The notes under the pieces: generated by a model | What the model was told of the DNA's origin: nothing | Database searches by the model: none | What the model saw: the letters and a program-made list of their open reading frames with translations, nothing else | Made by a program: the position numbers and the translations under genes | Origin: an uncultured archaeon | Lineage (GTDB): Archaea; Aenigmatarchaeota; Aenigmatarchaeia; CG10238-14; SCSR01 | Direction: 5' to 3' | DNA: 64,000 nucleotides | NCBI GenBank assembly: GCA_964372485.1 | Contig: CAYJQI010000001.1 | Coordinates: forward strand, 707,829 to 771,828 | In this document: piece after piece, positions 1-64,000 of the stretch | How positions within the stretch are numbered: the stretch's first letter is position 1 | Layout of the letters: each line of letters begins with the position of its first letter

Positions 1-1
1 T

Positions 2-244
2 ATGACAGATTTTATTGCAAGACAACTTTATCATAAAACAAGTGTTCATACAGAATTATTTCCAAAACCAGAATGGAAATTCCCATCTGCTAAATTAACT
101 GAAAAAATTATCGAATTTAATTCTTCTGTTTGGAACAAAAAGAAGGAAGATGGTATATCATTGAAGGATCCGATAAAAATGGAAATACCGAAAGAATTGA
201 AAAGTTTGGAGAAAGATTTGAAAGCTATGCATAATTTGAGTTAG
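2..244 (+). CDS. 3' end of a gene entering from upstream; the C-terminal tail resembles that of an archaeal class I aminoacyl-tRNA synthetase (Val/Ile/Leu type), unconfirmed
   Basis: The ORF reaches the window edge. The Lys/Glu-rich tail ...SVWNKKKEDGISLKDPIKMEIP... has the character of aaRS C-terminal extensions. No catalytic motif is visible. Confidence 0.3.
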   Translation: MTDFIARQLYHKTSVHTELFPKPEWKFPSAKLTEKIIEFNSSVWNKKKEDGISLKDPIKMEIPKELKSLEKDLKAMHNLS

Positions 245-330
245 TTTTATATATTTGAGAATTAAAATCCAAATGAAATTAAAGGTGCATTCTATTTAAC
301 GATGAAGAAAAATTACGAATAAAAAAAATC

Positions 331-1503
331 TTGAAAGAGTTGGAGTCTATAAGGGGAAGACATACTGAATTGGTTTCTGTTTATGTTCCTGCTGGGTATA
401 GTTTGAATGAAATTATAGGGCAACTTTATAATGAAAAATCCACGGCAGAGAATATCAAGTCGAAAGCCACGAGAAAAAATGTTGTTGATGCTTTGGAAAA
501 GATAACCCAGCATCTTAGAATTTTCAAAAAGACTCCTGAGAATGGGTTGGTTATTTTCTGTGGAAATGTATCAGAAGTTGAAGGGAATGTTGATATAAAG
601 ATATGGAGTTTCGAACCTCCTGAAAAAATGACTTCGAAGGTTTATTGGTGCGATCAAGTTTTTGTTCTTGAACCTTTGAGAGAAATGGTTGCTGAGAAAG
701 AAGTTTATGGTTTAATTGTAATGGATTCGTCGGAAGCTGATATTGGATTATTGTATGGGAAGAAAATCTTACCGATGAAGCATATTGATTCTCTAGTTGC
801 AGGAAAGGCAATAAAAGGAGGAATGTCACAGCGCAGGTACGACAGAATTCGTGAAGATTCTATAATAGAATATCTGAAAGAACTTGCACATATTGCATCG
901 GAGATTTTTCTAAAACAAAAAGAGTTGAAAGGGATTGTAATTGGTGGGCCTGGTCCGATAAAAGATCAGTTTGTTCGTGAAGAATATCTCAATCATCAAC
1001 TCATACCAAAAATTATTGGTGTAAAGGATATCGGATATACAGGGGATCATGGTTTCGAAGAATTGGTTCAAAGATCACAAGACTTGCTGAAAGAAGCTGC
1101 CGTAATGAAAGAGAGGAATCTAATGCAAAAGTTTCTTGTGGAATTACAGAAAGGTGGGAATATAGTTTATGGATATACTCAAACTATTGAAGCATTGAAT
1201 TTAGGATCGATAGAAAAATTATTAGTGTCAGAAGATTTCGATTGGGTGAGAGTGAAATTGAAATGTGATAATACACACGAGACTGAGAAAGATTTACCTG
1301 TAAGTGAGATTGAAAGACAAACATGTGAAGTTTGTGGACAAGTAATGAAAGTGGAGGATAAGGATTATCTTGGGGAATTATTATCTGAAAAAGCGCAGAA
1401 CTATGGAACTGAAGTTGTTATTATTTCTACTGAAACACCCGAAGGATTACAATTCAAACAATTAGGTGGAATTGGTGGATTTCTCAGATATAGGATACAA
1501 TAA
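331..1503 (+). CDS. prf1: Peptide chain release factor aRF1, with GGQ replaced by GGM
   Basis: N-domain motifs TAENIKSKATRKNV (NIKS) and YWCDQVF (YxCxxxF). The M-domain reads AGKAIKGGMSQRRYDRIRE where aRF1/eRF1 have GGQ. A C-domain Cys-containing mini-domain is present. The track start is TTG, and similarity continues upstream. Confidence 0.9.
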   Translation: MKELESIRGRHTELVSVYVPAGYSLNEIIGQLYNEKSTAENIKSKATRKNVVDALEKITQHLRIFKKTPENGLVIFCGNVSEVEGNVDIKIWSFEPPEKMTSKVYWCDQVFVLEPLREMVAEKEVYGLIVMDSSEADIGLLYGKKILPMKHIDSLVAGKAIKGGMSQRRYDRIREDSIIEYLKELAHIASEIFLKQKELKGIVIGGPGPIKDQFVREEYLNHQLIPKIIGVKDIGYTGDHGFEELVQRSQDLLKEAAVMKERNLMQKFLVELQKGGNIVYGYTQTIEALNLGSIEKLLVSEDFDWVRVKLKCDNTHETEKDLPVSEIERQTCEVCGQVMKVEDKDYLGELLSEKAQNYGTEVVIISTETPEGLQFKQLGGIGGFLRYRIQ

Positions 1504-1531
1504 TTTAAAGTTTATTTAACATCGTGATTAG

Positions 1532-2191
1532 ATGGATCGGAAATGGCCAAGATTATATCTAAGTTATAAAGGGGAGAGAACAACTGGATTTCAATTTGAC
1601 CCCGAAAGAAGAGAAGTTCATAAAGACCATGAGACATACCAATTAACTCGTAAACAAAGTGAATTAATAAAAGCATTAGTTTTGGACACCGGTTTAGTTG
1701 TACCTAGAATTGAGATGGTAGAAGCTCTAGGATATGGTGAGTTTGAGTGTGATGATCATCCTTACTTTATAAGATTCCGAAAGAATGAAAGAGCCTTAGA
1801 TTTGATTAAAAAGTTTATCTTAAACACAAAAAGAAGATTACCTATAGATGGTCACTATATATGGTCTGTAAAGAATATAGGATATGGTCTTCATTATATA
1901 CCAGATTCACGTAAACCAGAAATAACATTGGAAGCAGATGATAGACCAACTATCTTTTTTGGTGAAAATTACCCCACCTTCACAGAACTAGCTGCTTTAA
2001 TGGTAATGTATGAGAACTTTGGGAAAATTGTTGAACAAAAAGAACACATAAAAAGATTGTGGGGATTGCAAGATATTGATCCTCATCTTTTAAATGTTCA
2101 TATAGCCCTCCTGAGACGTAAAATGTTGGATAGAAGAAATCCATGTATTGTAAATGATCGCGGATACGGATATGGGCTAGTTGAAAGATAG
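1532..2191 (+). CDS. Protein with two tandem OmpR/PhoB-type winged-helix (Trans_reg_C-like) DNA-binding domains and no receiver domain
   Basis: Domain 1: LTRKQSELIKALVLDTGLVVPRIEMVEAL...IWSVKNIGYGL. Domain 2: FTELAALMVMYENFGKIVEQKEHIKRLWG...LLNVHIALLRRKM...IVNDRGYGYGL. Both match the LTxxE..LL...vsR..L...vwg....vdvhI..LRkK....I.tvrG.GY.l pattern. Confidence 0.6.
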   Translation: MDRKWPRLYLSYKGERTTGFQFDPERREVHKDHETYQLTRKQSELIKALVLDTGLVVPRIEMVEALGYGEFECDDHPYFIRFRKNERALDLIKKFILNTKRRLPIDGHYIWSVKNIGYGLHYIPDSRKPEITLEADDRPTIFFGENYPTFTELAALMVMYENFGKIVEQKEHIKRLWGLQDIDPHLLNVHIALLRRKMLDRRNPCIVNDRGYGYGLVER

Positions 2192-2220
2192 ATTAATAGT
2201 TGTGAGATTTATCTTACATA

Positions 2221-3108
2221 ATGGAAAATCATAAGATAGGTTTCATCGGTACAGGAATAATGGGCAAGCCGATGGCAATGAATTTAATCAAAGCCGGATA
2301 TACCCTAAATGTTTACAACCGTACAAAGGAAAAGACAAAAGAACTTGTTGAAATGGGCGCAACCGCATACAACTCTCCGAAAGATATTGCAGAAAATTCT
2401 GATGTGATAATAACAATTGTTTCAGATTCTCCGGATGTGGAAAATGTAGTTCTTGGTGAGAATGGTATATCTAGTGCAACTTCACATAATCAGATTGTAA
2501 TTGATATGAGCACTATTTCACCGAAAGTTACAAGAAAAATTTCACAAAGGTTGGAAGAACTTGGAATGGAAATGTTGGATGCACCTGTAAGTGGAGGGGA
2601 TGTGGGTGCAAAGAATGCAACATTAACAATTATGGTTGGCGGGAAGAAAGAGATTTTTGATAAATGTAAATCTATTCTAGAAGTCATGGGTAAAACAGTT
2701 ACATACATGGGAGATCATGGAATGGGACAGATGACGAAATTATGTAATCAAATCCTAGGCGCTCTTCATACACTTGCAGCATGTGAAGCCTTGGCACTTG
2801 CAAAGAAAGCAGGATTGGACCAAAAAACTGTATTGAATGCTGTTCTTGGAGGAAGTGCGAAATCATGGATATTGGAAAATGGCGGACCTAAGATTATTGA
2901 CAAAGATTTCAAACCTGGATTTATGGTAAAGTTAATGCAGAAAGATTTGAATTTGGTTCTTGAAAGTGCGAGGGATTTGAAACTTTCACTACCTGCGACG
3001 TCGCTTGTTCAACAATTGTATAATTCTGTTGCGGCAGATGGTGGAGAAGAATTAAGTACGTTTTCTTTGATAAAGGCGCTGGAGAAATTAGGTAATATAA
3101 AAAATTAG
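2221..3108 (+). CDS. NAD(P)-dependent beta-hydroxyacid dehydrogenase (3-hydroxyisobutyrate / tartronate-semialdehyde reductase family)
   Basis: N-terminal Rossmann motif IGFIGTGIMGKPMAMNL, DAPVSGG motif, and typical length and C-terminal helical domain. Confidence 0.85.
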   Translation: MENHKIGFIGTGIMGKPMAMNLIKAGYTLNVYNRTKEKTKELVEMGATAYNSPKDIAENSDVIITIVSDSPDVENVVLGENGISSATSHNQIVIDMSTISPKVTRKISQRLEELGMEMLDAPVSGGDVGAKNATLTIMVGGKKEIFDKCKSILEVMGKTVTYMGDHGMGQMTKLCNQILGALHTLAACEALALAKKAGLDQKTVLNAVLGGSAKSWILENGGPKIIDKDFKPGFMVKLMQKDLNLVLESARDLKLSLPATSLVQQLYNSVAADGGEELSTFSLIKALEKLGNIKN

Positions 3109-3362
3109 AAAAGATCTAATTGAGATGGTTCAGAATGATATTGTGAAATTATTCCCCATCTTTTCGCATGTGGAAAGTTTTCTGGATTTACATCATCGTT
3201 TGTTCTAAAGAATCTAATTGCTTCTCTTGGATGTCGAACAGCATATCTTATCATTTGCCTATCTTCTCGTGACGCTTGAACATAAGTAAGTAAAATCGCC
3301 AAAGATAAAGCAGTACCTCCTACTAGAGCACCAAGTTCGCATAAGGAATTGTAATTTCCCAT
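3105..3362 (-). CDS. Small hypothetical protein with one N-terminal hydrophobic helix
   Basis: ORF only. It fills the gap between flanking genes. The hydrophobic stretch is GALVGGTALSLAILLTYV. Confidence 0.35.
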   Translation of the reverse strand: MGNYNSLCELGALVGGTALSLAILLTYVQASREDRQMIRYAVRHPREAIRFFRTNDDVNPENFPHAKRWGIISQYHSEPSQLDLF

Positions 3363-3398
3363 GCTTGATATTATTCAATAAACTTTAAGTCTATAACG

Positions 3399-3956
3399 TT
3401 ATCTTACAACTTCTATCTTCAACACACCATCTTTGAACTCATTGTTAACTTGTGCATCAGAAGGAATAGGAATTAATTTGAAGTAAGCCTTGTCTCCTGC
3501 AAAAGCCTTGACCTCCATACTTTGATCCAGTTGTTTAATTTCAATATCTTCCAAGCTTTTCACGTTGGGAAGATTCAAAGTTATAACTTGTTTGTTGTGT
3601 GTTTTGTAGATTTTTGTTTCAGGTTCTTCTGTACTTTTTGGTATACGAACAGGTTTTTCCGGGCGTTTATGTTCATGATGAACGTGTTTGTGTTCTCCAA
3701 AGGCTTGGACATTAATTTTTGGCGGGGATGTATTATCAGAAGTTATAGTTATGCTAACTCCCTTCGCTTTGACTGGTTGTCGGATGTATTTAGGCATCTT
3801 CATTTCCATCATGCGATCGATATGACGCATTTCTTTATCAATTTCTTGTAATGGGTCTCTTCTAGATTCTTTCAAAGGAAATCCACAATTAGAACAAAAT
3901 GACCATTCTTCCTTAACCTTGGTGTCACAATTTCTACACTTTTTTGACCAGAACAT
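3399..3956 (-). CDS. Zinc-ribbon protein with a C-terminal Hsp20/alpha-crystallin-like domain
   Basis: N-terminus has CRNC...CSNC (zinc ribbon). The C-terminus QVITLNLPNVKSLEDIEIKQLDQSMEVKAFAGDKAYFKLIPIPSDAQVNNEFKDGVLKIEV resembles the ACD beta-sandwich, including the terminal nGvL.i motif. Confidence 0.55.
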   Translation of the reverse strand: MFWSKKCRNCDTKVKEEWSFCSNCGFPLKESRRDPLQEIDKEMRHIDRMMEMKMPKYIRQPVKAKGVSITITSDNTSPPKINVQAFGEHKHVHHEHKRPEKPVRIPKSTEEPETKIYKTHNKQVITLNLPNVKSLEDIEIKQLDQSMEVKAFAGDKAYFKLIPIPSDAQVNNEFKDGVLKIEVVR

Positions 3957-3994
3957 TCTATCTAATAGAATATGGTATTTTAAAAAGATAAGGT

Positions 3995-4180
3995 TTATGA
4001 GAGTTGCTTGAGAATCTTTCCACGGATTTCAGCATCCCCGCCAGTAGGAACTACGAGTTCTGCTTCACATTTCAGGCATTTTACAAGCGTAGAAGCCTTG
4101 CTGAAAACAACCTGCTCGTTCTTGCATTTTCTGCACGAAACAGCTACAAACTTACTTCTTGGCATTTGAATTTGTTCCAT
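3995..4180 (-). CDS. rps27e: Ribosomal protein eS27 (S27e)
   Basis: C4 zinc knuckle and the conserved string VSCRKCKNEQVVFSKASTLVKCLKCEAELVVPTGG. Confidence 0.95.
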   Translation of the reverse strand: MEQIQMPRSKFVAVSCRKCKNEQVVFSKASTLVKCLKCEAELVVPTGGDAEIRGKILKQLS

Positions 4181-4181
4181 T

Positions 4182-4463
4182 TTACACCCTTACAATTTCG
4201 AACTTTTTAGCTCTAAAACCTTGGCCCCTCATATGCTTCTTTCCACAAACTGTACATTTGTATCTTAGATCTATCTTCTTTGTGGCTTTCTCATAATCTG
4301 GTTGTGGTCTAGGAAAACTACCATATCCCTTTAATTTTCTTAAATATCGTCTCTGTCCCTGCGCCATTACTCGTCTTGTTTTCTTCTTAGCGACTTCAAC
4401 TGTGTGTTCGGTGTGTTTTTTACAGTGAGGACAGTAAGTCTTGAGCTTCTGAGGGAATTTCAT
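4182..4463 (-). CDS. rpl44e: Ribosomal protein eL42 (L44e)
   Basis: [11 protein letters not shown]...QGQRRY.RK.KGYG...KCTVCGKKH pattern. It is directly coupled to rps27e, as in most archaea. Confidence 0.95.
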
Positions 4464-4494
4464 TTAAATCAATTAGAACATCTAGTTTAAAAGT

Positions 4495-5022
4495 TTATTT
4501 AACTTTCTCCACGATACCTCTTTCCAAAAGTATCTTCATGTTTTCATCCGGAAGTGTTGTCATGTCGCCTTTTCTGAAAGGTCCGTAAGTTTTTTCGTCC
4601 ATTCCTAGAAATTCCGGTGTGTCTTCTCTAAACATAACTGTGGGTTGAGAAGGTTCGGATTTCCCAACAAAAATATTACTGGATTCTTTTCTCCGGTTTT
4701 TTATTAAAATTAACACAGAACTGTAAAATGATCTTTCATCGTCATCTAGATTTTCAGGTGATAATCCGCTTCTAGCAGCAATTATTGCGGCGTTGAGTAT
4801 CTTTCTCTCTCGACGATTTATTATATCCTCGACCAATCGTTCTACATTTCTCAGTTCTAAAGAACTCTTTCTATCATCATTTGCGATTACTTTTTTCTTT
4901 TGTTCCAAATAATTTGAGACAGAATTGAAAAAGTTCGTAGGGAGGCGTGTCAAAGTCGGTAATTTTTGTTCTTCGAGTTGGATTTTTCTTATAAGCTCGA
5001 AGGTTATAGTTTCTTCAGTCAT
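4495..5022 (-). CDS. GINS subunit (Gins51/Gins15-like)
   Basis: A-domain-like helical N-terminus (ELIRKIQLEE...NYLEQKKK...LVEDIINRRERKIL) and a small C-terminal B-domain (GDMTTLPDENMKILLERGIVEKV). It sits immediately downstream of the primase gene, the classic archaeal PriS-Gins linkage. Confidence 0.65.
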   Translation of the reverse strand: MTEETITFELIRKIQLEEQKLPTLTRLPTNFFNSVSNYLEQKKKVIANDDRKSSLELRNVERLVEDIINRRERKILNAAIIAARSGLSPENLDDDERSFYSSVLILIKNRRKESSNIFVGKSEPSQPTVMFREDTPEFLGMDEKTYGPFRKGDMTTLPDENMKILLERGIVEKVK

Positions 5023-5065
5023 GGTTTCAATTTATATCAAACGTGGAAAAGTTAAATATCTTTGG

Positions 5066-6355
5066 CTATTTGACTCGTTGTTTTCGTTCTTTCAATCTTC
5101 TTAAAGGCACATTAACCGGATTTTTAACTGTCGCGTGATTCACTTCTTTGCAACACACATCATATAATCCAAGTTGTTTATAGAAAACCTCATTATTGCA
5201 ATTCGGTGGGAGAAGATTTCTGTCCTGTCTGAAATGCCATCGTAATTGAGAACGAACATAATTCGATCCCAAAGGTGGGATATTTTTCTCATTCCATTCG
5301 AAAACTTTATCCTGAATTTTTTCATCAGACCATCCCATATTACGAAGGAATGTAATTAAAATGAACAAACCTCTTTTCTTACCATCGGATATACCGTTCA
5401 ACAAATGTTTTATACATCCTGGAAAGAAAATTTCTGGAACTTCTTTAACTTTAGTGAATTTTCTTGTCTGAGGCAACTCTTCCCTTATTTCAATTTTATT
5501 TCTACTTCCCCAATCCAATGCTTCAACGATTAGTCCTTCACTATCATTCTTTTCTTTTAAAACAAGGAATTTTTCTTCGACTTTGGCTTTTTCGATTGAT
5601 GCATCTTCTCGTTGGAATCTATCCAATTGTTCTATCTTTAGAGGAAGACTAACTAACAAATTTTTTTCATGAAGCGAATATGGTAGTCTAAACAAATGTC
5701 TAAGACCGAAAACATCGATTGAAACTATTTTATAAGGATCTATTTCGTTATCGGAAATTACATCAGTCAAATTCTTTCCCACTCTTTTCGCCAGTCCTTC
5801 ACCATCATCGAGATCAATCAATTCTTCTTTCAAAGAATCTTTTGCGTATGATTTCAAGTATTCGAGAATTGTTTGGTAAACTGAAGGGTATAATGTGCTG
5901 GTAGGTTGCAAGTTTATTCTATCTGGTAAAGATTCAAATGGCACTCCGATATGGAATCCTTTTCCACCCGTAAATTTTAAAGAATAACTCTTCACGCCAT
6001 GTCTTCCTAAAGCATCAATAAAACTTTTCGTAACTATTTTCGCAATTTCAAAATCTTTTACATCAGGATCAATTATCAAACTCCATCCTGTTCGTAATTT
6101 GTCAACTTGAGTTTTAGTCATTCCAACATCCAATTCCATTGGGTTTGACCATTGTTCAACAGAACCATGAAAGGATATAGTTCCTTCTGAAACAGCTTGA
6201 ATGACATCTGCGGGATATTGAATTATATCAGGACGCTTCCCAAATGAACCATCCTGAAAAACAGAAACAACTTCACGATTCTTTCCGATTTCCACAAGAG
6301 CCTTTTGAACAGATTCTTTGGAATACCATGACCATACCTTTTTGAACTCGACCAT
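5066..6355 (-). CDS. priS: DNA primase: AEP catalytic (PriS) domain fused to a PriL C-terminal-like (Fe-S) domain
   Basis: AEP motifs SLIIDPD (DxD), FTGGKGFHIGVP (sGxGxH) and LFRLPYSLHEK. The C-terminal third has FFPGCIKHLLNG...KKRGLFILITFLRNMGWSDEKI plus further Cys (PPNCNN, VCCKE), like the PriL-CTD. Confidence 0.8.
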   Translation of the reverse strand: MVEFKKVWSWYSKESVQKALVEIGKNREVVSVFQDGSFGKRPDIIQYPADVIQAVSEGTISFHGSVEQWSNPMELDVGMTKTQVDKLRTGWSLIIDPDVKDFEIAKIVTKSFIDALGRHGVKSYSLKFTGGKGFHIGVPFESLPDRINLQPTSTLYPSVYQTILEYLKSYAKDSLKEELIDLDDGEGLAKRVGKNLTDVISDNEIDPYKIVSIDVFGLRHLFRLPYSLHEKNLLVSLPLKIEQLDRFQREDASIEKAKVEEKFLVLKEKNDSEGLIVEALDWGSRNKIEIREELPQTRKFTKVKEVPEIFFPGCIKHLLNGISDGKKRGLFILITFLRNMGWSDEKIQDKVFEWNEKNIPPLGSNYVRSQLRWHFRQDRNLLPPNCNNEVFYKQLGLYDVCCKEVNHATVKNPVNVPLRRLKERKQRVK

Positions 6356-6460
6356 ACAATGCCTTGAGAAGATAACTCCTCGAAAATATATTGAAGTGAA
6401 GAATTTAAATCCGTTGCCGGTAAAAATAGTTATTTCAATATTCTACTATAATATACTTGA

Positions 6461-7003
6461 ATGGGGGTTGCCGAAGCTTTTAAAAATCAATGGACACTAA
6501 TTGCTCTCGGTGTTATTGGAATTTTATTTTTAACATCAACATTTTTAATCAACGGGACAGTGAAGATTGCCCTATATCTGGTTTTCACTATTGTTTCATG
6601 TGTTTTCACATATGTACTTAGCGTGAATAGATCTCCAATTGATATATCACCAATATTTTTTCTAATGGTTTTAATTTCTGTAGAATATGGTTTCTTTTAT
6701 GCCGTATTGTTTGTAATTACAACAACTTTTCTTCCTGTCTTTTTCGGTGGAGGGGATCTTGAACCTGGAACGTTTCTTTTTCTGGGGAGTTTTATATTAA
6801 TTTGTTTTCTTGCGCAAATGTTTTCAGGGACGGCTATACTTACATTAGGAATTGGATTAATGGCGTTAAATTTGGTATTTGCATTTTTCTTTCAATTTAT
6901 GGGAGAAAATCCAGGAGGATTTATTTATTCATTAATTCATGCAGTCATTACAATATTTTATTTTGCTGTTCTTGGTGAATTTTTAATTAAGATTATTAAT
7001 TAG
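6461..7003 (+). CDS. Polytopic membrane protein, unknown function
   Basis: About 5-6 hydrophobic helices and no recognisable motif. Confidence 0.5.
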   Translation: MGVAEAFKNQWTLIALGVIGILFLTSTFLINGTVKIALYLVFTIVSCVFTYVLSVNRSPIDISPIFFLMVLISVEYGFFYAVLFVITTTFLPVFFGGGDLEPGTFLFLGSFILICFLAQMFSGTAILTLGIGLMALNLVFAFFFQFMGENPGGFIYSLIHAVITIFYFAVLGEFLIKIIN

Positions 7004-8438
7004 AATCATTATACTTCCAACTTATACCATCTTTTGTATCTTCTACAATTATTCCAAAATTTTCCTTAAGATCATTTCGTATTTTATCTGCCGCGTCAAA
7101 ATCTCCAACTTTTCTAGCAGCTTCTCTTTTTTTAATCAGATCGAGTGCTTCTTTTGGTAGATCTCTTTTCTTTTCCGATGAAATTATTTGAAATAGTTCA
7201 CCATATTCTTTCAATTTTTCTTCAGCTAATTTCAAATCATTCTTTGAGAATTTGTCAGAGTCTATTTGTTTGTTCACAAGTGTAATTATTTGGAAATATT
7301 TTGTGAATGCCAGTGGTGTATTCATGTCGTCATTCATTGCATCAAGAAATTCTTTACCAAGTGAAGTTATTTTTTTAACAAGATAATCTTTCTTTCCCAC
7401 TTTCTTGTAACTTTCTGAAATTCTTTGCAGTGTAGTTTTTATTTTCTCTACTTTTTTCTTGGCAACCTCAAGATCATTCTCGTTATAATCCAATGGTTTT
7501 CGATAATGAGTTGATGCTATCCATAAACGTAATGTTTCTGGTGAATGTTTGTTGAGCGCATCTAGTAATCGAATGAAATTACCTAAGGACTTGCTCATTT
7601 TTTCTCCTTTGATTGTCAAGAGTCCACTATGAACCCAATATTTTACATAAGGTTTGATTCCTGTAGTTGCTTCAGCTTGTGCAATTTCTGCTTCATGATG
7701 CGGGAATGCAAGTTCTATCGCTCCACCGTGAATGTCATACTGAGAACCAAAATATTTCAAAGCAATTGCAGTGTCTTCTATATGCCATCCCGGATATCCC
7801 CAATCTGACCAAGGTGAAGACCAACCTAAAATATGTTCTCGTGTTGCATTAATCCATAAAGCAAAATCATTCGGATCAGTTTTATCAGGATTTATTTCCA
7901 CTCGCGCACCAGCTTTTAATTCTTCAGTAACTTTCCTTGACAATTTTCCATAATCTTTGAATTTGGATACATCAAAATAAACAGAATCATTTGCAATATA
8001 GGCATATCCATTCTCAATTATTTTTTGTGCATGATCGATTATTTCTGGTATGTGGTCAGTTGCTCTCGCAATTATATCAGGTCGGAGTAACTTCAATCTA
8101 TCCGCAGCAGCCAAATGTTTTTCCAAGTAAAAATTAGCTATATCCAATGGGTGTTTCTTTTCTTGTTTTGCCTTTTTCTCGATTTTATCCTCGCCTGTAT
8201 CAGTTGTCAAATGTCCAACATCTGTAACATTCTGTAAATAAGTCACCTTGTAACCAGAATATCGGAGAAATCTGACTAGAGTATCGTAAAAGGAATATGT
8301 TCTAGCATGGCCGAGATGGGTATAATCGTAAACTGTAACACCGCAGACGAAAAGTTCTACTTTCTTGTTATCTAGAGGTTTGAAAAGTTCCTTCTTTTTG
8401 GTCATAGTGTTGAAAAGTTTCAAAGGCATGTATATCAT
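6996..8438 (-). CDS. cysS: Cysteinyl-tRNA synthetase
   Basis: Class I signatures HLGHARTY (HIGH) and KMSKSLGN (KMSKS), plus the CysRS-typical WPGWHIE-like string GYPGWHIEDT. Confidence 0.97.
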   Translation of the reverse strand: MIYMPLKLFNTMTKKKELFKPLDNKKVELFVCGVTVYDYTHLGHARTYSFYDTLVRFLRYSGYKVTYLQNVTDVGHLTTDTGEDKIEKKAKQEKKHPLDIANFYLEKHLAAADRLKLLRPDIIARATDHIPEIIDHAQKIIENGYAYIANDSVYFDVSKFKDYGKLSRKVTEELKAGARVEINPDKTDPNDFALWINATREHILGWSSPWSDWGYPGWHIEDTAIALKYFGSQYDIHGGAIELAFPHHEAEIAQAEATTGIKPYVKYWVHSGLLTIKGEKMSKSLGNFIRLLDALNKHSPETLRLWIASTHYRKPLDYNENDLEVAKKKVEKIKTTLQRISESYKKVGKKDYLVKKITSLGKEFLDAMNDDMNTPLAFTKYFQIITLVNKQIDSDKFSKNDLKLAEEKLKEYGELFQIISSEKKRDLPKEALDLIKKREAARKVGDFDAADKIRNDLKENFGIIVEDTKDGISWKYNDSN

Positions 8439-8635
8439 ATTAATCGTCTCTTTAAAAATATCTTACTTCGCAAATCTAGAAGGGAGGGAATTTCTTTAAC
8501 AATACCGTTTCTTTTCAGAATAGATAAGTTATAGCGCAGTGTTCGTTCGGGAAGTTTTGTGGAGATCAAAAGTTGTTTGAAAGTTTTGGGACTAGAAAGA
8601 TTTTTCTTAATTAGTTGCAATGCAAAGACGTTCAC
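8435..8635 (-). CDS. Small winged-helix DNA-binding protein
   Basis: 66 aa with a GTG start. TFKQLLISTKLPERTLRYNLSILKRNGIVKEI is a typical wHTH recognition unit. It overlaps the cysS start by 4 nt. Confidence 0.55.
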   Translation of the reverse strand: MNVFALQLIKKNLSSPKTFKQLLISTKLPERTLRYNLSILKRNGIVKEIPSLLDLRSKIFLKRRLI

Positions 8636-8699
8636 CGATCATTTTCCCACAAGATTATTCATTATTGTTGAAATTTAAAGTTAAGGATATCGGCAATAG

Positions 8700-8770
8700 A
8701 GCCCAGGACGAGAGTCGAACTCGTTTACGTCGCTCTGCAGGCGACTGCATAGCCGTTCTGCCACCTGGGC
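8700..8770 (-). tRNA. tRNA-Cys (GCA)
   Basis: Hand-folded cloverleaf. The acceptor pairs GCCCAGG with CCTGGGC. The anticodon stem pairs GTCGC with GCGAC around loop CTGCAGA, giving anticodon GCA. The T-arm is ACGAG-TTCGACT-CTCGT. The discriminator is U (CysRS identity element). CCA is not encoded. Confidence 0.9.
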
Positions 8771-9033
8771 ATAGTTATATTATAGATTGAATTTATAAAA
8801 TCTTAAGGTGATTTAGTTTTAGCTCAGTAGTTATTGCACTAATCCTTGTTTTAACTGGTTGTATAGCGTTTTATTTAATTTTTTCAGTTGCTCAAAAGTC
8901 TGTAGAAACACCAAGTAATTTTTCTTCGGTACAAACAGTTAACGAATCTATAGACAACGTTAGTACAATCGCAAAATTATGCACACGTTCTAATCCAATC
9001 ATTGAAATTTCTTTATCAGCTCCACATGAGTAT

Positions 9034-10020
9034 ATGGGAATGAAATATACTATTGTTGTAAAAAATAACGACAAGAATTGTGGCATAGAAACATTTAGCT
9101 TACTTGATTCTTGCCCAGAGGGATTTTTATGTTCTTTCGATGATTCAAAATTGGTTTTAAGATCAGGTGAATCTGAAAAAATATCATTTATTCTCAATCC
9201 GATTAATCCAAAATCAACAACATCTACTGATCATTCATTCTCGATAACTGTAGAAAATGATATTGATAATGAATATAGTTCTGCCACTACGGATAGTTAC
9301 AGAACTTTTAATAATTTGGTGCAGCCAATAATATTTTTTACGAAAAATTATTCGGTCGATAACCAACTTGTTGATTTTTTTGAATCTAAAATTTTCGAAA
9401 TAAGAAAGTTTTATTTTGATAACAATAATAACAAAACGTTTCAATCTTTACCTCTTTCGATAGTTGAAGGAGATAATCTTAACGAGTTTTATTGGTGCCA
9501 TAATGCCGGTAAATGTGAACTCAATCATCAATTTGAAGGAAACATCATAAACGAGTTGCAAACAAAAGGATACCCTGTTCATCCCGATTGGAATCAATTT
9601 CCTGGAAATAGAGCTGTATGGGTTCTGGCTATAGGTGGGGGAGGATATGCAGGTGGTCGATCTTACCCAACTGGAGGTGGATTTTCTATGGTAGGTGATG
9701 CTGCAATATATGGGACGTTAGATAATAGTTGTGAAAGAGTAAAAGACAAATATTTCTTGACAAACACTCATCCCAATGCCATCGACTACTGCCAAAATAC
9801 ATGGCTACCTAGTGGAAAAATATATGGTTATGCGGTCGGTGCACTTGCACATGAACTAGGACACTCATTTCAGTTAGGTCATCCGGATAGTTATGGATAT
9901 GTGGATGGAAGTGTACAATGGTCTCAAACCGTCTTGGGTGAACACTGGCATTATCCAAATGTTGGACTTTTGGATGAAGATAGAAATATTCTAGCCACAA
10001 ATAAATTTTTTGTAAATTAA
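9034..10020 (+). CDS. Secreted zinc metalloprotease-like protein (HExxH...H)
   Basis: Motif ALAHELGHSFQLGHPD (HExxHxxxxxH). An N-terminal beta-sandwich-like segment is present. The upstream in-frame sequence encodes a hydrophobic anchor. Confidence 0.6.
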   Translation: MGMKYTIVVKNNDKNCGIETFSLLDSCPEGFLCSFDDSKLVLRSGESEKISFILNPINPKSTTSTDHSFSITVENDIDNEYSSATTDSYRTFNNLVQPIIFFTKNYSVDNQLVDFFESKIFEIRKFYFDNNNNKTFQSLPLSIVEGDNLNEFYWCHNAGKCELNHQFEGNIINELQTKGYPVHPDWNQFPGNRAVWVLAIGGGGYAGGRSYPTGGGFSMVGDAAIYGTLDNSCERVKDKYFLTNTHPNAIDYCQNTWLPSGKIYGYAVGALAHELGHSFQLGHPDSYGYVDGSVQWSQTVLGEHWHYPNVGLLDEDRNILATNKFFVN

Positions 10021-10302
10021 CTATTTTTTCTTCAATGCAGGTACTTCAATAACTTTGTTACATTTAGAACAGTTGAATTCAGGTCTGTCGAATTTCTTGC
10101 TAGTTTTACCTGATTTGGTTGTGCCCTTTCCCATAGAGATTGACTTGATTTCATAAAAACTGCAATGAGGGCACACATATTCAACTTCAGCATCTTGATT
10201 TGGTTGTTTACCAATCACCAGATCTGATCTGTTTGTGAAAAATTCTAAATTACTAGGTCTTATTCCAGCTTCCTTCCATTTCTGAATAAGTTTACTCTCC
10301 AT
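10021..10302 (-). CDS. Zinc-ribbon protein, unknown function
   Basis: CPHC...CSKC four-Cys arrangement and a Lys-rich linker. Confidence 0.45.
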   Translation of the reverse strand: MESKLIQKWKEAGIRPSNLEFFTNRSDLVIGKQPNQDAEVEYVCPHCSFYEIKSISMGKGTTKSGKTSKKFDRPEFNCSKCNKVIEVPALKKK

Positions 10303-10306
10303 GAAA

Positions 10307-10480
10307 TCACACTATTGGTTTACGTTTAGCTCTAAGATCATGTGAACCACATTTTCTACATTTAACTTTTCCAGCTCTTACCTTGGCAGAATCTGCCCTT
10401 ATTTTACTTGAACAATTTCTGCAAACAAACACTCTAGTGTATAATCGAGCCATCGCTTCAGGGAAAAGTTTCTTTACCAT
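10307..10480 (-). CDS. rpl40e: Ribosomal protein eL40 (L40e); not in the ORF track because it is only 57 aa
   Basis: My translation of the reverse strand is MVKKLFPEAMARLYTRVFVCRNCSSKIRADSAKVRAGKVKCRKCGSHDLRAKRKPIV. This is the eL40 C4 zinc-ribbon pattern (iCrkC.a.n......kCRkCg...LR.K). Confidence 0.85.
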   Translation of the reverse strand: MVKKLFPEAMARLYTRVFVCRNCSSKIRADSAKVRAGKVKCRKCGSHDLRAKRKPIV

Positions 10481-10538
10481 AACTCTATAATTTAGGTGTT
10501 AGCTTTAAATATTGTTGTTCTTCATTTAGTTTTTAACC

Positions 10539-11120
10539 ATGTTTAAGACTGAAGTGAGAATTCTTGGATTCGATGACTCTCCATTCAAAAGAGAGGATAA
10601 AAAAGTATCCGTTATTGGTGTGATTTATCGTGGGGGAAATTATTTAGATGTTGTTCTAAAGACAGATGTTCAAGTGGATGGATTGGATGCAACGGAAAAA
10701 TTGGTAGAATTGATAAATTCATCCCGACACAAACCACAATTGAAGATTTTGATGTTCGATGGAATAACTTTGGGTGGATTTAATGTTATTGATATAGCAG
10801 ATTTGAATGAAAGAACTGGGTTACCGGTCATTGTTATAAATAGGAAACTTCCTAACATAGATTCTGTGAAAGACGCATTAGAAAAGAATTTCTCTGACTT
10901 TGAAGAACGATGGAAAATGATTTCAAATGCCGGAAAAATAAAAGTTTGTGAACTGAAAGATGAGAAAAAGATTTATTATCAGGTGATTGGAATGGCAGAT
11001 AAAGAAGCAGAAGAGGTAATTAGGCTAAGTTCAACACACAGCAATATACCCGAACCATTGCGAATTGCACACTTGATTGCAGGGGCTCTAGTAAAAGGAG
11101 AGAGTGGTGGAAGAGCATGA
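10539..11120 (+). CDS. DUF99/UPF0215 family protein (endonuclease V-like fold)
   Basis: RILGFDDSPF...VIGVIYRGGNYLDVVL...DGLDAT...LKILMFDGITLGGFNVIDI is characteristic of archaeal DUF99. Confidence 0.7.
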   Translation: MFKTEVRILGFDDSPFKREDKKVSVIGVIYRGGNYLDVVLKTDVQVDGLDATEKLVELINSSRHKPQLKILMFDGITLGGFNVIDIADLNERTGLPVIVINRKLPNIDSVKDALEKNFSDFEERWKMISNAGKIKVCELKDEKKIYYQVIGMADKEAEEVIRLSSTHSNIPEPLRIAHLIAGALVKGESGGRA

Positions 11121-11635
11121 GGATTTTACCAAAATCATTGACTGATACATGGTGGGGAAATATTTTATTGGGATTTGCAGCAGCTGTAATTTTTTATTAT
11201 GTTATACTATCAACATTTCTTTCCAGTAATACACCTGTAGTTGCAGTTGTGAGTGACTCGATGAAACATACAAATCCTGAAGTTACACATTATGGATGGT
11301 TGGAAACGAATTTAGGATATAATCGAACTTATGTTAAATCATGGCCAGTTTCTAAAGGATTCAGTACAGGTGATATGCCGGTAATTAGAGGAAGTGAAAA
11401 TTACAAAGTTGGAGATGTGATTGTGTATTCAGTAGAGGGAATTGGTGCACCGATAATACATCGAATAATAAAAATCAACGAAGACGGTTCATATCAGACT
11501 AAAGGGGATAATAATGATGGACAACTTCCCTACGAAAAAAGTGTAGCGGCTGGCCAGATAAAGGGAAAAGTAATCTTTATAATACCTAAAATTGGTTATT
11601 TTAAGGTACTAATTAACCGGATATTTGGTGTATAA
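11117..11635 (+). CDS. Archaeal/eukaryal-type signal peptidase I (Sec11-like, S26B)
   Basis: N-terminal TM segment, catalytic SDSM box, IHRII (His box) and TKGDNN box. Confidence 0.85.
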   Translation: MRILPKSLTDTWWGNILLGFAAAVIFYYVILSTFLSSNTPVVAVVSDSMKHTNPEVTHYGWLETNLGYNRTYVKSWPVSKGFSTGDMPVIRGSENYKVGDVIVYSVEGIGAPIIHRIIKINEDGSYQTKGDNNDGQLPYEKSVAAGQIKGKVIFIIPKIGYFKVLINRIFGV

Positions 11636-11965
11636 ATGAGATTCTGTGAAAAATGTGGAAATTTACTGATAGTGGAAAAGAAAAGGAAGAATTCTTATCT
11701 AGTGTGCAGAAAGTGCCATCGTGTTTATAAAACGAAAGGTGAAAAATTCAGAATTTCTTCTGCAGTTGGAGAAGGAAAGAAAAAAGTCATTGTAATGACT
11801 GAAAAAGATCAATTTGCTGAACTACCAAAAACCAAGATACTTTGTTCTAAATGTGAGAACATGGAAGCGTATTGGTGGATGCAACAAACAAGATCAGCAG
11901 ACGAGCCACCAACAATGTTTTATAGATGTACTAAATGTGGAAATAGTTGGAGAAGTTATAGCTAA
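11636..11965 (+). CDS. tfs: Transcription factor S (TFS; RpoM/TFIIS-like)
   Basis: N-terminal zinc ribbon CEKCGN...CRKC. C-terminal ribbon CSKC...QTRSADEPPTMFYRCTKCGNSW with the acidic DE hairpin. Confidence 0.92.
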   Translation: MRFCEKCGNLLIVEKKRKNSYLVCRKCHRVYKTKGEKFRISSAVGEGKKKVIVMTEKDQFAELPKTKILCSKCENMEAYWWMQQTRSADEPPTMFYRCTKCGNSWRSYS

Positions 11966-11995
11966 TATTTAAGTTTTTATTTAGAACTAAATCTT

Positions 11996-12289
11996 GTGCC
12001 ATCGTTTAGATATATTCCAAAGAAAGTTTCTGAAGTCAATCCCTCTGATTTGAAAGTAGTGTTAGTTGGGAATGTTATTTCTACAGCAGAGAATTCCATT
12101 GTTCTTGGAGATGAGACGGGAAAGATTGAAATTAGTTCAGATCGCATGATGGGAAAAAATAAACTAATTCGTGTGTTTTGTTCGGTGGTAGAAGAGAAAT
12201 TGAAGGCGGATGTTGTCCAAGATATGGAAGGTCTGGATTTGGATCTATTTAAAAAGATTAATGAGCTATATAGTAAAGCAGGTGTGTAA
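11996..12289 (+). CDS. Small OB-fold-like protein (possible RPA small-subunit analogue)
   Basis: 97 aa with a GTG start. The beta-rich pattern VVLVGNVISTAENSIVLGDETGKIEISSD...IRVFCSVVE is followed by a C-terminal helix. It is translationally coupled to pcn (the stop overlaps the pcn start). Confidence 0.35.
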   Translation: MPSFRYIPKKVSEVNPSDLKVVLVGNVISTAENSIVLGDETGKIEISSDRMMGKNKLIRVFCSVVEEKLKADVVQDMEGLDLDLFKKINELYSKAGV

Positions 12290-13035
12290 TGTTCAACGCA
12301 AAGTTATCTGATCCTAGATTGCTTGTGAATGCAGTCTCAACTATCGGCGAGTTGATTGATGAAGGTGTGTTTAATCTTACTAAGGAGGGAATTTCATTTA
12401 TAGCTGCGGACAGAGCGATGGTTTCTGTTGTGGATTTCAAAATGTCTGCGAGTACGTTTGATGAGTTTAATATTGATACCGATCAAAGAATCGGATTGAA
12501 TATCACAAATCTTTTGTCGGTTTTGAAACGAGTTGGGGTGGATGATAAGATGTTTTTGAGTTTGGAAAATTCCAAATTGGAAATAAGATTGGAAGGTAAA
12601 TCCAAAAGAAAATTTGTTGTGCCATTGCTTGATGTAAGTCAGGAGGAAATACCACCAATTGGCCAATTGGAATTTCCGGCAAGTGTAGAAATCAAACCAC
12701 ATATACTGGAATCTGGAATAGAAGATGCAGATATAATTTCAGATGCTGTTTTGTTTGAAATGATGAAGGATAAATTTATTATTCGAGCTGAAGGGGATGT
12801 GAGTAAAGCTGAATTAGAGATTGAGCGAGGAAATGAAAGTTTGTTGAAATTAGAAACAAGTAGTGAAGTCAAGTCAAGATATCCCATAGAATATTTGAAA
12901 AAAATGGTAAAGGCTGCGAAGATTGCAGATAGTGCAACTTTAAGAGTTGGACAAGATTATCCGATGAAATTAGAATTCAAAGCTGGGGATAAGGCTAGTA
13001 TGTCATTTATCCTCGCACCCCGAGTGGCCGACTAG
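12289..13035 (+). CDS. pcn: DNA polymerase sliding clamp PCNA
   Basis: Full-length similarity to archaeal PCNA (F.A.l.d...l......i..lvde..f....eGi...amD..hvalv...l....F.ey pattern). 248 aa. Confidence 0.93.
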   Translation: MFNAKLSDPRLLVNAVSTIGELIDEGVFNLTKEGISFIAADRAMVSVVDFKMSASTFDEFNIDTDQRIGLNITNLLSVLKRVGVDDKMFLSLENSKLEIRLEGKSKRKFVVPLLDVSQEEIPPIGQLEFPASVEIKPHILESGIEDADIISDAVLFEMMKDKFIIRAEGDVSKAELEIERGNESLLKLETSSEVKSRYPIEYLKKMVKAAKIADSATLRVGQDYPMKLEFKAGDKASMSFILAPRVAD

Positions 13036-13135
13036 AATTAATTTAAGATGTGGAATTTAAGGAAAGAGTTTTATTTTATTCCAAAAAGTATTATAGATCA
13101 TTGGATTTATCCTAAAATTCATGAGAGCAAGACAT

Positions 13136-13462
13136 TTAACCCGCACCCTCAGCTACGCCAACGCCTTGAGTGATATCTACATTATAAGTTTTTGGTCCTT
13201 CTTGAGGAGCTTGTGGAGGTGTGGTTGGAGTATTGTAAGGAGAACTATATGGTGTTACATATGGAGTACTATAAGGTGTAGTGTAAGGCGTTTCGTAAGG
13301 GGTTGTATATGATGGTGTTGAATAAACAGATGGGGGAGGTACCCCTCCTGTAGATTCTGGTGTAGGTGATGGTACTTCAGGATTTTCATTTTCAACAGCC
13401 CTGAAAGTACATCCAGATAAAATAACAAATGAAATGATTGAAAAAATTAGAAGTGGTTTCAT
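13136..13462 (-). CDS. Putative lipoprotein with a Thr-Pro-Tyr tetrapeptide repeat tract
   Basis: Signal peptide ending in the lipobox-like ILSGC, followed by STPSYTTPYETPYTTPYSTPYVTPYSSPYNTPTTPP. Confidence 0.6.
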   Translation of the reverse strand: MKPLLIFSIISFVILSGCTFRAVENENPEVPSPTPESTGGVPPPSVYSTPSYTTPYETPYTTPYSTPYVTPYSSPYNTPTTPPQAPQEGPKTYNVDITQGVGVAEGAG

Positions 13463-13493
13463 ATTAGTGAATTCATTTTCAATTATTTAAATT

Positions 13494-13973
13494 TCAACTA
13501 ATGAGGACGTATTCTATAACAGCCCCTATAAAAATCAATGCGGTAGCTAAGAAAAATAATACATTATATTTTAGTTTAGTTTTTATCTTGAACACTTTTC
13601 TCTCTATAAAGGTTATTCCAATCAAAGACATCAGCACACTTCCTATCAGCTCCAAACTTCCGAGGATTATTATGAATATCAACGTGTATAATGCATTTTG
13701 TGAGTTGAGATAGCTCGATGCAATTGAAAAAGTATGGAAATTGAAATACAAACCAGACAATCCTGCTGTAAACATTTCTGTCACTGAAAGTATAAAATTA
13801 TTCTGGAATATTTTCAGAGCGCTAGTACCTTCGTCTGGTACACCTATAGATTCTTCACAACATAGGAAATAATCAGTATCAATCACACCATTTATAATTC
13901 CAGCTATTAGGCTGCCTAGAAAAATACATATGTAAATTTTTTCATACTTGGTAAGATTCTTTAATAGCTTCAT
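13494..13973 (-). CDS. SpoIIM/DUF95-like integral membrane protein
   Basis: Four to five TM helices. IFQNNFILSVTEMFTAGLSGLYFNFHTFSIASSYL resembles the SpoIIM family core. Confidence 0.5.
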   Translation of the reverse strand: MKLLKNLTKYEKIYICIFLGSLIAGIINGVIDTDYFLCCEESIGVPDEGTSALKIFQNNFILSVTEMFTAGLSGLYFNFHTFSIASSYLNSQNALYTLIFIIILGSLELIGSVLMSLIGITFIERKVFKIKTKLKYNVLFFLATALIFIGAVIEYVLIS

Positions 13974-14021
13974 TTTAATCGTATAATGGGACAGTTCATT
14001 CAGTATGATAATAGTAATTTA

Positions 14022-14966
14022 CTAACGTTCGCGCAATTTTTCCTCCAATTTTGCTTTAACTCTTTCCATTATTTCACGTCGAGACTCTTCAGTTATTTCT
14101 TCTATCAATTTTTCATTCACTTTACTTATGTCAGAAACATCTTTCTGGGTCATTTGTTTGTTTGCCTGCATAACTGGTGCATGTTCTTTAGACGGAGCTT
14201 TGCGAAGAGTAAATAATGTTTTCATGCGTCCTAAGAAATTCGGTTTGTTATATTTCTCGTTAACTAAAGTTCCGGCTAATTTCTTAAATTCAATGCTGGA
14301 TTTGGAATTTGGATAAGAAGCTACGACAGGCAATCCTTTTACCACACTATCTGGTATTTTTGAATCTTCTGGTATAACTGCGATGATATTATAGTTAGAT
14401 GTAGAAGTTATCTCTTGAGGGGTTAATTCATATTTGGCATGTTTGTATCTGTTGATGACTAGACCCAATATATTTTTCTTGAATTTTTTCAAAAGTTCTA
14501 TTGTTTTCATTGCATCGGTTATTGATACGATATCGGCCGTACTTATTACAATCGCGTCATCAATGTGTTTCATTGGTATGATAACTTCTTTGCCTAATCC
14601 TGGAGCACAGTCCATGACAATGATATCGTAGCTTTTATCCATATGTTTGACAAGACTGTGCATTTTTGAATTTGTTAGATCTATGGTTTGTCCGCTTAAT
14701 GGAGCCGGTAATACACGCATACCTGTTGATGGGTGGATGTATGTCGCATGCATTGCAAGCGATTGTCTTTTCAGAACATCTTTCAATGTTACAGGTGGGT
14801 CTTCATACAAGCTCAAGTGCAAGCCCAAATGTGAGCTGTGTATATTTGTATCTAAAACTAGGACATTTTTATGAAAATCGTTTGATAGGGAAGCTCCTAA
14901 ATTTGCCACAAGAGTCGTCTTTCCCACGCCCCCTTTTCCGGAAAATACACCGATCACTCTAGACAA
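14022..14966 (-). CDS. MinD/ParA-family P-loop ATPase (archaeal MinD-like) with a charged C-terminal tail
   Basis: Deviant Walker A GVFSGKGGVGKTT and Walker B IIVMDCAPG. The charged tail is about 70 aa. Confidence 0.85.
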   Translation of the reverse strand: MSRVIGVFSGKGGVGKTTLVANLGASLSNDFHKNVLVLDTNIHSSHLGLHLSLYEDPPVTLKDVLKRQSLAMHATYIHPSTGMRVLPAPLSGQTIDLTNSKMHSLVKHMDKSYDIIVMDCAPGLGKEVIIPMKHIDDAIVISTADIVSITDAMKTIELLKKFKKNILGLVINRYKHAKYELTPQEITSTSNYNIIAVIPEDSKIPDSVVKGLPVVASYPNSKSSIEFKKLAGTLVNEKYNKPNFLGRMKTLFTLRKAPSKEHAPVMQANKQMTQKDVSDISKVNEKLIEEITEESRREIMERVKAKLEEKLRER

Positions 14967-15005
14967 TTTCTCACTAATAGAATTTGGGATTTCTAATAAA
15001 AGTAG

Positions 15006-16253
15006 TTATCGTTTGGATTTTATCTTTTCCCTGATTTTCTCAAGCATGTCTACTCTGCTTTTTATCATCGTATTTTGCTTGTACGTTGATCGGTCTTTAA
15101 CTCTTTGTCGTATTTTTATCAGAACGAATATTAAAGCTGGCACACTAAGTGAAATTAAGACATATTTTATAATATTAAAGGCATTACTATCCACTATAGG
15201 TGTCAATACCGCCAACGGCGTAACTTCCAATGTAGATATTTGCCTTTCTAAAACTTCTTCGGCTGCGGCTGTCATTCGGATTTCGTATATTTTTGGCTCT
15301 GCATCTGTTGGAATTGTTATATTAGCTACAAAAACAACTTTCTGATTAGGCGATACTTCGAGTATTGAAGAGGGTGTAGATTTTTGCCATTCTAGAGGTA
15401 TTCTCTGGATAACAAATTTCAAATCGGTTATCTTCTGATTTCCGACGTTGGTCACTTCCACCGGGAAACTGAAACTTTCTCCTGGCTTCAATGTTATTTT
15501 TTCTGGGGCATCTACTGTCAAGTGGATGAAGGAACTGTTTACAAAAAATTGACTGATTGAAGATACCCAAGTTCTATTAAACACTATGATACTGGCTTGA
15601 ACTGTATACAATCCTTCCTGATCACATGTTTGTAAACTTAGAAGCCGTTCCGAATGTTCTTCCGCAGGCATAAAAATAGTCAGGCTCTGTGTGAGAACTT
15701 TATCTGGACAATTTACAGATACTTGGATTTCTATGTCAGAACCTTTAATGCCCATATTTTCCAAAATTACTTTTGTCGGTAATAGAAGACCAGGACGTAC
15801 CCGTGATGTCAGCGGTTCTACTATTATATCGAATGGGCCAAGAGTGCTTACAGAATTAAAATTAAGCAATGATGTATCGAATAGTTCGAACTTTACTTTA
15901 TCGTAAAGTTTGACTACAATTTCATGCTCTCCTATATCTTGAGGTGTAAATTTAGGCGTAAGAAATAGTCCTTTCTCTTTATCGAGATTAAAAGTAAATT
16001 CTTCATCACTAATAATTTTTCCTTCTTTGATGATTTGCACTTGTAATAAATAACCCCGTGATACATTGCTTGGATTTTCAACGCCAATTGAGAGAGTAAG
16101 ATCTTCCAAAGCAACAGGTTCTTCTGGGGAATATGTTAGATGATATATTTCTCCATTATTATCCGCAAATGCAGGTGATAACATCAACAATAGTGAGAAG
16201 AATAATGGCCAAATAATTTTCATGATTATTCTTTGGGTTTCCATATTATTCAC
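15006..16253 (-). CDS. Secreted, C-terminally anchored surface protein with NEW3/COG1470-like beta-sandwich domains
   Basis: Signal peptide. It has a repeated module of the P.eW.....p..l.v.p.....v...i.iP.da..g.Y.i type (IPLEWQKSTPSSILEVSPNQKVVFVANITIPTDAEPKIYEI). C-terminal TM segment plus a basic tail. Confidence 0.7.
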   Translation of the reverse strand: MNNMETQRIIMKIIWPLFFSLLLMLSPAFADNNGEIYHLTYSPEEPVALEDLTLSIGVENPSNVSRGYLLQVQIIKEGKIISDEEFTFNLDKEKGLFLTPKFTPQDIGEHEIVVKLYDKVKFELFDTSLLNFNSVSTLGPFDIIVEPLTSRVRPGLLLPTKVILENMGIKGSDIEIQVSVNCPDKVLTQSLTIFMPAEEHSERLLSLQTCDQEGLYTVQASIIVFNRTWVSSISQFFVNSSFIHLTVDAPEKITLKPGESFSFPVEVTNVGNQKITDLKFVIQRIPLEWQKSTPSSILEVSPNQKVVFVANITIPTDAEPKIYEIRMTAAAEEVLERQISTLEVTPLAVLTPIVDSNAFNIIKYVLISLSVPALIFVLIKIRQRVKDRSTYKQNTMIKSRVDMLEKIREKIKSKR

Positions 16254-19200
16254 TCTGTTTTATTTTCGATATTACATATCTTAATCTGGCGGCAACTGGC
16301 CTTTCGGTTCTTCTGGATTTGATGAGGTATATAATTCCAATGGCAATTGCTCCTCCGATTATGAATATTACAATGGTGAAGATAATTGACCTTTTACTCA
16401 CATTGAAGACAACTTCCTTTATGTAGAAATCTTCATCCCAATCGATTATCATATCTGCTATATATGATCCTATCACTGCATCATCTGGAACTGCTATTGA
16501 GAACAAAAATTCCTTCTTTTCACCTGGAGATACGTCAGCTGATATAGTTTCTGGAGACATCTTCCATCCGCTCGGTAGTCTTATGGATATTCCCAATTTC
16601 TTAGTTTCACTGCCTGTATTTTCAACCACTATCTTTCCTATTGTGCTCCTACCTTCCTTCAATGACGGAATTGTGAACTCTACTAATTTGAATCCAGTTG
16701 GGAATTTGCTTTCGATTATACTGAGTTCTCTAATTGGGAAATAAATATATGGTGTAAACTCATCGAGTATTTTATTGACGGAATAAGATAATGATCTGGA
16801 ACTTCCTACAACAAGATCTTCTATTGACCATTCGACTATAGGATCATCTTGGATAATTTGATCTGGATATGGTGCAAATTCAATTTCTTTAACACTCTGC
16901 GCAAGAATTTTTGGAACTTCTTCAGTTACTTCAATAAGTGATCTATTGATATCAGTTGGGTTAGATACTATTAATTCAACAGTAGTTTTGTTTGTGGTAT
17001 AGTCCAAACTAATTTCACGAGTAACAATTGGTCTATCTCCTAATTGTTCAACATTTTTGATTCTAAGCATGAAAAATACTGAAGCTTCAGCAACTGAATT
17101 TTTAACATTTATGAATACACTTCTATCTCCAATTTGTGTATTTTCAGGGACCGTGATGCTTATGGTAAATCCTCCTGTACTTCCTGGACTTAGATCTAAA
17201 CTGTCTGGAGTTACGAATATCCATTCCTTTGGAATGCCTGTTACATCTACTTTTAGATCAGTTAAAGTTTCTGATAAAATATTCTTTACTATAATACCTT
17301 CCACAACACTATTGCCTGATTGCACTCCTTTCAATATAGGGAATTTGACAAATTCAATTCCTTTTGATGGTAGTTTAGTAATTGGAGTATCCGGAACTGA
17401 AGATACTGAACCGGGTGATGATGAAGGACTTGGAGACGGGGACGGTGAAGGGGATGGCGATGGACTTGGAGATGGTGTTCCTATTGATACAACTTTATCT
17501 ACTAAATCCGAAAATGAGAAGGCTTGTGATATTATTCTTGTTATAGCTACAAATCTAGCAGCCAATTCATTGAGAGAAAATGCATTTCTAATTTGTATTG
17601 TCAAACTTTGAATTCTTGTTGGAATGTCTGTAAGTTCAATAGCATTAGTTGTTAGTCTAACACGAGTGAAAATATTTGTTATATTATCTAATATGCTCAA
17701 AGCTTGAGTTATCGCTCGGGAAAATACTTGAGATAAACTATTTATTGCTTTTTCTGATAGAAAGATTGGGTTTGTTGTTGTCCTAGGAATGGTTGAGAAT
17801 CTGCTAACTATTTCTTCCAAGTTAATTGCGCTAATAAATGAACGGGTGAATAATAGTAAACGAGTGAATGAGTCCGTAAGATCTATGGCGTTTGTAATAG
17901 ATCTCATTCTTATCATAAGAGCTTGTACATTGTCTGATATATCCAACGCTTGTAATATTACACTAGAAATCACGTGAGATGCAATGCTACGTACTTGTTC
18001 TGTTAAATCGATTGCGGTGGTAATAGATCTTGGAATTAATGAGAATCTACTCACAGCATCTGTTAGGTCGATTGCATTAGTAAAGCTCCTTATAAGTAAT
18101 TGTAATCTTGATGTAGTTTCTGCAAAATTTATTGCATTAGTTACCAATCTCATTCTTGATATAAGAACATTTATATTATCTGTGAGATCGAATGAATTTA
18201 TTATAGTTCTAGGTATTATTCTAATTCTTTCTACAAGTTCTGTTAAATCCATTCCGTTAGTGAAATTCCTAGTAAGTTTTAACATTCTTGTAAAAGTATC
18301 ATTTACATCAATCGCATTAATAAGTAATCTTGCACGAGAAACAAGATTTTGAAGATTATCGGACATATTGAATGCTTGAGTTACAGATTGGAAGAATGTT
18401 TGTTCTGTACCAGAAGATGTTCTATCAAATAATGTAATTCCGTTGGTGAAGAACCTAATTAATGACTGCATACGGCTAAGTGTTTCAGTAAAGTCAATGG
18501 AATTGATAATAAACCTTACCCGTAGAATAAGATTTTGAAAGTTATCTGTGATGTCTAAATTTTGAATTGTCTGTCTTAATCGAGTTAGTGAGGAATTTAA
18601 GTTATCTGTGATGTCAAGTGAAATAGTAACTCTTTTAATTAATGACTGTATTCTACTAAATGTCTCGGTTAGATCTATTGCATTTGTAATGAATCTTGCA
18701 CGTGTGAAGAGATTTGCTATTGTATCTGTTATGTCAAGAGATTGTGTGGTCTGCTTCATCCTAATTACAAATGCTTGAAATGTGTCATTGAGATCTATTG
18801 CATTAGTAAAGTTTCTAAAGAGTAATAATGTTCTCGGGAACACATCGGAAATATCTATTGAATTCACAATAAACATTGTTCGGGTGGATAGATTGCGAAC
18901 CGAGTCCGTAAGATCTATGGCGTTTGTAATAGATCTCATTCTTATAATAAATTTCTGTATTGTATCTGTGAGATCGAACGATTGGGTGATTAGTCTAACT
19001 CGTGTTAATATACTTCCCATTGTATCTGTGATGTCAAGTGATTGTGTTATTTGGCGCAGTCTGATTAACGGAGATGTGATTAATTCGGTGAGATCGAATG
19101 AATTAATGAATGAGCGCGTAAACGAAGCCGTCCGTGCAAAATTCTCTGTTAGGTCAATCGGTAATGTTACAAATTGGGTAATTAGAGGAAGTGTTATCTC

Positions 19201-20628
19201 TGTCTCTAGTCTATCGTTTAGACCTATTGATTGAGTAAACAGACGGGTGAGGGATTGTAATCTGCTTATAGATTCTGTGAGATCTATTTCATTTGTAATG
19301 AATCTTGCACGTGTGAAGAGATTGCGTATATTATCTGATATATCCAACGCTTGCAGTATAGTTTTGGGTAATGTCCTGAACATATCTGACATATCGGTTA
19401 AATCCAATGATTGGGTGAAGAAACGCTTGAGGGATTGTAAAAGACTGTAAGAATCTGACAAGTCGATTGATTGGGTGATTAGTCTAACTCGTGTTAGTAT
19501 ACTGCTTATAGATTCTGTGAGATCTATGGATTGTAAAGTCTGTATTATTCTGGTAAATGGCGGTGATTTGGATTCAGTCAGATCTAGAGATTGGATGAAG
19601 AAACGGATAAGAGATTGTAATCGGCCTAAGGTTTCGGTAAGATCGGTTGATTGAATTAAAAGTCTTACCCTTGTAAGGAATGTTGATATGCTATCAGTCA
19701 GATCCAAGGACTGGGTAAAGAATTTTACCAAAGAATTTTGAAATCCTCGGATTGCTGTTAATGTCAATGAATTTGTCAATTGTATGCCAGAAAATTGGAT
19801 TTTCGGCGAGTTTCCTGTGAAGAGAAACGCTTCTAATATGTCAACGTTAGTTGTTTGTATTGATGGTGTGATTGTGACAGAGACGTTTGCATTGCCAGTG
19901 AATGTAATAGATTGTCCAAGTCTTTGAAAGAGATTTAAAATTTTAATTACATTATCTGTCAATGATATCGATTGTCTAATTTCAACCGGAGACCAGTTTA
20001 CTGTAAGATTTATCCAATCTACGCCACATCCTTCAGAACCTTCTTGATTAACTCCCATGACTAAGATTGTCACATTTTTTGTATGACCAACATATTTAAC
20101 TACTTCTGAATTTGTAGTAATGTTAAATCTCTCGGTTGTTTCAGTTGTAAGTGGTTGAGTTGTACTAATATTTACCCAACTATTGCCTGTCGTATTTGCA
20201 AGATAAGTTGTACAAACTTCACCCGCATCATTTGTGCTGGCACCCTTGACTTCAACATATACAGTCATCCAATTGATAGTGCTTGCAGATTCATTTATTG
20301 TGAAATTGAAACGCATCCAAGGATCATCATTGGTAGCAGTTGAATTTGCCCAGCACCATACATCGTTAGAAGTTGCCAGATATCTATAACACATAGCACT
20401 ACCATTAGAACCAACCCATCCTTCTGTAAATGCAGGTGGTGGAGAAATGTCAGTGGTATTGAAAGTAAACACATTTTTCTTTGTCGAAGGATTCATTCCG
20501 CTGGAATTGCTAAAGTTATAATAAGTCTCGTATATTACTGCTGCTTCAACTTCTACAGAAATTAAAGTAAGTATAGCGATGAATGCCAATAATATGATTA
20601 ATTTTTTCATTTTATCAACCTTAGCCAT
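16246..20628 (-). CDS. Giant (1460 aa) secreted surface protein with five parts: an N-terminal beta-rich module, about 41 tandem 20-residue repeats, a (Pro-Ser)n linker, NEW3-like domains and a C-terminal TM anchor
   Basis: Signal peptide MKKLIILLAFIAILTLISVEVEA and many NxS/T sequons. The repeat consensus is about [SA][IL]D[LI]T[DE]xxxxxxRxRxI[TI][NQ]. The linker is PSPSPSPSPSPSPSPSSSP. Two P.[GE]W modules are present, and the C-terminal helix is IIFTIVIFIIGGAIAIGIIYLI. Confidence 0.85.
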   Translation of the reverse strand: MAKVDKMKKLIILLAFIAILTLISVEVEAAVIYETYYNFSNSSGMNPSTKKNVFTFNTTDISPPPAFTEGWVGSNGSAMCYRYLATSNDVWCWANSTATNDDPWMRFNFTINESASTINWMTVYVEVKGASTNDAGEVCTTYLANTTGNSWVNISTTQPLTTETTERFNITTNSEVVKYVGHTKNVTILVMGVNQEGSEGCGVDWINLTVNWSPVEIRQSISLTDNVIKILNLFQRLGQSITFTGNANVSVTITPSIQTTNVDILEAFLFTGNSPKIQFSGIQLTNSLTLTAIRGFQNSLVKFFTQSLDLTDSISTFLTRVRLLIQSTDLTETLGRLQSLIRFFIQSLDLTESKSPPFTRIIQTLQSIDLTESISSILTRVRLITQSIDLSDSYSLLQSLKRFFTQSLDLTDMSDMFRTLPKTILQALDISDNIRNLFTRARFITNEIDLTESISRLQSLTRLFTQSIGLNDRLETEITLPLITQFVTLPIDLTENFARTASFTRSFINSFDLTELITSPLIRLRQITQSLDITDTMGSILTRVRLITQSFDLTDTIQKFIIRMRSITNAIDLTDSVRNLSTRTMFIVNSIDISDVFPRTLLLFRNFTNAIDLNDTFQAFVIRMKQTTQSLDITDTIANLFTRARFITNAIDLTETFSRIQSLIKRVTISLDITDNLNSSLTRLRQTIQNLDITDNFQNLILRVRFIINSIDFTETLSRMQSLIRFFTNGITLFDRTSSGTEQTFFQSVTQAFNMSDNLQNLVSRARLLINAIDVNDTFTRMLKLTRNFTNGMDLTELVERIRIIPRTIINSFDLTDNINVLISRMRLVTNAINFAETTSRLQLLIRSFTNAIDLTDAVSRFSLIPRSITTAIDLTEQVRSIASHVISSVILQALDISDNVQALMIRMRSITNAIDLTDSFTRLLLFTRSFISAINLEEIVSRFSTIPRTTTNPIFLSEKAINSLSQVFSRAITQALSILDNITNIFTRVRLTTNAIELTDIPTRIQSLTIQIRNAFSLNELAARFVAITRIISQAFSFSDLVDKVVSIGTPSPSPSPSPSPSPSPSPSSSPGSVSSVPDTPITKLPSKGIEFVKFPILKGVQSGNSVVEGIIVKNILSETLTDLKVDVTGIPKEWIFVTPDSLDLSPGSTGGFTISITVPENTQIGDRSVFINVKNSVAEASVFFMLRIKNVEQLGDRPIVTREISLDYTTNKTTVELIVSNPTDINRSLIEVTEEVPKILAQSVKEIEFAPYPDQIIQDDPIVEWSIEDLVVGSSRSLSYSVNKILDEFTPYIYFPIRELSIIESKFPTGFKLVEFTIPSLKEGRSTIGKIVVENTGSETKKLGISIRLPSGWKMSPETISADVSPGEKKEFLFSIAVPDDAVIGSYIADMIIDWDEDFYIKEVVFNVSKRSIIFTIVIFIIGGAIAIGIIYLIKSRRTERPVAARLRYVISKIKQSE
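17488..19977 (-). repeat. Coding tandem repeat array, 60-nt (20-codon) period, about 41 diverged copies
   Basis: Protein residues ~218-1047 can be cut into consecutive 20-mers. Examples are SLDLTDSISTFLTRVRLLIQ, STDLTETLGRLQSLIRFFIQ and SIDLTESISSILTRVRLITQ. A few units are 24-30 aa. Confidence 0.8.
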
Positions 20629-20831
20629 TCATTTTTCAAGTAGTGAAGAGTGACAGCTCCTATACGTCTTCGGTGAACTTCACCCAAAGCTTCAAGAACA
20701 AGAATGTATTTTGTAACAGTCTGGCGATGAGAATCCATAATTCTAGCTAATTCGGTTATTGTCAATCCTTCTGGATGTGATTTGAGAACAGTGACCAATC
20801 TTTCCTTTATTTTTTCACTATTATTGTTCAT
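20607..20831 (-). CDS. Small winged-helix transcriptional regulator; start reassigned to the internal Met
   Basis: MNNNSEKIKERLVTVLKSHPEGLTITELARIMDSHRQTVTKYILVLEALGEVHRRRIG is a MarR/ArsR-like wHTH. The 39 codons upstream in the track ORF are AT-rich promoter-like sequence. The gene overlaps the start of the giant gene by 22 nt. Confidence 0.6.
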   Translation of the reverse strand: MNNNSEKIKERLVTVLKSHPEGLTITELARIMDSHRQTVTKYILVLEALGEVHRRRIGAVTLHYLKNEWLRLIK

Positions 20832-21028
20832 CTTTAATGTACACCTAAAGATATCATCGTTATTAACGAATTGGTTTTTTTGATATTTAAAGCGTCGAGA
20901 AATTGTAACGTATGCTTTTGCGTATAGTAAATTATTTAAGTAGAACATTCTTCAAAAGAGGTAAATTTTCCTGAAAAATTAGAGGAATTGGCATGAAGGT
21001 AATAAAATCAAAAATAAAAATAAAAAAT

Positions 21029-21682
21029 TTAAACAACCCAGATAAACCAAGTCACGTTTATCTTGTCATTGTTGTTCAATGTTGCTGTTGTGAATGTATT
21101 CTGTGCGAAGAATACCATTTGACCACCTGATTCGTTTCCTGTTGAATTGAATATTCCTGTTCCATTGACATGTTGACCATCACATGTGCTTGTAAATTCT
21201 CTGGTTAAGCTCCAGTTTCCGGCTGATGGTGCGGCTGTACTGTTAATTCTGACAGCATTTGCTACAGCAACCCCCATACCGCATGTGGTGTTAAGTATAC
21301 CACAGAGATGTGTTTCTGAAGCGTTCATAGCTGCTGCACATCCTGGGACTCCTGATGGAATTCTGACTGATATTCCAATAGAATTAATGGATGTGTTATG
21401 AAGTGTCAAATTAGTTGAACCTGCAAGAGTTCCTGCAAGTTGCACTGCAGTGAAATTCATTCCACTGTGTTGGAATAAATTCTTAGAACATCCCAAATTT
21501 TCAACAGAACCGTCTGCGCGTGTTACTTTTTTACAAACTGCTGAATGATATGTTAAGAATGCTGTATCTTCCTGACTAGAAGATAATGTTGTAACTCCTG
21601 TAGGACTGTAAATTGTTGTCCCCAATGTGAAAGCTATCACTGAAACGATAGCTATCAACGGTAAAATGTATAAAGTTTTCAT
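21029..21682 (-). CDS. Secreted or anchored Cys-containing protein with at least 10 N-glycosylation sequons
   Basis: N-terminal hydrophobic segment LYILPLIAIVSVIAFTLG. Sequons seen include NLT, NTS, NAS, NTT, NST, NWS, NGT, NES and NVT. No family was recognised. Confidence 0.5.
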   Translation of the reverse strand: MKTLYILPLIAIVSVIAFTLGTTIYSPTGVTTLSSSQEDTAFLTYHSAVCKKVTRADGSVENLGCSKNLFQHSGMNFTAVQLAGTLAGSTNLTLHNTSINSIGISVRIPSGVPGCAAAMNASETHLCGILNTTCGMGVAVANAVRINSTAAPSAGNWSLTREFTSTCDGQHVNGTGIFNSTGNESGGQMVFFAQNTFTTATLNNNDKINVTWFIWVV

Positions 21683-21735
21683 CTTATTCTTTTAATATCT
21701 TGTGGTTTTTTATTTAAATATCTTTTCCGATGAGT

Positions 21736-22245
21736 TTAAGCCATTCTAAATTCCAAATATGCTACCAACAATCCTAAAGGTAGGCTTGAAGCGTCGCCGG
21801 ATATCAAAAATCCAACTAATGCGAACAAAGCACCTATGCCAAGGGCTTTTCCTACCTTCATCCACATATTTGGCTTATTAGTGAAGGGTGATTTAACAGC
21901 CATGTGCACATTCCTCCTTTCCATTATAACAAAGATTGAAGTTAAAATAGCTGTAAAAGTGTAAAGAGACCAGAAAAAGATTGTATTAAGTGTAGCAATG
22001 TTACCTATTCCCGGAACATATGCAGGAAGAGTAACTAAACCTAACATGTAAGAGTTTGTTGCGCGTGTGACTTTAACACTAATCGCTTGTCCTACACCAA
22101 CAACTTCACCTCCACCTGATTTTGAAATTTGAGATGATTCCCTCACAACTTCATTATCAATTGACGCACCGTTTATGAAACTAGTATATAACAAAACAAG
22201 TACGACGAAAATAACTGGTATCAAAAAGAATTTTTTGTATCTCAT
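21736..22245 (-). CDS. Membrane protein, unknown function
   Basis: N-terminal anchor plus 3 predicted helices. Confidence 0.45.
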   Translation of the reverse strand: MRYKKFFLIPVIFVVLVLLYTSFINGASIDNEVVRESSQISKSGGGEVVGVGQAISVKVTRATNSYMLGLVTLPAYVPGIGNIATLNTIFFWSLYTFTAILTSIFVIMERRNVHMAVKSPFTNKPNMWMKVGKALGIGALFALVGFLISGDASSLPLGLLVAYLEFRMA

Positions 22246-22295
22246 TACTTAGAGTATGTGTTCGAGAATTTAAATTTTATCTTCTATCACTAATT

Positions 22296-24251
22296 ATGAA
22301 TTCTGTTTCTAACATAAGAGATAAACTATCCAAATATCATGATCTTATCATAATTCTTATTCTATTACTGACTCCGATTCTTGTAGCGAGTCCATTATCT
22401 CATAGGTTCTTACCGCTTTCAGATGGAACAGCACACTTTTTCAAAATATGGCTTTTGAGATATGAACTGGATAATTATGGAAAGGTTTTTGATTGGAATC
22501 CGTTTTGGTACGATGGGCATCCTTTGTTTAGATTTTATCCTCCACTGAGTTATTGGATCGCAACATTGTTGAGTTATGTTTTACCCTTTGAACTTTATCA
22601 GATTGTAAATTTGATGGTCTTTTCCAGTTATATTATTCTTTCATTCTCAATGTACTATCTTGCAAGAACATTAGGATTTTCTAAAATTTCAAGTTCAGTT
22701 ATATCAATTTTAACAGTTATTTCACCTGTACTTGCATCAAGTTATGCTTTCATGGGAGTATTTCCTACAAACATCGCACTCGCGTTTGTTCCACTGGCTC
22801 TGGCGTTTTTTGTCAAGAGTTTTGACGAAAATAAACTAAGATATGTTTTGATAACTGCCCTATTGGTGTCGTTTATAATTCTGGTCCATCATCTGACATC
22901 ATATTTTACTGCAGCAATGTTTTTTGTTATTTTACTTGTGAAAAATATTCCGCTTGACTCGATGAAATTAAAACAAACATTAAAATCGTTATTAATAATA
23001 TTTGCAATTATTTTTTTGACAACATCTTTCTGGACAATACCTCTACTTCTTGAATTTGGATATGCAAATTTTATAAATCGGTACACAGTTGATCCGCTTA
23101 AAGTTTTATTTACTTCGTTTTCGAAAGGTTGCATTGAATTATATTGTTTACGTACATTGGGACCTGCATTCACAACTGTAGGATTAATTGGAATTTTGCT
23201 TTCATTTGGAAAATTTGATTTCGTGAAGAATAATATTAATTTCAAATTTACGATAAACAAGAACTATATCCTAATAATTGCAATGTTCTTGACGGTTTTT
23301 TTGATTTTATTTTTATCATTTCTAAAACTATACAAATTCATCCCCTTTGGAACTGGCATAAATTATGAAAGATTCAGCCTGTACATGATTATTCCAATGT
23401 CCCTTTTAGGTGGGATAGTTGTAGAAACCGCCAGAAAAAAATTTGCTCTGTTGGCAATTACTTTGATTGTGTTCTTGATAGCATTTTCTAATTACGCATT
23501 GACTTCTTATAGTAGAAACTATGATCTTCCAGTAGACACATCAACAATTTCATATTCTGACGAAGTTCAGCAACTTTACAATTTCATAAAAGATCAAGAT
23601 GAGGGAAGAATGGCTGTTTACGGAACTTTTAGACCATTTGCATATTCTGCTCTTCCAATTCTAACACAAAGAGAAATGATTAGTGGATGGTATCACGAAA
23701 GTTCATTGATTTATGATACGATTCTTAGCAAGACGGAAGAACCAGATTTAAGGAATGGTGAGTTTCTTGATAAAATATCAGATGAAGAGTTTCTGAAACT
23801 TTTAGATGAAGGATTTGTAAGGTACATTTTCATCAACCTCTGCTCAGAAGAAGGAGGGAAAGTTAATGATGTTCTGATAAAGGAATTTTCTGTTATTTAC
23901 AATCATGATCAGTGTTTTAAAATATTGAAAAATAATGAAACTTACTACACATCTCCTAATCTGGAGTGGGGAAAAATATCGCCTGAAGAAATTATTGTTT
24001 ACAATGTTCCTAATACAGAGTTGATTGTGAAAGAAGCATATTATCCACATTGGCATGCTTATTGTGGCAAAGATGAATTTCCGATAAAATCAAATGAATA
24101 TGGAATGATGAGTATTGACACATCCAACTGCCAAAAATTATATTTGAAATATGAATATCCAATGTTTTACAGTTCGCTTTACTTTGTTTCTCTAATAACT
24201 TTGATCGGAGTAATTCTTAGAATTTTCATAAAACCTAATACTTCATTATGA
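22296..24251 (+). CDS. Large polytopic membrane protein, GT-C-like (ArnT/PMT/oligosaccharyltransferase-like architecture)
   Basis: About 12 N-terminal TM helices are followed by a ~250-aa soluble C-terminal domain and a final TM segment. No WWDYG motif was seen, so AglB cannot be claimed. Confidence 0.4.
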   Translation: MNSVSNIRDKLSKYHDLIIILILLLTPILVASPLSHRFLPLSDGTAHFFKIWLLRYELDNYGKVFDWNPFWYDGHPLFRFYPPLSYWIATLLSYVLPFELYQIVNLMVFSSYIILSFSMYYLARTLGFSKISSSVISILTVISPVLASSYAFMGVFPTNIALAFVPLALAFFVKSFDENKLRYVLITALLVSFIILVHHLTSYFTAAMFFVILLVKNIPLDSMKLKQTLKSLLIIFAIIFLTTSFWTIPLLLEFGYANFINRYTVDPLKVLFTSFSKGCIELYCLRTLGPAFTTVGLIGILLSFGKFDFVKNNINFKFTINKNYILIIAMFLTVFLILFLSFLKLYKFIPFGTGINYERFSLYMIIPMSLLGGIVVETARKKFALLAITLIVFLIAFSNYALTSYSRNYDLPVDTSTISYSDEVQQLYNFIKDQDEGRMAVYGTFRPFAYSALPILTQREMISGWYHESSLIYDTILSKTEEPDLRNGEFLDKISDEEFLKLLDEGFVRYIFINLCSEEGGKVNDVLIKEFSVIYNHDQCFKILKNNETYYTSPNLEWGKISPEEIIVYNVPNTELIVKEAYYPHWHAYCGKDEFPIKSNEYGMMSIDTSNCQKLYLKYEYPMFYSSLYFVSLITLIGVILRIFIKPNTSL

Positions 24252-25172
24252 TTTTAAGCAGTTGTAAATATCTTGTGCTATCAAGCTATATGCAAACTCA
24301 TTGGGATGTAGATCGGTTTCACTTAATGTCAATTCTTCGACCGGTAGTTGGTAAACTTCAACCATTTCACAAATACGAATATTATATTCATCAGCCAAAT
24401 TTTTAATTATTTCCTCATAAGAATCATCACCGAGTGAGAATTTAATCAGAAAAATAATCCCATCATACTTGGATCTTATTAAATTGAACGACTTGTCGAC
24501 ATATTCAAAAATATGAGTGTCATTATTGGCAAAGTCCGTTACTATGCTTTGTTTACAGGTCATTGAACATTGAGTTGTGTTTTCGGATATGTTCAAACAT
24601 TCATTATAACAAACCTTTGCCTCGGGGGCAATATCATTTCGTATAAAAGAAATCAAAAGAATGTCAGGATTGTATTCATAAGCTGTTTTGCTGAAAAGAT
24701 TTGCAACGTTCCATATGTCATATCCGGGAATTCCTAGATTCAAAATTTCGTAATCATCATCTTGGTTCAATAAAACTTGTAATTTCTTTGGCCAAGCATC
24801 ACTAAGATTTACATACCAACCATAGGTAAAACTGTCTCCCATGGCAAGTATTCGTTTTGTATCTTTGGGTTTGTTTAGTTGAAATTCGGCATCTCTGAAA
24901 CCGAGAGAATTTATGTCGATAAAAATTGTCTTATCGTCTCTTGGACATTTTACATGTGTATTGGGGATTAATTCCACATAGAGATCTGTGTCGTTACTGA
25001 GTCTTCGAGTTACATCACAAAAACCAACAATCTTGTACTCGTTATTCTCAAGGATTTTGGTATAGGTAAATTTCTCGCTTGAGTCAGAAAATTTTTCAAT
25101 TGTCTTCCAGACTGCAAAGCCGAAAATTAAGGCGCTTACTACCCATATAACAACGATTATTTTAGTGTTCAT
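24246..25172 (-). CDS. SGNH/GDSL-family hydrolase with an N-terminal membrane anchor; start reassigned to Met-105 of the track ORF
   Basis: The GDSL block is ILAMGDSFTYGW. The anchor is MNTKIIVVIWVVSALIFGFAVW. The upstream 104 codons overlap the rps8 promoter and 5' end on the other strand and look non-coding. Confidence 0.7.
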   Translation of the reverse strand: MNTKIIVVIWVVSALIFGFAVWKTIEKFSDSSEKFTYTKILENNEYKIVGFCDVTRRLSNDTDLYVELIPNTHVKCPRDDKTIFIDINSLGFRDAEFQLNKPKDTKRILAMGDSFTYGWYVNLSDAWPKKLQVLLNQDDDYEILNLGIPGYDIWNVANLFSKTAYEYNPDILLISFIRNDIAPEAKVCYNECLNISENTTQCSMTCKQSIVTDFANNDTHIFEYVDKSFNLIRSKYDGIIFLIKFSLGDDSYEEIIKNLADEYNIRICEMVEVYQLPVEELTLSETDLHPNEFAYSLIAQDIYNCLKS

Positions 25173-25245
25173 TATAAACACGGGTTTAGCGGGGAGATAT
25201 TTAAACTTTTTAAATGCTACTTTACTTAGATATAAGAGTGAACTT

Positions 25246-25632
25246 ATGTTGCAAGATACAGTCGCAGATGGGCTGACAGTCATAAAGAATGCTGAAAGGA
25301 TAGGTAACAGAGACTGTTTAATAAAATCCAGCAAATTGGTAAGCAATATTCTCAAAGTCATGCATGAAAATGGATATATAGGATCTTTTGAAGCCATTGA
25401 AAATGGCAAGGGTGGGGTTTTGAAGGTGGAGCTTAAAGGAAAGATTATAGATATTGCAGTTATCAAACCAAGATTCGCTGTCAAGACGGATCAATATGAA
25501 AAATTTGAGAAAAGATTTCTACCAGCAAGAAATGTAGGTTTGCTTATTGTTTCTACACCAAAAGGAGTGATGGGACATAAGAAAGCCAAGGAAATGGGAC
25601 TTGGTGGAAGACTCTTATCATATATTTATTGA
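25246..25632 (+). CDS. rps8: Ribosomal protein uS8; start reassigned to Met-28 of the track ORF
   Basis: MLQDTVADGLTVIKNAERIG...ILKVMHENGYIGSFE...GRLLSYIY is a canonical uS8 of 128 aa. Confidence 0.93.
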   Translation: MLQDTVADGLTVIKNAERIGNRDCLIKSSKLVSNILKVMHENGYIGSFEAIENGKGGVLKVELKGKIIDIAVIKPRFAVKTDQYEKFEKRFLPARNVGLLIVSTPKGVMGHKKAKEMGLGGRLLSYIY

Positions 25633-26174
25633 GTGATTTTATGTATTCACGAGAATTTTCTATTCCAGAAGGCGTTACGATTGAAGTTGATAATAATAAG
25701 GTAAAAGTTTCTGGAAGTAAGGGTGAAATAAAGAAGGAGTTCAAGCTTACATACAATACAAAAATCCAAAAACAGGATAAAAAGATAGTTGTATCATCTG
25801 AATCTGAGGAGAGAAAGGCGAAGGCTCTTGTTGGGACGATAGCTGCTCATCTAAGGAACATGTCGAAAGGTGTGACGGAAGGTTATACTTATAAAATGAA
25901 GATAGTTTACAGCCACTTTCCTATGACTGTCAAAATTGATGGAAATAAAGTTGTAACTCAGAACTTTATAGGTGAAAGAACTTTGAGAACTGCAAAAATT
26001 ATTGGAAATACTCAAGTTAAAATTGAGGGACAGGACATGACAATAACTGGGATTGATTTAGATGAGGTAGGTGCAACAGCATCTAATATTGAATTATCAT
26101 GCAGAATAGTTGGGTATGATAAAAGAAGATTTAATGATGGAATTTTTTTAACCCATGGTAAAAAGGCGGTTTAA
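25629..26174 (+). CDS. rpl6: Ribosomal protein uL6
   Basis: It shows the typical two-domain uL6 pattern and overlaps the rps8 stop by 4 nt. Confidence 0.93.
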   Translation: MSDFMYSREFSIPEGVTIEVDNNKVKVSGSKGEIKKEFKLTYNTKIQKQDKKIVVSSESEERKAKALVGTIAAHLRNMSKGVTEGYTYKMKIVYSHFPMTVKIDGNKVVTQNFIGERTLRTAKIIGNTQVKIEGQDMTITGIDLDEVGATASNIELSCRIVGYDKRRFNDGIFLTHGKKAV

Positions 26175-26512
26175 TGAATAAAAGAAAAAATCCAAAATTT
26201 TTAAGATGGCCTTCGAAATCGTTGAAGAAGTTAAAATCGGCATGGAGAAGACCTAAGGGAATTAATTCAAAGATCGCAGAAAAGAGAAAAGGCAAGCAAC
26301 CAATGCCTAATCCAGGTTACGGTGCACCTAGAAATACGAAATATCTTCATCCTTCAGGATACAAAGAAGTGAGGGTTGAAAATGTTAAAGGTTTAGAAAA
26401 AGTAGACATCAAGAAAGAAGCTGTAAGAATTGCATCTGCTGTCGGCGAAAGGAAGAGAGCTGAAATTGTAAAAAAAGCAGAAGAAATGAAATTGAAAGTT
26501 TTGAACCCTTAA
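26174..26512 (+). CDS. rpl32e: Ribosomal protein eL32
   Basis: KFLRW....K.L...WRRPKGINSK......G...MPNPGYGAPR..KYLHPSGY matches eL32. Confidence 0.92.
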   Translation: MNKRKNPKFLRWPSKSLKKLKSAWRRPKGINSKIAEKRKGKQPMPNPGYGAPRNTKYLHPSGYKEVRVENVKGLEKVDIKKEAVRIASAVGERKRAEIVKKAEEMKLKVLNP

Positions 26513-26690
26513 TATTTTCTGTTTGAAAAGAAGCATAGTTGTTTGTGGCTGTCTATAAGAGTGTAGATTTTTTTATTGCAATATGGACAGATACCTTCTG
26601 GTTCCTTCGAGTCTTCCGGCACAATATCAACCTTTAATTACTTGTTCCATGTTGTTCTTAAGGTTTAGAATGTCCTACATACGATGTGAT

Positions 26691-26710
26691 ATTGTAACAC
26701 GTGTTACAAT
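26691..26710. promoter_or_regulatory. Perfect 20-nt palindrome ATTGTAACACGTGTTACAAT, a candidate operator or hairpin about 100 nt upstream of the LAGLIDADG/HTH gene
   Basis: Read directly from the sequence. It is followed by a GGAGGTT (26715-26721) / AACCTCC (26761-26767) inverted repeat. Confidence 0.4.
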
Positions 26711-26809
26711 TGTAGGAGGTTGAAAGATGTTGCATATGCGATAATAAGTAAAAGGAAATGAACCTCCGATAAGTTTAAAAATTGAAAATTTAATTGTATT
26801 ACCAGAAGT

Positions 26810-27880
26810 ATGTTTTATAAATCCGTACCTTTAAATCTAAAAATTAGAATACCTAATTATTTAATCGGATTAGTAGATGAAACAGACGGAAAAGGAAATT
26901 CTCTCTATATTACTGGTGCATCTGAATTTATTGAAAATATTTGGAACGAAATAACAGAAAAGAATAGAAAATTAAATGTTAGGCAATTGATTCCAAAAAT
27001 ATTTGGTGTTACCACCGCCACATTTTATTCGTATAGAACAGGTAAAAAATCCATTTCCATTCAAAATCTCTATAACTTAATTAAGCTTTGGGCGGAAATC
27101 TGCAACAAAAAATTTAATGAGTTGGAAGAAAAATGGAACGAATTTTATTTAAGCTATGATTATTATTTTGTAACACACAATAAATGTCAAAAAGTCAGAC
27201 TGCCAAGGCAAATTACTCCGAATTTATCCTACTTAATAGGATGGTTGTGTGGTGATGGGCACTTTAAGCAATCACATAATTATATAGTTAAAATAAGTGA
27301 AAAATCACAAAGTCAATTGAAACAAGTATTAAAACCATTAATCAAAGAGTTGTTTGGAATCGATGTACCTATTTTCAGACGTTATATGAATGGTTATGCG
27401 ATACAATTTGGATCAAAATCAATCTATCGTTTCTTTAAAAAGATTCTAAAGATTAATGTTGGTGAAATACCCGACTTTATAAAAAGTTTAGACAAAATAA
27501 ATAAACGTTATTTTTTAATGGGTGTTTTTGATTCAGAAGGATGTGTGCTCAGAAGTAGAAATAGGATATCCATCGCTCAATCCAAGAAAGACTTTCTTAT
27601 ACAAATTATGAAACTAATGGAAGAGTTGGGAGTTCGGTTTCAAAAACCTACATTTCATAAAACTAAATTGGGAGAGTGGTACAGTATTAGACTTGGTTCT
27701 AAGAAAGATTTTATAGCATTTTCAGAAAGAGTTGGTTCTTACCATGTAGATAAAAAGATTCTCTTGCAAAAATGGGTTGATAAAATTAAGAATGGGGGGG
27801 ATTACCAATTTCTCCTAACTCTTTCTTTCAATCCAAACATGAATAATGTCCCAAGCAAAATTAAAACTGAACATATATAG
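26810..27880 (+). CDS. Free-standing double-motif LAGLIDADG homing-endonuclease-like protein with an N-terminal HTH
   Basis: LAGLIDADG motifs are LSYLIGWLCGDGHF and KRYFLMGVFDSEGCV. The N-terminal HTH-like unit is VTTATFYSYRTGKKSISIQNLYNLIKLW. Confidence 0.8.
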   Translation: MFYKSVPLNLKIRIPNYLIGLVDETDGKGNSLYITGASEFIENIWNEITEKNRKLNVRQLIPKIFGVTTATFYSYRTGKKSISIQNLYNLIKLWAEICNKKFNELEEKWNEFYLSYDYYFVTHNKCQKVRLPRQITPNLSYLIGWLCGDGHFKQSHNYIVKISEKSQSQLKQVLKPLIKELFGIDVPIFRRYMNGYAIQFGSKSIYRFFKKILKINVGEIPDFIKSLDKINKRYFLMGVFDSEGCVLRSRNRISIAQSKKDFLIQIMKLMEELGVRFQKPTFHKTKLGEWYSIRLGSKKDFIAFSERVGSYHVDKKILLQKWVDKIKNGGDYQFLLTLSFNPNMNNVPSKIKTEHI

Positions 27881-28362
27881 AAGATTAATTTGAATCCGGA
27901 AAATCCTATCAGAAATCCTGCCATTATTATGGCTGCACCTGAGACCATGTCTATTAAGAAACTGTAAATACCAAGTTGAGTTCCTCGTCTTCTTTTTTTC
28001 GTTATATCCGCGAGAAAACTCGTATGAACAGTATCATCAATCGCATTCAAAACTCCATATAATGCTTGTACAATGTACAACTGAACTACAGAAGTTATCA
28101 ATGTGTAAGAAAACACAACTGCTGCATATGACAATGACATTGCAATCAGAATTGGTTTTCGTCCTATCTTGTCAGAAAATCTACCCACAAACAATCCAAC
28201 TAACGCAGAAACAAATGTCATTATTCCAAAAGCTATACCAAACTCCTCAATATTTCCACCTATCTGACTAACATAGAGATAGTAGAAGGGTCCTATCATT
28301 CCCCAGCCAAGATGCATGATGGAATTGGATATGGCATATAGAGCAAAGTTTGTCAGCCTCAT
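27802..28362 (-). pseudogene. Half-length MFS transporter (TM1-TM6 only), either a truncated remnant or a half-transporter
   Basis: MFS motif A is GRFSDKIGRKP between TM2 and TM3. There are six helices, then a stop in what would be the central loop. The 3' end overlaps the convergent LAGLIDADG ORF by 79 nt. Confidence 0.55.
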
Positions 28363-28430
28363 TTTACTAATTTGGGAGAGCTAAAATAAACATTTAAATC
28401 CTATTCTTTAGAAGTAAATGAAGTGAATTT

Positions 28431-28850
28431 ATGCCAAGCCTACAGAAGAAATTAGCTGGAAAAGTATTGAAAACAGGTTTGTCCAGAGTTTGGTTGAACC
28501 CATTGAAGATGACTGATATAGAGAAAGCTATCACAAAATGGGATATACGTAAACTTGTTAAGAAGGGAGATATTAAAAAATTACCAGCTGCCATTCGAGT
28601 CAGAGGAGAAGTTAAAAGAAAGAAGAAAGGTCATGGAAGCACGAAAGGTAAGAAATATGCTGTTGTTACGAGAAAGAGCAGATGGATTTACACTATTAGA
28701 CCTCAAAGAAGAATGTTGGAAGAATTGAAAGATACTGGAAAACTTGACAAAGTCACATATAGAAAATTATACATGCTCGCTAAAGGTGGAATGTTCAGAA
28801 GCAGAGCACACTTGAAGTTATACATGGAACAGAACAAAATGTTAAAGTGA
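28431..28850 (+). CDS. rpl19e: Ribosomal protein eL19
   Basis: LQKKLAGKVLKTGLSRVWLNP... is a typical eL19 N-terminus. Confidence 0.93.
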   Translation: MPSLQKKLAGKVLKTGLSRVWLNPLKMTDIEKAITKWDIRKLVKKGDIKKLPAAIRVRGEVKRKKKGHGSTKGKKYAVVTRKSRWIYTIRPQRRMLEELKDTGKLDKVTYRKLYMLAKGGMFRSRAHLKLYMEQNKMLK

Positions 28851-28854
28851 TTTT

Positions 28855-29367
28855 ATGAAACTTTCTCCTAAATATAAAATGTCATTTAAGCGTAGAAGGG
28901 AAGGAAGAACAGATTATTCGAAAAGATTGGGATTGTTGAAATCTGGAAAACCATTGCTTGTTGTTAGAAAAAGTTTAAATTACATCACCGCACAGATTGT
29001 GGAATTTAATGGAAAAGGTGACAAAGTTGTTGCATCAGTAACTAGTAGAGAATTGAAAAAATTGGGATGGAATTTTGCATGTGATAATTTACCTGCAGCT
29101 TATTTGACTGGATTATTGATTGGAAAGAAATTGCAAGGAAAGGGTAAAGAAACAATATTGAATTCTGGATTATATCCATCAGTCAAAGGATCTCGAATAT
29201 ATGCTGTTGTTAAAGGAGCGAAAGATGCTGGATTGAATGTTCCTATTGAAGAAGAATCTTTACCAAGCGATCAAAGATTGAAGGGCGAACATATTGCGTC
29301 AAATGAAAAGTTTAAGAGCTTGCCTTCAGAATTTGAAAAGATTAAAGGAAAGATAATGGGTGGATAA
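28855..29367 (+). CDS. rpl18: Ribosomal protein uL18
   Basis: The motif RRREGRTDYSKRLGLLKSGKPLLVVRKSLNYITAQIV is present. Confidence 0.93.
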   Translation: MKLSPKYKMSFKRRREGRTDYSKRLGLLKSGKPLLVVRKSLNYITAQIVEFNGKGDKVVASVTSRELKKLGWNFACDNLPAAYLTGLLIGKKLQGKGKETILNSGLYPSVKGSRIYAVVKGAKDAGLNVPIEEESLPSDQRLKGEHIASNEKFKSLPSEFEKIKGKIMGG

Positions 29368-30120
29368 ATGCAGGAAGTTAAAGAAAAACCTAAGGAAGTT
29401 ACTGAAGAGAAATTAACTATTGTTCCAATAACTCCAGAAGAAGCTCCAAAATCCATAGAAGAAATTCCTCTTGAAGAAAAGAAAATTGATTGGACTCCAA
29501 AAACAACTTTGGGTAAGGAAGTTTTTGAAGGAAAAATAACTAACATCGAAGATATTCTTTTTTCGGGAAAGAAAATAATTGAACCTGAAATTGTTGATTT
29601 TCTTGTACCAGGAATACAGAGCGAATTGATCCTTATTGGTGGAAGACCTGGAAAAGGCGGTGGAATTGAAAGAATTCCAATTAGAATAACTGCCAAGATG
29701 CATAGTTCGGGAAGAAGATTTAGAACATCAGCATTGTTTGTCATTGGAAATGGAAATGGGATTATTGGAGTTGGAAGAGGTTCAAGTGTTGAGCCAAGAA
29801 CTTCGATGAACAAAGCACTTAGAAAAGCGAAATTGAGTGTAATAAAAATTGATCGGGGTTGTGGTGATTGGGAATGCGGATGTGGATTGGAACATTCTAT
29901 TCCATACAAAACAAGAGGTCATTCGGGATCAGTGAAAGTTGATTTATTGCCTGCACCAAAAGGAGTTGGACTTGTTGCTGATAATGAGAGTAAGAAGTTA
30001 TTGAGAATGGCAGGAATAAAGGATATTTGGGTAAAGACTTTCGGAAATACTGCAAATAGAATTAATTTAATGTATGCTGTTTTTGACGCGTTGAAGAGAT
30101 TGTACATTTACAAGAAATAG
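29368..30120 (+). CDS. rps5: Ribosomal protein uS5, with a ~45-aa acidic N-terminal extension
   Basis: The S5 dsRBD and C-terminal domain are seen (GRRFRTSALFVIGNGNGIIGVGRG...; GSVKVDLLPAPKGVGLV). Confidence 0.93.
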   Translation: MQEVKEKPKEVTEEKLTIVPITPEEAPKSIEEIPLEEKKIDWTPKTTLGKEVFEGKITNIEDILFSGKKIIEPEIVDFLVPGIQSELILIGGRPGKGGGIERIPIRITAKMHSSGRRFRTSALFVIGNGNGIIGVGRGSSVEPRTSMNKALRKAKLSVIKIDRGCGDWECGCGLEHSIPYKTRGHSGSVKVDLLPAPKGVGLVADNESKKLLRMAGIKDIWVKTFGNTANRINLMYAVFDALKRLYIYKK

Positions 30121-30121
30121 G

Positions 30122-30421
30122 TTATGTTGTTATCCAAACTTTTCCAATTATCAAATCTTTTGTTATTGGTCCAAAATGCCTACTATCTTGACTGAAACCT
30201 TTGTTGTCACCAACAACATAAATTTCATTTGAATTTGTTATTACGGATATGCGTTTTATAAGAAATTTGTCTTTTTCTTTCGGATGTTTCAATACAATGA
30301 CATCTCCTTTCGAAGGTTTACCAAAAACATACGCGAGTTTATTCACAAGAACATAATCACCGGATTTGAATGAAGGTTCCATACTTTTATCTGCGATCTT
30401 GAATCGTGATATAGGAAACAT
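30122..30421 (-). CDS. sodX: SodX-like S26-family (bacterial LepB-type Ser/Lys) maturation peptidase for NiSOD
   Basis: The Ser box is DKSMEPSFKSGDYVLV, the Lys box is LIKRI, and GDN...S.DSR is present. It has only 99 aa and no TM segment. It sits immediately downstream of sodN, as in Streptomyces and cyanobacteria. Confidence 0.75.
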   Translation of the reverse strand: MFPISRFKIADKSMEPSFKSGDYVLVNKLAYVFGKPSKGDVIVLKHPKEKDKFLIKRISVITNSNEIYVVGDNKGFSQDSRHFGPITKDLIIGKVWITT

Positions 30422-30424
30422 AAG

Positions 30425-30913
30425 CTACTTCTTTGAAATTGGATATATTGTTTCCTTTTCTGTAGGATAAGGTGCTTTGAATCTTGCTGTCCCGAAACCT
30501 TTAGTCTCCCAAAATATTTCTGCGATTTCATTCACAGCTTCTAAAAGCTCATCTGCAGCTTGCATGTTAACTTCCTGTCTAGCTTTCGAAGCAAGTTTCA
30601 TAATTTTCCATACAAGCTCATGTAAATCAGGATAATCTTTCAAGTGTTCTTGTTTAAAGTAATCTCCCCACAAAATTCTAATTTCATGTTTGCATAATTC
30701 AGCATGTTCATCCTTCACTTTTGCATATCTCGCGATCTTATGAGGATCTTCTTTAGCATCTTCAATCAATTTCGTCATTCTTATCACGGTATGCGCGGCC
30801 ATTTGTGCAATGTGGGGGTCGTATATACCGCATGGAATATCGCAGTGAGCATATGCAATTCTCGCAGGAAATATTCTGTCTAATAATTTGAATGTTAAAT
30901 GAATTAGATTCAT
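30425..30913 (-). CDS. sodN: Nickel-containing superoxide dismutase precursor
   Basis: The Ni-hook HCDIPCGIYDP (consensus HCxxPCGxY) is preceded by a 22-aa leader ending ...IAYA. A four-helix-bundle-length C-terminus follows. Confidence 0.88.
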   Translation of the reverse strand: MNLIHLTFKLLDRIFPARIAYAHCDIPCGIYDPHIAQMAAHTVIRMTKLIEDAKEDPHKIARYAKVKDEHAELCKHEIRILWGDYFKQEHLKDYPDLHELVWKIMKLASKARQEVNMQAADELLEAVNEIAEIFWETKGFGTARFKAPYPTEKETIYPISKK

Positions 30914-30971
30914 ACTTTAGTTTACGATATCCGAATATTAATATCTTCGAATTTAGCAAGGATTTTTCTTT

Positions 30972-31985
30972 TTAGTTTGGATGTGTTACCATGCACAATA
31001 TATCCGAACCACCCTTGAAGCATTCTTTCGATATTCTCTCTCTCCCTCTAAATGTCAATGTATAGAGATTTAGTTTTCTCCCGAATAATCGTACATTATT
31101 TTTTCTTGGAAGTTTGTGATGATAGAATATTCTAAACCCTAGCAACTTAACTCCATTATGCAACGCAATAATTTTAGATTTATTCGGATGCAATTCAAGT
31201 TTCAATTTCTGCTTCAAGAAATTACCAATTAGCCATTTGTATAACAAAAGTTTGCCTTTAGATCTGTGTAAGATAACAAAATCATCGACATACCGGATAT
31301 AATATTTTGCCTTAAGATTATGTTTGATGTAATAATCCAATTCATTTAGATACACATTAGCAAAGAACTGACTCGTAAGATTTCCAAGAGGCATACCTTT
31401 TCCTTTAATTTTGAAAGTGTGGTTGTCCAAAATTATTTTTATTACCCGAAGAAATTTTTCATCCTTTATCTTCTTTCTTATTACATTCATTAGGATTTCT
31501 ATATCCACTGTATCGAAATAATGTTTTATGTCTGCTTTTAATGCGTAACCAACAATCACATTTTTGTCTTGAAATTTATGAAGCAATTCACCGTTTCTGG
31601 TAACTTTTCTTTTGAAATAGTCAAACCTTTTTAATCCAACATGCGTCCCTTTATTTTTTCTGTTTGCGTAGCTATCATATATGAAAGTCTTCTCAAATAT
31701 TGGTTCGATTATATTGCAAACAGCATGATGTATTACACGATCTCTAAAATCTGAAGCATGGATTACTCTTGTTTTTGGATCGCGTATTATGAATCTCTTG
31801 AGTGGAGATGGATTGTAAATTTGTGTTTCTAATTCTCTCTTTAATTTTCTTATTTCATTGTGCAAATTTGATTCGAACTCTTGAACATACCATTTCTTTG
31901 ATTTGCCTTTCTTCGCTTTCTTGAAAGCTAATAAAAGATTTTCTAATGAACAAAGCTGAATAAAAATATTATCATATGTTTTCAT
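30972..31985 (-). CDS. Diversity-generating retroelement (DGR) reverse transcriptase
   Basis: The RT motifs include IRYVDDFVIL (YxDD). The DGR-typical block is MPLGNLTSQFFANVYLNELD, an [ILV]GxxxSQ where group II intron RTs have QGxxxSP. The N-terminus LENLLLAFKKAKKGK...FRDRVIHHAV resembles other DGR RTs. The adjacent TR/VR pair supports the call. The ATG at 31985 is preferred over the track GTG at 31994. Confidence 0.88.
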   Translation of the reverse strand: MKTYDNIFIQLCSLENLLLAFKKAKKGKSKKWYVQEFESNLHNEIRKLKRELETQIYNPSPLKRFIIRDPKTRVIHASDFRDRVIHHAVCNIIEPIFEKTFIYDSYANRKNKGTHVGLKRFDYFKRKVTRNGELLHKFQDKNVIVGYALKADIKHYFDTVDIEILMNVIRKKIKDEKFLRVIKIILDNHTFKIKGKGMPLGNLTSQFFANVYLNELDYYIKHNLKAKYYIRYVDDFVILHRSKGKLLLYKWLIGNFLKQKLKLELHPNKSKIIALHNGVKLLGFRIFYHHKLPRKNNVRLFGRKLNLYTLTFRGRERISKECFKGGSDILCMVTHPN

Positions 31986-32018
31986 AAAAATCACGGTAGT
32001 GCCACATCCCAGGTTATT

Positions 32019-32176
32019 GGGCGGAAACCAAGACCCGTAATATCGTCTCTAAAGGATTTCGAATTCGATGGCCTCCTGTTCGCATTTACGCCAAGCAACA
32101 TCTTGTTCGCGTTGAATCGCCTTTCACTTTTTCTGCAATCGTGGGGATTCAAGTTCCAATTGCCACGAATGACAGC
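32019..32176 (-). repeat. DGR template repeat (TR), 158 nt
   Basis: It aligns to 32494-32597 with identity at every non-adenine position (coding strand). It is A-rich, with AAT/AAC codons. It shares the A-free 3' segment GGTCTTGGTTTCCGCCC with the VR and lies 33 nt upstream of the RT start. Confidence 0.85.
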
Positions 32177-32381
32177 TAATTTAGCCTAATCCACCAAGTT
32201 TTCACTGAAGCTTCAGGTTTCACACTAGTCACATCTGTTCATTCATCATTGTTACTATCTGTCGCCTCTGTATTTCATGGCTAAACGGGAAAAAAGTTGT
32301 TTAATGCACTATGGACAGGCGTGTAGCCTGGGACTGATGAGCAGACTACCGTAAGTAGAATTTAGTGAAACAGAATAATAA

Positions 32382-33113
32382 CTATTGTTTTCCGAGTAAT
32401 TTACCTAAAGTTTTATAGAGGACTTCTGCTTCCTCTCTAGGAATTTTAACAAAATCAGTTTCATTTCCGTTTTCGATCAGTCCTCGTCTCGCAGGGCGGA
32501 AACCAAGACCCGCAGACGAAACCGACGGCCCCCCGTTCGCAACCGCGCCGAATCGCCCAACGCGGGGACCCAAGCCCCAATCGCCACGAAAGACAGGCCT
32601 TAAACCTTCACAATAATTAAAATCAGAATTACTCCATATATAAGCATCTTCAATTAATCCTAATTCAGGTATGTGGTTTCGTAATCTTCCATCACTTTTT
32701 GGAAAAGTAGGCAGCTCAACTCTTTCACCACCATCGATTAAATAATTTCCATTTCTTGTATCTACAAAAGAACCCTCTATTAAAACAGGAACTTTGCCTT
32801 GTTTCACTTTTGGATTTAATTGCGGAGAATAACTCCCATCTTTGTTAGGCCAAGCTATTAAACTATCCGTCCATTCTGCAGGACCGCTGATCATATCTCT
32901 TTCTATATCAAGATGATTCTTTTCAAAGTAAGCTCTTGCAGCAGACCACTCTTTGCTCGTAGGAATCACTAAACCTCTTTCCTGAACCCATTGTTTTGCA
33001 GCATACCAAGTTATATCAACGATAGGACGACCATCAGTAAGAGCCTTCGTAGTGGCAACATAAAGATTTAATTCAGGAACTTGTTTGTAATTCAATTCAG
33101 TTGCGGTTACCAT
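32382..33113 (-). CDS. DGR variable (target) protein, FGE-sulfatase / C-type-lectin fold
   Basis: ITWYAAKQWVQERGLVIPTSKEWSAA matches the FGE-type v.w.eA..y..w.g.rLPTe.EW..AA pattern. The C-terminal scaffold FRGDWGLGPRVGRFGAVANGGPSVSSAGLGFRPA keeps RGxxW-7x-R-8x-P-7x-GFR spacing. It contains the VR. Confidence 0.85.
   Translation of the reverse strand: MVTATELNYKQVPELNLYVATTKALTDGRPIVDITWYAAKQWVQERGLVIPTSKEWSAARAYFEKNHLDIERDMISGPAEWTDSLIAWPNKDGSYSPQLNPKVKQGKVPVLIEGSFVDTRNGNYLIDGGERVELPTFPKSDGRLRNHIPELGLIEDAYIWSNSDFNYCEGLRPVFRGDWGLGPRVGRFGAVANGGPSVSSAGLGFRPARRGLIENGNETDFVKIPREEAEVLYKTLGKLLGKQ
32494..32597 (-). repeat. DGR variable repeat (VR), 104 nt
   Basis: It has 23 differences from the TR, all at TR adenines: aat->gat, aac->ggc, aat->ggt, cac->cgc and so on. 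It is locally GC-rich as a consequence. Confidence 0.85.
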
Positions 33114-33145
33114 GATTAATTAGATGATAGCAAAGGATTTAAAGA

Positions 33146-34084
33146 TTATTTCAATTTCTTATTCTCCCGATGAGATTTGTAAAAGAAATACGCAACAACA
33201 CCAAAAGTGATCAAAGGCGATATCCAAACTGGAATGTGGAATTTGAAGCTGTCCAAAATCATAACTATACCTAAGAAAAGAATCGAATACATTGCACCAT
33301 TCTTCAGATATACATACTTTTTAATTCTCTCAATATTTCCAACTGTAAGTTGGCGAAGAACAATCGCTCCTATACCATTTCCTACGAGAATCAATGGAAC
33401 TGATAATGTAAATGCGAAAGCTCCAAGCACGCCATCTATTGAAAATGTGGCATCGATGGCTTCAAGATAAAAAATCTTACTTAGATCTGATCGGCCTTTT
33501 TTCATCAAATTTTGTTCCTCATGTTCAGCATATTGTTTGAATCCATGTGTGATGAAGAACGCCGTAGATCCAACAACCGCTCCGAATGCCATCAAAGGAT
33601 CTTTCTGCAATGCAAACCACACAATAATTGTTAACAGGATTGAAACTACGGCAAAAAACCATGGAGCCTGCGAATGTAAAAATCTTTCACCAATTAAACC
33701 ATAATTCTTCGGCTCGACAAAAAGCCAATGGAAGAATAGAAACAATAGGAATATCCCGCCTCCTGCAAGAAGAATAGATGAAGACGATTCAACAGCTTCA
33801 GATACAGCTGGATCATTTGTAAATGTCGCTGTTATTGATCCGATAAATCCAAGCTGTGGTACAGTCGCCCAAACAATCACTAGAGGTAATAATCCTCTAA
33901 CTACAAAAACTGCAAAAATGATTCCCCATAAAAGAAACCATCTTCGTGCAGCTCTACCCATTGTTGAAAGAACTTGCGCGTTAATTATCGCGTTATCAAT
34001 ACTTGTTATAGTTTCGAATAAAGCAAGTCCTCCTACAACCACGAGCATCGAGACTATATCCATTAACCAAGTAGGTGAAAACAA
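33146..34084 (-). CDS. TerC/DUF475-family integral membrane protein
   Basis: The motif FETITSIDNAIINA is present, repeated hydrophobic helices run throughout, and the length is 312 aa. Confidence 0.65.
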   Translation of the reverse strand: MFSPTWLMDIVSMLVVVGGLALFETITSIDNAIINAQVLSTMGRAARRWFLLWGIIFAVFVVRGLLPLVIVWATVPQLGFIGSITATFTNDPAVSEAVESSSSILLAGGGIFLLFLFFHWLFVEPKNYGLIGERFLHSQAPWFFAVVSILLTIIVWFALQKDPLMAFGAVVGSTAFFITHGFKQYAEHEEQNLMKKGRSDLSKIFYLEAIDATFSIDGVLGAFAFTLSVPLILVGNGIGAIVLRQLTVGNIERIKKYVYLKNGAMYSILFLGIVMILDSFKFHIPVWISPLITFGVVAYFFYKSHRENKKLK

Positions 34085-34154
34085 ACTATTAAAATTTATA
34101 TGGGTACGGAGCTAACTTTCTTAAAGCTTTAACCACATTAAATCATAATCAGAG

Positions 34155-34625
34155 ATGGAGAAAATGTTCGCAGTTATCCGATTAATCAACAAAGCTGATT
34201 TAAACAAGGACATAAAGGACACGTTGAAAATGCTGAATTTGGATGCTCCAAATAATTGTGTCATAGTTCCAAAAACAGCTGATTACACAGGAATGTTGAA
34301 AAAATTAAACAATTGTGTAGCTTACGGCGAAGTGGATAAACAGACTTTATCGAAACTCTTGGAAAAAAGATTGAAATTAAGCCAAGGTGACAAAAAGGTG
34401 GATGTGAATCTTTTGAAAGAATCGACTGGAATGAATTCCTTTGATGAACTTGCAGATTCTATAATTCAAGGCAAGAACAGATTGAATGATTTTAAGAAAC
34501 TCCAGAAAACATTGAGATTAAGTCCGCCTTCAAAGGGTTTTAAATCAACCAAATCCTATTATCCAGAAGGAGATTTGGGATATCAGGGGGACAAGATTAA
34601 AGATTTGTTAGAGAGAATGATCTAA
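34155..34625 (+). CDS. rpl30: Ribosomal protein uL30
   Basis: MFAVIRL...K.IKDTLKMLNL pattern. It has the archaeal long form (156 aa) and sits in front of rpl15. Confidence 0.9.
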   Translation: MEKMFAVIRLINKADLNKDIKDTLKMLNLDAPNNCVIVPKTADYTGMLKKLNNCVAYGEVDKQTLSKLLEKRLKLSQGDKKVDVNLLKESTGMNSFDELADSIIQGKNRLNDFKKLQKTLRLSPPSKGFKSTKSYYPEGDLGYQGDKIKDLLERMI

Positions 34626-35063
34626 ATGGTTGTTAGAAAAAGAAAAAAGCATTCGAGATTCCGAGGATTTAGAACATATCATGGTTCTCACAAGAAATGG
34701 AGAGGATCGGGAAACCGGGGAGGAGTTGGAAATATTGGATTATCTCGTCACAAAAAGGGATATATGTTAAAATACGATCCGGATCATTATGGTAAAGATG
34801 GATTTAAGAGACATCCTTCATTATTGAGAAATTTCAGAACGATTAATTTGAAAAATTTGGAAATGATGGTTGAAAAATTGAAAGAAAGGAAAATGGTTGA
34901 GGAAGAAAACGGAAAAATAAAAATCAATCTTGAAAAAATCGGATATGACAAACTTTTGGGAAGTGGTAAAGTAACACAACCTCTGATAATTGAAGGTAAA
35001 CATTTTTCTAAAAGCGCAATAAGTAAATTGGAACAATCTGGCGGAAAGGCAGTGAAAGTTTAA
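34626..35063 (+). CDS. rpl15: Ribosomal protein uL15
   Basis: The motif RKKHSRFRGFRTYHGSHKKWRGSGNRGGVGNIG is present. Confidence 0.92.
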   Translation: MVVRKRKKHSRFRGFRTYHGSHKKWRGSGNRGGVGNIGLSRHKKGYMLKYDPDHYGKDGFKRHPSLLRNFRTINLKNLEMMVEKLKERKMVEEENGKIKINLEKIGYDKLLGSGKVTQPLIIEGKHFSKSAISKLEQSGGKAVKV

Positions 35064-35072
35064 GGTAAAGTT

Positions 35073-36503
35073 ATGGATGAAGAACAGCCTCATGAAGAGA
35101 AGAAGGATTTTGTATCTCGAGTTGTTAAATTACTTCCCGCTGTAAGTAAGCCTGAATACAAACAAGGAATAAATCAAAAATTGAAATGGACGGGAATTGC
35201 TCTTTTGCTTTATCTTTTGCTATCATGGATAACAATCTTTGGAATAGACACATCGCAATCATTCCAACAATTTAGATTTTTTGAGATTGTCCTTGGTTCA
35301 AAGTTTGGAAGCTTGATGACGCTGGGTATTGGTCCGATAGTTACAGCCGGTATCATCATGCAACTGTTGGTAGGATCGAAAATTATCAAGTGGGATACTA
35401 CAAAACCTGAAGGCAGGAAAAAGTTTCAGACATGGAATAAATTCTTAGCGCTAGTTCTAGCCTTCGTAGAAGCAGCTGCATTTGTTTTCGCAGGAGCATT
35501 GCCTGTAGCAGGTGGAATGGAAATGGCATTGATTGTTATGTTACAGTTGGCGATGGGTGGAATCATTGTAATTATTCTTGATGAACTAGTTAGCAAGTGG
35601 GGATTTGGATCCGGAGTTAGCTTGTTCATTGCAGCAGGAACTGCAACACAATTAATTATAGGATTATTAAGTCCGCTTTCTGTTCAAGGAAGAGTTGCGG
35701 GTGGTATACCGGGATTCATATTTAATTTAATCGGAGGGGATTTTTCGACTGCAATCACATATTTAATACCTGTACTTACAACATTGGTTGTTTTCGGACT
35801 TGTAATTTATGCGCAGCACATTAAAATTCAGATACCGTTATCATTTTCTGCAGTAAGAGGATTTGGAAGGACATGGGATCTAAAACTTTTGTATACAAGC
35901 AACATTCCTGTTATTCTTACAGCTGCATTAATTGCAAACATACAATTACTTGGTAGTTTTGGTGCGCAAGCTACGCCTGATGGGTTGACATGCGGACTTT
36001 TGGGATGTTTTGATCAAAATAGAAATCCGGTAAGCGGAGTTATTTATTATTTATCATCTCCAGGAAGTGGAAGTGCATATAATAGTTTGTTTATGCAGTT
36101 GATAGGCGGGAATTTAATTCCAACTGAGGTTTTCAGAGCGATTACTTATACATTATTCCTTGTAATAGGCGGTACGATATTTTCAATATTTTGGGTAAAT
36201 ACTGCAGGAATGGGTGCAGCGACAGTTGCAAATCAATTAGATAGTGCTGGATTACAAATTCCAGGTTACAGACGAGACGTTAAAGTTATGGAGTCGGTGT
36301 TGAATAGATATATTCCAGCATTGGCAGTTTTGGGTGGAATCACGATTGGGTTACTTGCATCATTTGCAGATATGATAGGTGCTATTGGTACGGGAACAGG
36401 AATACTTTTAACTGTTATGATTGTTTATAATTATCATGAACAATTGCAACGCGAGAAGCTTGATGAGGCTCATCCGTTGATTAGAAAAATAGTTGGTGAA
36501 TGA
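35073..36503 (+). CDS. secY: Preprotein translocase subunit SecY
   Basis: It has ten TM helices, with LGIGPIVTAGIIMQLL (TM2 plug region) and the typical archaeal SecY termini. Confidence 0.95.
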   Translation: MDEEQPHEEKKDFVSRVVKLLPAVSKPEYKQGINQKLKWTGIALLLYLLLSWITIFGIDTSQSFQQFRFFEIVLGSKFGSLMTLGIGPIVTAGIIMQLLVGSKIIKWDTTKPEGRKKFQTWNKFLALVLAFVEAAAFVFAGALPVAGGMEMALIVMLQLAMGGIIVIILDELVSKWGFGSGVSLFIAAGTATQLIIGLLSPLSVQGRVAGGIPGFIFNLIGGDFSTAITYLIPVLTTLVVFGLVIYAQHIKIQIPLSFSAVRGFGRTWDLKLLYTSNIPVILTAALIANIQLLGSFGAQATPDGLTCGLLGCFDQNRNPVSGVIYYLSSPGSGSAYNSLFMQLIGGNLIPTEVFRAITYTLFLVIGGTIFSIFWVNTAGMGAATVANQLDSAGLQIPGYRRDVKVMESVLNRYIPALAVLGGITIGLLASFADMIGAIGTGTGILLTVMIVYNYHEQLQREKLDEAHPLIRKIVGE

Positions 36504-36990
36504 AATGGTATTTGATTTCCTCAGTCCAGTTACGTCTTTACTTGATCCTGTGTTTGCACCACTACTTTTCCTTAAACCACATATAGCATTGTTTATTTTC
36601 GCATCGATATTGACTACGATAATTTACGGAATAAATCGTTTGATGATAAACAGAAAACTTGCGAAGGAGATTAAAGACAAGCTCGCAATTGTAAAAGAAA
36701 ATCTTACAAAGGCCCAAAAAGATGGAAGGAAGGAAGACATAAATAAATTCCTAAGCGAGTACATGTCAATTAACAATCAATACCTCCGACAAACATTCAA
36801 AGTCATGATAGTAACGTTCATTGTTGTGATACTTTTATTCCCATGGGCAAGTAAGAAATTTAGTGATGTAGCAGTAGCTGGTTTACCGTTCTCCTTACCG
36901 ATAATAGGAACCAATTTAAACTGGATTGTTTGGTATATACTAATATCAATTACAGGAAGCTGGTTATTGAGAAAGTTTATGGGTGAATGA
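36493..36990 (+). CDS. DUF106 / archaeal YidC-Oxa1-EMC3-like membrane insertase
   Basis: It has three TM helices with a coiled-coil insertion (KLAKEIKDKLAIVKENLTKAQKDGRKEDINKF). It holds the conserved position downstream of secY. Confidence 0.7.
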   Translation: MVNEMVFDFLSPVTSLLDPVFAPLLFLKPHIALFIFASILTTIIYGINRLMINRKLAKEIKDKLAIVKENLTKAQKDGRKEDINKFLSEYMSINNQYLRQTFKVMIVTFIVVILLFPWASKKFSDVAVAGLPFSLPIIGTNLNWIVWYILISITGSWLLRKFMGE

Positions 36991-37227
36991 ATGAAGAAAT
37001 CGAAAACAAAAACACCAGGGGGAAAGATCTTAATAAGAAAAGGGAGGGAACGTCCGGATATAGCTAGATGTGCTAATTGTAACTCTCCCTTGCATGGAAC
37101 GAAAAGATTAATACCTAATCGTTTAAAGAAATTATCAGCGAGTGAGAAAAGACCTAACAGACCTTATGGTGGGTATTTCTGCTCGAGTTGCACAAGAGAG
37201 TTGTTTAGAGACAAGGTGAGAATGTAA
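36991..37227 (+). CDS. rpl34e: Ribosomal protein eL34
   Basis: The pattern KTPGGK......R....RCANC...LHG is present. Confidence 0.88.
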   Translation: MKKSKTKTPGGKILIRKGRERPDIARCANCNSPLHGTKRLIPNRLKKLSASEKRPNRPYGGYFCSSCTRELFRDKVRM

Positions 37228-37592
37228 TGGCAAGTATTGCAGTTGGAACTGTTTGCATGAAAGTTGCAGGAAGAGAAGCGGGAGCTATTTGTTGTGTTGT
37301 CAAGCCTGTGGATAAGACATTTGTAATGGTTACTGGACCTAAGCTTGTTACAGGAATAAAGAGAAGAAAATGCAACATAGAACACTTGGAACCTGTTGGA
37401 ATATTTTTGGAAAGTATTAAAGAAGATGCTGGAGATGAAGAAATCATAGAAGCTTACAAGAAATCAAATGTTATATCCAAATTTAATTTGAAATTACCAT
37501 CTGCGGGTGAGATGAAATCAGAAAAGAGCAAAGCAGAAACGAAAAGTGAGCCGAAAGAAAAACCAAAAGCTCCTAAGAAGGAAGAAAAGTAA
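37227..37592 (+). CDS. rpl14e: Ribosomal protein eL14 (KOW), with a Lys/Glu-rich tail
   Basis: The motif VGTVCMKVAGREAGAICCVVKPVDKTFVMVTGP is present. Confidence 0.85.
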   Translation: MASIAVGTVCMKVAGREAGAICCVVKPVDKTFVMVTGPKLVTGIKRRKCNIEHLEPVGIFLESIKEDAGDEEIIEAYKKSNVISKFNLKLPSAGEMKSEKSKAETKSEPKEKPKAPKKEEK

Positions 37593-37832
37593 TCAGCCCA
37601 TTAATTTTGAAAATATCGATAAAACAAAACTAAGGGCTAATAAACCATAAATTAAATTTATTGTAATTCCTACAAACTCACCTGGAAGAAGATGTTCTAT
37701 AGTTTTTCTTAATAAATCTTTCGTTGAAAAATACAAAACTATTGTAACCAGCAAAAGTATTGTAGCTACAAGCACACGGCCTTTGAAAAAGTTTTTGATT
37801 CCAGATAGAAAATTCATTCTAGCGTCCTCCAA
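37593..37832 (-). CDS. Small two-helix membrane protein, paralogue A
   Basis: 79 aa. Its LPGEFVGITINLIYGLLALSFVLSIFSKLMG aligns with the neighbouring ORF. Confidence 0.5.
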   Translation of the reverse strand: MEDARMNFLSGIKNFFKGRVLVATILLLVTIVLYFSTKDLLRKTIEHLLPGEFVGITINLIYGLLALSFVLSIFSKLMG

Positions 37833-38055
37833 ATCTTCCTAACAATTTTATTATAAAGTAAAGAGCTAGAACACCAAACACGATATTTGTTATTGTTTGT
37901 CCTAACTGTCCTGGAAATAGACCTTCTATTGCAGTTGATATTGCATTTCTTGCCCAAAACCAAAGTATTAAAATTATTATCAAAGGGATTAACGTCGATA
38001 AGATAGTTCCTCCAGCTAGAAGAGCCGGCAAAAAGTTGCTTCGGAGAAATTTCAT
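37819..38055 (-). CDS. Small two-helix membrane protein, paralogue B
   Basis: 78 aa, with FPGQLGQTITNIVFGVLALYFIIKLLGRFGG. It is a tandem duplicate that overlaps paralogue A by 14 nt. Confidence 0.5.
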   Translation of the reverse strand: MKFLRSNFLPALLAGGTILSTLIPLIIILILWFWARNAISTAIEGLFPGQLGQTITNIVFGVLALYFIIKLLGRFGGR

Positions 38056-38088
38056 TAAGTAATTATTTCTTTTGGTCCAATTAAAAAC

Positions 38089-39039
38089 ATGTGGTTAATC
38101 AAATCCGAGGAAGAAACGGATCCGAACTTTGGAAAATCACCTCAAGAGAGAACTATTGAAGAATTGATTAAATCTTGTGTGATAATTGTAGACAAACATG
38201 CGGGTCCAACATCACATCAAGTTTCAGCATGGATGAGAGATATTTTTAACATAAAATCAAGCGGACATAGTGGAACTTTGGATCCTGGCGTAACTGGAGT
38301 ACTTCCTGTGGCGTTAGAAGATGCAACCAAAGTCATGTCTGTACTTACTGGATTAAACAAAGAGTATGTTGGAGTTATGCATTTGCATAAGGAAGTTCCG
38401 GAGGATATTCTGAAAGATACTGTGTTAAAGTTTATTGGAAAAATAAAACAATTACCACCAAAAAAATCTGCTGTTGCACGAGTTGAAAGAGAACGAGAGA
38501 TTCATTATTTCGATATCTTAGAAATTGATGGGAAGGATGTTTTGTTTAAAGTTGGTTGTGAAGCTGGGACGTATATCCGAAAATTATGTCATGATATTGG
38601 AAAGGCTCTAAATTCCGGTGCGCATATGGCGGAACTGAGAAGAACGAAAGTTGGAGATTTTACCGAAGAACAATCGCATTCGCTTGTTGAACTTAGAGAT
38701 GCGTTTGAATTTTGGAAAGAAAATAAAGACGAAACTTTATTGAGGAAATTTTTGATACCTGTTGAATATGCAACATCACATGTTAAAAGAGTTTTTGTAA
38801 AGGATTCTGCTGTTGATGCGGTTTGCAATGGTTCTCCATTGTATCCGAAAGGAATAACACGAATACAAGAGGGAATAATAAGAGGGGAAACTATAGCAAT
38901 CATGACATTGAAGGAAGAATTGGTTGCATTGGGTATATCCAAAATGGATAGTGAGGAAATGATGAATAGGAAAAATGGAACTGCTGTTAGAGTTGATAGG
39001 GTATTAATGTTAAGAAGGGTATATCCGAAATGGAAATGA
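38089..39039 (+). CDS. cbf5: tRNA/rRNA pseudouridine synthase Cbf5 (H/ACA RNP catalytic subunit) with a PUA domain
   Basis: The catalytic-Asp motif is GHSGTLDPGVTGVLPVAL, preceded by VIIVDKHAGPTSHQV. A C-terminal PUA domain is present. It holds the conserved position after rpl14e. Confidence 0.93.
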   Translation: MWLIKSEEETDPNFGKSPQERTIEELIKSCVIIVDKHAGPTSHQVSAWMRDIFNIKSSGHSGTLDPGVTGVLPVALEDATKVMSVLTGLNKEYVGVMHLHKEVPEDILKDTVLKFIGKIKQLPPKKSAVARVEREREIHYFDILEIDGKDVLFKVGCEAGTYIRKLCHDIGKALNSGAHMAELRRTKVGDFTEEQSHSLVELRDAFEFWKENKDETLLRKFLIPVEYATSHVKRVFVKDSAVDAVCNGSPLYPKGITRIQEGIIRGETIAIMTLKEELVALGISKMDSEEMMNRKNGTAVRVDRVLMLRRVYPKWK

Positions 39040-39104
39040 GCTTTAATAATTCAACTATTGATTATCGAAATAAATTTTTTTAGAAAGCTTTTATCTTACA
39101 CATC

Positions 39105-39758
39105 ATGAATAATATGTATTCTGATAACATGTTGTCCCAAATGATGGGTGGAATGAAATGGGCAATTCTGTTAGTAATTATATTACTCACGGCATCTGCG
39201 ACTTCCACTGTTTCTGCACGCAAAGTGATTGAACCCGTTCCAACATGTAATGGTCTGCCAGTTACTATTCATGCTGTTATTACTGGCCGAGCTATTCCCA
39301 TTATTGGTACGACAAATGATGATGTAATTCTAGTAGAATCGGATGGTATACCACCAACAGACAAACCGTGGGTATATGGAGATGACGGCAACGATACGAT
39401 TTGTATTCAGACCGATGATGCTATTGTATGGGGCGGTGCAGGTGACGACTGGATTAAAGGAGGGTCGAGTGAGGATTGGATTAAAGGCCAGCATGGACGA
39501 GATACTATATATGGTGGGGGTGGAAATGATGTGATTTGGGGCGGGGGCGGTGATGATATACTATACGGCGGTACTGGCAATGACCAAATGAAAGGGGATG
39601 AAGACAATGACATATTATATGGAGATGCAGGAGATGATCAGTTGACAGGTGATAAGGGCATAGACCAATTGAACTGTGGTGACGGTATAGATTACGGGCA
39701 AGATGAAACCCCCGCAGTTGCATGCGAACATTACGAGTCTATTACAAATTTTGCATAG
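39105..39758 (+). CDS. Secreted protein with RTX-type (hemolysin-type) calcium-binding nonapeptide repeats
   Basis: Signal or anchor segment WAILLVIILLTASATSTVSA. At least 8 GGxGxDxxx units follow (WGGAGDDWI, YGGGGNDVI, WGGGGDDIL, YGGTGNDQM, YGDAGDDQL ...). Confidence 0.75.
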   Translation: MNNMYSDNMLSQMMGGMKWAILLVIILLTASATSTVSARKVIEPVPTCNGLPVTIHAVITGRAIPIIGTTNDDVILVESDGIPPTDKPWVYGDDGNDTICIQTDDAIVWGGAGDDWIKGGSSEDWIKGQHGRDTIYGGGGNDVIWGGGGDDILYGGTGNDQMKGDEDNDILYGDAGDDQLTGDKGIDQLNCGDGIDYGQDETPAVACEHYESITNFA

Positions 39759-39812
39759 ATGAAGCTATTTACTTGTCAAAAAGCTTAATAAACAATATAT
39801 CTAATTGAAAAT

Positions 39813-40184
39813 ATGTCGATACCATCCACAGAAAAATGGCCCATGAAAAGCGAAAGCATAATAAGTAAACTAGAGGCTGCAAAAGAGGGTGATAAAATTA
39901 AAATCAACAGAACCATCTACACAATTGTTGAGAAAAATCCTTGGACAATTTCTGTTAAAGGAAAATCATATGGCAGAACTCTTAAGCTTTATAATGTGAA
40001 GAAAACCAAAATTAATTTTAACCTTAATTTCTACATATCAACAAAAAGAGAGTTGATTAAGCTTAGTAGTGATTTAAAGACTGCCAAACGTATGATGCTA
40101 CTTTATGATACGGGAAAAACATATAAAGATGGTTGTGAAAAGTGGGAAGAAATTAAAATCAAATCTGTTGAATTCTTGAATTAA
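39813..40184 (+). CDS. Hypothetical protein
   Basis: ORF only. No motif was recognised. Confidence 0.35.
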   Translation: MSIPSTEKWPMKSESIISKLEAAKEGDKIKINRTIYTIVEKNPWTISVKGKSYGRTLKLYNVKKTKINFNLNFYISTKRELIKLSSDLKTAKRMMLLYDTGKTYKDGCEKWEEIKIKSVEFLN

Positions 40185-40302
40185 GCCAGTTTATAACGAG
40201 ATATACCATTTTCATGCGTTCTTCAGAATAATACTCATCAACCCGGCATGATACACCATCGATCGGACAAAGCTTAATAAATTAAAATTCCAGTGAATTG
40301 TT

Positions 40303-40590
40303 ATGAAAATCGCGGATATCAGACTAGGACTGAGTGGGATAACTATAGAAGCAAAAGTTGTGGAAATAAGTGAACCACGAGATGTAAATACAAAATATGG
40401 TGTAAAAAGTGTGGCAGATGCTATACTTGAAGATGAGACGGGACAGATAAAATTCTCATTGTGGGAAGATCAGATAAACTCAATTGCTGTTGGGGATTCT
40501 GTAGTTGTACATGGTGCTTATGTAACTCAATTTAGAAATGTTCTCCAGTTGAGTATTCCTAAATCAGGCAAGCTTGAAGTAGTAAAGTAA
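40303..40590 (+). CDS. Single OB-fold ssDNA-binding (RPA/SSB-like) protein
   Basis: The sequence matches the archaeal short-RPA OB pattern: ITIEAKVVEISEPRDVNTKYGVKSVADAILEDETGQIKFSLWEDQINSIAVGDSVVVHGAYVTQFRNVLQLSI. Confidence 0.65.
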   Translation: MKIADIRLGLSGITIEAKVVEISEPRDVNTKYGVKSVADAILEDETGQIKFSLWEDQINSIAVGDSVVVHGAYVTQFRNVLQLSIPKSGKLEVVK

Positions 40591-40624
40591 AATACTTTTT
40601 CTTTGAAGAATAATGTATAGTGAT

Positions 40625-40708
40625 GCCGAGGTCGCATAACCTGGTGGTGCACTGGTCTTGAAAACCAGCGGTCGTAAGACTATATGGGTTCAAATCCCTT
40701 CCTCGGCG
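40625..40708 (+). tRNA. tRNA-Ser (UGA)
   Basis: Hand-folded. The acceptor pairs GCCGAGG with CCTCGGC, and the discriminator is G. The anticodon stem pairs CTGGT with ACCAG around loop CTTGAAA. A long variable arm (GGTC-GTAA-GACT) and T-loop TTCAAAT are present. There is one T-stem mismatch. Confidence 0.85.
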
Positions 40709-40777
40709 CTCATTTAAATAATTAGAAATTTTTAAATCGGATCCTATTTTAAATAATTATCATTTCATATATCACTC

Positions 40778-41674
40778 ATGAACGAAAGGTATGGTCAACC
40801 TCAAACAGATTCTTCTCGAATAATTCCTATTGGATTGATAAATAATCCATATTTTGTGGCTGAACAAACTTCAAACACTCGTCGTAAGTATGAAGGCAAA
40901 CGCAAATTGAGACAACCAGTCGTAGTTCCTGATAATGGAAGATACGAATTAGTGTCCGGTTCAAGAGCTCTTGCAGCTGCTAGAGAAGATGGCTTGAAAG
41001 GAATCGAATGTTTTGTAAGATCGAATCTTTCTCCCCAAGAGCATGAAGAATTGAATATTATTGAATTGTATGAATGTGGAACAACACCTCCCACGAAAAT
41101 GGGCAGAATATTTCAAGCGTATAGAGATACGCATGATGTAACTCAACAAGAACTAGCCCGCCGAACGGGAATAAGTGCCGGTGCTATCCATCATTATGAA
41201 AGTCTTATTAAAACTCTCGACCCTTTTCTGGGCCAAAAACTCGACCTTGGTGAACTCACCTTCAAGGAAGCTAGGGCTATTGCAGACATATTAGATCATG
41301 AAAGACAAAGAGAAGTTGCTGTACCATTTCTAAATGGAGAATTGAGTTCTATTAATGTAGAAGGGATCGTTAAGCGGGCCAAAGAAATACCATATATTCC
41401 AATCAGCCAAGCGATCCGAGAAGCTTTGGAAGGTACGACAGAAAGAGAAGATCCAATTCCTGAAACATCTGAAATTTCAGAACCAAAGCCTGCGGAACAA
41501 GGCATAGAAGCGGATATTCTGAGATTGGCTGGTGAAATAGATTCACTAAGATTACAAAGAATCCCTGAACATCACCGATTGAAATTAATCAGTAGCTTGA
41601 GAGTATTACAAAATCGTGTTAAAATAACTCAGGATTACTTGAACAAAAAACAAATGGGATATAGATCGAGATGA
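40778..41674 (+). CDS. ParB/Sulfiredoxin-domain protein with a central HTH (ParB/KorB-like)
   Basis: The ParB N-domain-like box is YELVSGSRALAAAREDGLKGIECFV. The HTH is VTQQELARRTGISAGAIHHYESLIK. Confidence 0.6.
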   Translation: MNERYGQPQTDSSRIIPIGLINNPYFVAEQTSNTRRKYEGKRKLRQPVVVPDNGRYELVSGSRALAAAREDGLKGIECFVRSNLSPQEHEELNIIELYECGTTPPTKMGRIFQAYRDTHDVTQQELARRTGISAGAIHHYESLIKTLDPFLGQKLDLGELTFKEARAIADILDHERQREVAVPFLNGELSSINVEGIVKRAKEIPYIPISQAIREALEGTTEREDPIPETSEISEPKPAEQGIEADILRLAGEIDSLRLQRIPEHHRLKLISSLRVLQNRVKITQDYLNKKQMGYRSR

Positions 41675-41800
41675 ACTTCTTAAACCTTTAAATACTTTGA
41701 GTCAAATAAATCGTTAGGTGAACAGAAATAAAATGGCAATTTAATTGCTCTTTTACGCTACTCTAATCTTAAAAAGATCTTTGAGTGGACTTAACTTAAA

Positions 41801-41807
41801 AGGAGGT
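41801..41807 (+). promoter_or_regulatory. Shine-Dalgarno-like AGGAGGT 10 nt upstream of the TRAM gene ATG
   Basis: Read directly from the sequence: aaaAGGAGGTtacatttaatATG. Confidence 0.5.
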
Positions 41808-41817
41808 TACATTTAAT

Positions 41818-42219
41818 ATGAGATTTGGTGGAAGAGGAGGTTTCGGTGGTGGACGCCGTTTTGGTGGATCAAGATTTGACCGAAATTTCGAAAGAAATGA
41901 CGAACCAAAGCCAATAAAAGTTGGCGAAGAATACGACGTTGAGATAAAAGAAACCGGATCAAAAGGAGACGGTATAGCTAGAATCAAAAACTTCGTTGTG
42001 TTCGTTAACGGAACAAAGCTTGGAGATAAAGCTCACGTAAAAATTACAGAAGTGAGAAACAGATTCGCAATAGCTGAAAAAACTGGCGAAGCAACCGGAG
42101 CAACAACTGAAGTTTCAGAAAAATCCGAAGGAGAGGAAACTGAAATGAAAAAGTATGACGACGAAGATAATGAAGAAGGAGACGGAAGTTCCGAAGAAGG
42201 GCAGGAAGACGAGGAATAA
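41818..42219 (+). CDS. TRAM-domain RNA-binding protein flanked by an N-terminal RGG/GAR-like tract and an acidic C-terminal tail
   Basis: The N-terminal tract is MRFGGRGGFGGGRRFGGSRFDR. The TRAM core is VGEEYDVEIKETGSKGDGIARIKNFVVFVNGTKLGDKAHVKITEV. The tail is EGEETEMKKYDDEDNEEGDGSSEEGQEDEE. Confidence 0.75.
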   Translation: MRFGGRGGFGGGRRFGGSRFDRNFERNDEPKPIKVGEEYDVEIKETGSKGDGIARIKNFVVFVNGTKLGDKAHVKITEVRNRFAIAEKTGEATGATTEVSEKSEGEETEMKKYDDEDNEEGDGSSEEGQEDEE

Positions 42220-42316
42220 TTGATCTTCTTTCGCTCAATCAGTTTTCCTTTTATTTTTTAATTTCTTTACATCATCATTTTAGCTAACATTTTAATCTTT
42301 CAATCTAAATAGAATT

Positions 42317-42859
42317 ATGGACGAGATGCCTGATGAGGTTATATTGAAAACTTCCCGAATATACTTCTTGGGAAATTATTTCATTGCGGGACTCGTAATA
42401 ATTTTACTTATTCTAAGTTATTTTGTTTTTGATTTACAGTTTTCGTTTCTTCCAAAAACAGGAAATGAACTTTTATCAACTACAATAATTCTTGCTGTAT
42501 TTACAGGAGCGTTGCTTTTCATTGAACAACCTGAATGGGCAAGATTTAGAACCAAATTTATTGTAACAATGAATGAAGTTATCAAACATGAAGGGATTTT
42601 AGCGAAAGAAAAGGTTGTGCTGCCATATGCAACTGTCGCAGATATACGAGTAGAGAAGAGTTTTCTCGGAAGACTTCTTAATTATGGTACATTAAGTGTG
42701 AGTTCGTTCAAGGCTGGGAGTGATATGATAATGGAGGGAGTAAGACGACCAGAGAGAGTGCATGTGATGATACAGAATCGAGTTAATCTTATCCGAGAAG
42801 GACAGATACAAATGTTCAGGAAGAAGGGAAAGGACAAAGAAGAAAAGGACGAAGAATAA
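42317..42859 (+). CDS. Membrane protein with a bacterial PH-like (bPH_2/DUF304, YdbS/YdbT-type) domain
   Basis: It has two TM helices followed by EGILAKEKVVLPYATVADIRVEKSFLGRLLNYGTLSV. Confidence 0.6.
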   Translation: MDEMPDEVILKTSRIYFLGNYFIAGLVIILLILSYFVFDLQFSFLPKTGNELLSTTIILAVFTGALLFIEQPEWARFRTKFIVTMNEVIKHEGILAKEKVVLPYATVADIRVEKSFLGRLLNYGTLSVSSFKAGSDMIMEGVRRPERVHVMIQNRVNLIREGQIQMFRKKGKDKEEKDEE

Positions 42860-42868
42860 AATTCTATC

Positions 42869-43756
42869 ATGCCTGTTAATGCTGGACCCGAGTATTTTGC
42901 TGCTGAGAAAAGATATTCTGAAGCTAGACATGTTGACGATAAGATTGCCGCACTTAAGGATATGATAAGATATGCTCCAAAACATAAAGGAGCTGAAAAT
43001 TTATTAGCAGATTTAAGAAAGCGATTGGCAAAATTGAAGAGAGAAGCTGTTGTTGAAAGAAAGAAGTCACATAAACCGAAATTTACTATCAGAAAAGAAG
43101 GTGCAGCTCAGGTATGTATTATTGGGTTGACGAATTCTGGTAAAAGTACGTTGTTGAATGTTTTAACAAATGCTAAAGCTGAAGTTGCAGAGTATCCATA
43201 CACGACAAAAGAACCACATGTGGGAATGATGTTGTATAACGACCTTCATTTTCAATTAATTGAAATCCCCTCATCGTTTGATCGAGATTCATTAGGATTT
43301 TTACATTCATCAGATTTGATAATAATTTTATTGGACGCTACTCAAAATACCGAAGAACAAAAAATAAAGTTACTAAATATTCTAAAGGTAAATCGACTTT
43401 TGCATAAGAAAGTTGTATTTGCGAAAAACAAAAGCAAAGTATGTGGATTGGATCAGAGTATAGTTTGTATTGATGCGCAATCTAAAGTTGGATTGGATGA
43501 ATTGAAAGAAAAGATATGGGAAAATTTGGATTTGATAAAAGTTTATACAAAATCACCTCGTAAACCAAAGGATATACCTGCGCTTGCATTAGAAAAAGGA
43601 TCTACTATAGAAGATCTGGCAAAGGAGATCCACAAAGATTTTCTCAGAACTTTCAAGTTTGCAAAAATATTCAATTCGACGAAATTCTCGGGGAAAAAAG
43701 TTGGATTAGAATACAAATTGCATAATAATGATGTTGTGGAAATACACGCGGATTAA
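42869..43756 (+). CDS. DRG-family (developmentally regulated) GTP-binding protein with a TGS domain, compact form
   Basis: The DRG-type N-terminal helix region is KHKGAENLLADLRKRLAKLKRE. The G1 motif is IIGLTNSGKSTLLN, G2 is YPYTT, and there is a C-terminal TGS-like beta-grasp. Confidence 0.8.
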   Translation: MPVNAGPEYFAAEKRYSEARHVDDKIAALKDMIRYAPKHKGAENLLADLRKRLAKLKREAVVERKKSHKPKFTIRKEGAAQVCIIGLTNSGKSTLLNVLTNAKAEVAEYPYTTKEPHVGMMLYNDLHFQLIEIPSSFDRDSLGFLHSSDLIIILLDATQNTEEQKIKLLNILKVNRLLHKKVVFAKNKSKVCGLDQSIVCIDAQSKVGLDELKEKIWENLDLIKVYTKSPRKPKDIPALALEKGSTIEDLAKEIHKDFLRTFKFAKIFNSTKFSGKKVGLEYKLHNNDVVEIHAD

Positions 43757-44790
43757 ATTGTAACAGTTTCTGGTTTTTCTAAGCTTAAGAAGTCTGTTGA
43801 ATATGTATAAGCACCTGCATTAAGGAAAATTATCTTGTCACCAACTTTAGGATTATCCAAATATACTCTATATCTAAAAACATCCATAGAATCTGGTGTA
43901 AATCCCTTTATTGTGAATCGTTGACCTTGATTTTCCTCAAGTTCCCCATCAACTAATAATCTTATGTGAGTTACAAAAGTATCCATCGCTGAATTGTAGA
44001 CTGAACAATTTACAATAATATTATTTTCATATATCGCGATTATTTCTGTTTCAAGTTTAATACATGGCGCTGCAAGAAATCTTCCCGGTTCTGCGATTAT
44101 TTGAATATTAAATTCTTCCAACCATTCTTTGAATTCTTTTATTTTATTAAAAATGTGATTGAGATTATCAACGGTATAGTTCTTGTAATTTATTGGTAAC
44201 CCTCCACCTATGTTAACAATATCAATAGATTTCAATGTTTGTTCGTTCAAAATGTCTTGCAATTCTTCTTTCAGTGACCATTCACTTATATTCTGAGTTT
44301 TTCTATGAAAATGTATTCCTAATTTTTCGATATTTGGATTTTTCCTAAGTTGTGGAATTAATTCATTGATTTGTTTTGAATACATTCCAAAAACAAAATG
44401 CCTTTCGGTTCGTATTGTGTATTCTTTCATTTTCATTCGGAGGAGTAAATTCACTTTAAAATCTTTCTTTGATATGTAATCAAGTAATGTTTGCAAATCT
44501 TTTACATTATCAACTATGAATGATTTCAAATTTTTCGAAAATAACAAATCTAAATCGTTTTCATTCCATGCTTGACCAACAAACCAGATTTTGCCTTTGT
44601 CTTTCACAACATCCAGATATCTTGTAGAGTGAATTGTAAACCATGAATCTGTTTCATCTTCCAAAGTTTTCGCAATTATTGGATTTGTTTTAACACTGTA
44701 GGATACATTTCCAACCAATTCTTTCAAAATATTATACTGATCTAATAATTTTGATTTGTCAAGTAAAAATCTAGGTTTCATTTCATTCAT
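43753..44790 (-). CDS. PLP-dependent Orn/DAP/Arg decarboxylase family (fold type III) enzyme
   Basis: The PLP-Lys region is SYSVKTNP. HFHRKTQ, NIGGGLPINY, AEPGRFLAAPC and NAGAYTYS are also present. It overlaps the 3' end of the deoxyhypusine synthase gene, which lies upstream on the same strand. Confidence 0.75.
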   Translation of the reverse strand: MNEMKPRFLLDKSKLLDQYNILKELVGNVSYSVKTNPIIAKTLEDETDSWFTIHSTRYLDVVKDKGKIWFVGQAWNENDLDLLFSKNLKSFIVDNVKDLQTLLDYISKKDFKVNLLLRMKMKEYTIRTERHFVFGMYSKQINELIPQLRKNPNIEKLGIHFHRKTQNISEWSLKEELQDILNEQTLKSIDIVNIGGGLPINYKNYTVDNLNHIFNKIKEFKEWLEEFNIQIIAEPGRFLAAPCIKLETEIIAIYENNIIVNCSVYNSAMDTFVTHIRLLVDGELEENQGQRFTIKGFTPDSMDVFRYRVYLDNPKVGDKIIFLNAGAYTYSTDFLSLEKPETVTI

Positions 44791-45727
44791 CTTTTATAAT
44801 TCCTTTCCTTGAAAGGTCTTCCATCGCACGTATCATTGCAAGCGGGAATGTTATTGTAACATCTCCTATTACAGTTGAAACATCGGAATTGTCTTTTATC
44901 TTTCCCCAACTTTTTGCTTCTTTAGTTGTTGCACCACTCATACTTCCAGATGATTGACGAGATGTTGTCATGTAAACAGCATAGTCTAATCCACCATTGA
45001 TTAAGGATGCAAGTATTGCATGATGTTTCGATACTCCTCCACCAAGAGAAATTATTCCTTTAATATCGTCTTGGCTTGTTGAAAACATTATATTTGAGAA
45101 ATCTTTCACGACATCAATGATAAAATCAGGATTTTTTTGCTGGAACATAAATAAATGGAATCCTAAGGCACCATCTGTTATTGCAGGGCAGAATATAGGG
45201 ACATTATTTTTAGCGGCCTGATATAGAATTGAATTTTCGTCATTCATCATCAATCCAAATTCTTTCAACATCTCAGACACAGTCCATCGTTTTTGTTTCT
45301 GGTAAATTTTCTTAAGCATGTCATTTACAATATCTTCGAACTTTTCGTAACTTTGATTTGTTACAAGGATATTTCCAACTCGATTAGAACCTTTTTCATG
45401 AAGTTCAACATCGTCAGAATTAAAATCTCCTATCATGAATTTTTCACCAAATGATCTCATTATATCTTCTTCAATGGCACCAGTAGTTGTAACAATGATG
45501 TTAGCCATTTTCAACCGAACTACTTGTGAAAAAAATCCTCTTAACCCAGATGTAACCATGTTAGAAGTGAAAGTAAGAAATATTTTCGCACCGGATTCTT
45601 TCATTTTAATAATAGTTTGTGATGCTTTCTCTAGTTCAACACTTTGAAATCCAACATTGCCTAAAGATGTAACTAGGTCATCGACGGTCATTCCTTTCTT
45701 CCATTGAAAATCTTTTACATAAGCCAT
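44783..45727 (-). CDS. dys: Deoxyhypusine synthase
   Basis: Full-length DHS pattern, including IFLTFTSNMVTSGLR, GGGVSKHH and TSRQSSGSMSGATTKEAKSWGKI. Confidence 0.92.
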   Translation of the reverse strand: MAYVKDFQWKKGMTVDDLVTSLGNVGFQSVELEKASQTIIKMKESGAKIFLTFTSNMVTSGLRGFFSQVVRLKMANIIVTTTGAIEEDIMRSFGEKFMIGDFNSDDVELHEKGSNRVGNILVTNQSYEKFEDIVNDMLKKIYQKQKRWTVSEMLKEFGLMMNDENSILYQAAKNNVPIFCPAITDGALGFHLFMFQQKNPDFIIDVVKDFSNIMFSTSQDDIKGIISLGGGVSKHHAILASLINGGLDYAVYMTTSRQSSGSMSGATTKEAKSWGKIKDNSDVSTVIGDVTITFPLAMIRAMEDLSRKGIIKDE

Positions 45728-45868
45728 AATATCAGCTGAATGGGATAATGAAATCTAAAGAGACAGAGAAATTTTATATGTAAACTTTCTTGCATTCGTT
45801 AGTTTTGAACGAGATTGTTATCCCCTAATAATTGAATTAATGGAAGAGTATTTAAAGATTTTAAACAT

Positions 45869-46420
45869 TTAGAGAACTTTAGCTGTTAGGATCTTAACTT
45901 CTATTATCGGTTTGTCATTATTATCTGTCTGCACTTTAGCTATTGCATCAACAACACTCATCCCTTCAACAACTTTACCAAATACAGGATGTCCGCTGTT
46001 GAGGTGATCGTTATTGACGAGATTAATGAAGAATTGACTTCCACCTGTGTTAGGTCCGGCATTTGCCATTGCAATTGTTCCACGATTATTTTTCTGTTCA
46101 CCAGTAAACTCATCCCTTATCGTATATCCAGGTCCACCCATTCCAGTTCCTGTAGGATCACCTCCCTGAATCATAAATCCATCAATCACTCTATGGAAAA
46201 TAACACCGTCATAGAATCCTTCTTTAACAAGTTTCTCAAAATTACCTGCAGTAATTGGTTTGTCTGCGTAAAGTTCTATAACAATTTTACCCATTGTTGT
46301 TTCAAGTGAAACTCTTTTTGCCATGTTTTCTTCTACTACATTATCCTTTGAAATAATAAAGTATGTGCTTATTATCAAAATTACTCCCACGGCTATAATG
46401 AGATTCTGTTTGTTGAACAT
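45869..46420 (-). CDS. Cyclophilin-type peptidyl-prolyl isomerase with an N-terminal membrane anchor
   Basis: The motifs FHRVIDGFMIQGGDP, MANAGPNTGGSQFFI and HPVFGKVVEGM are present. Confidence 0.93.
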   Translation of the reverse strand: MFNKQNLIIAVGVILIISTYFIISKDNVVEENMAKRVSLETTMGKIVIELYADKPITAGNFEKLVKEGFYDGVIFHRVIDGFMIQGGDPTGTGMGGPGYTIRDEFTGEQKNNRGTIAMANAGPNTGGSQFFINLVNNDHLNSGHPVFGKVVEGMSVVDAIAKVQTDNNDKPIIEVKILTAKVL

Positions 46421-46454
46421 TGAATTAATTTTCCCTTTTGGATTTATAAATTAA

Positions 46455-46835
46455 CTATCTTATGAAAATAACTGCTAAAACTGTTACAATAGCAACTCCA
46501 ATCACAGCAGCTATAACATAATAGAAAGTTGAACCATCCATACTGGGTTGATTATTACTTTCGTTATTATTTGTACTAGTATTTTGAATCGTAGTGGTTC
46601 TATTCTTCGTACAACTTTGCATTTCTACAGGTTTGCTTGATGTTGTTCCACATTTATTCAAATCGTTACAGAATCGTGTTTCTTTACCATTTATACAGGC
46701 AAACCATTCTGTGCATTGCCAATTTTCACTGCAGTTTGCAGGATATTGTATCTCTATTTCCACTGGATCTGCTTTAACTGGAAATAGTAATAGAAGGAAT
46801 GAAAAAACAAGCGCGTATACAAGGGTTAATCGCAT
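46455..46835 (-). CDS. Small secreted Cys-rich protein with a C-terminal TM anchor
   Basis: Signal peptide, 8 Cys in about 50 aa (CSENWQCTEWFACINGKETRFCNDLNKCG...C), an Asn/Thr-rich linker and a TM segment. Confidence 0.55.
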   Translation of the reverse strand: MRLTLVYALVFSFLLLLFPVKADPVEIEIQYPANCSENWQCTEWFACINGKETRFCNDLNKCGTTSSKPVEMQSCTKNRTTTIQNTSTNNNESNNQPSMDGSTFYYVIAAVIGVAIVTVLAVIFIR

Positions 46836-46886
46836 CTTTCTCTATTATTTTTGGGGATTTAATACAATAAAACTTAACATATAATT

Positions 46887-49268
46887 ATGAGGTTTGTATT
46901 TCTTATTTTTACACTAACTTTTTTTCTAGTTTCAGTACAAGTTCAAAGTCAGCAGGCAGGACTTTATGTATCCGGTAAATTACTAAATTCTGATCAAACA
47001 CCATTGAATGCAATAATTAAAGTAACCGATATAGAAAATAATGTTTTTTCAAATGGAACTGATTCGTCTGGAAATTATAATTTGTACTTACCTGAAGTTG
47101 GAGTTTATGATATTGCATTTACATTTGAAAATTTACTAAACGTTGAGGATTATACTATAGAATTTCGTGATTTGGATTTGACCCAACGTGAAGAATTACG
47201 TGATCTGTTAATTATAACTCCTTTTAACGAGCAGAATAAACTTAAATTATCAATCGATTTTGTAGGATTGTTGGATGTTAAATTTCCGTCGGCTAAACCA
47301 TCTAAAGTATTGGTTGGTGGAATAGTCCTGACTCAGAATATATGCAGCGATATAGCTACAAATAACTGGTGCCATGAAAATGATAATCTGAGATTGAAAT
47401 TTATGGTTGAAGATAAGCAACCTGTAACTGAAACAGAGTTCACTTCGATTAAATCTGGATTTTGGTCGGATGCAAGTGTGTGGAAAACAAATAAAGTTCC
47501 GTCAACTAACGATGCTGTGTTAATTTCTACTGGAACAGAAGTGGAATATGATAAATTTTCAGATGAAGAAATAGAAAATGTAACTGTAATGGGAAAATTA
47601 AAATTCTCTCGTGCAAAAGACACGCAATTAGATGTTGGAAATATTATTGTCCAGCATGGAGGTTATCTCGAAGCTGGAATATTTTCAAATCCAATACCAT
47701 CTAGTATCAGATCATCTATAAGATTTGTTGTTTCTGATGAAAATCAATTTGTCGGTGGACCGGAGTTTCAAGCAACTGATATTGGACTATGGACGATGCA
47801 TGGAGGGAAAACAGAAATTCATGGCTCTCCAATCAAAATAACTTGGACTAAATTAGTTGAGGATGCTTCAGCCGGCTCGAATAAACTAATTGTTAACGAT
47901 ACAGTCGACTGGAAAGCTGGAGACAAAGTTATTATTACAAGCACAACTGATGATGGAAGTGAAACTGAAGAAAATACAATTTCTTCCATTTCCGGTAAGA
48001 CAATAACACTTCAAACTCCATTGAGTTATTCACATGATGGAAAAAATCCTGCACAGGCAGAAGTAGGTTTGTTGAGCAGGAATGTTTTAATCACTTCTAA
48101 ATATGGTGAAGGTAGAAGAGCCCATACAATCTACATGCATGGATCATATGGAAGTATAAGTTATGCTGAATTCAAATCTCTTGGGGTTTTTAACAAGCTG
48201 GGAAGATATCCGATTCATTTTCATATGGCAGAAGATACTTTGGTAGGAACCTTTGTTATAGGTGCAAGTATCTGGAATTCTGGAAACAGATGCATAACAG
48301 TTCATTCTACAAATGGAATAGCTATGGAAAATAATGTCGCGTATAATTCCACTGGTCATTGCTACTTTTTGGAAACTGGAAGCGAAAGCGGTGCTTTCTA
48401 CAGAAATAATTTTGTATCATATGTGAAACAGGGTCCTATACTTTCATCTGATTGTTCGAGTGCAGCTGGTTTTTGGATGCAAAGTACTAACCATACTTAC
48501 GTGAATAATGTAGCCAGTGCTGCAGGCGTAGGATTTGGCCTTGGACCAGGCAAATTCAACGGACCAATCACATTCACTTCGAATGAAGCCCATTCAAATG
48601 TAATAAAACAGGAAAATTACTGCAATGGAACTTCACGCAATACAGGCATTTGGATATACAAACATTCTGCCGGTATTGGCAATAAGCCGTCAGTAGGAGT
48701 AGTAAAAGATTTGAAGGTATGGAGAAATGAGATCGGATGGAGTCAGACAGGTTCGGCAGAAATTCGCGATTCTTTGTTTTTCGGAAATAGAAATATTAAC
48801 ATAGAATTTGGCGAACAAAAGGATAGTAAAATAATTAATTCCACTATATTAGGAAAACTTCCTGATGATGGTAGCAAGGATCCAAAAACAAAAATTGGAG
48901 CAAGGATCGCGATGCTTCCAGATTACAAATCTCCGCATCAGTTCATTAATACAATTTTCGCAAATCATTCAACAGCAGATGTTACTATATGGGAAAAACA
49001 AGAGGCTTATGGTTTTGCTACATTAAAAGATTCGAAGGTCCTTTCAGACAAAGGCATTATATTTGAACTGGAAGGAAAAGTAAATGTTTCCTCGTGGATT
49101 AGAGTTGAAAACTACGACGGCAAAAATAAAAATATTTTACCGAAAGATTTTGTACTGTTTAAAAATAATTCAAATTCAAGTATAGTTTCTCAAGGATGTT
49201 CCGAATGTGATTTTTCTAAATGTATATGGAATGAAAATTTCACAGCTTTGTTATGCCCACTTGATTAA
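46887..49268 (+). CDS. Secreted G8-domain / right-handed beta-helix protein
   Basis: Signal peptide. The G8-like segment is GFWSDASVWKTNKVPSTNDAVLISTGTEVEYD...VTVMGKLKF. Repeated beta-helix-like turns follow (N..A.NS.GH.., NN.., N...). Confidence 0.6.
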   Translation: MRFVFLIFTLTFFLVSVQVQSQQAGLYVSGKLLNSDQTPLNAIIKVTDIENNVFSNGTDSSGNYNLYLPEVGVYDIAFTFENLLNVEDYTIEFRDLDLTQREELRDLLIITPFNEQNKLKLSIDFVGLLDVKFPSAKPSKVLVGGIVLTQNICSDIATNNWCHENDNLRLKFMVEDKQPVTETEFTSIKSGFWSDASVWKTNKVPSTNDAVLISTGTEVEYDKFSDEEIENVTVMGKLKFSRAKDTQLDVGNIIVQHGGYLEAGIFSNPIPSSIRSSIRFVVSDENQFVGGPEFQATDIGLWTMHGGKTEIHGSPIKITWTKLVEDASAGSNKLIVNDTVDWKAGDKVIITSTTDDGSETEENTISSISGKTITLQTPLSYSHDGKNPAQAEVGLLSRNVLITSKYGEGRRAHTIYMHGSYGSISYAEFKSLGVFNKLGRYPIHFHMAEDTLVGTFVIGASIWNSGNRCITVHSTNGIAMENNVAYNSTGHCYFLETGSESGAFYRNNFVSYVKQGPILSSDCSSAAGFWMQSTNHTYVNNVASAAGVGFGLGPGKFNGPITFTSNEAHSNVIKQENYCNGTSRNTGIWIYKHSAGIGNKPSVGVVKDLKVWRNEIGWSQTGSAEIRDSLFFGNRNINIEFGEQKDSKIINSTILGKLPDDGSKDPKTKIGARIAMLPDYKSPHQFINTIFANHSTADVTIWEKQEAYGFATLKDSKVLSDKGIIFELEGKVNVSSWIRVENYDGKNKNILPKDFVLFKNNSNSSIVSQGCSECDFSKCIWNENFTALLCPLD

Positions 49269-49274
49269 ATTTTA

Positions 49275-49985
49275 TTACTGTTCTTCTAAATTATAAGATA
49301 ATGTCCATATTACATTGATTTTAGATGGGGTTGACATGTCATAAGGACGAGAAAAACTGAAAGTTCTGTATATATCTCTTTTTCTATTGCGGATTACTGG
49401 AAATCCTAGACCGCTAGCTATTTCTAAAAATATTACATCGCTTTTACCAGGTGGGATAAATAATGCTCTACGAGCTGATATTCTACCAAGTGATCTTAAA
49501 TAGCTTAAACCGGCTTCTTCCATACTTAAATCAATAGAATAATTCTGATCAATAGCATTAGACACTTCAAAATTTGCAAACATAGTTTCTATCCCCTTCG
49601 GAGTTAGTTCCACTAAGAGTGGATTGGGTATAGGACTATCATTGTGACTTGAAATCCATTTAATGTGAACAGGTAAGCTCTCTTCTGAAATACTGTATGG
49701 AGAATATCCAGTTACAAGTTGTAGTCTCGGATAACGTACTTGCTCCTCTAATGTAAAGTGCCCGGGAAATGCACCCCCTACTAATAAGCGGGATACAAGT
49801 CTATCATTTGGTGCATATAATAGAACTGCTTGACCATTTTGATAATTTTGATTCAAATGTTCTATTAGTTGAGAATGATCGCTCTCAAAAGGTATTCCAA
49901 GTTGTTCACCAATTCCTAGAGCGGAATCATGGTAAAGATCAGCTATTAGCATATTTGTTTGCAATGATGTTTGACCTGAAATCAT
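49275..49985 (-). CDS. Hypothetical protein translationally coupled to agmatinase
   Basis: ORF only. Its start overlaps the agmatinase stop by 4 nt. No family was recognised. Confidence 0.4.
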   Translation of the reverse strand: MISGQTSLQTNMLIADLYHDSALGIGEQLGIPFESDHSQLIEHLNQNYQNGQAVLLYAPNDRLVSRLLVGGAFPGHFTLEEQVRYPRLQLVTGYSPYSISEESLPVHIKWISSHNDSPIPNPLLVELTPKGIETMFANFEVSNAIDQNYSIDLSMEEAGLSYLRSLGRISARRALFIPPGKSDVIFLEIASGLGFPVIRNRKRDIYRTFSFSRPYDMSTPSKINVIWTLSYNLEEQ

Positions 49986-50827
49986 TTCAATAACCCTATC
50001 ATTTCAAAAACACATCTTATTACTAGAAATTCCGATATTTCACTATTTCCTATTGGATTCAAACAACACACATCGATTCCCACGACCTTTCCCTGATTTA
50101 ATTTTATAGAATTTTTAAAATCATTGAAAAATATTCCATCAGGTTCAGGCATATCAACATCAGGACAAATGCTGGGATCAAATACATCTACATCAAGGGA
50201 AATATAGACATCGGAATTTGCGGTAAACTTTCTTATCGTATCTGCGATTTCATTTTTATTTTCAATTACTTGCCTACTTGTATAAAATTTTATTCCACTT
50301 TGTTTCAAATCATTAAACTCAAATTCATCACAAGATCTAACACCAATAACCATAATATTTTCCGGTTTAATAAATTCAGAAACTCTTCTCAACCAAGTTG
50401 CATCATTAATTTTTGGATTAAATTCAATTCCTTCAATAGTATCCATATCTCGAATCTTCTCATCTTCATAAGAATTTTTGAAATCTCCGTGAGCATCAAA
50501 GACAATCAATTTGATATTCTCATACGCTTTCAATGAATACAAAGATAACAAATGATTTCCACCAAGTATTAAAGGAACTTTATTCATATCACGAATCTTT
50601 TTCACTTGAGCTGTGATTTTATCAAAAGAAGTTAATTCAACGTCTCCAACATCATGAACTTTGGCATTTTCCAGAAGATTAGTCCCGGAATCAAGGTCCA
50701 TAGGTTCTACAAACTGGCTGATTCTTCGTAATTCATCTAAAGATTTTCTAGAATTCTTTCCCAGAGGTACTCCAAAAGCTACCACATTAGATTCTTCCAA
50801 CGTAAAGTTCGAATTGATGAATTGCAT
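49982..50827 (-). CDS. speB: Agmatinase/arginase-family ureohydrolase
   Basis: The Mn-binding blocks are LGGNH, VFDAHGDF and ISLDVDVFDP. Confidence 0.85.
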   Translation of the reverse strand: MQFINSNFTLEESNVVAFGVPLGKNSRKSLDELRRISQFVEPMDLDSGTNLLENAKVHDVGDVELTSFDKITAQVKKIRDMNKVPLILGGNHLLSLYSLKAYENIKLIVFDAHGDFKNSYEDEKIRDMDTIEGIEFNPKINDATWLRRVSEFIKPENIMVIGVRSCDEFEFNDLKQSGIKFYTSRQVIENKNEIADTIRKFTANSDVYISLDVDVFDPSICPDVDMPEPDGIFFNDFKNSIKLNQGKVVGIDVCCLNPIGNSEISEFLVIRCVFEMIGLLK

Positions 50828-50854
50828 AATCCTAATGAGAAGGAAAAGATTAAA

Positions 50855-52306
50855 TTACTTGCTAATGGACTTGACTATCCTCATTACTTCCTGAGGATCC
50901 ATCTTTCCCCGGACTTTACTCATAACAATTCCATATGCTCTTTCAAACGACATTCCTGGTTGAGCTAAGATTTCTCCAGCCATATTCTTCACATCGTCTG
51001 ATGTAATTGGTTTCAAATCTAGTTCTTTCATTGCATCTGCAACCCCATTCTGTGGATATGTTGCAAGATATCTAACAATCTCAGGTATGGCTTCTTTCAT
51101 GATCTTCTTGTCTTGCAAATAATCAAAAATTTCCATCAATTTGTGCTCAGATACACGATCCATTTCAATTTTTTCTCTTCTAACAAGATCTTTGATAACT
51201 GAAGTGAAAGTAGTTGCAACTGTTGTAGGTTCAACTTTTCTTGAAGAAATAATTTTTTCAAAAAGATGCAGATATTCCGATCCGAGGATTTCTCTAGCAA
51301 GACCATCAGGTAGTTTTAATTTTGTTTTGAACCTATCTAACTTGTTTGTCCAAGGTTCAGGAAGATTCTTTTTCATATTTGAAAGAAATTCACCATTAAT
51401 CGCAATAGGATGTATATCTGTTTCAGGATACATTCGATGTGATCCAGGCAATGGGCGTAAGAATTTTGTAGTCCCATCAAGATTAGCAGCACGTGTTTCT
51501 TCTTTCGGCTTCTCTACCATCTGTCGTCTAACTTCAAACTCAATAACTTTAGATAATAATCCAAGTTCCTGTACACCTTTAACTTCAATTCGTGGTCCGT
51601 TTCTAATACTAACATTCACATCTTGTCTGATTGAACCTATTCCATGTTTAGTTTTCCCTGTTGACCTCGCCATTATTCCAATATTATATGAAATTTCCTG
51701 CAGTTCTTGTGGGTTGAACCCTTCCAAAATCCCTGTATCAATCTCAACTAATGGCACACCTAATCTGTTTAATCTATATACAACTTTTCCATTCTCTTCA
51801 CCAACAATTGCAGCGGCGTCTTCTTCCAAACTAACTTGTGTTATTGGTATTCGTTTTCCTTTGTAACTCATGTGGCCATTCATTCCAACAATTATCGTTC
51901 GTTGGAATCCACTTGTATTACTTCCATCAATAACAGTTTTTCTCATGATATGAAATTCATCCGGTATCTCGCAATTTAACAATAATGATATCTGCAATGC
52001 AACATCCAACGCTTCTTTATTCACATTGTGTGGAGGTTCTTCATCAAGTTCAACAAGACATGTTTCATTATTGAAAACTTGATAATGGAAAACCCTGTCT
52101 TGGAAATACTCAAACTGCGCAGCATCATCTACAGACCCCAATTCTGATGCAACAGGATGTAACTTTCTTGTAACTGTCATTATAGGATTTTTTTCTTTCA
52201 TTTGTGTTGAACAATTACAAAATAATTTATGTTTTGTATCAAGTTGTTGGTGCAATTCCAATCCTGCTTTTAGTTTTATCGAGTCGTAATTTATTTTTTT
52301 ATCCAT
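50855..52306 (-). CDS. gatE: Glu-tRNA(Gln) amidotransferase subunit E, short form
   Basis: It carries GLELHQQLDT.HKLFCNC, DEEPPH, GFQRT and a C-terminal YqeY-like tail. It is coupled to gatD. It has only 483 aa and appears to lack the AspRS-like insertion. Confidence 0.8.
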   Translation of the reverse strand: MDKKINYDSIKLKAGLELHQQLDTKHKLFCNCSTQMKEKNPIMTVTRKLHPVASELGSVDDAAQFEYFQDRVFHYQVFNNETCLVELDEEPPHNVNKEALDVALQISLLLNCEIPDEFHIMRKTVIDGSNTSGFQRTIIVGMNGHMSYKGKRIPITQVSLEEDAAAIVGEENGKVVYRLNRLGVPLVEIDTGILEGFNPQELQEISYNIGIMARSTGKTKHGIGSIRQDVNVSIRNGPRIEVKGVQELGLLSKVIEFEVRRQMVEKPKEETRAANLDGTTKFLRPLPGSHRMYPETDIHPIAINGEFLSNMKKNLPEPWTNKLDRFKTKLKLPDGLAREILGSEYLHLFEKIISSRKVEPTTVATTFTSVIKDLVRREKIEMDRVSEHKLMEIFDYLQDKKIMKEAIPEIVRYLATYPQNGVADAMKELDLKPITSDDVKNMAGEILAQPGMSFERAYGIVMSKVRGKMDPQEVMRIVKSISK

Positions 52307-53634
52307 TAAACCACAGTCCTGTCACTTATTTCTCCAGAATAATTTGTCATCATCATTTCTTTGACTTTACTAATTTCTTTGGTGTGACCCAAAACCCACA
52401 TTAATTTTACAAGTGCAGTCTCCGGTGTCCAATCACATTCATTTCCAATCACACCTGTCTCATTCAACAATCTCCCTGCTTCGTAAATATTCAAATCTAA
52501 TCTCCCTTTGATTGTTTGTGGTGCCATAACGATTGGTATTCCTGAATGAATGAGAGTTTTGATAACTGGTAATAAACTTTTCGAATGTGGATCATTGTTT
52601 GGATTTGCAGGAACATGTCCCAACCCTGTACCAGCAATAACAATACCGTCAAAAGTTCTGAGAGATTGAAGAAACTCCGGTTTTATTCCCGGATATACGT
52701 AAACTAATGCAACGTTTGAATTAATTTTCTCATCTAACTTTACAGTTCTCTTTTCACGCAAAGTATAATCATTTCTGAGATATTCGATTCTCTTATCAGG
52801 ATAGAAAACTTTTGCATATGGCTGAACATTTACACTTTTGAACGCGTCCCTTCGTGAGGTGTGTAATTTTCTAACTTTAGTTCCAGGATGAAGATAACAA
52901 AAATCATCATTTACACTTCCATGCATGCATACAACGACTTCTGCTATGCTAGATTGAGCAGCTGCAGTTACTGCGGATACGAGATTTACATGATTATCAC
53001 TACTTCCTCTATCACTGCTTCTCTGTGCACCAACCAAAACTACTGGAACAGGTAAATCCTTCAACATGAAACTCAAAGCTGCGGCAGTGTAATGTAAAGT
53101 ATCAGTGCCGTGCATCAAAACAACACCGTCAGCACCCGAATTGATTTCTTTAACAACTTCTTGAGCAATTATCTTCCAGTGTTCAGGAGACATGTCTTCT
53201 GATAAAAGATCGAAAAGTTTCCTTGCCTTAATATTTGCTATCTCACCGAGTTCTGGAAATGTTAATAGTAAATCTGCAGGAGAGAATGCTGGAAATACTC
53301 CTCCGGTATGATATTCCACTCGAGAAGCGATCGTACCACCGCATCCTAAGATGGAAACTGTTGGTTTTTCAGGATCTTTTTTTGTAGCAATTTCACTAGA
53401 CTTGAATTTTATAGGTTTTCCTTTCTCCACGAGCTTTATTTTGACGTTTTTGTCAAATTTTAAACCAATATTATAACCGTTGTTTAGTTTCAGAACCAAA
53501 GTTGATCTATCCCCCAGCTTAATTCTGGGCATGAGTATACCTTCATACTCAAGTTTGTCCTTAGTTACAAGAATTTTATCTCCAACCTTGATCTTCCTAC
53601 TATTCAGCAAAAATTCGACTTCTTGAGAATACAA
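52306..53634 (-). CDS. gatD: Glu-tRNA(Gln) amidotransferase subunit D (asparaginase-like)
   Basis: The asparaginase motifs are ILGCGGTIAS and HGTDT, with an N-terminal GatD-specific domain. Confidence 0.92.
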   Translation of the reverse strand: MYSQEVEFLLNSRKIKVGDKILVTKDKLEYEGILMPRIKLGDRSTLVLKLNNGYNIGLKFDKNVKIKLVEKGKPIKFKSSEIATKKDPEKPTVSILGCGGTIASRVEYHTGGVFPAFSPADLLLTFPELGEIANIKARKLFDLLSEDMSPEHWKIIAQEVVKEINSGADGVVLMHGTDTLHYTAAALSFMLKDLPVPVVLVGAQRSSDRGSSDNHVNLVSAVTAAAQSSIAEVVVCMHGSVNDDFCYLHPGTKVRKLHTSRRDAFKSVNVQPYAKVFYPDKRIEYLRNDYTLREKRTVKLDEKINSNVALVYVYPGIKPEFLQSLRTFDGIVIAGTGLGHVPANPNNDPHSKSLLPVIKTLIHSGIPIVMAPQTIKGRLDLNIYEAGRLLNETGVIGNECDWTPETALVKLMWVLGHTKEISKVKEMMMTNYSGEISDRTVV

Positions 53635-53680
53635 GCTTGTCCCTTAATAATTACGTTTCAAGAATATAAAATGATGAGAT

Positions 53681-54583
53681 TTAGAACATATTTTGAGTAA
53701 TCTGAGTTACGAAATTTATGTCCATTAGATCAAGATCTTTCTTTGCTTCAGACGAATCACAAATATTACCTTCAAGGAGCATGATAATTTGATCTTTTGT
53801 AACTGGGAATTGTGGAATCCATTCAAAAATTGGTAAAAGATTCATGGACCAAACTGGAAAAGACAATTTAATTATCTTCAATTTGTACGATTTTATAATT
53901 ATATCCAATATTTCGTTATATGTATAAGCTTCAGGACCACCGAGATGGTAGATTTTCTTGAAAGAGTGATTGTTGTTTATTGATTTGACAAATGCATTTG
54001 CTACAGTTTCTACTGATACAGGTTGTAATTTATAATTTCCATCTCCAAAATATAGTGCGACATCGTATTTTTCTATTGTTTGAGCTAATTTATTCGCAAA
54101 ATCATCATTACCACCAAAAATTATAGAAGGTCTAAAAATTGTGTATTCTAAACCGGATTTTTTCACAAATTCTTCTGCAGCGTGTTTAGTTTTTTGATAT
54201 TTTGTACCGTTTGGCTTGGCTCCATTCGCACTCATGTGAAGAAATTGTTTTATTTTGTTTTCTTTGGCTGCTGCAATCATATTTTTAGTTGATTCTACAT
54301 GAATTTTTTCAAAAGTAATTCCTTTCCAAATATTTTCCCGTATTATTCCGACAAGATGGATTACAACATCACATCCTTTCATTGATTTGATGAGAAAATC
54401 TGGATCATTTACGTTTCCCTGAATAATTTCTATAAGTTTAGATTTCACATCCGGTTTATTTTTATGAGTTAGAACTTTTACTTTGTAATTTGCTTCTACA
54501 AGTTTCTGAAGAATTTCATTTCCAACAAATCCCGTTCCACCAGTCAAAAATATTTTCTTATACATCTTTTCACCAGAAAGCAT
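53681..54583 (-). CDS. Atypical SDR / NAD(P)-binding epimerase-dehydratase family protein (NDUFA9/NmrA-like)
   Basis: The Rossmann motif is IFLTGGTGFVGNEI. The true start is probably MYKKIF at 54565. Confidence 0.75.
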   Translation of the reverse strand: MLSGEKMYKKIFLTGGTGFVGNEILQKLVEANYKVKVLTHKNKPDVKSKLIEIIQGNVNDPDFLIKSMKGCDVVIHLVGIIRENIWKGITFEKIHVESTKNMIAAAKENKIKQFLHMSANGAKPNGTKYQKTKHAAEEFVKKSGLEYTIFRPSIIFGGNDDFANKLAQTIEKYDVALYFGDGNYKLQPVSVETVANAFVKSINNNHSFKKIYHLGGPEAYTYNEILDIIIKSYKLKIIKLSFPVWSMNLLPIFEWIPQFPVTKDQIIMLLEGNICDSSEAKKDLDLMDINFVTQITQNMF

Positions 54584-54887
54584 TTAATAACTCCCACTAA
54601 ATTATTGTTATTCTGAATATTAGGAGGTGACATAGTTGGCAAGAAGACGCGCTAGAAGATCCGCTCGAAGAGAAGAAGCAGAGTAAGACACTTCTGTTAT
54701 TTTCCTTTATACCTCTTCCAGTATTTGTTTAAATTTATCTTTTCCCAAACTACCTTGGTTTTCTTCAAATGTTGTTTAACTTTTCGAAATCTTTGTTTTA
54801 GAATTACCATGAATTATATTGGTTCTGCAAGTTTTTACTGGTTTGTGAAGTACTACTATATATACATGAAGCAACATATTTTGTAAA

Positions 54888-56045
54888 ATGCGGGAACACC
54901 TGAAATTGTTTTCTTTGGGTGGATTATTAATAATTCTGGCTACAGTTGTTTTGGCAGCCTCATTATCTAATTCGCCTTCAGCATGTAGCGGTCAGTGGAC
55001 AAATTGTTCAAATGCATTCGGTGATAATTCCAACAGGGCAACTGCTTCTGTAACAGCATCCGCAAATAAGAGTGGTATATGGAATAATTATGGATTTTCT
55101 GTAGCAGATAGCGCATCGATAGACCAAGTTGTTATAAGGGCTGATTTCTTTGCAAGCAAAACAAATGGTTATATTAATGTTAGAGTTAGTGGAGATGGTG
55201 GTGCAACTTTCGGTCCATCTCATGTGGTTGGTGGAAATACAGCTGAACAAACTTTCAACATAGATGTGACCAATGACTTGGCATGGACATCATCTAAACT
55301 TAACAATTCAAACCTTCGAGTGAATGTAACTTGTTTCAAGCAGGGAAGTGGAAGCAATCCAACATGCAATCTAGATTGGCTACCAATAAATGTTACTTAT
55401 ACGTCATTTGATTTTTCAGTTTCTGCAAGTCCAAGCAGCGATACCATTGTGCAAGGTGAAAGTGCAGAATCTAACATAACAGTTACTTTACTTGGTGGGG
55501 TTTCTCAAAATGTAGCACTTTCGGTAGAAGGATGTCCTACTAATGCAATATGTAATCTCAATCCTTCATCTGGATCTCCAACTTACACATCTGTATTTAC
55601 AGTTATTACAAATGCATCGACACCTTTAGGAACGCATTTAATTAATGTTTCCGGAACTGGAGATGGTCTTACAAGAAAAACTAGTTTTACATTAACTATT
55701 AATGAAGATTGCACAAGAGCCAATCCAACAGTTTTAATATCACCAGATACACAGGATGCATCAGCTGGTTCACAATTAAACTACACTACTGAAGTGACAA
55801 ATAATGACTCAAACGGTTGTGGATCTTCAGTATTCAGTTTGACAAGAACTATTCCATCGGGATGGACGGGAACATTTCTCTCCAATTCATTAACAATAAG
55901 TCCAGGTAGCTCTGCGTCAACTACATTCATGTTAACATCTTTATCAAATTCAACAGCAGGAGATTACAACTTCAACAACACAGCAACTAATTCAAACTCA
56001 TCTTCATTCAAGTCAAGTGATTCGGCTGTATATCACGTAAATTAA
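54888..56045 (+). CDS. Secreted Ser/Thr/Asn-rich surface protein with beta-sandwich modules
   Basis: It has a signal peptide and many NxS/T sequons. Its N-terminal module ends CNLDWLPINVTY, like the N-module of the giant protein (CGVDWINLTVNW). Confidence 0.6.
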   Translation: MREHLKLFSLGGLLIILATVVLAASLSNSPSACSGQWTNCSNAFGDNSNRATASVTASANKSGIWNNYGFSVADSASIDQVVIRADFFASKTNGYINVRVSGDGGATFGPSHVVGGNTAEQTFNIDVTNDLAWTSSKLNNSNLRVNVTCFKQGSGSNPTCNLDWLPINVTYTSFDFSVSASPSSDTIVQGESAESNITVTLLGGVSQNVALSVEGCPTNAICNLNPSSGSPTYTSVFTVITNASTPLGTHLINVSGTGDGLTRKTSFTLTINEDCTRANPTVLISPDTQDASAGSQLNYTTEVTNNDSNGCGSSVFSLTRTIPSGWTGTFLSNSLTISPGSSASTTFMLTSLSNSTAGDYNFNNTATNSNSSSFKSSDSAVYHVN

Positions 56046-56046
56046 T

Positions 56047-57756
56047 TCAACTTACGATTGATTGTATAAATCCTATAAACAATGGACTCGGTGTTAACGG
56101 ACGGGATAAAAATTCTCCATGTGATTGTGTTGCAACAAAAAATTTATTTTTTGGTATTTCTATAAACTCGACTAGATTTCTTTTTTCATATATACCTGAT
56201 AATAACATCCCATTTTCTTCCAAAATTTTATGGAATTGTGGATTCAGTTCCCATCGATGACGATGTCTTTCTATAACAGATTCTTTATTATAAATTTTCC
56301 TCACAATAGAACCTTCTTTTAATTTTGCCGGATATCCACCAAGTCTCATTGTTCCACCCATATTGGAATTTTCAATATTAGTTTTTTGTTCAGCTATTAT
56401 GTCAATCACCGGACAATCTGTACTAGAATCTACTTCCGTTGTATGAGCCGTTTTTAATCCGCAAACATTCCGTGCAAATTCTACCACCGCCATTTGCATA
56501 CCATAGCATAATCCAAGATAAGGAATATTGTTTTCACGGACGTAATTTATTGCAGCAATTTTTCCTTCAACACCTCTTTTACCAAAACCACCAGGAACAA
56601 TTACACCTTGAACATTTTTCAAAGCTTCCTCAACATTTATTTTTCCATCTTCGATATCAGTAGCTTCAACCCATTTTATTTTAACCTTTGTACCAAAATA
56701 CGGAGCTGCATGCTCAAGAGATTTTATGATACTCAAATAAGAATCATGAACATTTGTGTATTTCCCAACAATTCCAACTACAATTTCTTTGTTTGCATTT
56801 TTTACTTTATCAACAAATTCATTCCAATTTTTAAAATTGAGAACACTATCACCATTTTCTTTCGGGGAAAGATTCAAAATCTTAAACAATTCAGCATCCA
56901 ATCCTGTATTTTGAAGCATTAGTGGAATTTCATATACATTTGAAAAATCGTACAAATTATAAACTCTTGTAACAGGAACATTTCCGAATATGCTAATTTT
57001 TTCCTTAACAGAATTCGGTATTGGGTTTTTAGACCTGCAAATTATCATATCAGGTTGTGTGCCTAATGATAATAATTGTCGCAATCCGATTTGTGCAGCT
57101 TTACTTTTGAATTCTCCAAGAGATTCGGGCTCAATTATAAAAGTTACATTAACAAAAGCAACATTTGATCTTCCTTCTTCATATTGCAATTCGCGCATAG
57201 CTTCAACAAAATAAGAATTTTCCAAATCTCCGACAGTTCCACCGACTTCAACAAGAACAACATCTGCATTTGTTTTTGTAGCAAGATCACGCAGAAAATA
57301 TTTTATTTCACCAGTAACATGTGGAATGAATTGAATATCTCTTCCAAGATATTCACCTTTTCTTTCTTTGTCCAAAATTATTTTGAAAATCTTTCCCCCA
57401 GTCAAATAATTATCTTTTGTGAGATTTCTATGGAGAGCTCTTTCATAAGAGCCGAGATCTAAATCACATTCTGTTCCATCATCCAATACAAAAACTTCAC
57501 CATGACGATAAGGAGTTAAAGTTCCTGCATCTACATTCAAATATCCGTCAAATTTTATTGGTGAAACTTTAAGGCCATGGCAACTTAGTAAAGTAGCGAG
57601 TGCAGCAGAAAAAGTTCCCTTTCCGACACCAGACATTACACTTCCTGTAATGATGACAAATTTAGTTTTACCAGTTTGGTATCCGATAGGTATGAAAGAA
57701 TTAGACTCATGCTCTAATGTTCGCTCGGCTAAAGTTTTTCCGTTAACAAGTGACAC
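56047..57756 (-). CDS. pyrG: CTP synthase
   Basis: Full-length match. The synthetase motif is GSVMSGVGKG and the glutaminase motif is GLCYGMQ. Confidence 0.96.
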   Translation of the reverse strand: MSLVNGKTLAERTLEHESNSFIPIGYQTGKTKFVIITGSVMSGVGKGTFSAALATLLSCHGLKVSPIKFDGYLNVDAGTLTPYRHGEVFVLDDGTECDLDLGSYERALHRNLTKDNYLTGGKIFKIILDKERKGEYLGRDIQFIPHVTGEIKYFLRDLATKTNADVVLVEVGGTVGDLENSYFVEAMRELQYEEGRSNVAFVNVTFIIEPESLGEFKSKAAQIGLRQLLSLGTQPDMIICRSKNPIPNSVKEKISIFGNVPVTRVYNLYDFSNVYEIPLMLQNTGLDAELFKILNLSPKENGDSVLNFKNWNEFVDKVKNANKEIVVGIVGKYTNVHDSYLSIIKSLEHAAPYFGTKVKIKWVEATDIEDGKINVEEALKNVQGVIVPGGFGKRGVEGKIAAINYVRENNIPYLGLCYGMQMAVVEFARNVCGLKTAHTTEVDSSTDCPVIDIIAEQKTNIENSNMGGTMRLGGYPAKLKEGSIVRKIYNKESVIERHRHRWELNPQFHKILEENGMLLSGIYEKRNLVEFIEIPKNKFFVATQSHGEFLSRPLTPSPLFIGFIQSIVS

Positions 57757-57785
57757 ACCAAAATAGGATTCTAAAACTTATAAGC

Positions 57786-58931
57786 TTATCTTCCAAAAAC
57801 GATCGAGACAACATCTTTATGTTTAAGAATATGATCTGCCGCCAATCTCATTTTTGTTTTCACATCAATCCCTGTAATAAATTTCTCACCAAGTTGTGTG
57901 TGAACTTTGAAGGCAAACTCTTTCATTGTAGTTCCATTAGGAACCAGCAAAACATCTGGTAAAATATTTCCATCCTTGTCTGTTAGTTTGTTAACATCGG
58001 CAACCGGATATACAGCAATGTATCCGAGAATCTCAAAGATGGATTTATTCAAACATTCTTGTACACCAGTCGACCCAAATTTATCGATGACATGTTTTTT
58101 GATGAATTCCAATGCTTTCTTCTGACTTTCATCCATATTTCCTAATATTTCAAAACCATTTCCCACATGATAATTAACAAATCCTTTTTCAGTAGCTTTC
58201 TTCAGCGCTATTTCAGATTCTGCACTTGTAGGAACCAATTCTTTATAACTTCCTTTCAATTTTTCATAATTATTTTGTGCTGGTGGCAAGTCAATTTTAT
58301 TAGCTACAATAAGAATAGGTTTTGATTTTTCTCTCAAGACTCGTGAAAATCTTTCAACATCAGTAATTGGCGATAGTTCCAATGTATCGGATAATTGTTG
58401 TTTTGTTACTTCCAATCCACTCAATTTTTCATGAAGAAAATTAATAAGCTCGGCTTTTGATGTGGGCAGTTTTGTTTTTTCCAAATTTCTTCTGATAACA
58501 CTTTCAAACCATAAATCGATTTCATTTCTTAGAAAACCTATCTCTTTCGACACATCAAAATTTTCTGTTATTTTCCCTTCTTCATCAGTTAAGCCAGATG
58601 CATCAACAACTTGAATTAAAACTGATGCTTGTCGTAAATCATTCATGAATTGATTCCCAATACCTTTACCTAAATGTGATCCTGGAATTAATCCACCAAC
58701 ATCAACTAGTTTAACCGGAATGAATCTCTTTCCATTTTTACAATGTCCGTGTTTTGGCTTACAATCTGTATTATAATTTTTACAAACACAATCAATCACA
58801 ACATAAGCAACACCTGTGTTTGGAGTTATTGTTGTAAATGGTACAGGAGATGTTTTTACATCAATCATCGTTGCGGCTTTGAAAAAAGAGCTCTTACCCG
58901 CAGATGGTTTCCCAACTAACCCAATTATCAT
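57786..58931 (-). CDS. Obg/YchF-like P-loop GTPase with a C-terminal TGS-like domain
   Basis: G1 is GLVGKPSAGKSSFF, G2 is PFTTI, G3 is DVGGL and G4 is NKID. Confidence 0.8.
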   Translation of the reverse strand: MIIGLVGKPSAGKSSFFKAATMIDVKTSPVPFTTITPNTGVAYVVIDCVCKNYNTDCKPKHGHCKNGKRFIPVKLVDVGGLIPGSHLGKGIGNQFMNDLRQASVLIQVVDASGLTDEEGKITENFDVSKEIGFLRNEIDLWFESVIRRNLEKTKLPTSKAELINFLHEKLSGLEVTKQQLSDTLELSPITDVERFSRVLREKSKPILIVANKIDLPPAQNNYEKLKGSYKELVPTSAESEIALKKATEKGFVNYHVGNGFEILGNMDESQKKALEFIKKHVIDKFGSTGVQECLNKSIFEILGYIAVYPVADVNKLTDKDGNILPDVLLVPNGTTMKEFAFKVHTQLGEKFITGIDVKTKMRLAADHILKHKDVVSIVFGR

Positions 58932-59006
58932 ATCAAATAACTATTCAAGAAAGCATTAAAGAGTTACCATTTTGACATATTTATAAATAATCTGGTTATT
59001 TACTTT

Positions 59007-59429
59007 ATGGACAAGAAAGAAACAATCACAGTTCAGACAGTAGTTAATGCTCCTGTAGAAAAAGTTTGGGAATTTTGGACTAATCCCGAGCATATTACTA
59101 AATGGAACAATGCATCGGATGACTGGCACACACCATGGGCAGAAAATGATCTGAGAGTAAGTGGGAAATTTACTTGTCGAATGGAAGCGAAAGATGGTAG
59201 TTCTGGTTTTGACTTTTCAGGTGTATATGATGAAGTAAAAGAAAATGAAGTAATTGCTTACACCATGGACGATGATAGAAAAGTAAAAGTTACTTTCACA
59301 AAGAACAATGATAATGAAACCGAGATAGTGGAAACCTTTGAAGCCGAAGGCACTAATCCTATTGAAATGCAACGTAGCGGATGGCAAGCTATTTTGGACA
59401 ATTTTAAAAAATATGTTGAAGCGAGTTAG
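59007..59429 (+). CDS. SRPBCC-superfamily protein (AHSA1/Aha1-like START fold)
   Basis: The sequence VNAPVEKVWEFWTNPEHITKWN...GKFTCRMEAKDGSSGFDFSGVYDEV is typical for this family. Confidence 0.75.
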   Translation: MDKKETITVQTVVNAPVEKVWEFWTNPEHITKWNNASDDWHTPWAENDLRVSGKFTCRMEAKDGSSGFDFSGVYDEVKENEVIAYTMDDDRKVKVTFTKNNDNETEIVETFEAEGTNPIEMQRSGWQAILDNFKKYVEAS

Positions 59430-59716
59430 CTCTTGGCCATCATGTATAATTCTCTAACCATTCGTTCGATAGTTTGCAATCGTTGATTTATCGCATCATA
59501 CTCCACTTTCATACTATCAACCTGACTTAACATCAGATCTATTTTAGATTTCAAATTGTTAGTTGCAACATCAGATGGTTGGAACTGAGAAGGTGGTATA
59601 TCAGATGGTGGAAGAGGGGGTAATTGATCTTGTACTGGCTCTCTTGATTTTCCTCGACCAAAAATAATTTTGAATGGAAATATGATTATTTTTCCAACTG
59701 TTCCTAAAACTCCCAT
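59426..59716 (-). CDS. Small protein with three parts: a hydrophobic N-terminus, a Pro-rich linker and a C-terminal coiled coil
   Basis: The N-terminus is MGVLGTVGKIIIFPFKIIFG and the linker is PPLPPSDIPPSQFQPSD. A heptad-like LKSKIDLMLSQVDSMKVEYDAINQRLQTIERMVRELY follows. Confidence 0.45.
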   Translation of the reverse strand: MGVLGTVGKIIIFPFKIIFGRGKSREPVQDQLPPLPPSDIPPSQFQPSDVATNNLKSKIDLMLSQVDSMKVEYDAINQRLQTIERMVRELYMMAKS

Positions 59717-59717
59717 T

Positions 59718-60239
59718 TTATGCCCCCTTTAACACAATCTCAGGTGCTATACCCAAAGTCCTTTCGAGTGCACGTTTGAGATCGTTAATTTTTATTCGAC
59801 ACTCTTCCATATAATTTCGTCTTATGTCGTTATAAAGAGTTCTGAAATACAGCCATCTTAATGATTTGTATAAAGCGCTTCTTTGAATGAATGTATTTTC
59901 GGCTGATCTCGTTTGCACTTTTCCTCGTAGGAGTATTGTTACATCACCGTCTTTGTTGGGATCTGCATATTGTTTACCTTCAACTATGATTTCCGGATAA
60001 AGAACTGTCCACATGTCATAAGTTTTCTTGGTGATGAACTTGAAAAAGAACCATCTCGGATCAGATGTATTATCCCAGCGGAAATCACGTTCCCAAACAT
60101 CTTTTCCACGAACATCAAATATTGCTCTTAGAAATCCGCCCATTGCGCCATATATTTTGAATGGATTTGGACCATGATATTCGATTTTTAACTGTCTATC
60201 AGGTGTTAGGCAGTCGTCTTCTAAAATCCATGTTGGCAT
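59718..60239 (-). CDS. Uncharacterised protein, paralogue 1 of a tandem pair
   Basis: It aligns with the next ORF at EYHGPNP/EYTGPNP, ERDFRWD/EREFKWE, LRGKVQT/FEGKIRT and YMEECR/YVEECR. Confidence 0.5.
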   Translation of the reverse strand: MPTWILEDDCLTPDRQLKIEYHGPNPFKIYGAMGGFLRAIFDVRGKDVWERDFRWDNTSDPRWFFFKFITKKTYDMWTVLYPEIIVEGKQYADPNKDGDVTILLRGKVQTRSAENTFIQRSALYKSLRWLYFRTLYNDIRRNYMEECRIKINDLKRALERTLGIAPEIVLKGA

Positions 60240-60243
60240 TCAA

Positions 60244-60771
60244 TCACATCTTTGGGATTATGTTGAAGAAAGTTCTCATTTCATCTGAAAACTGTAACAA
60301 AAGTGCACGGCATTCTTCAACGTACTTTTTTCTAATACCTTGATATATCATTTTGTGGTAGAAAGTCCTTATCATTTCGTAAGGAAGACTTCTCTGCCAT
60401 ACCGTATCTTGAGGGTATTCTGTTCTTATTTTTCCTTCGAACGATATTCTCACAGATCCTTCTTTTCCAAATTCCTGACTAGGCTTGGCATTGCCATCAA
60501 TAGTTATTGTTATATCCTGGAATGTGTGTGTATCGAGATCTTTGATAGTTTCGAATCTAACATGGAAGCTTTCCCCACCAGCCACCTTTTCCCATTTAAA
60601 CTCCCTTTCCTGAATTTCCTTTTCTGTTATGTTAAAAAGAGAACCGAACAATTTACGTATTTGTTCATATGCAAGCTGAGGATTTGGTCCAGTATACTCC
60701 AAAGTCGCCCCAGGCCTTGGAACCAGACAATAGTCATGAATTAGAATTCTTGATCTTGCAAATACTGGCAA
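60244..60771 (-). CDS. Uncharacterised protein, paralogue 2 of a tandem pair
   Basis: See paralogue 1. The two genes are separated by 4 nt. Confidence 0.5.
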   Translation of the reverse strand: MPVFARSRILIHDYCLVPRPGATLEYTGPNPQLAYEQIRKLFGSLFNITEKEIQEREFKWEKVAGGESFHVRFETIKDLDTHTFQDITITIDGNAKPSQEFGKEGSVRISFEGKIRTEYPQDTVWQRSLPYEMIRTFYHKMIYQGIRKKYVEECRALLLQFSDEMRTFFNIIPKM

Positions 60772-60823
60772 ATAATCACTATATTTATTATGGTCATTTA
60801 AAACTAAAAGTTATAGTATAATT

Positions 60824-60991
60824 ATGGTAGTAGGTCGGTTAGTGGGTTGGTTACTGATTTTGGTTGGTTTGTTCTTTATTATAGCAATGCCGTCGATGAG
60901 GAACTATATGCCCGATAAATTCCAGCATACGGTCATTTGGGTGGGAGTTGTTATTCTGGGTATAGGCATTTTTGTTCTAGTTAAAAGTTAA
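60824..60991 (+). CDS. Small (55 aa) two-helix membrane protein, not in the ORF track
   Basis: My translation is MVVGRLVGWLLILVGLFFIIAMPSMRNYMPDKFQHTVIWVGVVILGIGIFVLVKS. It lies 25 nt upstream of the 586-aa ORF on the same strand. Confidence 0.4.
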   Translation: MVVGRLVGWLLILVGLFFIIAMPSMRNYMPDKFQHTVIWVGVVILGIGIFVLVKS

Positions 60992-61016
60992 TGAGAATAA
61001 AAAACCATATTAGATT

Positions 61017-62777
61017 ATGTCCGATGTTATTACAAAGGCTATTTTTAATGATAATCCGGGAATGGGATTGAATGCAAATCCTTTCGAAGGTGAGATGTAC
61101 ATAGATATGACCTCACCGATGGGGCAATTATCAGGAATGTATCTTGGATTGATGTTTTCTTTGCGTAGATTTGGTTTTGAAACTTTGAAGATCGATGAAT
61201 CAATAGATGTTTCTCCCGTTTTCAAACAATATTACGATCTTACTATACAACAGAAGCAAAGCCTTGAAGCACAAATTAAAGGAGGACTTGGCCAGATTGC
61301 AAATGCAATTCATGATTACGAATTGATACGACATGATCTTAGGAAATATAAAGAGTATTTGGATTATTTCACGAGAATCGAGCAAGGGAAGAACCTTTTG
61401 AAAAAAGCCAAAAAAGATGATGAAAAGGAAGAAGCACAAAAAATGATAACTGAAGGTGTACAGACTCTTCGTTCTGTTTTTATAGATCAAGTCGATGCAC
61501 ACACTGGTGAAGGAATTGCATTAAGAACAATAACCTCAAGATGGCCAACGATAATTGTTGATTTTCAGAGATTGGATGAGAATGAAACTGATCAGAAAAA
61601 AATTGCAGAGAAACATAAAATTTCAGAAGCCGAAGCATCTATCCTTGCAACGAAAAATAAACTCTTTATTGAATGGAGGGATAATCTTTTCCGACCTACT
61701 TTAAAGGAGCGATATGAAAATGTTCTTCGATTGGTTGAAGCGAGAAAAACATCTGTCCAGAGATATACCGACATGCTTAAACCTACTATCGCACGGTATA
61801 AACTGATCAACGACGCATTAGAAAGTCCAGAAGGAAGACAATGGGGTCATACGGGATTCTTCCAACCCAGTGCTCAAGCATTTTCAAACGATCTTATACG
61901 AATTTGGGCATTCATGCCCTTTGCACCTGCAGAGAAATATAAATTCACTTTGGATTATATGAATCAAATTTCTTTAGAAAAAGCCGGATTCTTAAAATCG
62001 GAGATTAAAGAATTGGAAAAATTTGGTGTTAAACCGAAAGATCTAGTATATGCATTGCCTGCTGAACCATCTATTGATAAAATTGTAAGAGATGCTATAC
62101 CGGAAGTTCAAAAAACATACAAAGTTCAAATAACAATCAAAGATGTATATGATGCGAGAAAAAGGTTAACTAATTTATTTGGAAAAACAGCTTCTGAAAG
62201 ACAGGGTGCAGAAGGTGGAATAAGACCGGGAGCATCGTGGGTGTTCAGTCCTTATTGGATTTTCCTTGACATTCCAGTAAATCGAAGTGTAATAAGACTT
62301 GCAAATGGAACTGAAATGGAGGATCTATTCATACAAAATCTAACAGTCAAAAACAGAACACAGAATGTAATAATTGTAACTTTATTAGAAGTTATTGCAA
62401 GAGAAAAACAATTGGAAAATTATATCAGCCGACTTTTAGGTGAACTGGGTGGAGATCCGCAGGCACTGAAAACTATTGAGGAAATGTCAAAAGAAGAATA
62501 TCCAGAATTTTTTGGCGGTGAGAGGAAAGAGGAGAAGAAAGAGAAGGAGAGAAAAAGTTTATTGAAAGATTTATCGAAAACTGGTGCAAACATTGAGAAC
62601 TTTTTGAGAAATACATTTGGTGTTAGTTTTGGTTTCATGAGAGCAGGTGTGCCGTATGAGTTTGCAATGGATGATAGAATTGCAGAAATGTTTCAAGTGG
62701 AAACAATGGTCCAAGGTTATCTTTATGTTTTAAGATATTTGCAACAAGGTATGGGCGTTCCGGGGATAAGGGTATAA
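61017..62777 (+). CDS. Uncharacterised 586-aa protein, helix/coiled-coil-rich, with no recognisable motif
   Basis: It is a long uninterrupted ORF with coding-like composition. It has no P-loop, signal peptide or TM segment. Confidence 0.55.
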   Translation: MSDVITKAIFNDNPGMGLNANPFEGEMYIDMTSPMGQLSGMYLGLMFSLRRFGFETLKIDESIDVSPVFKQYYDLTIQQKQSLEAQIKGGLGQIANAIHDYELIRHDLRKYKEYLDYFTRIEQGKNLLKKAKKDDEKEEAQKMITEGVQTLRSVFIDQVDAHTGEGIALRTITSRWPTIIVDFQRLDENETDQKKIAEKHKISEAEASILATKNKLFIEWRDNLFRPTLKERYENVLRLVEARKTSVQRYTDMLKPTIARYKLINDALESPEGRQWGHTGFFQPSAQAFSNDLIRIWAFMPFAPAEKYKFTLDYMNQISLEKAGFLKSEIKELEKFGVKPKDLVYALPAEPSIDKIVRDAIPEVQKTYKVQITIKDVYDARKRLTNLFGKTASERQGAEGGIRPGASWVFSPYWIFLDIPVNRSVIRLANGTEMEDLFIQNLTVKNRTQNVIIVTLLEVIAREKQLENYISRLLGELGGDPQALKTIEEMSKEEYPEFFGGERKEEKKEKERKSLLKDLSKTGANIENFLRNTFGVSFGFMRAGVPYEFAMDDRIAEMFQVETMVQGYLYVLRYLQQGMGVPGIRV

Positions 62778-62778
62778 T

Positions 62779-64000
62779 ATGACATATAACATTGCAGTTA
62801 CAAGTGGTCTTTATAGTATTGCACGTGGTCGTGAATTGGCAGGTATCAAAGCGAAAATTTCTCAAGTACTAACACAAGGTGTAAATAGTATCCAAGTTGA
62901 TTTGGATAGTGTATCAGAATTAACCGAGCCAGAGATTGAAACAGTTATTAAAAGATTCGTAGATGATTTGGGAATCAAATGGGTCATGCATGCTGAAATA
63001 ATAGAAGAAACTGCAATGGAAACTGCAATTCTCACAAATTGGAGACATTCACATAGAAGATTGCATATGTATCTCGACACTTTTTACGAAAAGTTTGTAA
63101 AAAGGGGGTTGAAAAATTATTTACCGGAGTATGTTGATTTCCACATTTCCATAATGATGACAATGGGGTATTTTGGAGAACGCTATAGAATAGCAGGTCT
63201 TCCAATGGTAAGTTTTGATGGTGAATATGATTGGATGAAAATTTTAAATAATAACAGTGATTTGAAAGATTGGTTTAGAAATCATATGGTTCTATTAGTT
63301 ATTGGGAGAGAAGCACCAATAGTTGCAACTCCAGACGAATTGAGAGAAAGAGCAGGTAGATCTGTTATTGAGAAGAAATTGGAAAAAATTGAAAATGAAA
63401 ATCCTGAAGAATATAGAAGAAAAATTAACGAATTCATTGAAAAGAACAGACATCAACCGCAAACTGTTGATGATTTTGTAAGTATTTTTGGTGAGAGCAT
63501 AAGACCCACAGATGAAGAAAGAGGTGATGCATTAATAGAACAATGGCTTGAATACAGTTCTCTACGATATACAAAAGGTTCAATAACCGACGAAGAGGTT
63601 GCATATTCAATAGTTGCAAAATATTTGGAACTTAAGAGAGATGATCCAAACGAACCTTTATGGAAACTTTTCTTTGGTGAGAAAACTATCGAACAACTGG
63701 AAGTGGAATGGGGTAAAAAACTTATTGATCTACAAACGAAGGAAATTTATTTACATCCTGATGTTATAGCGATGATTGGATCCAGATATATTATGGGTCA
63801 TTTCGAAGCTGACCCAGGAACATTCTACTTGGGAGAAAGTTACAAGGTAAATCCAGAAAGATCTAAAGACACATTCTTCAAGAAAAAGGCAATAGACAAA
63901 TTAAAAGAATTGAAATTAGTTTTAGTTTTTGAAAACCCGGAAGCTGCACCAGGCTCGGAAGGACTTAGAAGAATATTTCGAGCAAAACAAATGTATAATT
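62779..64000 (+). CDS. Uncharacterised protein (at least 407 aa) running off the window; not in the ORF track
   Basis: The ATG lies 1 nt after the preceding stop. I read no stop through 64000 in this frame (MTYNIAVTSGLYSIARGRELAGIK...LVLVFENPEAAPGSEGLRRIFRAKQMYN). WVMHAE, DFHIS and VFENPE loosely recall a xylose-isomerase-like TIM barrel. That resemblance is a weak guess. Confidence 0.5.
   Translation, partial: MTYNIAVTSGLYSIARGRELAGIKAKISQVLTQGVNSIQVDLDSVSELTEPEIETVIKRFVDDLGIKWVMHAEIIEETAMETAILTNWRHSHRRLHMYLDTFYEKFVKRGLKNYLPEYVDFHISIMMTMGYFGERYRIAGLPMVSFDGEYDWMKILNNNSDLKDWFRNHMVLLVIGREAPIVATPDELRERAGRSVIEKKLEKIENENPEEYRRKINEFIEKNRHQPQTVDDFVSIFGESIRPTDEERGDALIEQWLEYSSLRYTKGSITDEEVAYSIVAKYLELKRDDPNEPLWKLFFGEKTIEQLEVEWGKKLIDLQTKEIYLHPDVIAMIGSRYIMGHFEADPGTFYLGESYKVNPERSKDTFFKKKAIDKLKELKLVLVFENPEAAPGSEGLRRIFRAKQMYN

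Follow-up and report, generated by a model that had tools for sequence, protein, structure and literature searches.

Gly-Gly-Met in place of GGQ in the release factor aRF1 of a clade of Aenigmatarchaeota: a probably functional factor with a putative +1 frameshift

Whether a class-I release factor can end protein synthesis without the Gln of its GGQ motif is the question raised by an aRF1 gene in the stretch of archaeal DNA analysed here (64 kb, hereafter the window). For 25 years, work with sick or lethal mutants has left it in debate whether this Gln acts as catalyst, as water selector or as packing element. In the window gene the corresponding codons are GGA GGA ATG (817–825; 817–819, 820–822 and 823–825, all in the frame of the long ORF and, like all features below, on the plus strand), for Gly-Gly-Met within the peptide KGGMSQRRYDRIRE. 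In a phmmer search of the PDB, kggmsqrrydrir aligns with kggqsaqrfarlr of the aRF1 4af1 (E 3e-85) and with rggqsalrfarlr of human eRF1, in neither case with a gap, so that Met sits at the Gln position. Ser-Gln-Arg-Arg-Tyr follows (826–840), with Gln at +2 (829–831) and Tyr at +5 (838–840); in an AF2 model, the helix after the loop begins at Gln+2. Codons and alignment agree with the initial annotation, which had reported GGM for GGQ in an aRF1, and its statement that CAA or CAG to ATG needs at least two substitutions is correct. It offered three explanations: a non-hydrolysing paralogue, an unusual termination chemistry, and a degenerating gene.

The main reading frame (298–1503) runs from an AAC (Asn) codon through 401 sense codons to a TAA at 1501–1503; the same frame is open from 283, and the 401-codon length is identical across the 11 GG[M]-clade loci compared. 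All three Pfam domains (eRF1_1, eRF1_2, eRF1_3) are found, and the NCBIfam equivalog model TIGR03676 (aRF1_eRF1) gives 442.7 bits where 234.7 are required (443 and 235 when rounded). The stop-recognition motifs are intact, as had also been claimed: NIKS at 451–462 (AAT ATC AAG TCG) and YxCxxxF at 643–663, which reads YWCDQVF. The C-terminal GGFLRY is intact as well. By sequence comparison the C-terminal domain carries a Cys-containing insert (C..CxxC, 1264–1335), also present in other aRF1s of ~400 aa; the sister clade (357–360 aa) is without it. The AF2 model (pLDDT 84) has as its top Foldseek match the aRF1 4af1 (TM 0.78; 38% identity to the window protein), followed by accommodated eRF1 (5lzu, 5lzv). 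Likeness to canonical aRF1/eRF1 (TIGR03676; 4af1, 1dt9, 5lzu) includes the three domains, NIKS and YxCxxxF, equal length of the Gly-Gly loop, the Arg after it, a GILRY-like C-terminal end, and the gene neighbourhood of sister-lineage GGQ factors. The differences are Met in the window protein (Tyr, Phe or Trp in relatives) where these have the Gln regarded as universal, and SQxRY rather than the usual SAxRF. Since the GGQ itself is missing, we class the protein by descent and architecture as an orthologue of aRF1, and by its motif as a variant.

Could the Met be an error of sequencing or assembly, or belong to a gene decaying in the reduced genome of a symbiont? DPANN genomes are reduced, and MAGs do carry errors. 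However, a protein identical to the window aRF1 is found on an independent contig (P0001), and a survey of relatives, suggested in the initial annotation, turned up no Gln among the 120 nearest database homologues (Aenigmatarchaeota MAGs, 55–100% identity to the window aRF1): 104 have GGM, 10 GGY, four GGF and two GGW. Together these observations exclude chance and sequencing error; the non-Gln motif recurs in over 100 distinct sequences that come from independent samples. Against decay, dN/dS is ~0.05 in the two comparisons made (window vs. L028; L001 vs. L011), with pN ~0.10 and pS saturated, and the 401-codon frame is free of indels, stops and frameshifts. By these comparisons the gene is evidently under strong purifying selection, and has been since the Gln was lost. 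The degenerating gene can be dropped, given this dN/dS and the constant length in 11 loci, and the probability left to error or decay of any kind is negligible.

The neighbourhood of the gene speaks to its descent. Just upstream is the 3′ end of a class-I aminoacyl-tRNA synthetase gene, ValRS-like (2–244), a conserved neighbour which in related loci has tRNA-synt_1 and Anticodon_1 domains. Genome and metagenome scans with the protein yielded 13 and 10 loci, respectively, which are the basis of the synteny comparison and too few for a census of paralogues. The GGM gene shares the order ValRS–aRF1–TatD with sister Aenigmatarchaeota whose aRF1 has GGQ (L008, L009), and the ValRS–aRF1 pair is also found in a Pacearchaeote (L010), again with a GGQ aRF1. 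By its position the window gene is orthologous to the aRF1 that carries GGQ in sister lineages.

This bears directly on the suggestion of a paralogue that does not hydrolyse and serves regulation or rescue, while a canonical aRF1 with GGQ is encoded elsewhere in the genome. The visible portion of that genome is 64 kb, and certain archaea, Methanosarcina among them, carry a pair of aRF1 genes, so there is room for such an arrangement. A paralogue, however, would not be expected in the ancestral aRF1 position beside ValRS, as in GGQ lineages, nor to score as an aRF1 equivalog. Within the window, a phmmer search of six-frame ORFs found no second aRF1 or Pelota (best other match E 0.7). A wider search, started from the nearest GGQ aRF1, brought up 120 proteins; none of their contigs matches in length a contig with a GGM aRF1, although both families include contigs of near-genome size (0.69–0.94 Mb). 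An inactive stop-binding factor would also compete with the real one; glycine mutants of the human eRF1 GGQ are reportedly dominant negative. With a positional orthologue in hand and no co-resident GGQ copy seen, the paralogue proposed in the initial annotation finds no support, and we regard it as quite improbable. Reassignment of a stop codon was a further candidate. All three stops are in normal use and ordinary proportions in the window (TAA 43, TAG 16, TGA 15), and it was rejected on that scope.

Loss of the Gln is not confined to one branch. On a neighbour-joining tree of 372 archaeal aRF1s, ~13 changes from Gln to another residue are counted, several of them in single metagenomic sequences; one of these losses is that of an unrelated eight-member GGWSQ clade, placed near Diapherotrites by its neighbours. 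The losses are tightly coupled to Gln+2 and Tyr+5, giving the pattern GGxSQxRY. Among representatives at 50% identity, and by statistics that take no account of phylogeny, Gln+2 is present in 23 of 26 non-Gln sequences vs. 22 of 118 GGQ sequences (Fisher 2e-11), and Tyr+5 in 22 of 26 vs. 24 of 118 (1e-9). For several non-Gln lineages, the closest GGQ relatives are already GGQSQ. The initial annotation had named a different Gln in the loop as a finding that would speak against its reading, and through the coupling Gln+2 answers in part to this description; it is not invariant, however, being replaced in eight of 130 clade members (GGMSA, GGMSS) and in a GGWSA protein (P0128), and so cannot be strictly required. 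In many aRF1s, those with GGM included, an intein, often a mini-intein, interrupts the protein directly after GG[Q/M/W/F]. Inteins typically home to indispensable sites, which marks the GGx site as functionally critical. The clade-wide and recurrent nature of the change, the intein insertion point, and the missing in-frame start described below are all additions to the initial annotation.

A Gln two residues after Gly-Gly-x has been met before, in the rescue factors aVLRF1/acVLRF1, for which GGxSQ is the proposed catalytic motif (Burroughs and Aravind 2019, PMC6514570), matching the GGMSQ and GGWSQ seen here. Those factors lack the NIKS codon-reading domain, whereas the window protein is an aRF1 orthologue with a variable Gln+2. 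It scores 34.3 bits with NF041024 against a cut-off of 125, and its Pfam acVLRF1 match lies beneath a stronger one to eRF1_2, which leaves GGxSQ as the one feature in common.

If not error, decay, paralogue or VLRF1, what is the protein? In our judgement the window gene is probably an ordinary omnipotent class-I aRF1, likely the only one of its genome, working despite the change from Gln to Met. Of the three explanations in the initial annotation, an unusual termination chemistry is the best remaining; that release activity is retained, and in what mode, we infer from comparison. With the Gln of GGQ replaced in the one detectable release factor of the clade, termination there probably proceeds by a chemistry that textbooks hold to be forbidden. 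A large Aenigmatarchaeota clade has exchanged the Gln for Met, with Tyr, Phe or Trp in sub-branches. In the mechanism we propose, both glycines, together with the backbone NH of residue 3, would still position the loop in the peptidyl-transferase centre, where the ribosome would hydrolyse peptidyl-tRNA. The bulky hydrophobic residue, Met or aromatic, would dock in the A-site cleft and pack there against U2506, A2451 and 2452 of 23S rRNA in place of N5-methyl-Gln. Such packing would remove the need for methylation of the Gln. On the Mtq2/Trm112 question, a motif search found no NPPY-type methyltransferase in the window or the loci. No rRNA genes were found in the 64-kb window. Gln+2, in the first turn of the following helix (GGxSQ), may have been a pre-adaptation that permitted the loss, and may also take part in holding or selecting water.

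Experiments on other release factors make such a mechanism conceivable. Substitutions of the Gln in bacterial factors, Pro excepted, reportedly mostly keep substantial hydrolysis in vitro. That hydrolysis in vitro does not strictly depend on the side chain is a result attributed to Seit-Nebi 2000 (as cited in PMC12440015), and laboratory Gln mutants of RF1, RF2 and eRF1 point to a role in packing and water selection, methylation adding van der Waals contacts with U2506, A2451 and A2452 (PMC5799190). In vivo, these mutants are unfit or lethal: Q182E is toxic (PMC12440015), and Gln substitutions are reported to be lethal or toxic in yeast and E. coli. Here, in contrast, a whole lineage carries the replacement naturally and has conserved it.

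The same in vivo results can be read the other way. The GGM aRF1 might read stop codons without hydrolysis, recruiting ABCE1 for ribosome splitting as Pelota does, while another enzyme (aVLRF1-type, Pth2-type or unknown) frees the peptide on the large subunit. The textbook view makes the Gln a catalyst, and mutation of GGQ is lethal to model organisms (PMC12440015); members of the aeRF1 superfamily without the Gln are usually judged inactive (PMC6514570); and all the stop-recognition and factor-binding motifs are retained. Pelota/Dom34, itself an aeRF1 paralogue, likewise goes into the A site with no catalytic Gln, but it has an Sm-like N domain, a degenerate loop, and neither NIKS nor YxCxxxF; the window protein scores 79.1 bits with the Pelota model TIGR00111 against a cut-off of 177.65, over domains 2–3 only. 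The loop decays in Pelota and in inactive baeRF1 families (PMC6514570), whereas in the window clade the glycines, the loop length and the following Arg are invariant, and few parts of the protein are as well conserved as the loop. Substitutions are limited to M, F, Y and W, which argues for a specific fit and not for relaxed selection, and no candidate hydrolase adjoins the gene in the loci compared. We therefore consider a non-hydrolysing factor unlikely.

The limited set of replacements also bears on a post-translational explanation, in which Met would be converted to something that looks like Gln. Methionine sulfoxide is an example, its S(=O)-CH3 being similar to an amide; the canonical chemistry would be kept, possibly under redox control. 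Met is the commonest replacement, and Met sulfoxide and Gln serve as mutual mimics in protein engineering. Phe, Tyr and Trp, however, occur in sub-branches and independent lineages and could not be converted to a Gln mimic, and we know of no dedicated enzyme for such a conversion of Met. This seems very improbable, more so than a paralogue.

Support for a working factor may come from the other end of the gene. The window aRF1 gene and 18 related loci have no in-frame start codon. What they do have, in the window, is a short ORF in the −1 frame (285–299, GTG CAT TCT ATT TAA), putatively the true gene start, with an ATG at 273 in the same frame. At 294–300 the sequence ATT TAA C is a putative +1 frameshift site: a slip onto TTT would bring AAC next, so that the main frame is read from 298. 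A Shine-Dalgarno-like AGGTG (283–287), conserved in related loci, ends 6 nt before the ATT codon, and a TATA-box-like TTTTATATAT (245–254), ~30–40 nt upstream of the GTG and shared with L011 and L028, may act as promoter. Ten loci (type A) have the window layout (GTG285 CAT TCT ATT TAA C); six (type B) have an ATG-started leader of 13–18 codons ending in CTT or TTT plus TAA, TAG or TGA; and in three (L002, L004, L007) the leader has no canonical start.

Several other ways of starting were considered and rejected. Read-through of upstream in-frame stops would have to pass up to three within ten codons in the window; in-frame ATT or GTT codons are not conserved as initiators; and a downstream start at TTG331 would remove 11 conserved residues of helix 1 and has no counterpart in L003, L012 and L022. 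Initiation at ATT294 with an immediate +1 shift may be a variant of the frameshift model. In the window gene and the 18 related loci, reading of the full protein seems to depend on a prfB-like +1 slip at the early stop. The layout is that of bacterial prfB (RF2) and of the Mimivirus/Megavirus eRF1-like gene: no main-frame start, a −1 leader ORF, and an early in-frame stop after [C/U/A]UU (NUU) followed by U, for a +1 slip onto UUU, with a purine-rich SD-like stretch upstream. It differs in its archaeal host and omnipotent factor, in having UAA, UAG and UGA all represented at the site, and in the four-codon leader of the window. Such +1 recoding is described as absent from archaeal and eukaryotic homologues (PMC3521657, on Mimivirus and Megavirus). 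A stop-sensing frameshift would make regulatory sense only if the product terminates at stops, which supports a working factor. A start out of frame would also explain the truncation of these aRF1 genes by gene callers.

Taken jointly, the comparisons allow a broader proposal, which we hold tentatively, at somewhat short of even confidence. Several archaeal lineages, foremost the large Aenigmatarchaeota clade, would terminate all protein synthesis without the GGQ Gln; in the A-site cleft, Met or an aromatic residue would mimic either methyl-Gln or the side chain of an aminoacyl group; a relocated Gln+2 would give a GGxSQ convergent with VLRF1; and part of the clade would also be autoregulated by a prfB-like +1 frameshift, the first in a cellular aRF1/eRF1. 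In the literature searched there was no report of natural loss of the GGQ Gln in aRF1, of an aRF1 intein, or of aRF1 frameshifting.

The ancient and recurrent natural replacement of Gln by Met, Trp, Phe or Tyr, with its companions Gln+2 and Tyr+5, supplies evolved variants in which the role of the side chain could be tested. It also offers a test of whether Mtq2-Trm112 methylation can be bypassed, and a view of how far the peptidyl-transferase centre tolerates change. For annotation, absence of the Gln would probably be a false reason to call these factors inactive. RF2-type autoregulation, for its part, would be extended to Archaea by the likely +1 frameshift.

The window (34.8% G+C, AT-rich archaeal DNA) carries an aRF1 reading frame open from 283 to a TAA at 1501-1503, with GGA GGA ATG at 817-825 (local peptide KGGMSQRRYDRIRE). 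That GGM stands in place of GGQ, as the initial annotation had it, is confirmed by this reading and by a gap-free alignment around the motif: kggMsqrrydrir in the window vs. kggQsaqrfarlr in the aRF1 structure 4af1 and rggQsalrfarlr in human eRF1. The stop-codon recognition motifs are intact, again as first reported, with NIKS at 451-462 and YWCDQVF (YxCxxxF) at 643-663. Pfam models for eRF1 domains 1, 2, and 3 all match; the NCBIfam aRF1/eRF1 equivalog TIGR03676 gives 442.7 bits (cut-off 234.7), and the NCBIfam Pelota model only 79 bits where 177.65 are required. The top PDB sequence match is 4af1 (E 3e-85). An AlphaFold2 model (53 homologues as input, pLDDT 84) has the aRF1 fold, and Foldseek ranks 4af1 first (TM 0.78), followed by ribosome-accommodated eRF1 structures. 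In the model, GGM-S ends a 13-residue loop preceding the long domain 2 helix, which starts at the Gln two residues past the Met. By descent, architecture, and context the protein is an aRF1, but because one family-defining motif (GGQ) has failed it is described here as a variant rather than an ordinary member.

Its best 120 matches among 5.8 billion proteins (55-100% identity; where the source is named, Aenigmarchaeota or Aenigmatarchaeota MAGs) include none with GGQ: 104 have GGM, 10 GGY, four GGF, and two GGW. One is identical to the window protein, on a different contig. Compared with its closest relatives, the window gene shows non-synonymous differences of some 10% while synonymous sites are saturated, with dN/dS of 0.05 where computable, and the 11 GGM-clade genes compared all have exactly 401 codons from a conserved Asn to the stop; a degenerating gene, one early suggestion, is refuted by these figures. 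The substitution is almost certainly real, clade-wide, and selected. Two contigs with Aenigmatarchaeota-type GGM aRF1s, CAZPZA010000026.1 (locus L001) and DAIDAX010000001.1 (L004), are titled “uncultured Gammaproteobacteria bacterium” and “bacterium”, probably through mis-binning or mislabelling of MAG contigs.

In 13 genome loci and in metagenome loci, the upstream neighbor of aRF1 is a ValRS-like class-I aminoacyl-tRNA synthetase of ~775-786 aa (tRNA-synt_1 plus Anticodon_1), and a convergent TatD gene usually comes next after aRF1. The same order is found at the GGQ aRF1 of two Aenigmatarchaeota MAGs (L008 and L009, 44-45% identity), and the synthetase-aRF1 pair also in a Pacearchaeote (L010). 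Using the L008 protein as query brought up 120 relatives, of which 119 carry GGQ and the other GGL. Longest-contig values for these GGQ relatives (e.g., 727,467, 740,627, and 358,539) and for the GGM family (938,630, 783,396, 757,503, 690,605, and others) have none in common, and no large contig was seen with both aRF1 types; nor is there a second aRF1- or Pelota-like ORF within the 64-kb window. From the window and available loci, we regard the GGM protein as orthologous by position to ordinary aRF1; judged from the window and the large contigs, it is probably the sole aRF1 of its organism. The proposal of a non-hydrolysing paralogue is not supported, given this ancestral position and the separation of large GGQ and GGM contigs. 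All three stop codons are used in the window (TAA 43, TAG 16, TGA 15), which speaks against reassignment there.

The GGQ sister clade (L008 9995-11074, L009 2672-3781, and proteins P0271-P0333) differs in other respects: its aRF1s are 357-360 aa long, lack the Cys-rich C-domain insert, and have ENVKNK or NVKS at the expected NIKS position. Its sole non-GGQ member in the L008-seeded search, P0341, has GGLSA at 85% identity to GGQ relatives; since a single step separates Leu from either Gln or Met, the sequence may be a true intermediate or an error. Immediately 3' of the window aRF1 is a gene (1532-2191, +) for a 219-aa protein with a bacterial-type C-terminal OmpR/PhoB winged-helix DNA-binding domain (Trans_reg_C) and no recognisable receiver domain; it is absent at this position in related loci. 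Farther along, a reverse-transcriptase gene (RVT_1, E 2e-20; 30972-31994, -) adjoins an RT-16 RNA (Rfam RF03019, 75 bits; 32176-32345, -), an unusual combination for a DPANN archaeon.

Loss of the Gln has recurred. Among 150 aRF1s retrieved from 1.84 billion cluster representatives, the residue after Gly-Gly is Q in 121, W in 12, M in eight, F in three, A in two, and S and E in one each. In a neighbor-joining tree of 372 aRF1 sequences, from which inteins were first removed by profile alignment, the window falls in one 130-sequence clade (M 111, Y 12, F 5, W 2), with about a dozen more, smaller losses elsewhere. All eight of P0195 and its seven relatives (60-100% identity), for example, read GGWSQ[R/K]RFER[L/I]I; among the GGQ sequences closest to them, one is named Diapherotrites. 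Two companion residues go with the loss, kinship not being corrected for in either test: Gln at +2 from the third motif residue (829-831 in the window) in 23/26 non-Q vs. 22/118 GGQ representatives (Fisher, 2e-11), and Tyr at +5 (838-840) in 22/26 vs. 24/118 (1e-9). Counted by lineage, Gln+2 accompanies 10 of 13 inferred loss events. As the GGQ sequences most closely related to the big clade, and to the non-Q lineages P0148 and P0153, already have GGQSQ, Gln+2 looks like a permissive pre-adaptation, in the order GGQSA, GGQSQ, GGxSQ. It is dispensable once Gln is lost, since eight of the 130 clade members have GGMSA or GGMSS. The GGxSQ pattern is shared with the aVLRF1 and acVLRF1 rescue factors, for which it is the motif given by Burroughs and Aravind (PMC6514570).

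In many archaeal aRF1s a mini-intein is inserted after GG[Q/M/W/F] and before Ser, corresponding to the junction between 825 and 826 in the window. The close homologues P0014, P0018, and P0090 have one of ~137 aa (GGM|C...HN|SQRRY), and an intein also sits at this junction in loci L012, L021, and L022; 56 of 137 readable sequences among the 150 representatives, of GGQ, GGM, GGW, and GGF types, have an intein at the identical point, and some other aRF1s have larger versions. Inteins typically home to indispensable sites. The literature searched yielded no description of an aRF1 intein and no mention of an aRF1 or eRF1 that has naturally lost the Gln of GGQ.

In bacterial release factors, substitutions of this Gln other than Pro reportedly keep, for the most part, substantial hydrolysis in vitro (work ascribed to Shaw and Green in 2007, Korostelev in 2008, and Santos in 2013). 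GGQ mutants are nevertheless unfit in yeast and E. coli, which counts against an active GGM factor. Structurally, the glycines adopt backbone angles open to Gly alone; the Gln side chain is ascribed a packing role, N5-methylation adding van der Waals contacts with U2506, A2451, and A2452; and a water is held by the Gln backbone NH, its side-chain carbonyl, and the A76 2'-OH (PMC5799190). From these data and the in vitro mutants, we infer that the Gly-Gly backbone and peptidyl-transferase center would still trigger hydrolysis in this clade, with Met, Phe, Tyr, or Trp supplying the hydrophobic packing of methyl-Gln, no methylation needed, in the cleft that normally takes aminoacyl side chains; Gln+2 sits where the helix makes its first turn and may assist with the water. 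That only large hydrophobic residues replace the Gln in this clade, and that neither the loop length nor the Arg residues vary, points to a specific fit and not to relaxed selection. In the main alternative, the GGM factor would only recognise the stop, another enzyme freeing the peptide after ribosome splitting; the unfitness of the Gln mutants leaves some room for this, but we consider it unlikely. On sequence evidence the GGM protein is quite probably an active release factor, although the specific mechanism (packing plus Gln+2) is offered tentatively, and of the explanations first proposed, an unusual termination chemistry is the one that survives.

Upstream of its conserved N-terminal helix, the window aRF1 has no ATG, GTG, or TTG in the main frame. 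Stops interrupt this frame at 274-276 and 280-282, and the first canonical in-frame codon, TTG331, is 16 codons into conserved sequence that differs synonymously between relatives. An in-frame start is absent from 19 GGM-clade loci, and most database homologues are consequently called truncated (390, 387, or 377 aa). Where GGY-clade genes have ATG, loci without a start always have A-TTT-A[A/G]. A leader-plus-stop layout is found in the window and in L001, L003, L011, L012, L015, L017, L022, L024, L027, L028, L031, L032, L035, L037, and L038, the leaders ending at [A/C/T]TT plus a stop immediately ahead of the conserved N-terminus. In six loci (type B) the leader is an ATG-initiated ORF of 13-18 codons in the -1 frame and ends in CTT TAA, CTT TAG, CTT TGA, or TTT TAG precisely at the main-frame continuation into aRF1. 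Residues in common among the leader peptides (L017, MSSDNKKQIKRESLL; L037, MNLKKQIKGENRL; L038, MMVSKINSARREGRL; L031, MTNRTNSVREGERL; L024, MSNEINDVKRGNLF; L032, MNGMNSDVEKQFNKEMRL) show synonymous differences. E. coli prfB (CUU UGA C) is built in the same way, and a purine-rich, Shine-Dalgarno-like stretch usually lies 4-8 nt upstream in this arrangement. Ten loci including the window (type A) have a leader of the form GTG-x-x-ATT-TAA/TAG, in the window within 273-300 (GTG285 CAT TCT ATT294 TAA297 C). In the relatives L014 and L029 this GTG is in frame and no shift is needed; L002, L004, and L007 lack a canonical leader start. Window-wide, Shine-Dalgarno sequences are absent from most genes, which have only A/T-rich upstream regions (e.g., 1532, 2221, 6461), and GGTG-type sites at 4-8 nt spacing occur chiefly within operons, a pattern suggestive of mRNAs that are mostly leaderless or have short leaders.

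Slipping +1 onto TTT would yield N-termini equal in length to those of relatives with ordinary starts. Such recoding is described for bacterial RF2 and for one eukaryote-type case, the eRF1-like gene of Mimivirus and Megavirus, and for nothing else, archaeal and eukaryotic homologues being stated to be without it (PMC3521657); in the literature searched, a probably programmed frameshift in an archaeal aRF1 is so far unreported. For the type B loci a programmed +1 frameshift is somewhat favored, and for the window gene its chances seem about even. If real, the frameshift would also be an argument that the aRF1 product terminates at stop codons.

Follow-up and report, generated by a model that had tools for sequence, protein, structure and literature searches.

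Diversity-generating retroelements (DGRs) are usually treated as a direct copy of template repeat (TR) RNA into variable repeat (VR) DNA. The element described here, on a 791-kb contig of which a 64,000-nt stretch (the window) was analysed, raises the question of how a VR can be written from a TR that is 54 nt longer than itself.

The cassette is a real chromosomal DGR of a DPANN (Aenigmarchaeota-like) archaeon. Target gene, TR and reverse transcriptase (RT) gene follow one another on the minus strand in the order that an earlier note on this DNA had claimed (Table 1), and the placement in an archaeal chromosome that it proposed is borne out by neighbouring genes for archaeal-type L19e, L18, uS5, uL30 and SecY. 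The RT bears the YVDD and LGNLTSQ motifs already reported, matches Pfam RVT_1 at 2.4e-20, and is of the DGR type rather than a group II or retron enzyme, with an E value of 2e-51 to its closest relative of solved structure, 8ub7_A (328 aa), which we take to be the bRT of Bordetella phage BPP-1, versus 4e-22 for group II and 4e-21 for "retron-type" RTs. None of the NCBIfam models is for DGRs, and those for group II, Drt3a and retron enzymes score far under their cut-offs; the nearest relatives are RTs of Aenigmarchaeota MAGs. Within the cassette, the ORF list and a profile search give no Avd-like ORF, as previously stated, nor any candidate for HRDC, MSL or CH1 in place of the accessory protein Avd, and the neighbour genes of seven related cassettes include no conserved one and none that is Avd-like. 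The absence of Avd is not unusual, since accessory genes are missing from 29% of curated DGRs (PMC5758913).

The C-type-lectin/FGE fold ascribed to the target is weakly visible by sequence (FGE at E ~6e-4, TvpA at 0.13, and a Pfam FGE-sulfatase match under the cut-off). It is recovered in an AlphaFold model built on a 48-sequence alignment (pLDDT 91.9; 13 sequences gave a pLDDT of 39), for which the top Foldseek matches are TaqVP, a DGR variable protein (probability 1.00), FGE, Mtd, EgtB and C-type lectins. As modelled, the target is closest in structure to a known DGR variable protein. The VR spans codons 173-207 of 243, and its length is identical in all 12 target homologues, one of which is named as Aenigmarchaeota and two of which are on archaeal-MAG loci.

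The repeats are not colinear, as is plain even from the ranges that the earlier note gives for them, a 158-nt TR against a 104-nt VR. We aligned TR and VR with an A-tolerant scoring scheme, as a lenient-gap local alignment strayed into unrelated sequence, and the resulting gapped alignment leaves three stretches of the TR unmatched, the TR-only segments of 15, 21 and 18 nt. Once these are removed, TR and VR align without gaps, with 21 of the 25 TR adenines changed and 78/78 non-A positions identical (Fisher p = 5e-17). The mismatch spectrum thus falls wholly on TR adenines, as the earlier note had it, although the count over 103 nt is 21 and not 23. Chance alignment of the two repeats is rejected at the same p value, and deletions in the VR are rejected as the source of the length gap because VR length is conserved in all homologues. 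The 54 extra nt, which never reach the VR, exclude a canonical colinear DGR, and with it the label "canonical" that the element had been given. The shared A-free 3' block is confirmed as 19 identical nt, CGGGTCTTGGTTTCCGCCC (TR 32037..32019, VR 32512..32494), and when it was examined as an IMH/IMH*-type boundary TR and VR were found to diverge directly past it; the sequence downstream of the VR showed no convincing GC-rich hairpin, and the window holds no second VR copy. TR adenines fall on codon positions 1 and 2 in 23 of 25 cases, and a spliced TR would encode the N-rich peptide AVIRGNWNLNPHDRRFNANANRRPSNSNTGLGFR.

Table 1. Features of the DGR cassette in positions of the window. Slashes in the candidate bulge-helix-bulge (BHB) introns mark the junctions.
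Feature	Position	Strand	Description
Target gene	32382..33113	-	243 aa; C-type-lectin/FGE-fold variable protein, VR near 3' end
VR	32494..32596	-	103 nt; codes for ..VFRGDWGLGPRVGRFGAVANGGPSVSSAGLGFR; ungapped against intron-less TR
Rfam RF03019 "RT-16"	32176..32345	-	cmscan 75.2 bits against a gathering score of 50; directly 5' of TR
TR	32019..32175	-	157 nt; four exon-like blocks (103 nt in total) and three TR-only segments
TR-only segment 1	32123..32137	-	15 nt; candidate BHB intron CACG AT/T GCAGAAAA AGTG AA/A
TR-only segment 2	32086..32106	-	21 nt; candidate BHB intron ACGC GA/A CAAGATGTTGCTTG GCGT AA/A
TR-only segment 3	32040..32057	-	18 nt; candidate BHB intron TTCG AA/A TCCTTTAGAGA CGAT AT/T
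RT ORF	30972..31994	-	340 aa as it stands; truncated by frameshift
(GA)5 tract	31035..31044	-	RT linker, codes for ..RERE..; frameshift site
Out-of-frame conserved RT C-terminus, NIERMLQGWFGYIVHGNTSKLKRKILAKFEDINIRIS	30922..31034	-	stop at 30924..30922

The same arrangement recurs outside the window. Segments of 15 to 33 nt occupy the same sites in eight related TRs, which makes nine TRs with that of the window. In the loci L009, L011, L013, L028, L029 and L030, whose RTs are 66-79% identical, each TR aligns with its own VR without gaps once 1 to 3 segments are taken out, and nearly all residual mismatches are at adenines; the segments in L029 and L009 include lengths of 16, 19 and 31 nt, which are not multiples of 3. 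L004, a decayed copy, likewise has the three segments; its repeats show 10 non-A mismatches and no RT lies near them. The contig of L016 holds a TR only. At non-A bases the TR and VR of any one locus agree, while different loci do not; transfer is therefore ongoing and gives a VR free of the segments. Five ordinary DGRs from IMG/VR served as a control, and the aligner found their TR and VR colinear within the repeat. An RT-based scan of viral contigs returned distant DGRs only, which were then used as colinear controls, and an exact-pattern scan of viral contigs for further loci found nothing; target-profile scans of genomes and metagenomes gave three loci only, none with a TR.

Each TR-only segment has the anatomy of a BHB intron, with a 4-bp helix between exon and segment, two 3-nt bulges and a junction past the second base of the bulge. 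The 4-nt exon stretch ends 2 nt ahead of the 5' junction and its complement 2 nt ahead of the 3' junction, and in 20/20 segments, with lengths of 15, 16, 18, 19, 21, 31 and 33 nt, the length equals 1 + inner hairpin + 4 + 2. Junctions predicted by this rule yield gap-free TR/VR alignments in eight loci. The cleavage rule was taken from a published description (PMC4090602), and a control, the 13-nt tRNA-Asn intron of a related MAG, conforms to it (CTGT TA/A GTTTCT GCAG AT/A). Central helices have 4/4 pairs in 15 of the 20 segments and 3/4 in the other 5; the window itself contributes two of its three helices to the latter class. By chance, 4/4 pairs together with an inner stem would arise at 0.3-0.4% of positions, and each segment admits only 2 to 7 placements; in the testable segments the BHB placement belongs to the few that A-only mismatches permit. 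Of the 18 segments tabulated, 16 have an inner helix of 2 to 7 bp; in the remaining two, one of them site 1 of the window, it is 0 to 1 bp. The outer helix at the 3' bulge is only 1 to 2 bp, which makes this a relaxed motif and not a canonical hBHBh', and the A-rich bulges leave 1-2 nt of microhomology at the junctions.

The three sites of the window differ in how closely they approach this form. Segment 1 is absent from the VR and, under A-only mismatches, falls in the BHB register in one placement only; its central helix has 3/4 pairs in the window and 4/4 in L011, L013, L016, L028, L029 and L030. Segment 2, whose sequence is unique within the window, has a central helix of 4/4 pairs and an inner hairpin of 4 bp, and the inner stem covaries, being CAAG/CTTG in the window and CAAT/ATTG in L004. 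For segment 3 the central helix again has 3/4 pairs in the window, and 4/4 in L009, L004, L013, L016, L028 and L030.

Folding alone does not single these elements out. The MFE of the window TR is no better than that of shuffles (z = 0.32), and the MFE fold recovers the site-2 element only, with the exon strand of site 1 pairing with an upstream exon instead. A de novo scan for the BHB motif is also unspecific, with about one match per 15-20 nt, and the test was made conditional, being confined to the TR-only segments. The case therefore rests on the match with those segments, the register and covariation. At site 1, 84% of cells are paired, versus 12-33% when the strands are slid by 1 to 3 columns. 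At site 3, 92% of cells are paired, compensatory changes occur in 5 of 7 pairs, and 0/500 shuffles reach as high a value. Read from aligned sequences, these compensatory changes support the predicted exon-intron helices.

One VR allele retains a segment. L026 has the same RT protein as L009 and comes from a different sample; its VR keeps segment 1, which bears six A-to-G changes, and is without segments 2 and 3. The retained segment has the weakest BHB of the three. It follows from this allele that segment 1 belongs to the template RNA and that its removal is optional.

The mini-introns of the TR are missing from the gene that it rewrites, and the TR RNA is therefore probably spliced before it is copied into DNA. 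Archaea generally possess EndA and RtcB. The known substrates of the archaeal splicing endonuclease are tRNA, rRNA and a few mRNAs, and RtcB is the ligase. We put at roughly two in three the probability that this tRNA-splicing machinery splices the TR RNA ahead of reverse transcription, an assignment to EndA and RtcB acting at the RNA level that we infer from the geometry and conservation of the segments. A single transcript would probably comprise the RT-16 RNA, the TR and then the RT message, with the three mini-introns each predicted to fold with the upstream exon into a relaxed BHB. Host EndA would cleave past base 2 of each 3-nt bulge, and because the motif is relaxed an endonuclease of broad specificity would be required. 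RtcB would then ligate the exons into a 103-nt template colinear with the VR. The RT would copy this spliced template with adenine-specific misincorporation, and the cDNA would replace the VR in the C-type-lectin-fold target. Avd would play no part, and RT-16 may, speculatively, provide an RNA scaffold. Splicing would be optional, so that an unspliced in-frame intron could be copied into the VR as extra length variation. In the related locus L028 an RtcB gene lies 1.4 kb from the DGR. That the RT-16-bearing archaeal DGR clade as a whole matures its template RNA with the host tRNA-splicing endonuclease and ligase seems to us a somewhat better than even proposition.

The RT might instead skip the three segments itself, with the TR RNA left unspliced and cDNA synthesis jumping the folded elements by means of their structure and A-rich microhomology. 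The optional removal seen in L026 would suit an error-prone jump as well as it suits splicing, the 1-2 nt of junction microhomology supplied by the A-rich bulges could aid a jumping polymerase, and Wu et al. 2018 (PMC5758913) put the TR/VR length differences that they saw in ~7% of DGRs down to slippage at AAC repeats. A polymerase that jumps a hairpin, however, should drop the entire stem-loop, both strands or neither, whereas in 20/20 segments only the 3' strand of the helix goes while the 5' strand stays in place, and each junction lies exactly 2 nt beyond its strand; so staggered and symmetric a cut is the signature of BHB cleavage. An enzyme that misreads adenines would moreover be poorly guided by microhomology made of them, and the slippage described by Wu et al. 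adjoins AAC repeats and involves no conserved structured blocks of 15-33 nt (PMC5758913). Skipping by the RT is on these grounds unlikely.

It is more doubtful still that the cDNA is full length and loses the segments at integration, through loop repair that favours the shorter VR, with the TR keeping them for RNA structure. Such a process would also yield a constant VR length with occasional retention, and it would account for segments conserved as RNA structure, for example for RT binding. Nothing in it, however, predicts a segment as long as the helix strands are far apart, a junction 2 nt past each strand, or compensatory pairing between segment and exon, the exon being constrained as a coding template, and loop repair would not be so precise over lengths of 15 to 33 nt. 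Least credible, to the point of being very improbable, is a decaying DGR whose TR gained insertions since the last homing, or a plain canonical one: the RT of the window is frameshifted and the related copy L004 has non-A mismatches and no RT close by, but all nine TRs share the sites of the segments and their structure, each VR agrees with its own TR at the non-A positions peculiar to the locus and homing therefore continued after the segments arose, the 0 non-A differences in 78 positions of the window VR speak against long inactivity, and a colinear element is excluded by the 54 extra TR nt.

The element resembles the prototype DGR of BPP-1 (mtd-avd-TR-brt) in a target whose 3' end holds the VR within a C-type-lectin fold, in adenine-specific changes from TR to VR with the TR adenines at codon positions 1 and 2, and an identical A-free block at the 3' end of both repeats. 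It differs in being without Avd, in having its structured RNA (RT-16) 5' of the TR and not in the TR-RT spacer, in a TR made 54 nt longer than the VR by three intron-like segments, and in residing in an archaeal chromosome and not in a phage. Archaeal and DPANN DGRs have reportedly been described by Paul et al. in 2015 and 2017. With the archaeal/DPANN DGRs of "clade 5" (Roux et al. 2021, PMC8144416) and with "Architecture A1" (PMC5758913) the element shares the order target-TR-RT without an accessory gene, small targets that lack a recognisable Pfam domain, and ultrasmall archaeal hosts. Like the length-variant DGRs of Wu et al. 2018, it has a TR and VR of different lengths, and the window differences are multiples of 3, but in its family the extra sequence forms conserved structured blocks that are not always multiples of 3. 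In the DGR literature searched, which did not include Paul et al. 2017, we found no mention of splicing, introns or conserved structured insertions in the TR.

The candidate introns agree with archaeal BHB introns (PMC4090602) in the 4-bp central helix between exon and intron, the two 3-nt bulges on opposite strands, the junctions past bulge base 2, and the occurrence of several mini-introns of 13-33 nt per RNA, as in multi-intron tRNAs. The differences are that those of the window have an outer helix of 1-2 bp only and that EndA would be acting on a retroelement's template RNA, the spliced sequence of which would be written back into DNA. RT-16 is one of 19 motifs found near RT genes, with its function given as unknown in the published account (Weinberg et al. 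2017, PMC5737381). Compared with that account, the motif in the window sits exactly at the 5' edge of a DGR TR, and it also adjoins the TR, again with a match over the gathering score, in L004, L009, L011, L013, L026, L028 and L029.

Were the template spliced first, targeted hypermutation would depend on host RNA processing, a step open to regulation, and the substrates of the archaeal splicing endonuclease would extend to retroelement RNA. This would be the first instance of BHB splicing in a pathway where reverse transcription alters a gene of the chromosome. In-frame introns spliced out of some transcripts and kept in others would make the variable protein vary in length as well, and the introns may also protect the TR DNA against replacement by the cDNA made from it. 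The DNA would record the spliced or unspliced state of the RNA, a natural read-out of which the L026 allele would be an instance. Software that finds DGRs by their repeats and expects TR and VR to be colinear may cut such archaeal elements short or mark them as irregular. For engineering, RTs that work without Avd and use a defined upstream RNA motif are of interest, as is a candidate repeat-tract switch for mutagenesis.

That candidate switch lies in the RT gene. The cassette had been called complete, which does not hold for the RT: past the (GA)5 tract its conserved C-terminus continues in another frame, and one GA unit fewer brings back ..TFRGRENIERMLQGWFGY.. In the full-length RT homologues the C-terminal motif GWFGY..HGNTYKLRK is in frame. 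With the RT ORF broken and the repeats not colinear, the descriptions "clean" and "canonical" cannot stand, and "apparently active" is not supported, given the frameshift in this copy. About 17 of ~30 tract-bearing close homologues are truncated directly past a (GA)n or G-run tract, and RT homologues without the tract are full length. The proteins P0025 (319 aa) and P0026 (350 aa) share 317 aa at 100% identity and part only at the tract. Sequencing error is rejected as the source of the frameshift, as many independent assemblies have the same tract out of frame, some in one direction and some in the other; programmed ribosomal frameshifting is likewise rejected, as the RTs of the window and of L011 require opposite frame corrections.

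Judged from these sequences, the (GA)n tract looks like an on/off switch of the RT. Gain or loss of GA units would toggle the enzyme between full-length and truncated forms, and as the window copy is one unit too long its RT would be off. Simple-sequence contingency loci offer a parallel, with a dinucleotide or homopolymer tract within a coding region and near-identical strains that differ in tract length alone, one in frame and one truncated; the difference is that the host gene of this candidate switch is the DGR reverse transcriptase of an archaeon. If the reading is right, the repeat tract in the RT gene would be a heritable switch for hypermutation. As for signs of activity, the window combines a frameshifted RT with a VR free of non-A decay, and a related population holds two VR alleles together with an identical RT.

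The earlier note had treated the template repeat (TR, 32176..32019, 158 nt) and the variable repeat in the target gene (VR, 32597..32494, 104 nt) as the pair of a canonical diversity-generating retroelement (DGR). That description does not hold, because the two repeats are not colinear: every gapped alignment requires three segments found only in the TR, of 15, 21, and 18 nt. Once these are removed, TR 32175..32019 aligns without gaps to VR 32596..32494 over 103 nt, and all 21 mismatches in this segment-free alignment fall on TR adenines (Fisher p = 5e-17). The adenine-only mismatch pattern claimed previously is thus real, but it comprises 21 positions over 103 nt rather than 23 and appears only after segment removal. 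The changes affect 21 of the 25 TR adenines (15 to G, 5 to T, and 1 to C), 23 of which occupy codon positions 1 and 2, while the non-A positions are identical throughout (78/78). The final 19 nt of both repeats are identical and A-free, and a search of the 64-kb window found no second VR copy.

The VR is free of deletions, since its length is shared by 12 of 12 homologous target proteins. Related cassettes retrieved through target and RT homologues supplied eight further TRs (loci L009/L026, L004, L011, L013, L016, L028, L029, and L030), with RTs 66–79% identical to that of the window where an RT was on the contig. In related loci with a VR on the contig, TR-only segments recur at one to three of the same sites, with lengths of 15, 16, 18, 19, 21, 31, and 33 nt; the two segments of L016, which has no VR on its contig, are assigned by homology. 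Non-A positions agree between TR and VR within each locus and differ between loci, so transfer has continued in each lineage and yields a segment-free VR. With the same aligner, five ordinary IMG/VR DGRs were colinear within the repeat. L028 also carries a gene for the RNA ligase RtcB (4977-6053), about 1.4 kb downstream of its DGR RT. In L004 (4001-5253), a related target, the RNA motif RT-16, and a TR are followed by eIF2-gamma, and no RT gene lies within 4 kb. TR and VR differ there at 10 non-A positions; the locus is either orphaned or decaying, or else it depends on an RT encoded at another place in the genome. Six further loci (L001, L002, L003, L006, L007, and L010) contain target homologues with a VR-like C-terminus, but the flanks retrieved hold no TR, RT-16, or RT; such homologues may be remote targets, or paralogues unconnected to a DGR.

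The segments resemble archaeal bulge-helix-bulge (BHB) introns. In the published motif, a 4-bp helix lies between two 3-nt bulges, with the first two anticodon bases paired in the helix and the splice site at 37/38 (PMC4090602), which places each bulge 3′ of its own helix strand and the cut after the second bulge base. A canonical 13-nt BHB intron of tRNA-Asn in L001, a related MAG locus, fits this rule exactly (CTGT TA/A GTTTCT GCAG AT/A, slashes marking cuts). Small introns occur in tRNA genes of related genomes (L001 7255-7341; L011 4692-4791; L010 2692-2782), and the L011 tRNA has about 17 extra nt in its anticodon loop that ARAGORN did not resolve. Adenine-only mismatches allow each TR segment 2 to 7 placements, one of which is in BHB register, and segment length equals 1 + inner part + 4 + 2 in all 20 segments. 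The central helix has 4/4 pairs in 15 of these and 3/4 in 5; the chance of 4/4 pairs plus an inner stem is 0.3–0.4% per position. Excision at the BHB-predicted junctions gives an ungapped TR/VR alignment in 8/8 loci with a VR, with mismatches almost only at adenines. With an outer helix of just 1 to 2 bp, the motif here is a relaxed one; by itself it is unspecific, and minimum-free-energy folding of the TR is unremarkable.

BHB register and covariation of the three TR segments in the window (slashes mark predicted cuts)
Site	Exon helix strand	Bulge	Inner part	Intron helix strand	Bulge	Length	Central helix	Cells paired	Paired with partner slid 1–3 columns	Compensatory pairs
1	CACG	AT/T	GCAGAAAA	AGTG	AA/A	15 nt	3/4	84%	12–33%	3/8 (e.g., A-U to G-C, C-G to U-A)
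2	ACGC	GA/A	CAAGATGTTGCTTG	GCGT	AA/A	21 nt	4/4			
3	TTCG	AA/A	TCCTTTAGAGA	CGAT	AT/T	18 nt	3/4	92%	22–47%	5/7; 0/500 shuffles as high

Each central helix has its 5′ strand in the exon, where it is therefore also constrained as coding template, and the intron strand tracks it across loci. At site 2, the inner stem reads CAAG/CTTG in the window and CAAT/ATTG in L004. The exon-intron pairing is that expected across a BHB splice site, unlike that of a self-contained inserted hairpin.

The best reading, to which we give a probability of about 0.68, is that splicing of the TR RNA by the tRNA-splicing endonuclease EndA and RtcB would precede adenine-mutagenic reverse transcription. Loci L009 and L026, from different samples, encode an identical RT protein and differ in what their VRs retain. 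The L009 VR (~700-815) is without all three segments, while that of L026 (~90-187) lacks segments 2 and 3 and keeps segment 1, with six A-to-G changes (TR ATAGCAACGACAGTGAAAGG, VR ATGGCGGCGACGGTGAGGGG). Segment 1 thus belongs to the RNA copied by the RT, and its removal is optional; it has the weakest BHB of that TR (3/4 helix pairs, inner stem of 1 bp). The third exon of both VR alleles has the same two non-A changes (TC to GG). Optional removal is also compatible with an RT that skips the segments during copying, but we consider this unlikely, as skipping accounts neither for the invariable retention of the 5′ helix strand with loss of the 3′ strand, nor for cuts 2 nt past each helix strand. 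Loss by loop repair at integration is more doubtful still, predicting neither the register nor the exon-intron covariation, and decay or a canonical DGR, contradicted by segment conservation and locus-specific TR/VR identity, is very improbable.

DGRs of DPANN archaea and Avd-free DGRs are already known. TR/VR length differences have been put down to slippage at AAC in the DGR surveys consulted (PMC5758913), and a search of the open-access literature found no paper joining DGRs with BHB motifs or the splicing endonuclease.

Features of the DGR cassette in the window
Feature	Position	Strand	Remark
Target ORF	33113..32382	-	243 aa; first in cassette order
Non-coding stretch	32381..31995	-	between target and RT
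Rfam RT-16 (RF03019)	32345..32176	-	75.2 bits; cut-off 50
Reverse-transcriptase ORF	31994..30972	-	last in cassette order

The RT matches Pfam RVT_1 (2.4e-20) and contains YVDD and LGNLTSQ. Its closest solved structure is 8ub7, a 328-aa reverse transcriptase that we take to be the Bordetella phage DGR enzyme (E = 2e-51), followed by group II intron RTs (4e-22). Two claims of the earlier note were confirmed: the DGR lies in an archaeal chromosome, as indicated by plus-strand flanking genes for archaeal L19e, L18, uS5, uL30, L15, and SecY, by the 791-kb contig of origin, and by Aenigmarchaeota MAGs being the source of most named RT relatives and the sole named target relative; and no Avd-like gene was found in the cassette. 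Neighbours in related loci included none that was conserved or Avd-like. The cassette matches the accessory-free architecture of 29% of curated DGRs (PMC5758913). A target structure model built from 48 sequences (pLDDT 91.9) had Foldseek matches to TaqVP (a DGR variable protein), FGE, Mtd, EgtB, and C-type lectins.

RT-16 ends at its 3′ side exactly at the TR start, as it does in seven related loci. The motifs RT-1 to RT-19 were described near RT genes with roles unknown, RT-10 alone being tied to a DGR (Weinberg et al., PMC5737381). The present loci assign RT-16 to the region directly 5′ of an archaeal DGR template.

The RT ORF leaves frame after ..TFRGRE, and its conserved end, NIERMLQGWFGYIVHGNTSKLKRKILAKFEDINIRIS and a stop, lies in another frame (30922-31034). 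The frameshift falls in a (GA)5 tract in the RT linker (31044..31035, minus strand), and the protein is restored by removal of one GA unit. The same tract also throws L011 and L016 out of frame, with L011 needing the opposite correction to the window's; L028 is in frame, as is L013, with a G9 run at the tract position. The L016 RT (~1000-1100) has two frameshifts that compensate each other, one in an (AG)7 tract and the other 30 nt farther downstream in a GGGG run, and a stop codon lies between them. Of about 30 close homologues that carry a (GA)n tract or G-run here, about 17 stop immediately past RERE or GGG; those lacking a tract are full length. Two proteins, P0025 (319 aa) and P0026 (350 aa), share 100% identity as far as the tract and differ only there. 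The tract looks like a candidate phase-variable, simple-sequence on/off switch of the DGR RT, with the window copy in the off state, yet with a VR that has not decayed.

The DGR belongs to a minus-strand block (30122-34084), flanked by plus-strand 29368-30120 and 34155-34625, that separates uS5 from uL30 in an archaeal ribosomal-protein operon that is otherwise conserved. The block also encodes a nickel superoxide dismutase, a DUF475/TerC membrane protein, and an S26-type peptidase that is probably the NiSOD maturation protease. Elsewhere in the window, a 1460-aa ORF (16246-20628, minus strand), in which no DNA-level repeats were detectable, combines dozens of divergent repeats, each of ~15 residues (LTRVRLITQSIDLTD-like), with a PSPSPS linker and a membrane anchor at its C-terminus, and is probably a surface protein.

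Follow-up and report, generated by a model that had tools for sequence, protein, structure and literature searches.

Diversity-generating retroelements (DGRs) usually carry a template repeat (TR) and a variable repeat (VR) that are colinear and equal in length, although this is not strictly defining, and an accessory gene (avd) beside the TR is common among them but not universal. Guo et al. 2008 reportedly engineered a self-splicing group I intron into the Bordetella TR and found it precisely missing from the VR after homing, a result that is said to have been taken as proof of an RNA intermediate. Length differences between TR and VR have been ascribed to slippage of the reverse transcriptase (RT) at AAC repeats, with about 7% of DGRs carrying indels, and introns are not mentioned in that work (Wu et al. 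2017, PMC5758913). Archaeal introns of the bulge-helix-bulge (BHB) type are defined by a motif at the exon-intron boundary in which a 4-bp helix lies between two 3-nt bulges (PMC6379350). Moreover, structured RNA motifs named RT have been described in the vicinity of RT genes, possibly as parts of retrons or DGRs (Weinberg et al. 2017, PMC5737381). In the searchable literature we found no link between DGRs and BHB motifs or a splicing endonuclease; subscription journals might hold an earlier description. TR introns go unmentioned in the archaeal DGR paper, in the large DGR surveys and in the review. A natural retroelement template that would pass through the host tRNA-splicing machinery, as we propose here, has not been described as far as we found.

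We analyzed a stretch of 64 kb, in the following called the window, from a DPANN (Aenigmarchaeota-like) archaeon. Its minus strand contains a compact DGR at positions 30972..33113 (Table 1). The DGR is flanked by archaeal housekeeping genes, i.e., L19e/L18/S5/L30/L15/SecY, aRF1, GINS, primase, PCNA and Cbf5, and its neighbours are genes for a DUF475/TerC membrane protein and Ni-SOD. As in the canonical DGR of Bordetella phage BPP-1 (mtd/TR/brt), a target gene with a VR at its 3' end is followed by the TR and then by the RT gene, and VR and TR differ in an adenine-specific manner. DGR target genes typically encode a C-type-lectin/FGE fold. The target gene continues for about 37 codons beyond the VR. 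Its product matched the FGE-sulfatase family of Pfam weakly and short of the cut-off (PF03781, E=0.0014), found no match in a PDB sequence search and is the only member of its 90% cluster. The VR peptide motif RGDW..R..P..GFR (RGxxW..GFR) is visible in the translation, and counting from the translation confirmed the spacing W-7x-R-8x-P-7x-GFR given in an earlier sequence-only reading of this DNA. Between target gene and TR we found no ORF of at least 50 aa, be it avd or an equivalent.

Table 1. Features of the DGR in the window. Exons and introns are those predicted for the TR RNA; ^ marks the predicted cut.
Feature	Position	Strand	Length	Description
DGR target gene	32382..33113	-	243 aa	ORF; VR near 3' end
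Variable repeat (VR)	32494..32596	-	103 nt	colinear with spliced TR; adenine-tolerant alignment
RT-16 RNA motif (Rfam RF03019)	32176..32345	-	170 nt	75.2 bits, gathering score 50
Template repeat (TR)	32019..32175	-	157 nt unspliced	four exons, 38+16+28+21 = 103 nt; three introns
TR intron 1 (TGCAGAAAAAGTGAA)	32123..32137	-	15 nt	CACG AT^T gcagaaaa AGTG AA^A; relaxed BHB, hBH type
TR intron 2 (ACAAGATGTTGCTTGGCGTAA)	32086..32106	-	21 nt	ACGC GA^A [CAAG atgttg CTTG] GCGT AA^A; canonical BHB
TR intron 3 (ATCCTTTAGAGACGATAT)	32040..32057	-	18 nt	TTCG AA^A tc-ctttaga-ga CGAT AT^T; degenerate BHB
DGR reverse transcriptase	30972..31985	-	337 aa from ATG at 31985	RVT_1 E=2.4e-20

We found 7662 homologues of the RT; of the nearest ones, those with a name belong to Aenigmarchaeota and other DPANN archaea. 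Its best match of solved structure was 8ub7_A, a 328-aa reverse transcriptase (E=2.3e-45) of the same length as the BPP-1 brt coding sequence, and this match ranked far above retron and group II RTs in the PDB search. A tblastn search with the window RT recovered phage DGR RTs, BPP-1 brt included, and the sequence LGNLTSQ presumably represents the DGR hallmark [I/L]GxxxSQ. The 3' end of the RT-16 motif directly abuts the first base of the TR, in the window as well as in 18 of 20 related loci. As the motif stops exactly there, we conclude that RT-16 is the 5' module of the DGR RNA, i.e., the conserved structured 5' part of this non-coding RNA.

We compared TR and VR in an adenine-tolerant alignment with affine gaps, where a TR adenine may pair with any VR base. 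This reproduced the initial observation that the TR exceeds the VR by 54 nt, contained in three TR-only blocks of 15, 21 and 18 nt; there were no VR-only gaps. The lengths of 158 nt (TR) and 104 nt (VR) given in the sequence-only reading are correct as aligned. In that register, 23 of the 27 TR adenines were changed over 104 aligned positions (15 to G, 7 to T and 1 to C), and the sole non-adenine difference was the first base. The true homology hence starts at 32175/32596 and covers 157 and 103 nt; in the register preferred here (Table 1), 21 of 25 TR adenines are changed. Over these 103 nt the statement that only adenine positions mismatch holds without exception; it fails for the first base of the 104. 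As DNA, TR and VR are thus not colinear (157 versus 103 nt), and their lengths would be equal only for the predicted spliced RNA. The 3' 16-mer GGTCTTGGTTTCCGCC occurs in the window only in its TR and VR copies (0.19 expected), and additional VR or TR copies were not found within the 64 kb.

Because TR adenines match any VR base, the block boundaries are ambiguous by a few nucleotides. The boundaries chosen at first (32126-32140, 32087-32107 and 32039-32056) are compatible with the VR but lie 1-3 nt off the register that suits the VR and also yields a BHB fold (Table 1). This offset explains why no convincing BHB junctions had been recognized by eye; the geometry appears once the boundaries are shifted by 1-3 nt. 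The length of each block is a multiple of 3, as had been noted, and none of the three interrupts the VR frame with a stop.

The three blocks, in the following called introns, differ in how closely they approach a canonical BHB. Intron 2 satisfies the strict criterion with a 4-bp central helix and two 3-nt bulges, and its central helix and inner hairpin are present in the minimum-free-energy (MFE) fold, a check that had been proposed for the blocks. Homologues at this site were found in L005, L006, L007, L009, L021, L081 and L086. Intron 1 forms three of four central pairs (3 bp central helix), lacks an inner stem and has its 5' site in a loop; it has a canonical AAA 3' bulge and a long outer helix (TGAATCCC/GGcGATTCA). 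At the same site, L001-L004 and L085 carry homologous strict BHBs (CACG AG^A .. CGTG AA^A). Intron 3 also forms three of four central pairs, with an inner stem of 2 bp, and is absent from the MFE fold; the related locus L159 has a perfect TTCG/CGAA BHB at this site with the same flanks.

We collected 160 loci with related RTs from genomes and metagenomes, i.e., 161 with the window, and compared the region upstream of the RT with the rest of each locus in the same alignment, using three overlapping search intervals for the TR. A convincing TR/VR pair was obtained in 103 of the 161 loci (window counted). TR-only blocks of at least 10 nt were present in 42 of these 103 related DPANN-archaeal DGRs, 65 blocks in total, and VR-only blocks of at least 10 nt in none of them. 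We excluded L133, where the 18-nt block is probably an artefact of the alignment end. The block statistics are based on 64 unique blocks. Blocks are 13-57 nt in size and never located at AAC repeats. With TR-only blocks recurring in 42 of 103 loci, three independent VR deletions, which had been judged unlikely from the start, or a mis-paired TR cannot explain the data. The recurrence also speaks against a second TR or VR elsewhere in the genome, another of the options raised initially, as do the loci L023 and L108 described below.

The same pipeline was applied to 12 annotated phage DGRs and 45 distant viral-contig DGRs as controls, and it recovered the annotated TR and VR of BPP-1. Among the 11 TR/VR pairs obtained from the 12 phage DGRs none had a TR-only block (0/11), and the viral-contig DGRs contained no such blocks (0/45) and only indels of 3-6 nt. 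Overall, TR-only blocks were found in 0 of 56 DGRs outside the clade. Small indels of 3-9 nt in either direction were also seen at A-rich repeats in L027, L037, L044, L063, L077, L129, L132 and L144.

We placed the RTs in a rough neighbour-joining tree. The 23 tips around the window all have one to three introns, located at three sites that recur. Introns are almost absent from a large clade whose TRs are AAC-rich, and in a third clade a CTCG intron, 16 nt away from the end of the TR, occurs patchily. Intronless relatives carry the exact spliced sequence at the intron site; L076, for example, equals spliced L159. All block-positive loci fall in one RT clade, so that an RT property is not fully separable from a host property.

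The blocks share a common layout, i.e., a 4-nt strand, two bulge nucleotides, the cut, one bulge nucleotide, a hairpin, the complementary 4-nt strand, two bulge nucleotides, the cut and one further bulge nucleotide. Examples from relatives are CAGG AA^A..CCTG AA^C, CTCG AA^A..CGAG AC^C and TGCG AA^A..CGCA AA^T. For each block, we used the register with the best helix among the shifts allowed by A-only mismatches, and nulls were handled identically. All four central pairs formed in 52 of 64 blocks, and 51 of the 64 unique blocks combined the 4/4 central helix with an inner stem of 2 bp or more. Shuffled and randomly placed blocks reached means of 0.6 and 1.8, respectively, and the highest counts among 1000 replicates were 3 and 9. 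Across the blocks the helix was built from 31 distinct sequence pairs. When 62 blocks were aligned in register (MAFFT with constant anchors), the central helix was 95.6% paired and the inner hairpin (h') 90.7%, compared with 30-39% in controls with partners slid by 1-3 columns. The covariation score was 0.817 versus 0.195 in shuffles, none of 500 reaching 0.817. Splicing of the TR RNA, one of the options listed in the sequence-only reading, is hence supported by BHB geometry in the window and in 60-odd blocks of relatives. The outer exon-exon helix (h) was paired to 48.4%, near background, and given this weak outer helix the clade motif is of the relaxed HBh' type. Relaxed HBh' motifs are described as being cut by some endonuclease classes only (PMC5829648). 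Intron 1 of the window shows the reverse of the clade pattern, with a strong h and no h'.

The VR junctions also define the cut positions. In 42 of 42 informative blocks, i.e., those with C, G or T as the third nucleotide of the 3' bulge, this nucleotide recurs as the VR base that follows the junction, which places the 3' cut directly before bulge nucleotide 3. A cut one position later would make the post-junction base A-templated, and it would hence vary. Once the 3' cut is known, the block length fixes the 5' cut at the same offset. Offsets of at most 1 nt from the helix fit 37 of 63 blocks (26 incompatible), and offsets of at least 4 nt fit 32 of 63 (31 incompatible). Both predicted cuts are located after the second bulge nucleotide, as expected for archaeal splicing endonuclease; EndA cleavage at this point follows from the textbook numbering of the canonical tRNA 37/38 intron. 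In 62 of 63 blocks the intron starts with A, and we know of no such constraint for BHB introns.

From these features of the repeats we consider it quite probable that host enzymes BHB-splice the TR RNA ahead of mutagenic reverse transcription and that introns are occasionally retained. The locus would be transcribed into a single non-coding RNA that comprises first the RT-16 element and then the TR. EndA, the tRNA-splicing endonuclease of the host, would then cut past the second nucleotide of each 3-nt bulge beside the 4-bp helix, and the host ligase RtcB would seal the exons. The DGR reverse transcriptase would copy the 103-nt spliced template with adenine-specific errors, and the cDNA would take the place of the VR. 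EndA and RtcB as the acting enzymes, and removal at the RNA level before reverse transcription, are what we infer from the geometry. Neither EndA nor RtcB was found among the scanned window ORFs of at least 100 aa (about 55 of 61). To our knowledge, both are universal in archaea, and we assume their presence in this genome on these grounds. In the related Aenigmarchaeota locus L035, we observed a tRNA gene with insertions of 30 nt and 41 nt relative to the Rfam model, which fit a lineage with multiple tRNA introns. ARAGORN, in a run that was apparently not intron-aware, found no intron-bearing tRNAs.

Two loci contain both block forms. In L023, a single TR (3871-3976) is accompanied by two VRs in paralogous genes. 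VR2 (3518-3601) is without an 18-nt block, and the missing segment fits the BHB register; VR1 (990-1092) keeps the block, with adenine changes inside it. L108 likewise has one TR and two VRs, one block-containing and one block-less, and neither locus contains a third repeat copy. In L034, L042 and L100, the block is absent from both VRs. It appears that a spliced and an unspliced template can both be copied, which places the removal between TR DNA and VR DNA. Judged from these repeats, removal appears to be facultative, and copying of the unspliced template would add an in-frame peptide insert to the VR.

Block lengths point in the same direction. Multiples of 3 account for 42 of 64 blocks (binomial p=1.6e-7, ignoring shared ancestry), i.e., the in-frame lengths remarked upon in the window reflect a bias throughout the clade but not a rule. 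We counted stop codons in block interiors only, since the ends CCTGAA/CGTGAA give rise to TGA in one control frame. Of 364 codons in the VR frame, 9 were stops, versus 61 of 741 in the other two frames; for multiple-of-3 blocks the counts were 4 of 242 and 40 of 496, respectively (Fisher p=4e-4). This in-frame bias is consistent with occasional retention. BHB-like motifs in the colinear parts of the TRs were not enriched (14 versus 15.9 in shuffles), which suggests that retention is rare apart from the homologous cases L023 and L108.

Template-jumping, another of the options listed initially, is the rival that survives best, and we keep it as an unlikely one. Here, the RT itself would skip the blocks by jumping structured hairpins of an unspliced template, and no endonuclease would be involved. 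Stable hairpins are indeed present in blocks, and a stochastic jump would agree both with removal that is not obligatory and with a feature restricted to one RT clade, but the junctions fit less well. They are strand-asymmetric, i.e., the deletion retains the 5' strand of the 4-bp helix and loses the 3' strand, and both lie exactly 2 nt 3' of each strand, which is the two-fold symmetric signature of BHB cleavage rather than that of jumping where a stem begins. The 15-nt blocks, moreover, have almost no hairpin, and many intronless members exist in the same RT clade.

We regard it as very improbable that a full-length cDNA is made and the blocks disappear only from DNA, in integration or repair of looped VR heteroduplexes. 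The VR is replaced via homology on both sides, and loops of 15-57 nt might be resolvable toward the recipient strand, but such loss would leave unexplained the BHB geometry and covariation of the blocks, the fixed junction position and the absence of blocks from the phage (11) and viral-contig (45) DGRs. Hardly credible is, finally, a fossil or mis-pairing, with three TR insertions or VR deletions after the last homing or a block-less TR elsewhere, as had also been considered: although the inspected 64 kb belong to a 791-kb contig and window introns 1 and 3 are slightly degenerate, this is countered by zero non-A mismatches over 103 nt, by the TR-only pattern repeated each time in 42 related loci, by a TR that, as in relatives, adjoins the RT gene and the conserved RT-16 element, and by L023 and L108, where one TR gives both forms and the locus contains no further copy.

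If the TR RNA is spliced before reverse transcription, as we favour, the introns may serve in VR length diversification or in protection of the TR from self-homing, or they may persist neutrally. More tentatively, and with rather more doubt than confidence, we suggest that DPANN archaeal DGRs have two layers of diversification, adenine mutagenesis and facultative BHB splicing, with introns as optional in-frame cassettes. The window TR with its introns of 15, 21 and 18 nt could then write up to eight VR length isoforms in addition to sequence variants. Judging by the one-TR/two-VR loci and the in-frame bias, the choice between splicing and retention may vary the length of the binding surface; these findings also raise the question of how the TR escapes overwriting. 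The introns would render TR DNA non-colinear with the cDNA and could thereby shield the template against this.

DGRs and BHB introns are individually well known, and their combination would represent a new substrate class. It would add a third class of non-tRNA, non-rRNA substrate for archaeal EndA. As each VR would preserve the spliced RNA permanently in the form of cDNA, metagenomes of uncultured organisms could reveal the splice sites. DGR detection tools that assume colinearity may truncate or miss about 40% of the DGRs of this clade.

Compared with the DGR of BPP-1, which it resembles in gene order, the window differs in a TR with three excisable blocks that is not colinear with the VR, in the lack of avd between target gene and TR, in the RT-16 element 5' of the TR and in its DPANN host. 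Relative to the description of RT-16 (PMC5737381), the motif is here tied to a DGR and ends at the first base of the TR. The small indels in some DPANN loci and in the viral-contig controls resemble the slippage class of Wu et al. (PMC5758913), whereas the blocks described here are 13-57 nt long, TR-only, structured and away from AAC repeats.

With archaeal BHB introns of pre-tRNA, pre-rRNA and cbf5 pre-mRNA, which are processed by EndA/RtcB, the TR introns share the 4-bp helix, the two 3-nt bulges and the inner hairpin. They are likewise small (here 13-57 nt), occur several per RNA and include relaxed hBH/HBh' variants (PMC6379350). In contrast, the substrate here would be the template RNA of a retroelement whose spliced product is read as VR DNA, removal appears facultative and lengths are biased toward in-frame, stop-free blocks. 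The intron of Guo et al. was an artificial ribozyme in a bacterium; those of the window clade are natural, conserved and up to three per TR, and we propose that they are protein-spliced. If this is true, nature would repeat the intron-in-TR experiment that is said to have proved the RNA intermediate.

The end of the Rfam motif RT-16 RNA coincides exactly with the first TR base, both in the minus-strand DGR of the window and in 18 of the 20 related loci (L001–L007, L010, L011, L013, L014, L016, L022, L028, L032, L035, L046 and L070; L-numbers denote fetched loci encoding related RTs). From this coincidence of boundaries, RT-16 appears to serve, within the window's clade, as the 5′ module of the template RNA of the DGR. 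RT-16 is an orphan motif whose description (PMC5737381) is limited to its proximity to RT genes.

The TR-only blocks, which we read as bulge-helix-bulge (BHB) introns of this RNA, were compared across 41 loci. Their length is biased, being a multiple of three in 42 of 64 blocks, and stop codons in the VR frame are avoided inside them. Of 63 blocks, 62 have A as the first intron nucleotide, and the first nucleotide of the 3′ bulge was always A. At two related loci, L023 and L108, a single TR serves two VRs, one of which has kept the BHB block, with its adenines mutagenised, while the other lacks it. The L108 block has 17 nt in the TR compared with 18 nt in the block-keeping VR and also shows non-A differences, which suggests that this VR copy may no longer be updated.

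CRSA is a piece of the FGE/C-type-lectin VR motif. Translated in the VR frame, the blocks at site 1, the position of TR intron 1 (window 32123–32137, and the homologous blocks of L001–L004 and L085), yield CRKSE, NMCRE, NVCRE and similar peptides that resemble this piece. The site-1 intron may hence have been a coding segment of the template that was turned into an intron.

At the 3′ end of the TR/VR pairs, GGAATA in the TR is set against GGGGTA in the VR, and this was repeated across many relatives (e.g., L010, L012, L022, L028 and L076). Judged from the aligned pairs, the AA-to-GG change looks like a fixed difference and not like random mutagenesis; it may be an IMH/IMH*-like directionality mark of the clade. 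The window is an exception, as homology stops at ..CCGCCC, after which the TR reads AATAAC and the VR reads TGCGAG.

Features of the window and of related DGR loci
Feature	Locus	Position	Strand	Remarks
RT-16 RNA motif (Rfam)	window	32176–32345	minus	adjoins TR
356-aa ORF	window	26810–27880	plus	LAGLIDADG_3 and homing-endonuclease domains
1460-aa ORF	window	16246–20628	minus	C-terminal NPCBM-associated domain
Two other NPCBM_assoc proteins	window	15006–16244; 54888–56045
Nickel superoxide dismutase gene and small S26/S24 peptidase-like gene	window	30122–30913	minus
Two VRs	L023	990–1092; 3518–3601		paralogous target genes, single TR
Two VRs	L108	1479–1581; 689–772		paralogous target genes, single TR
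tRNA genes with insertions	L035	7731–7872; 7500–7603		neighbours of related DGR

Compared with the Rfam tRNA model, one tRNA gene beside the related DGR of L035 carries two insertions, one in the D-loop region (30 nt) and one in the anticodon loop (41 nt), and a second gene carries a single insertion of roughly 30 nt; the insertions probably represent multiple tRNA introns. Within the window, the nickel superoxide dismutase gene and the adjoining peptidase-like gene lie directly downstream of the RT, and the peptidase-like protein may be the maturation protease of the dismutase. This pairing is perhaps unexpected in a DPANN genome. The LAGLIDADG_3 ORF is located shortly upstream of the cluster of ribosomal protein genes L19e/L18/S5; it may be intron-borne, the remnant of an intein or a free-standing gene. 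The 1460-aa ORF contains many internal repeats at 17.6–19.7 kb, with spacings mostly in multiples of 60 nt; its product and the two other NPCBM_assoc proteins are probably surface proteins.

Outside the clade, a sizeable difference in TR and VR lengths was found only in the DGR of Burkholderia phage vB_E192a (L168), which has a 12-nt insertion. In contrast to the clade DGRs, the difference there runs in the opposite direction, the extra sequence being present in the VR only and not in the TR.
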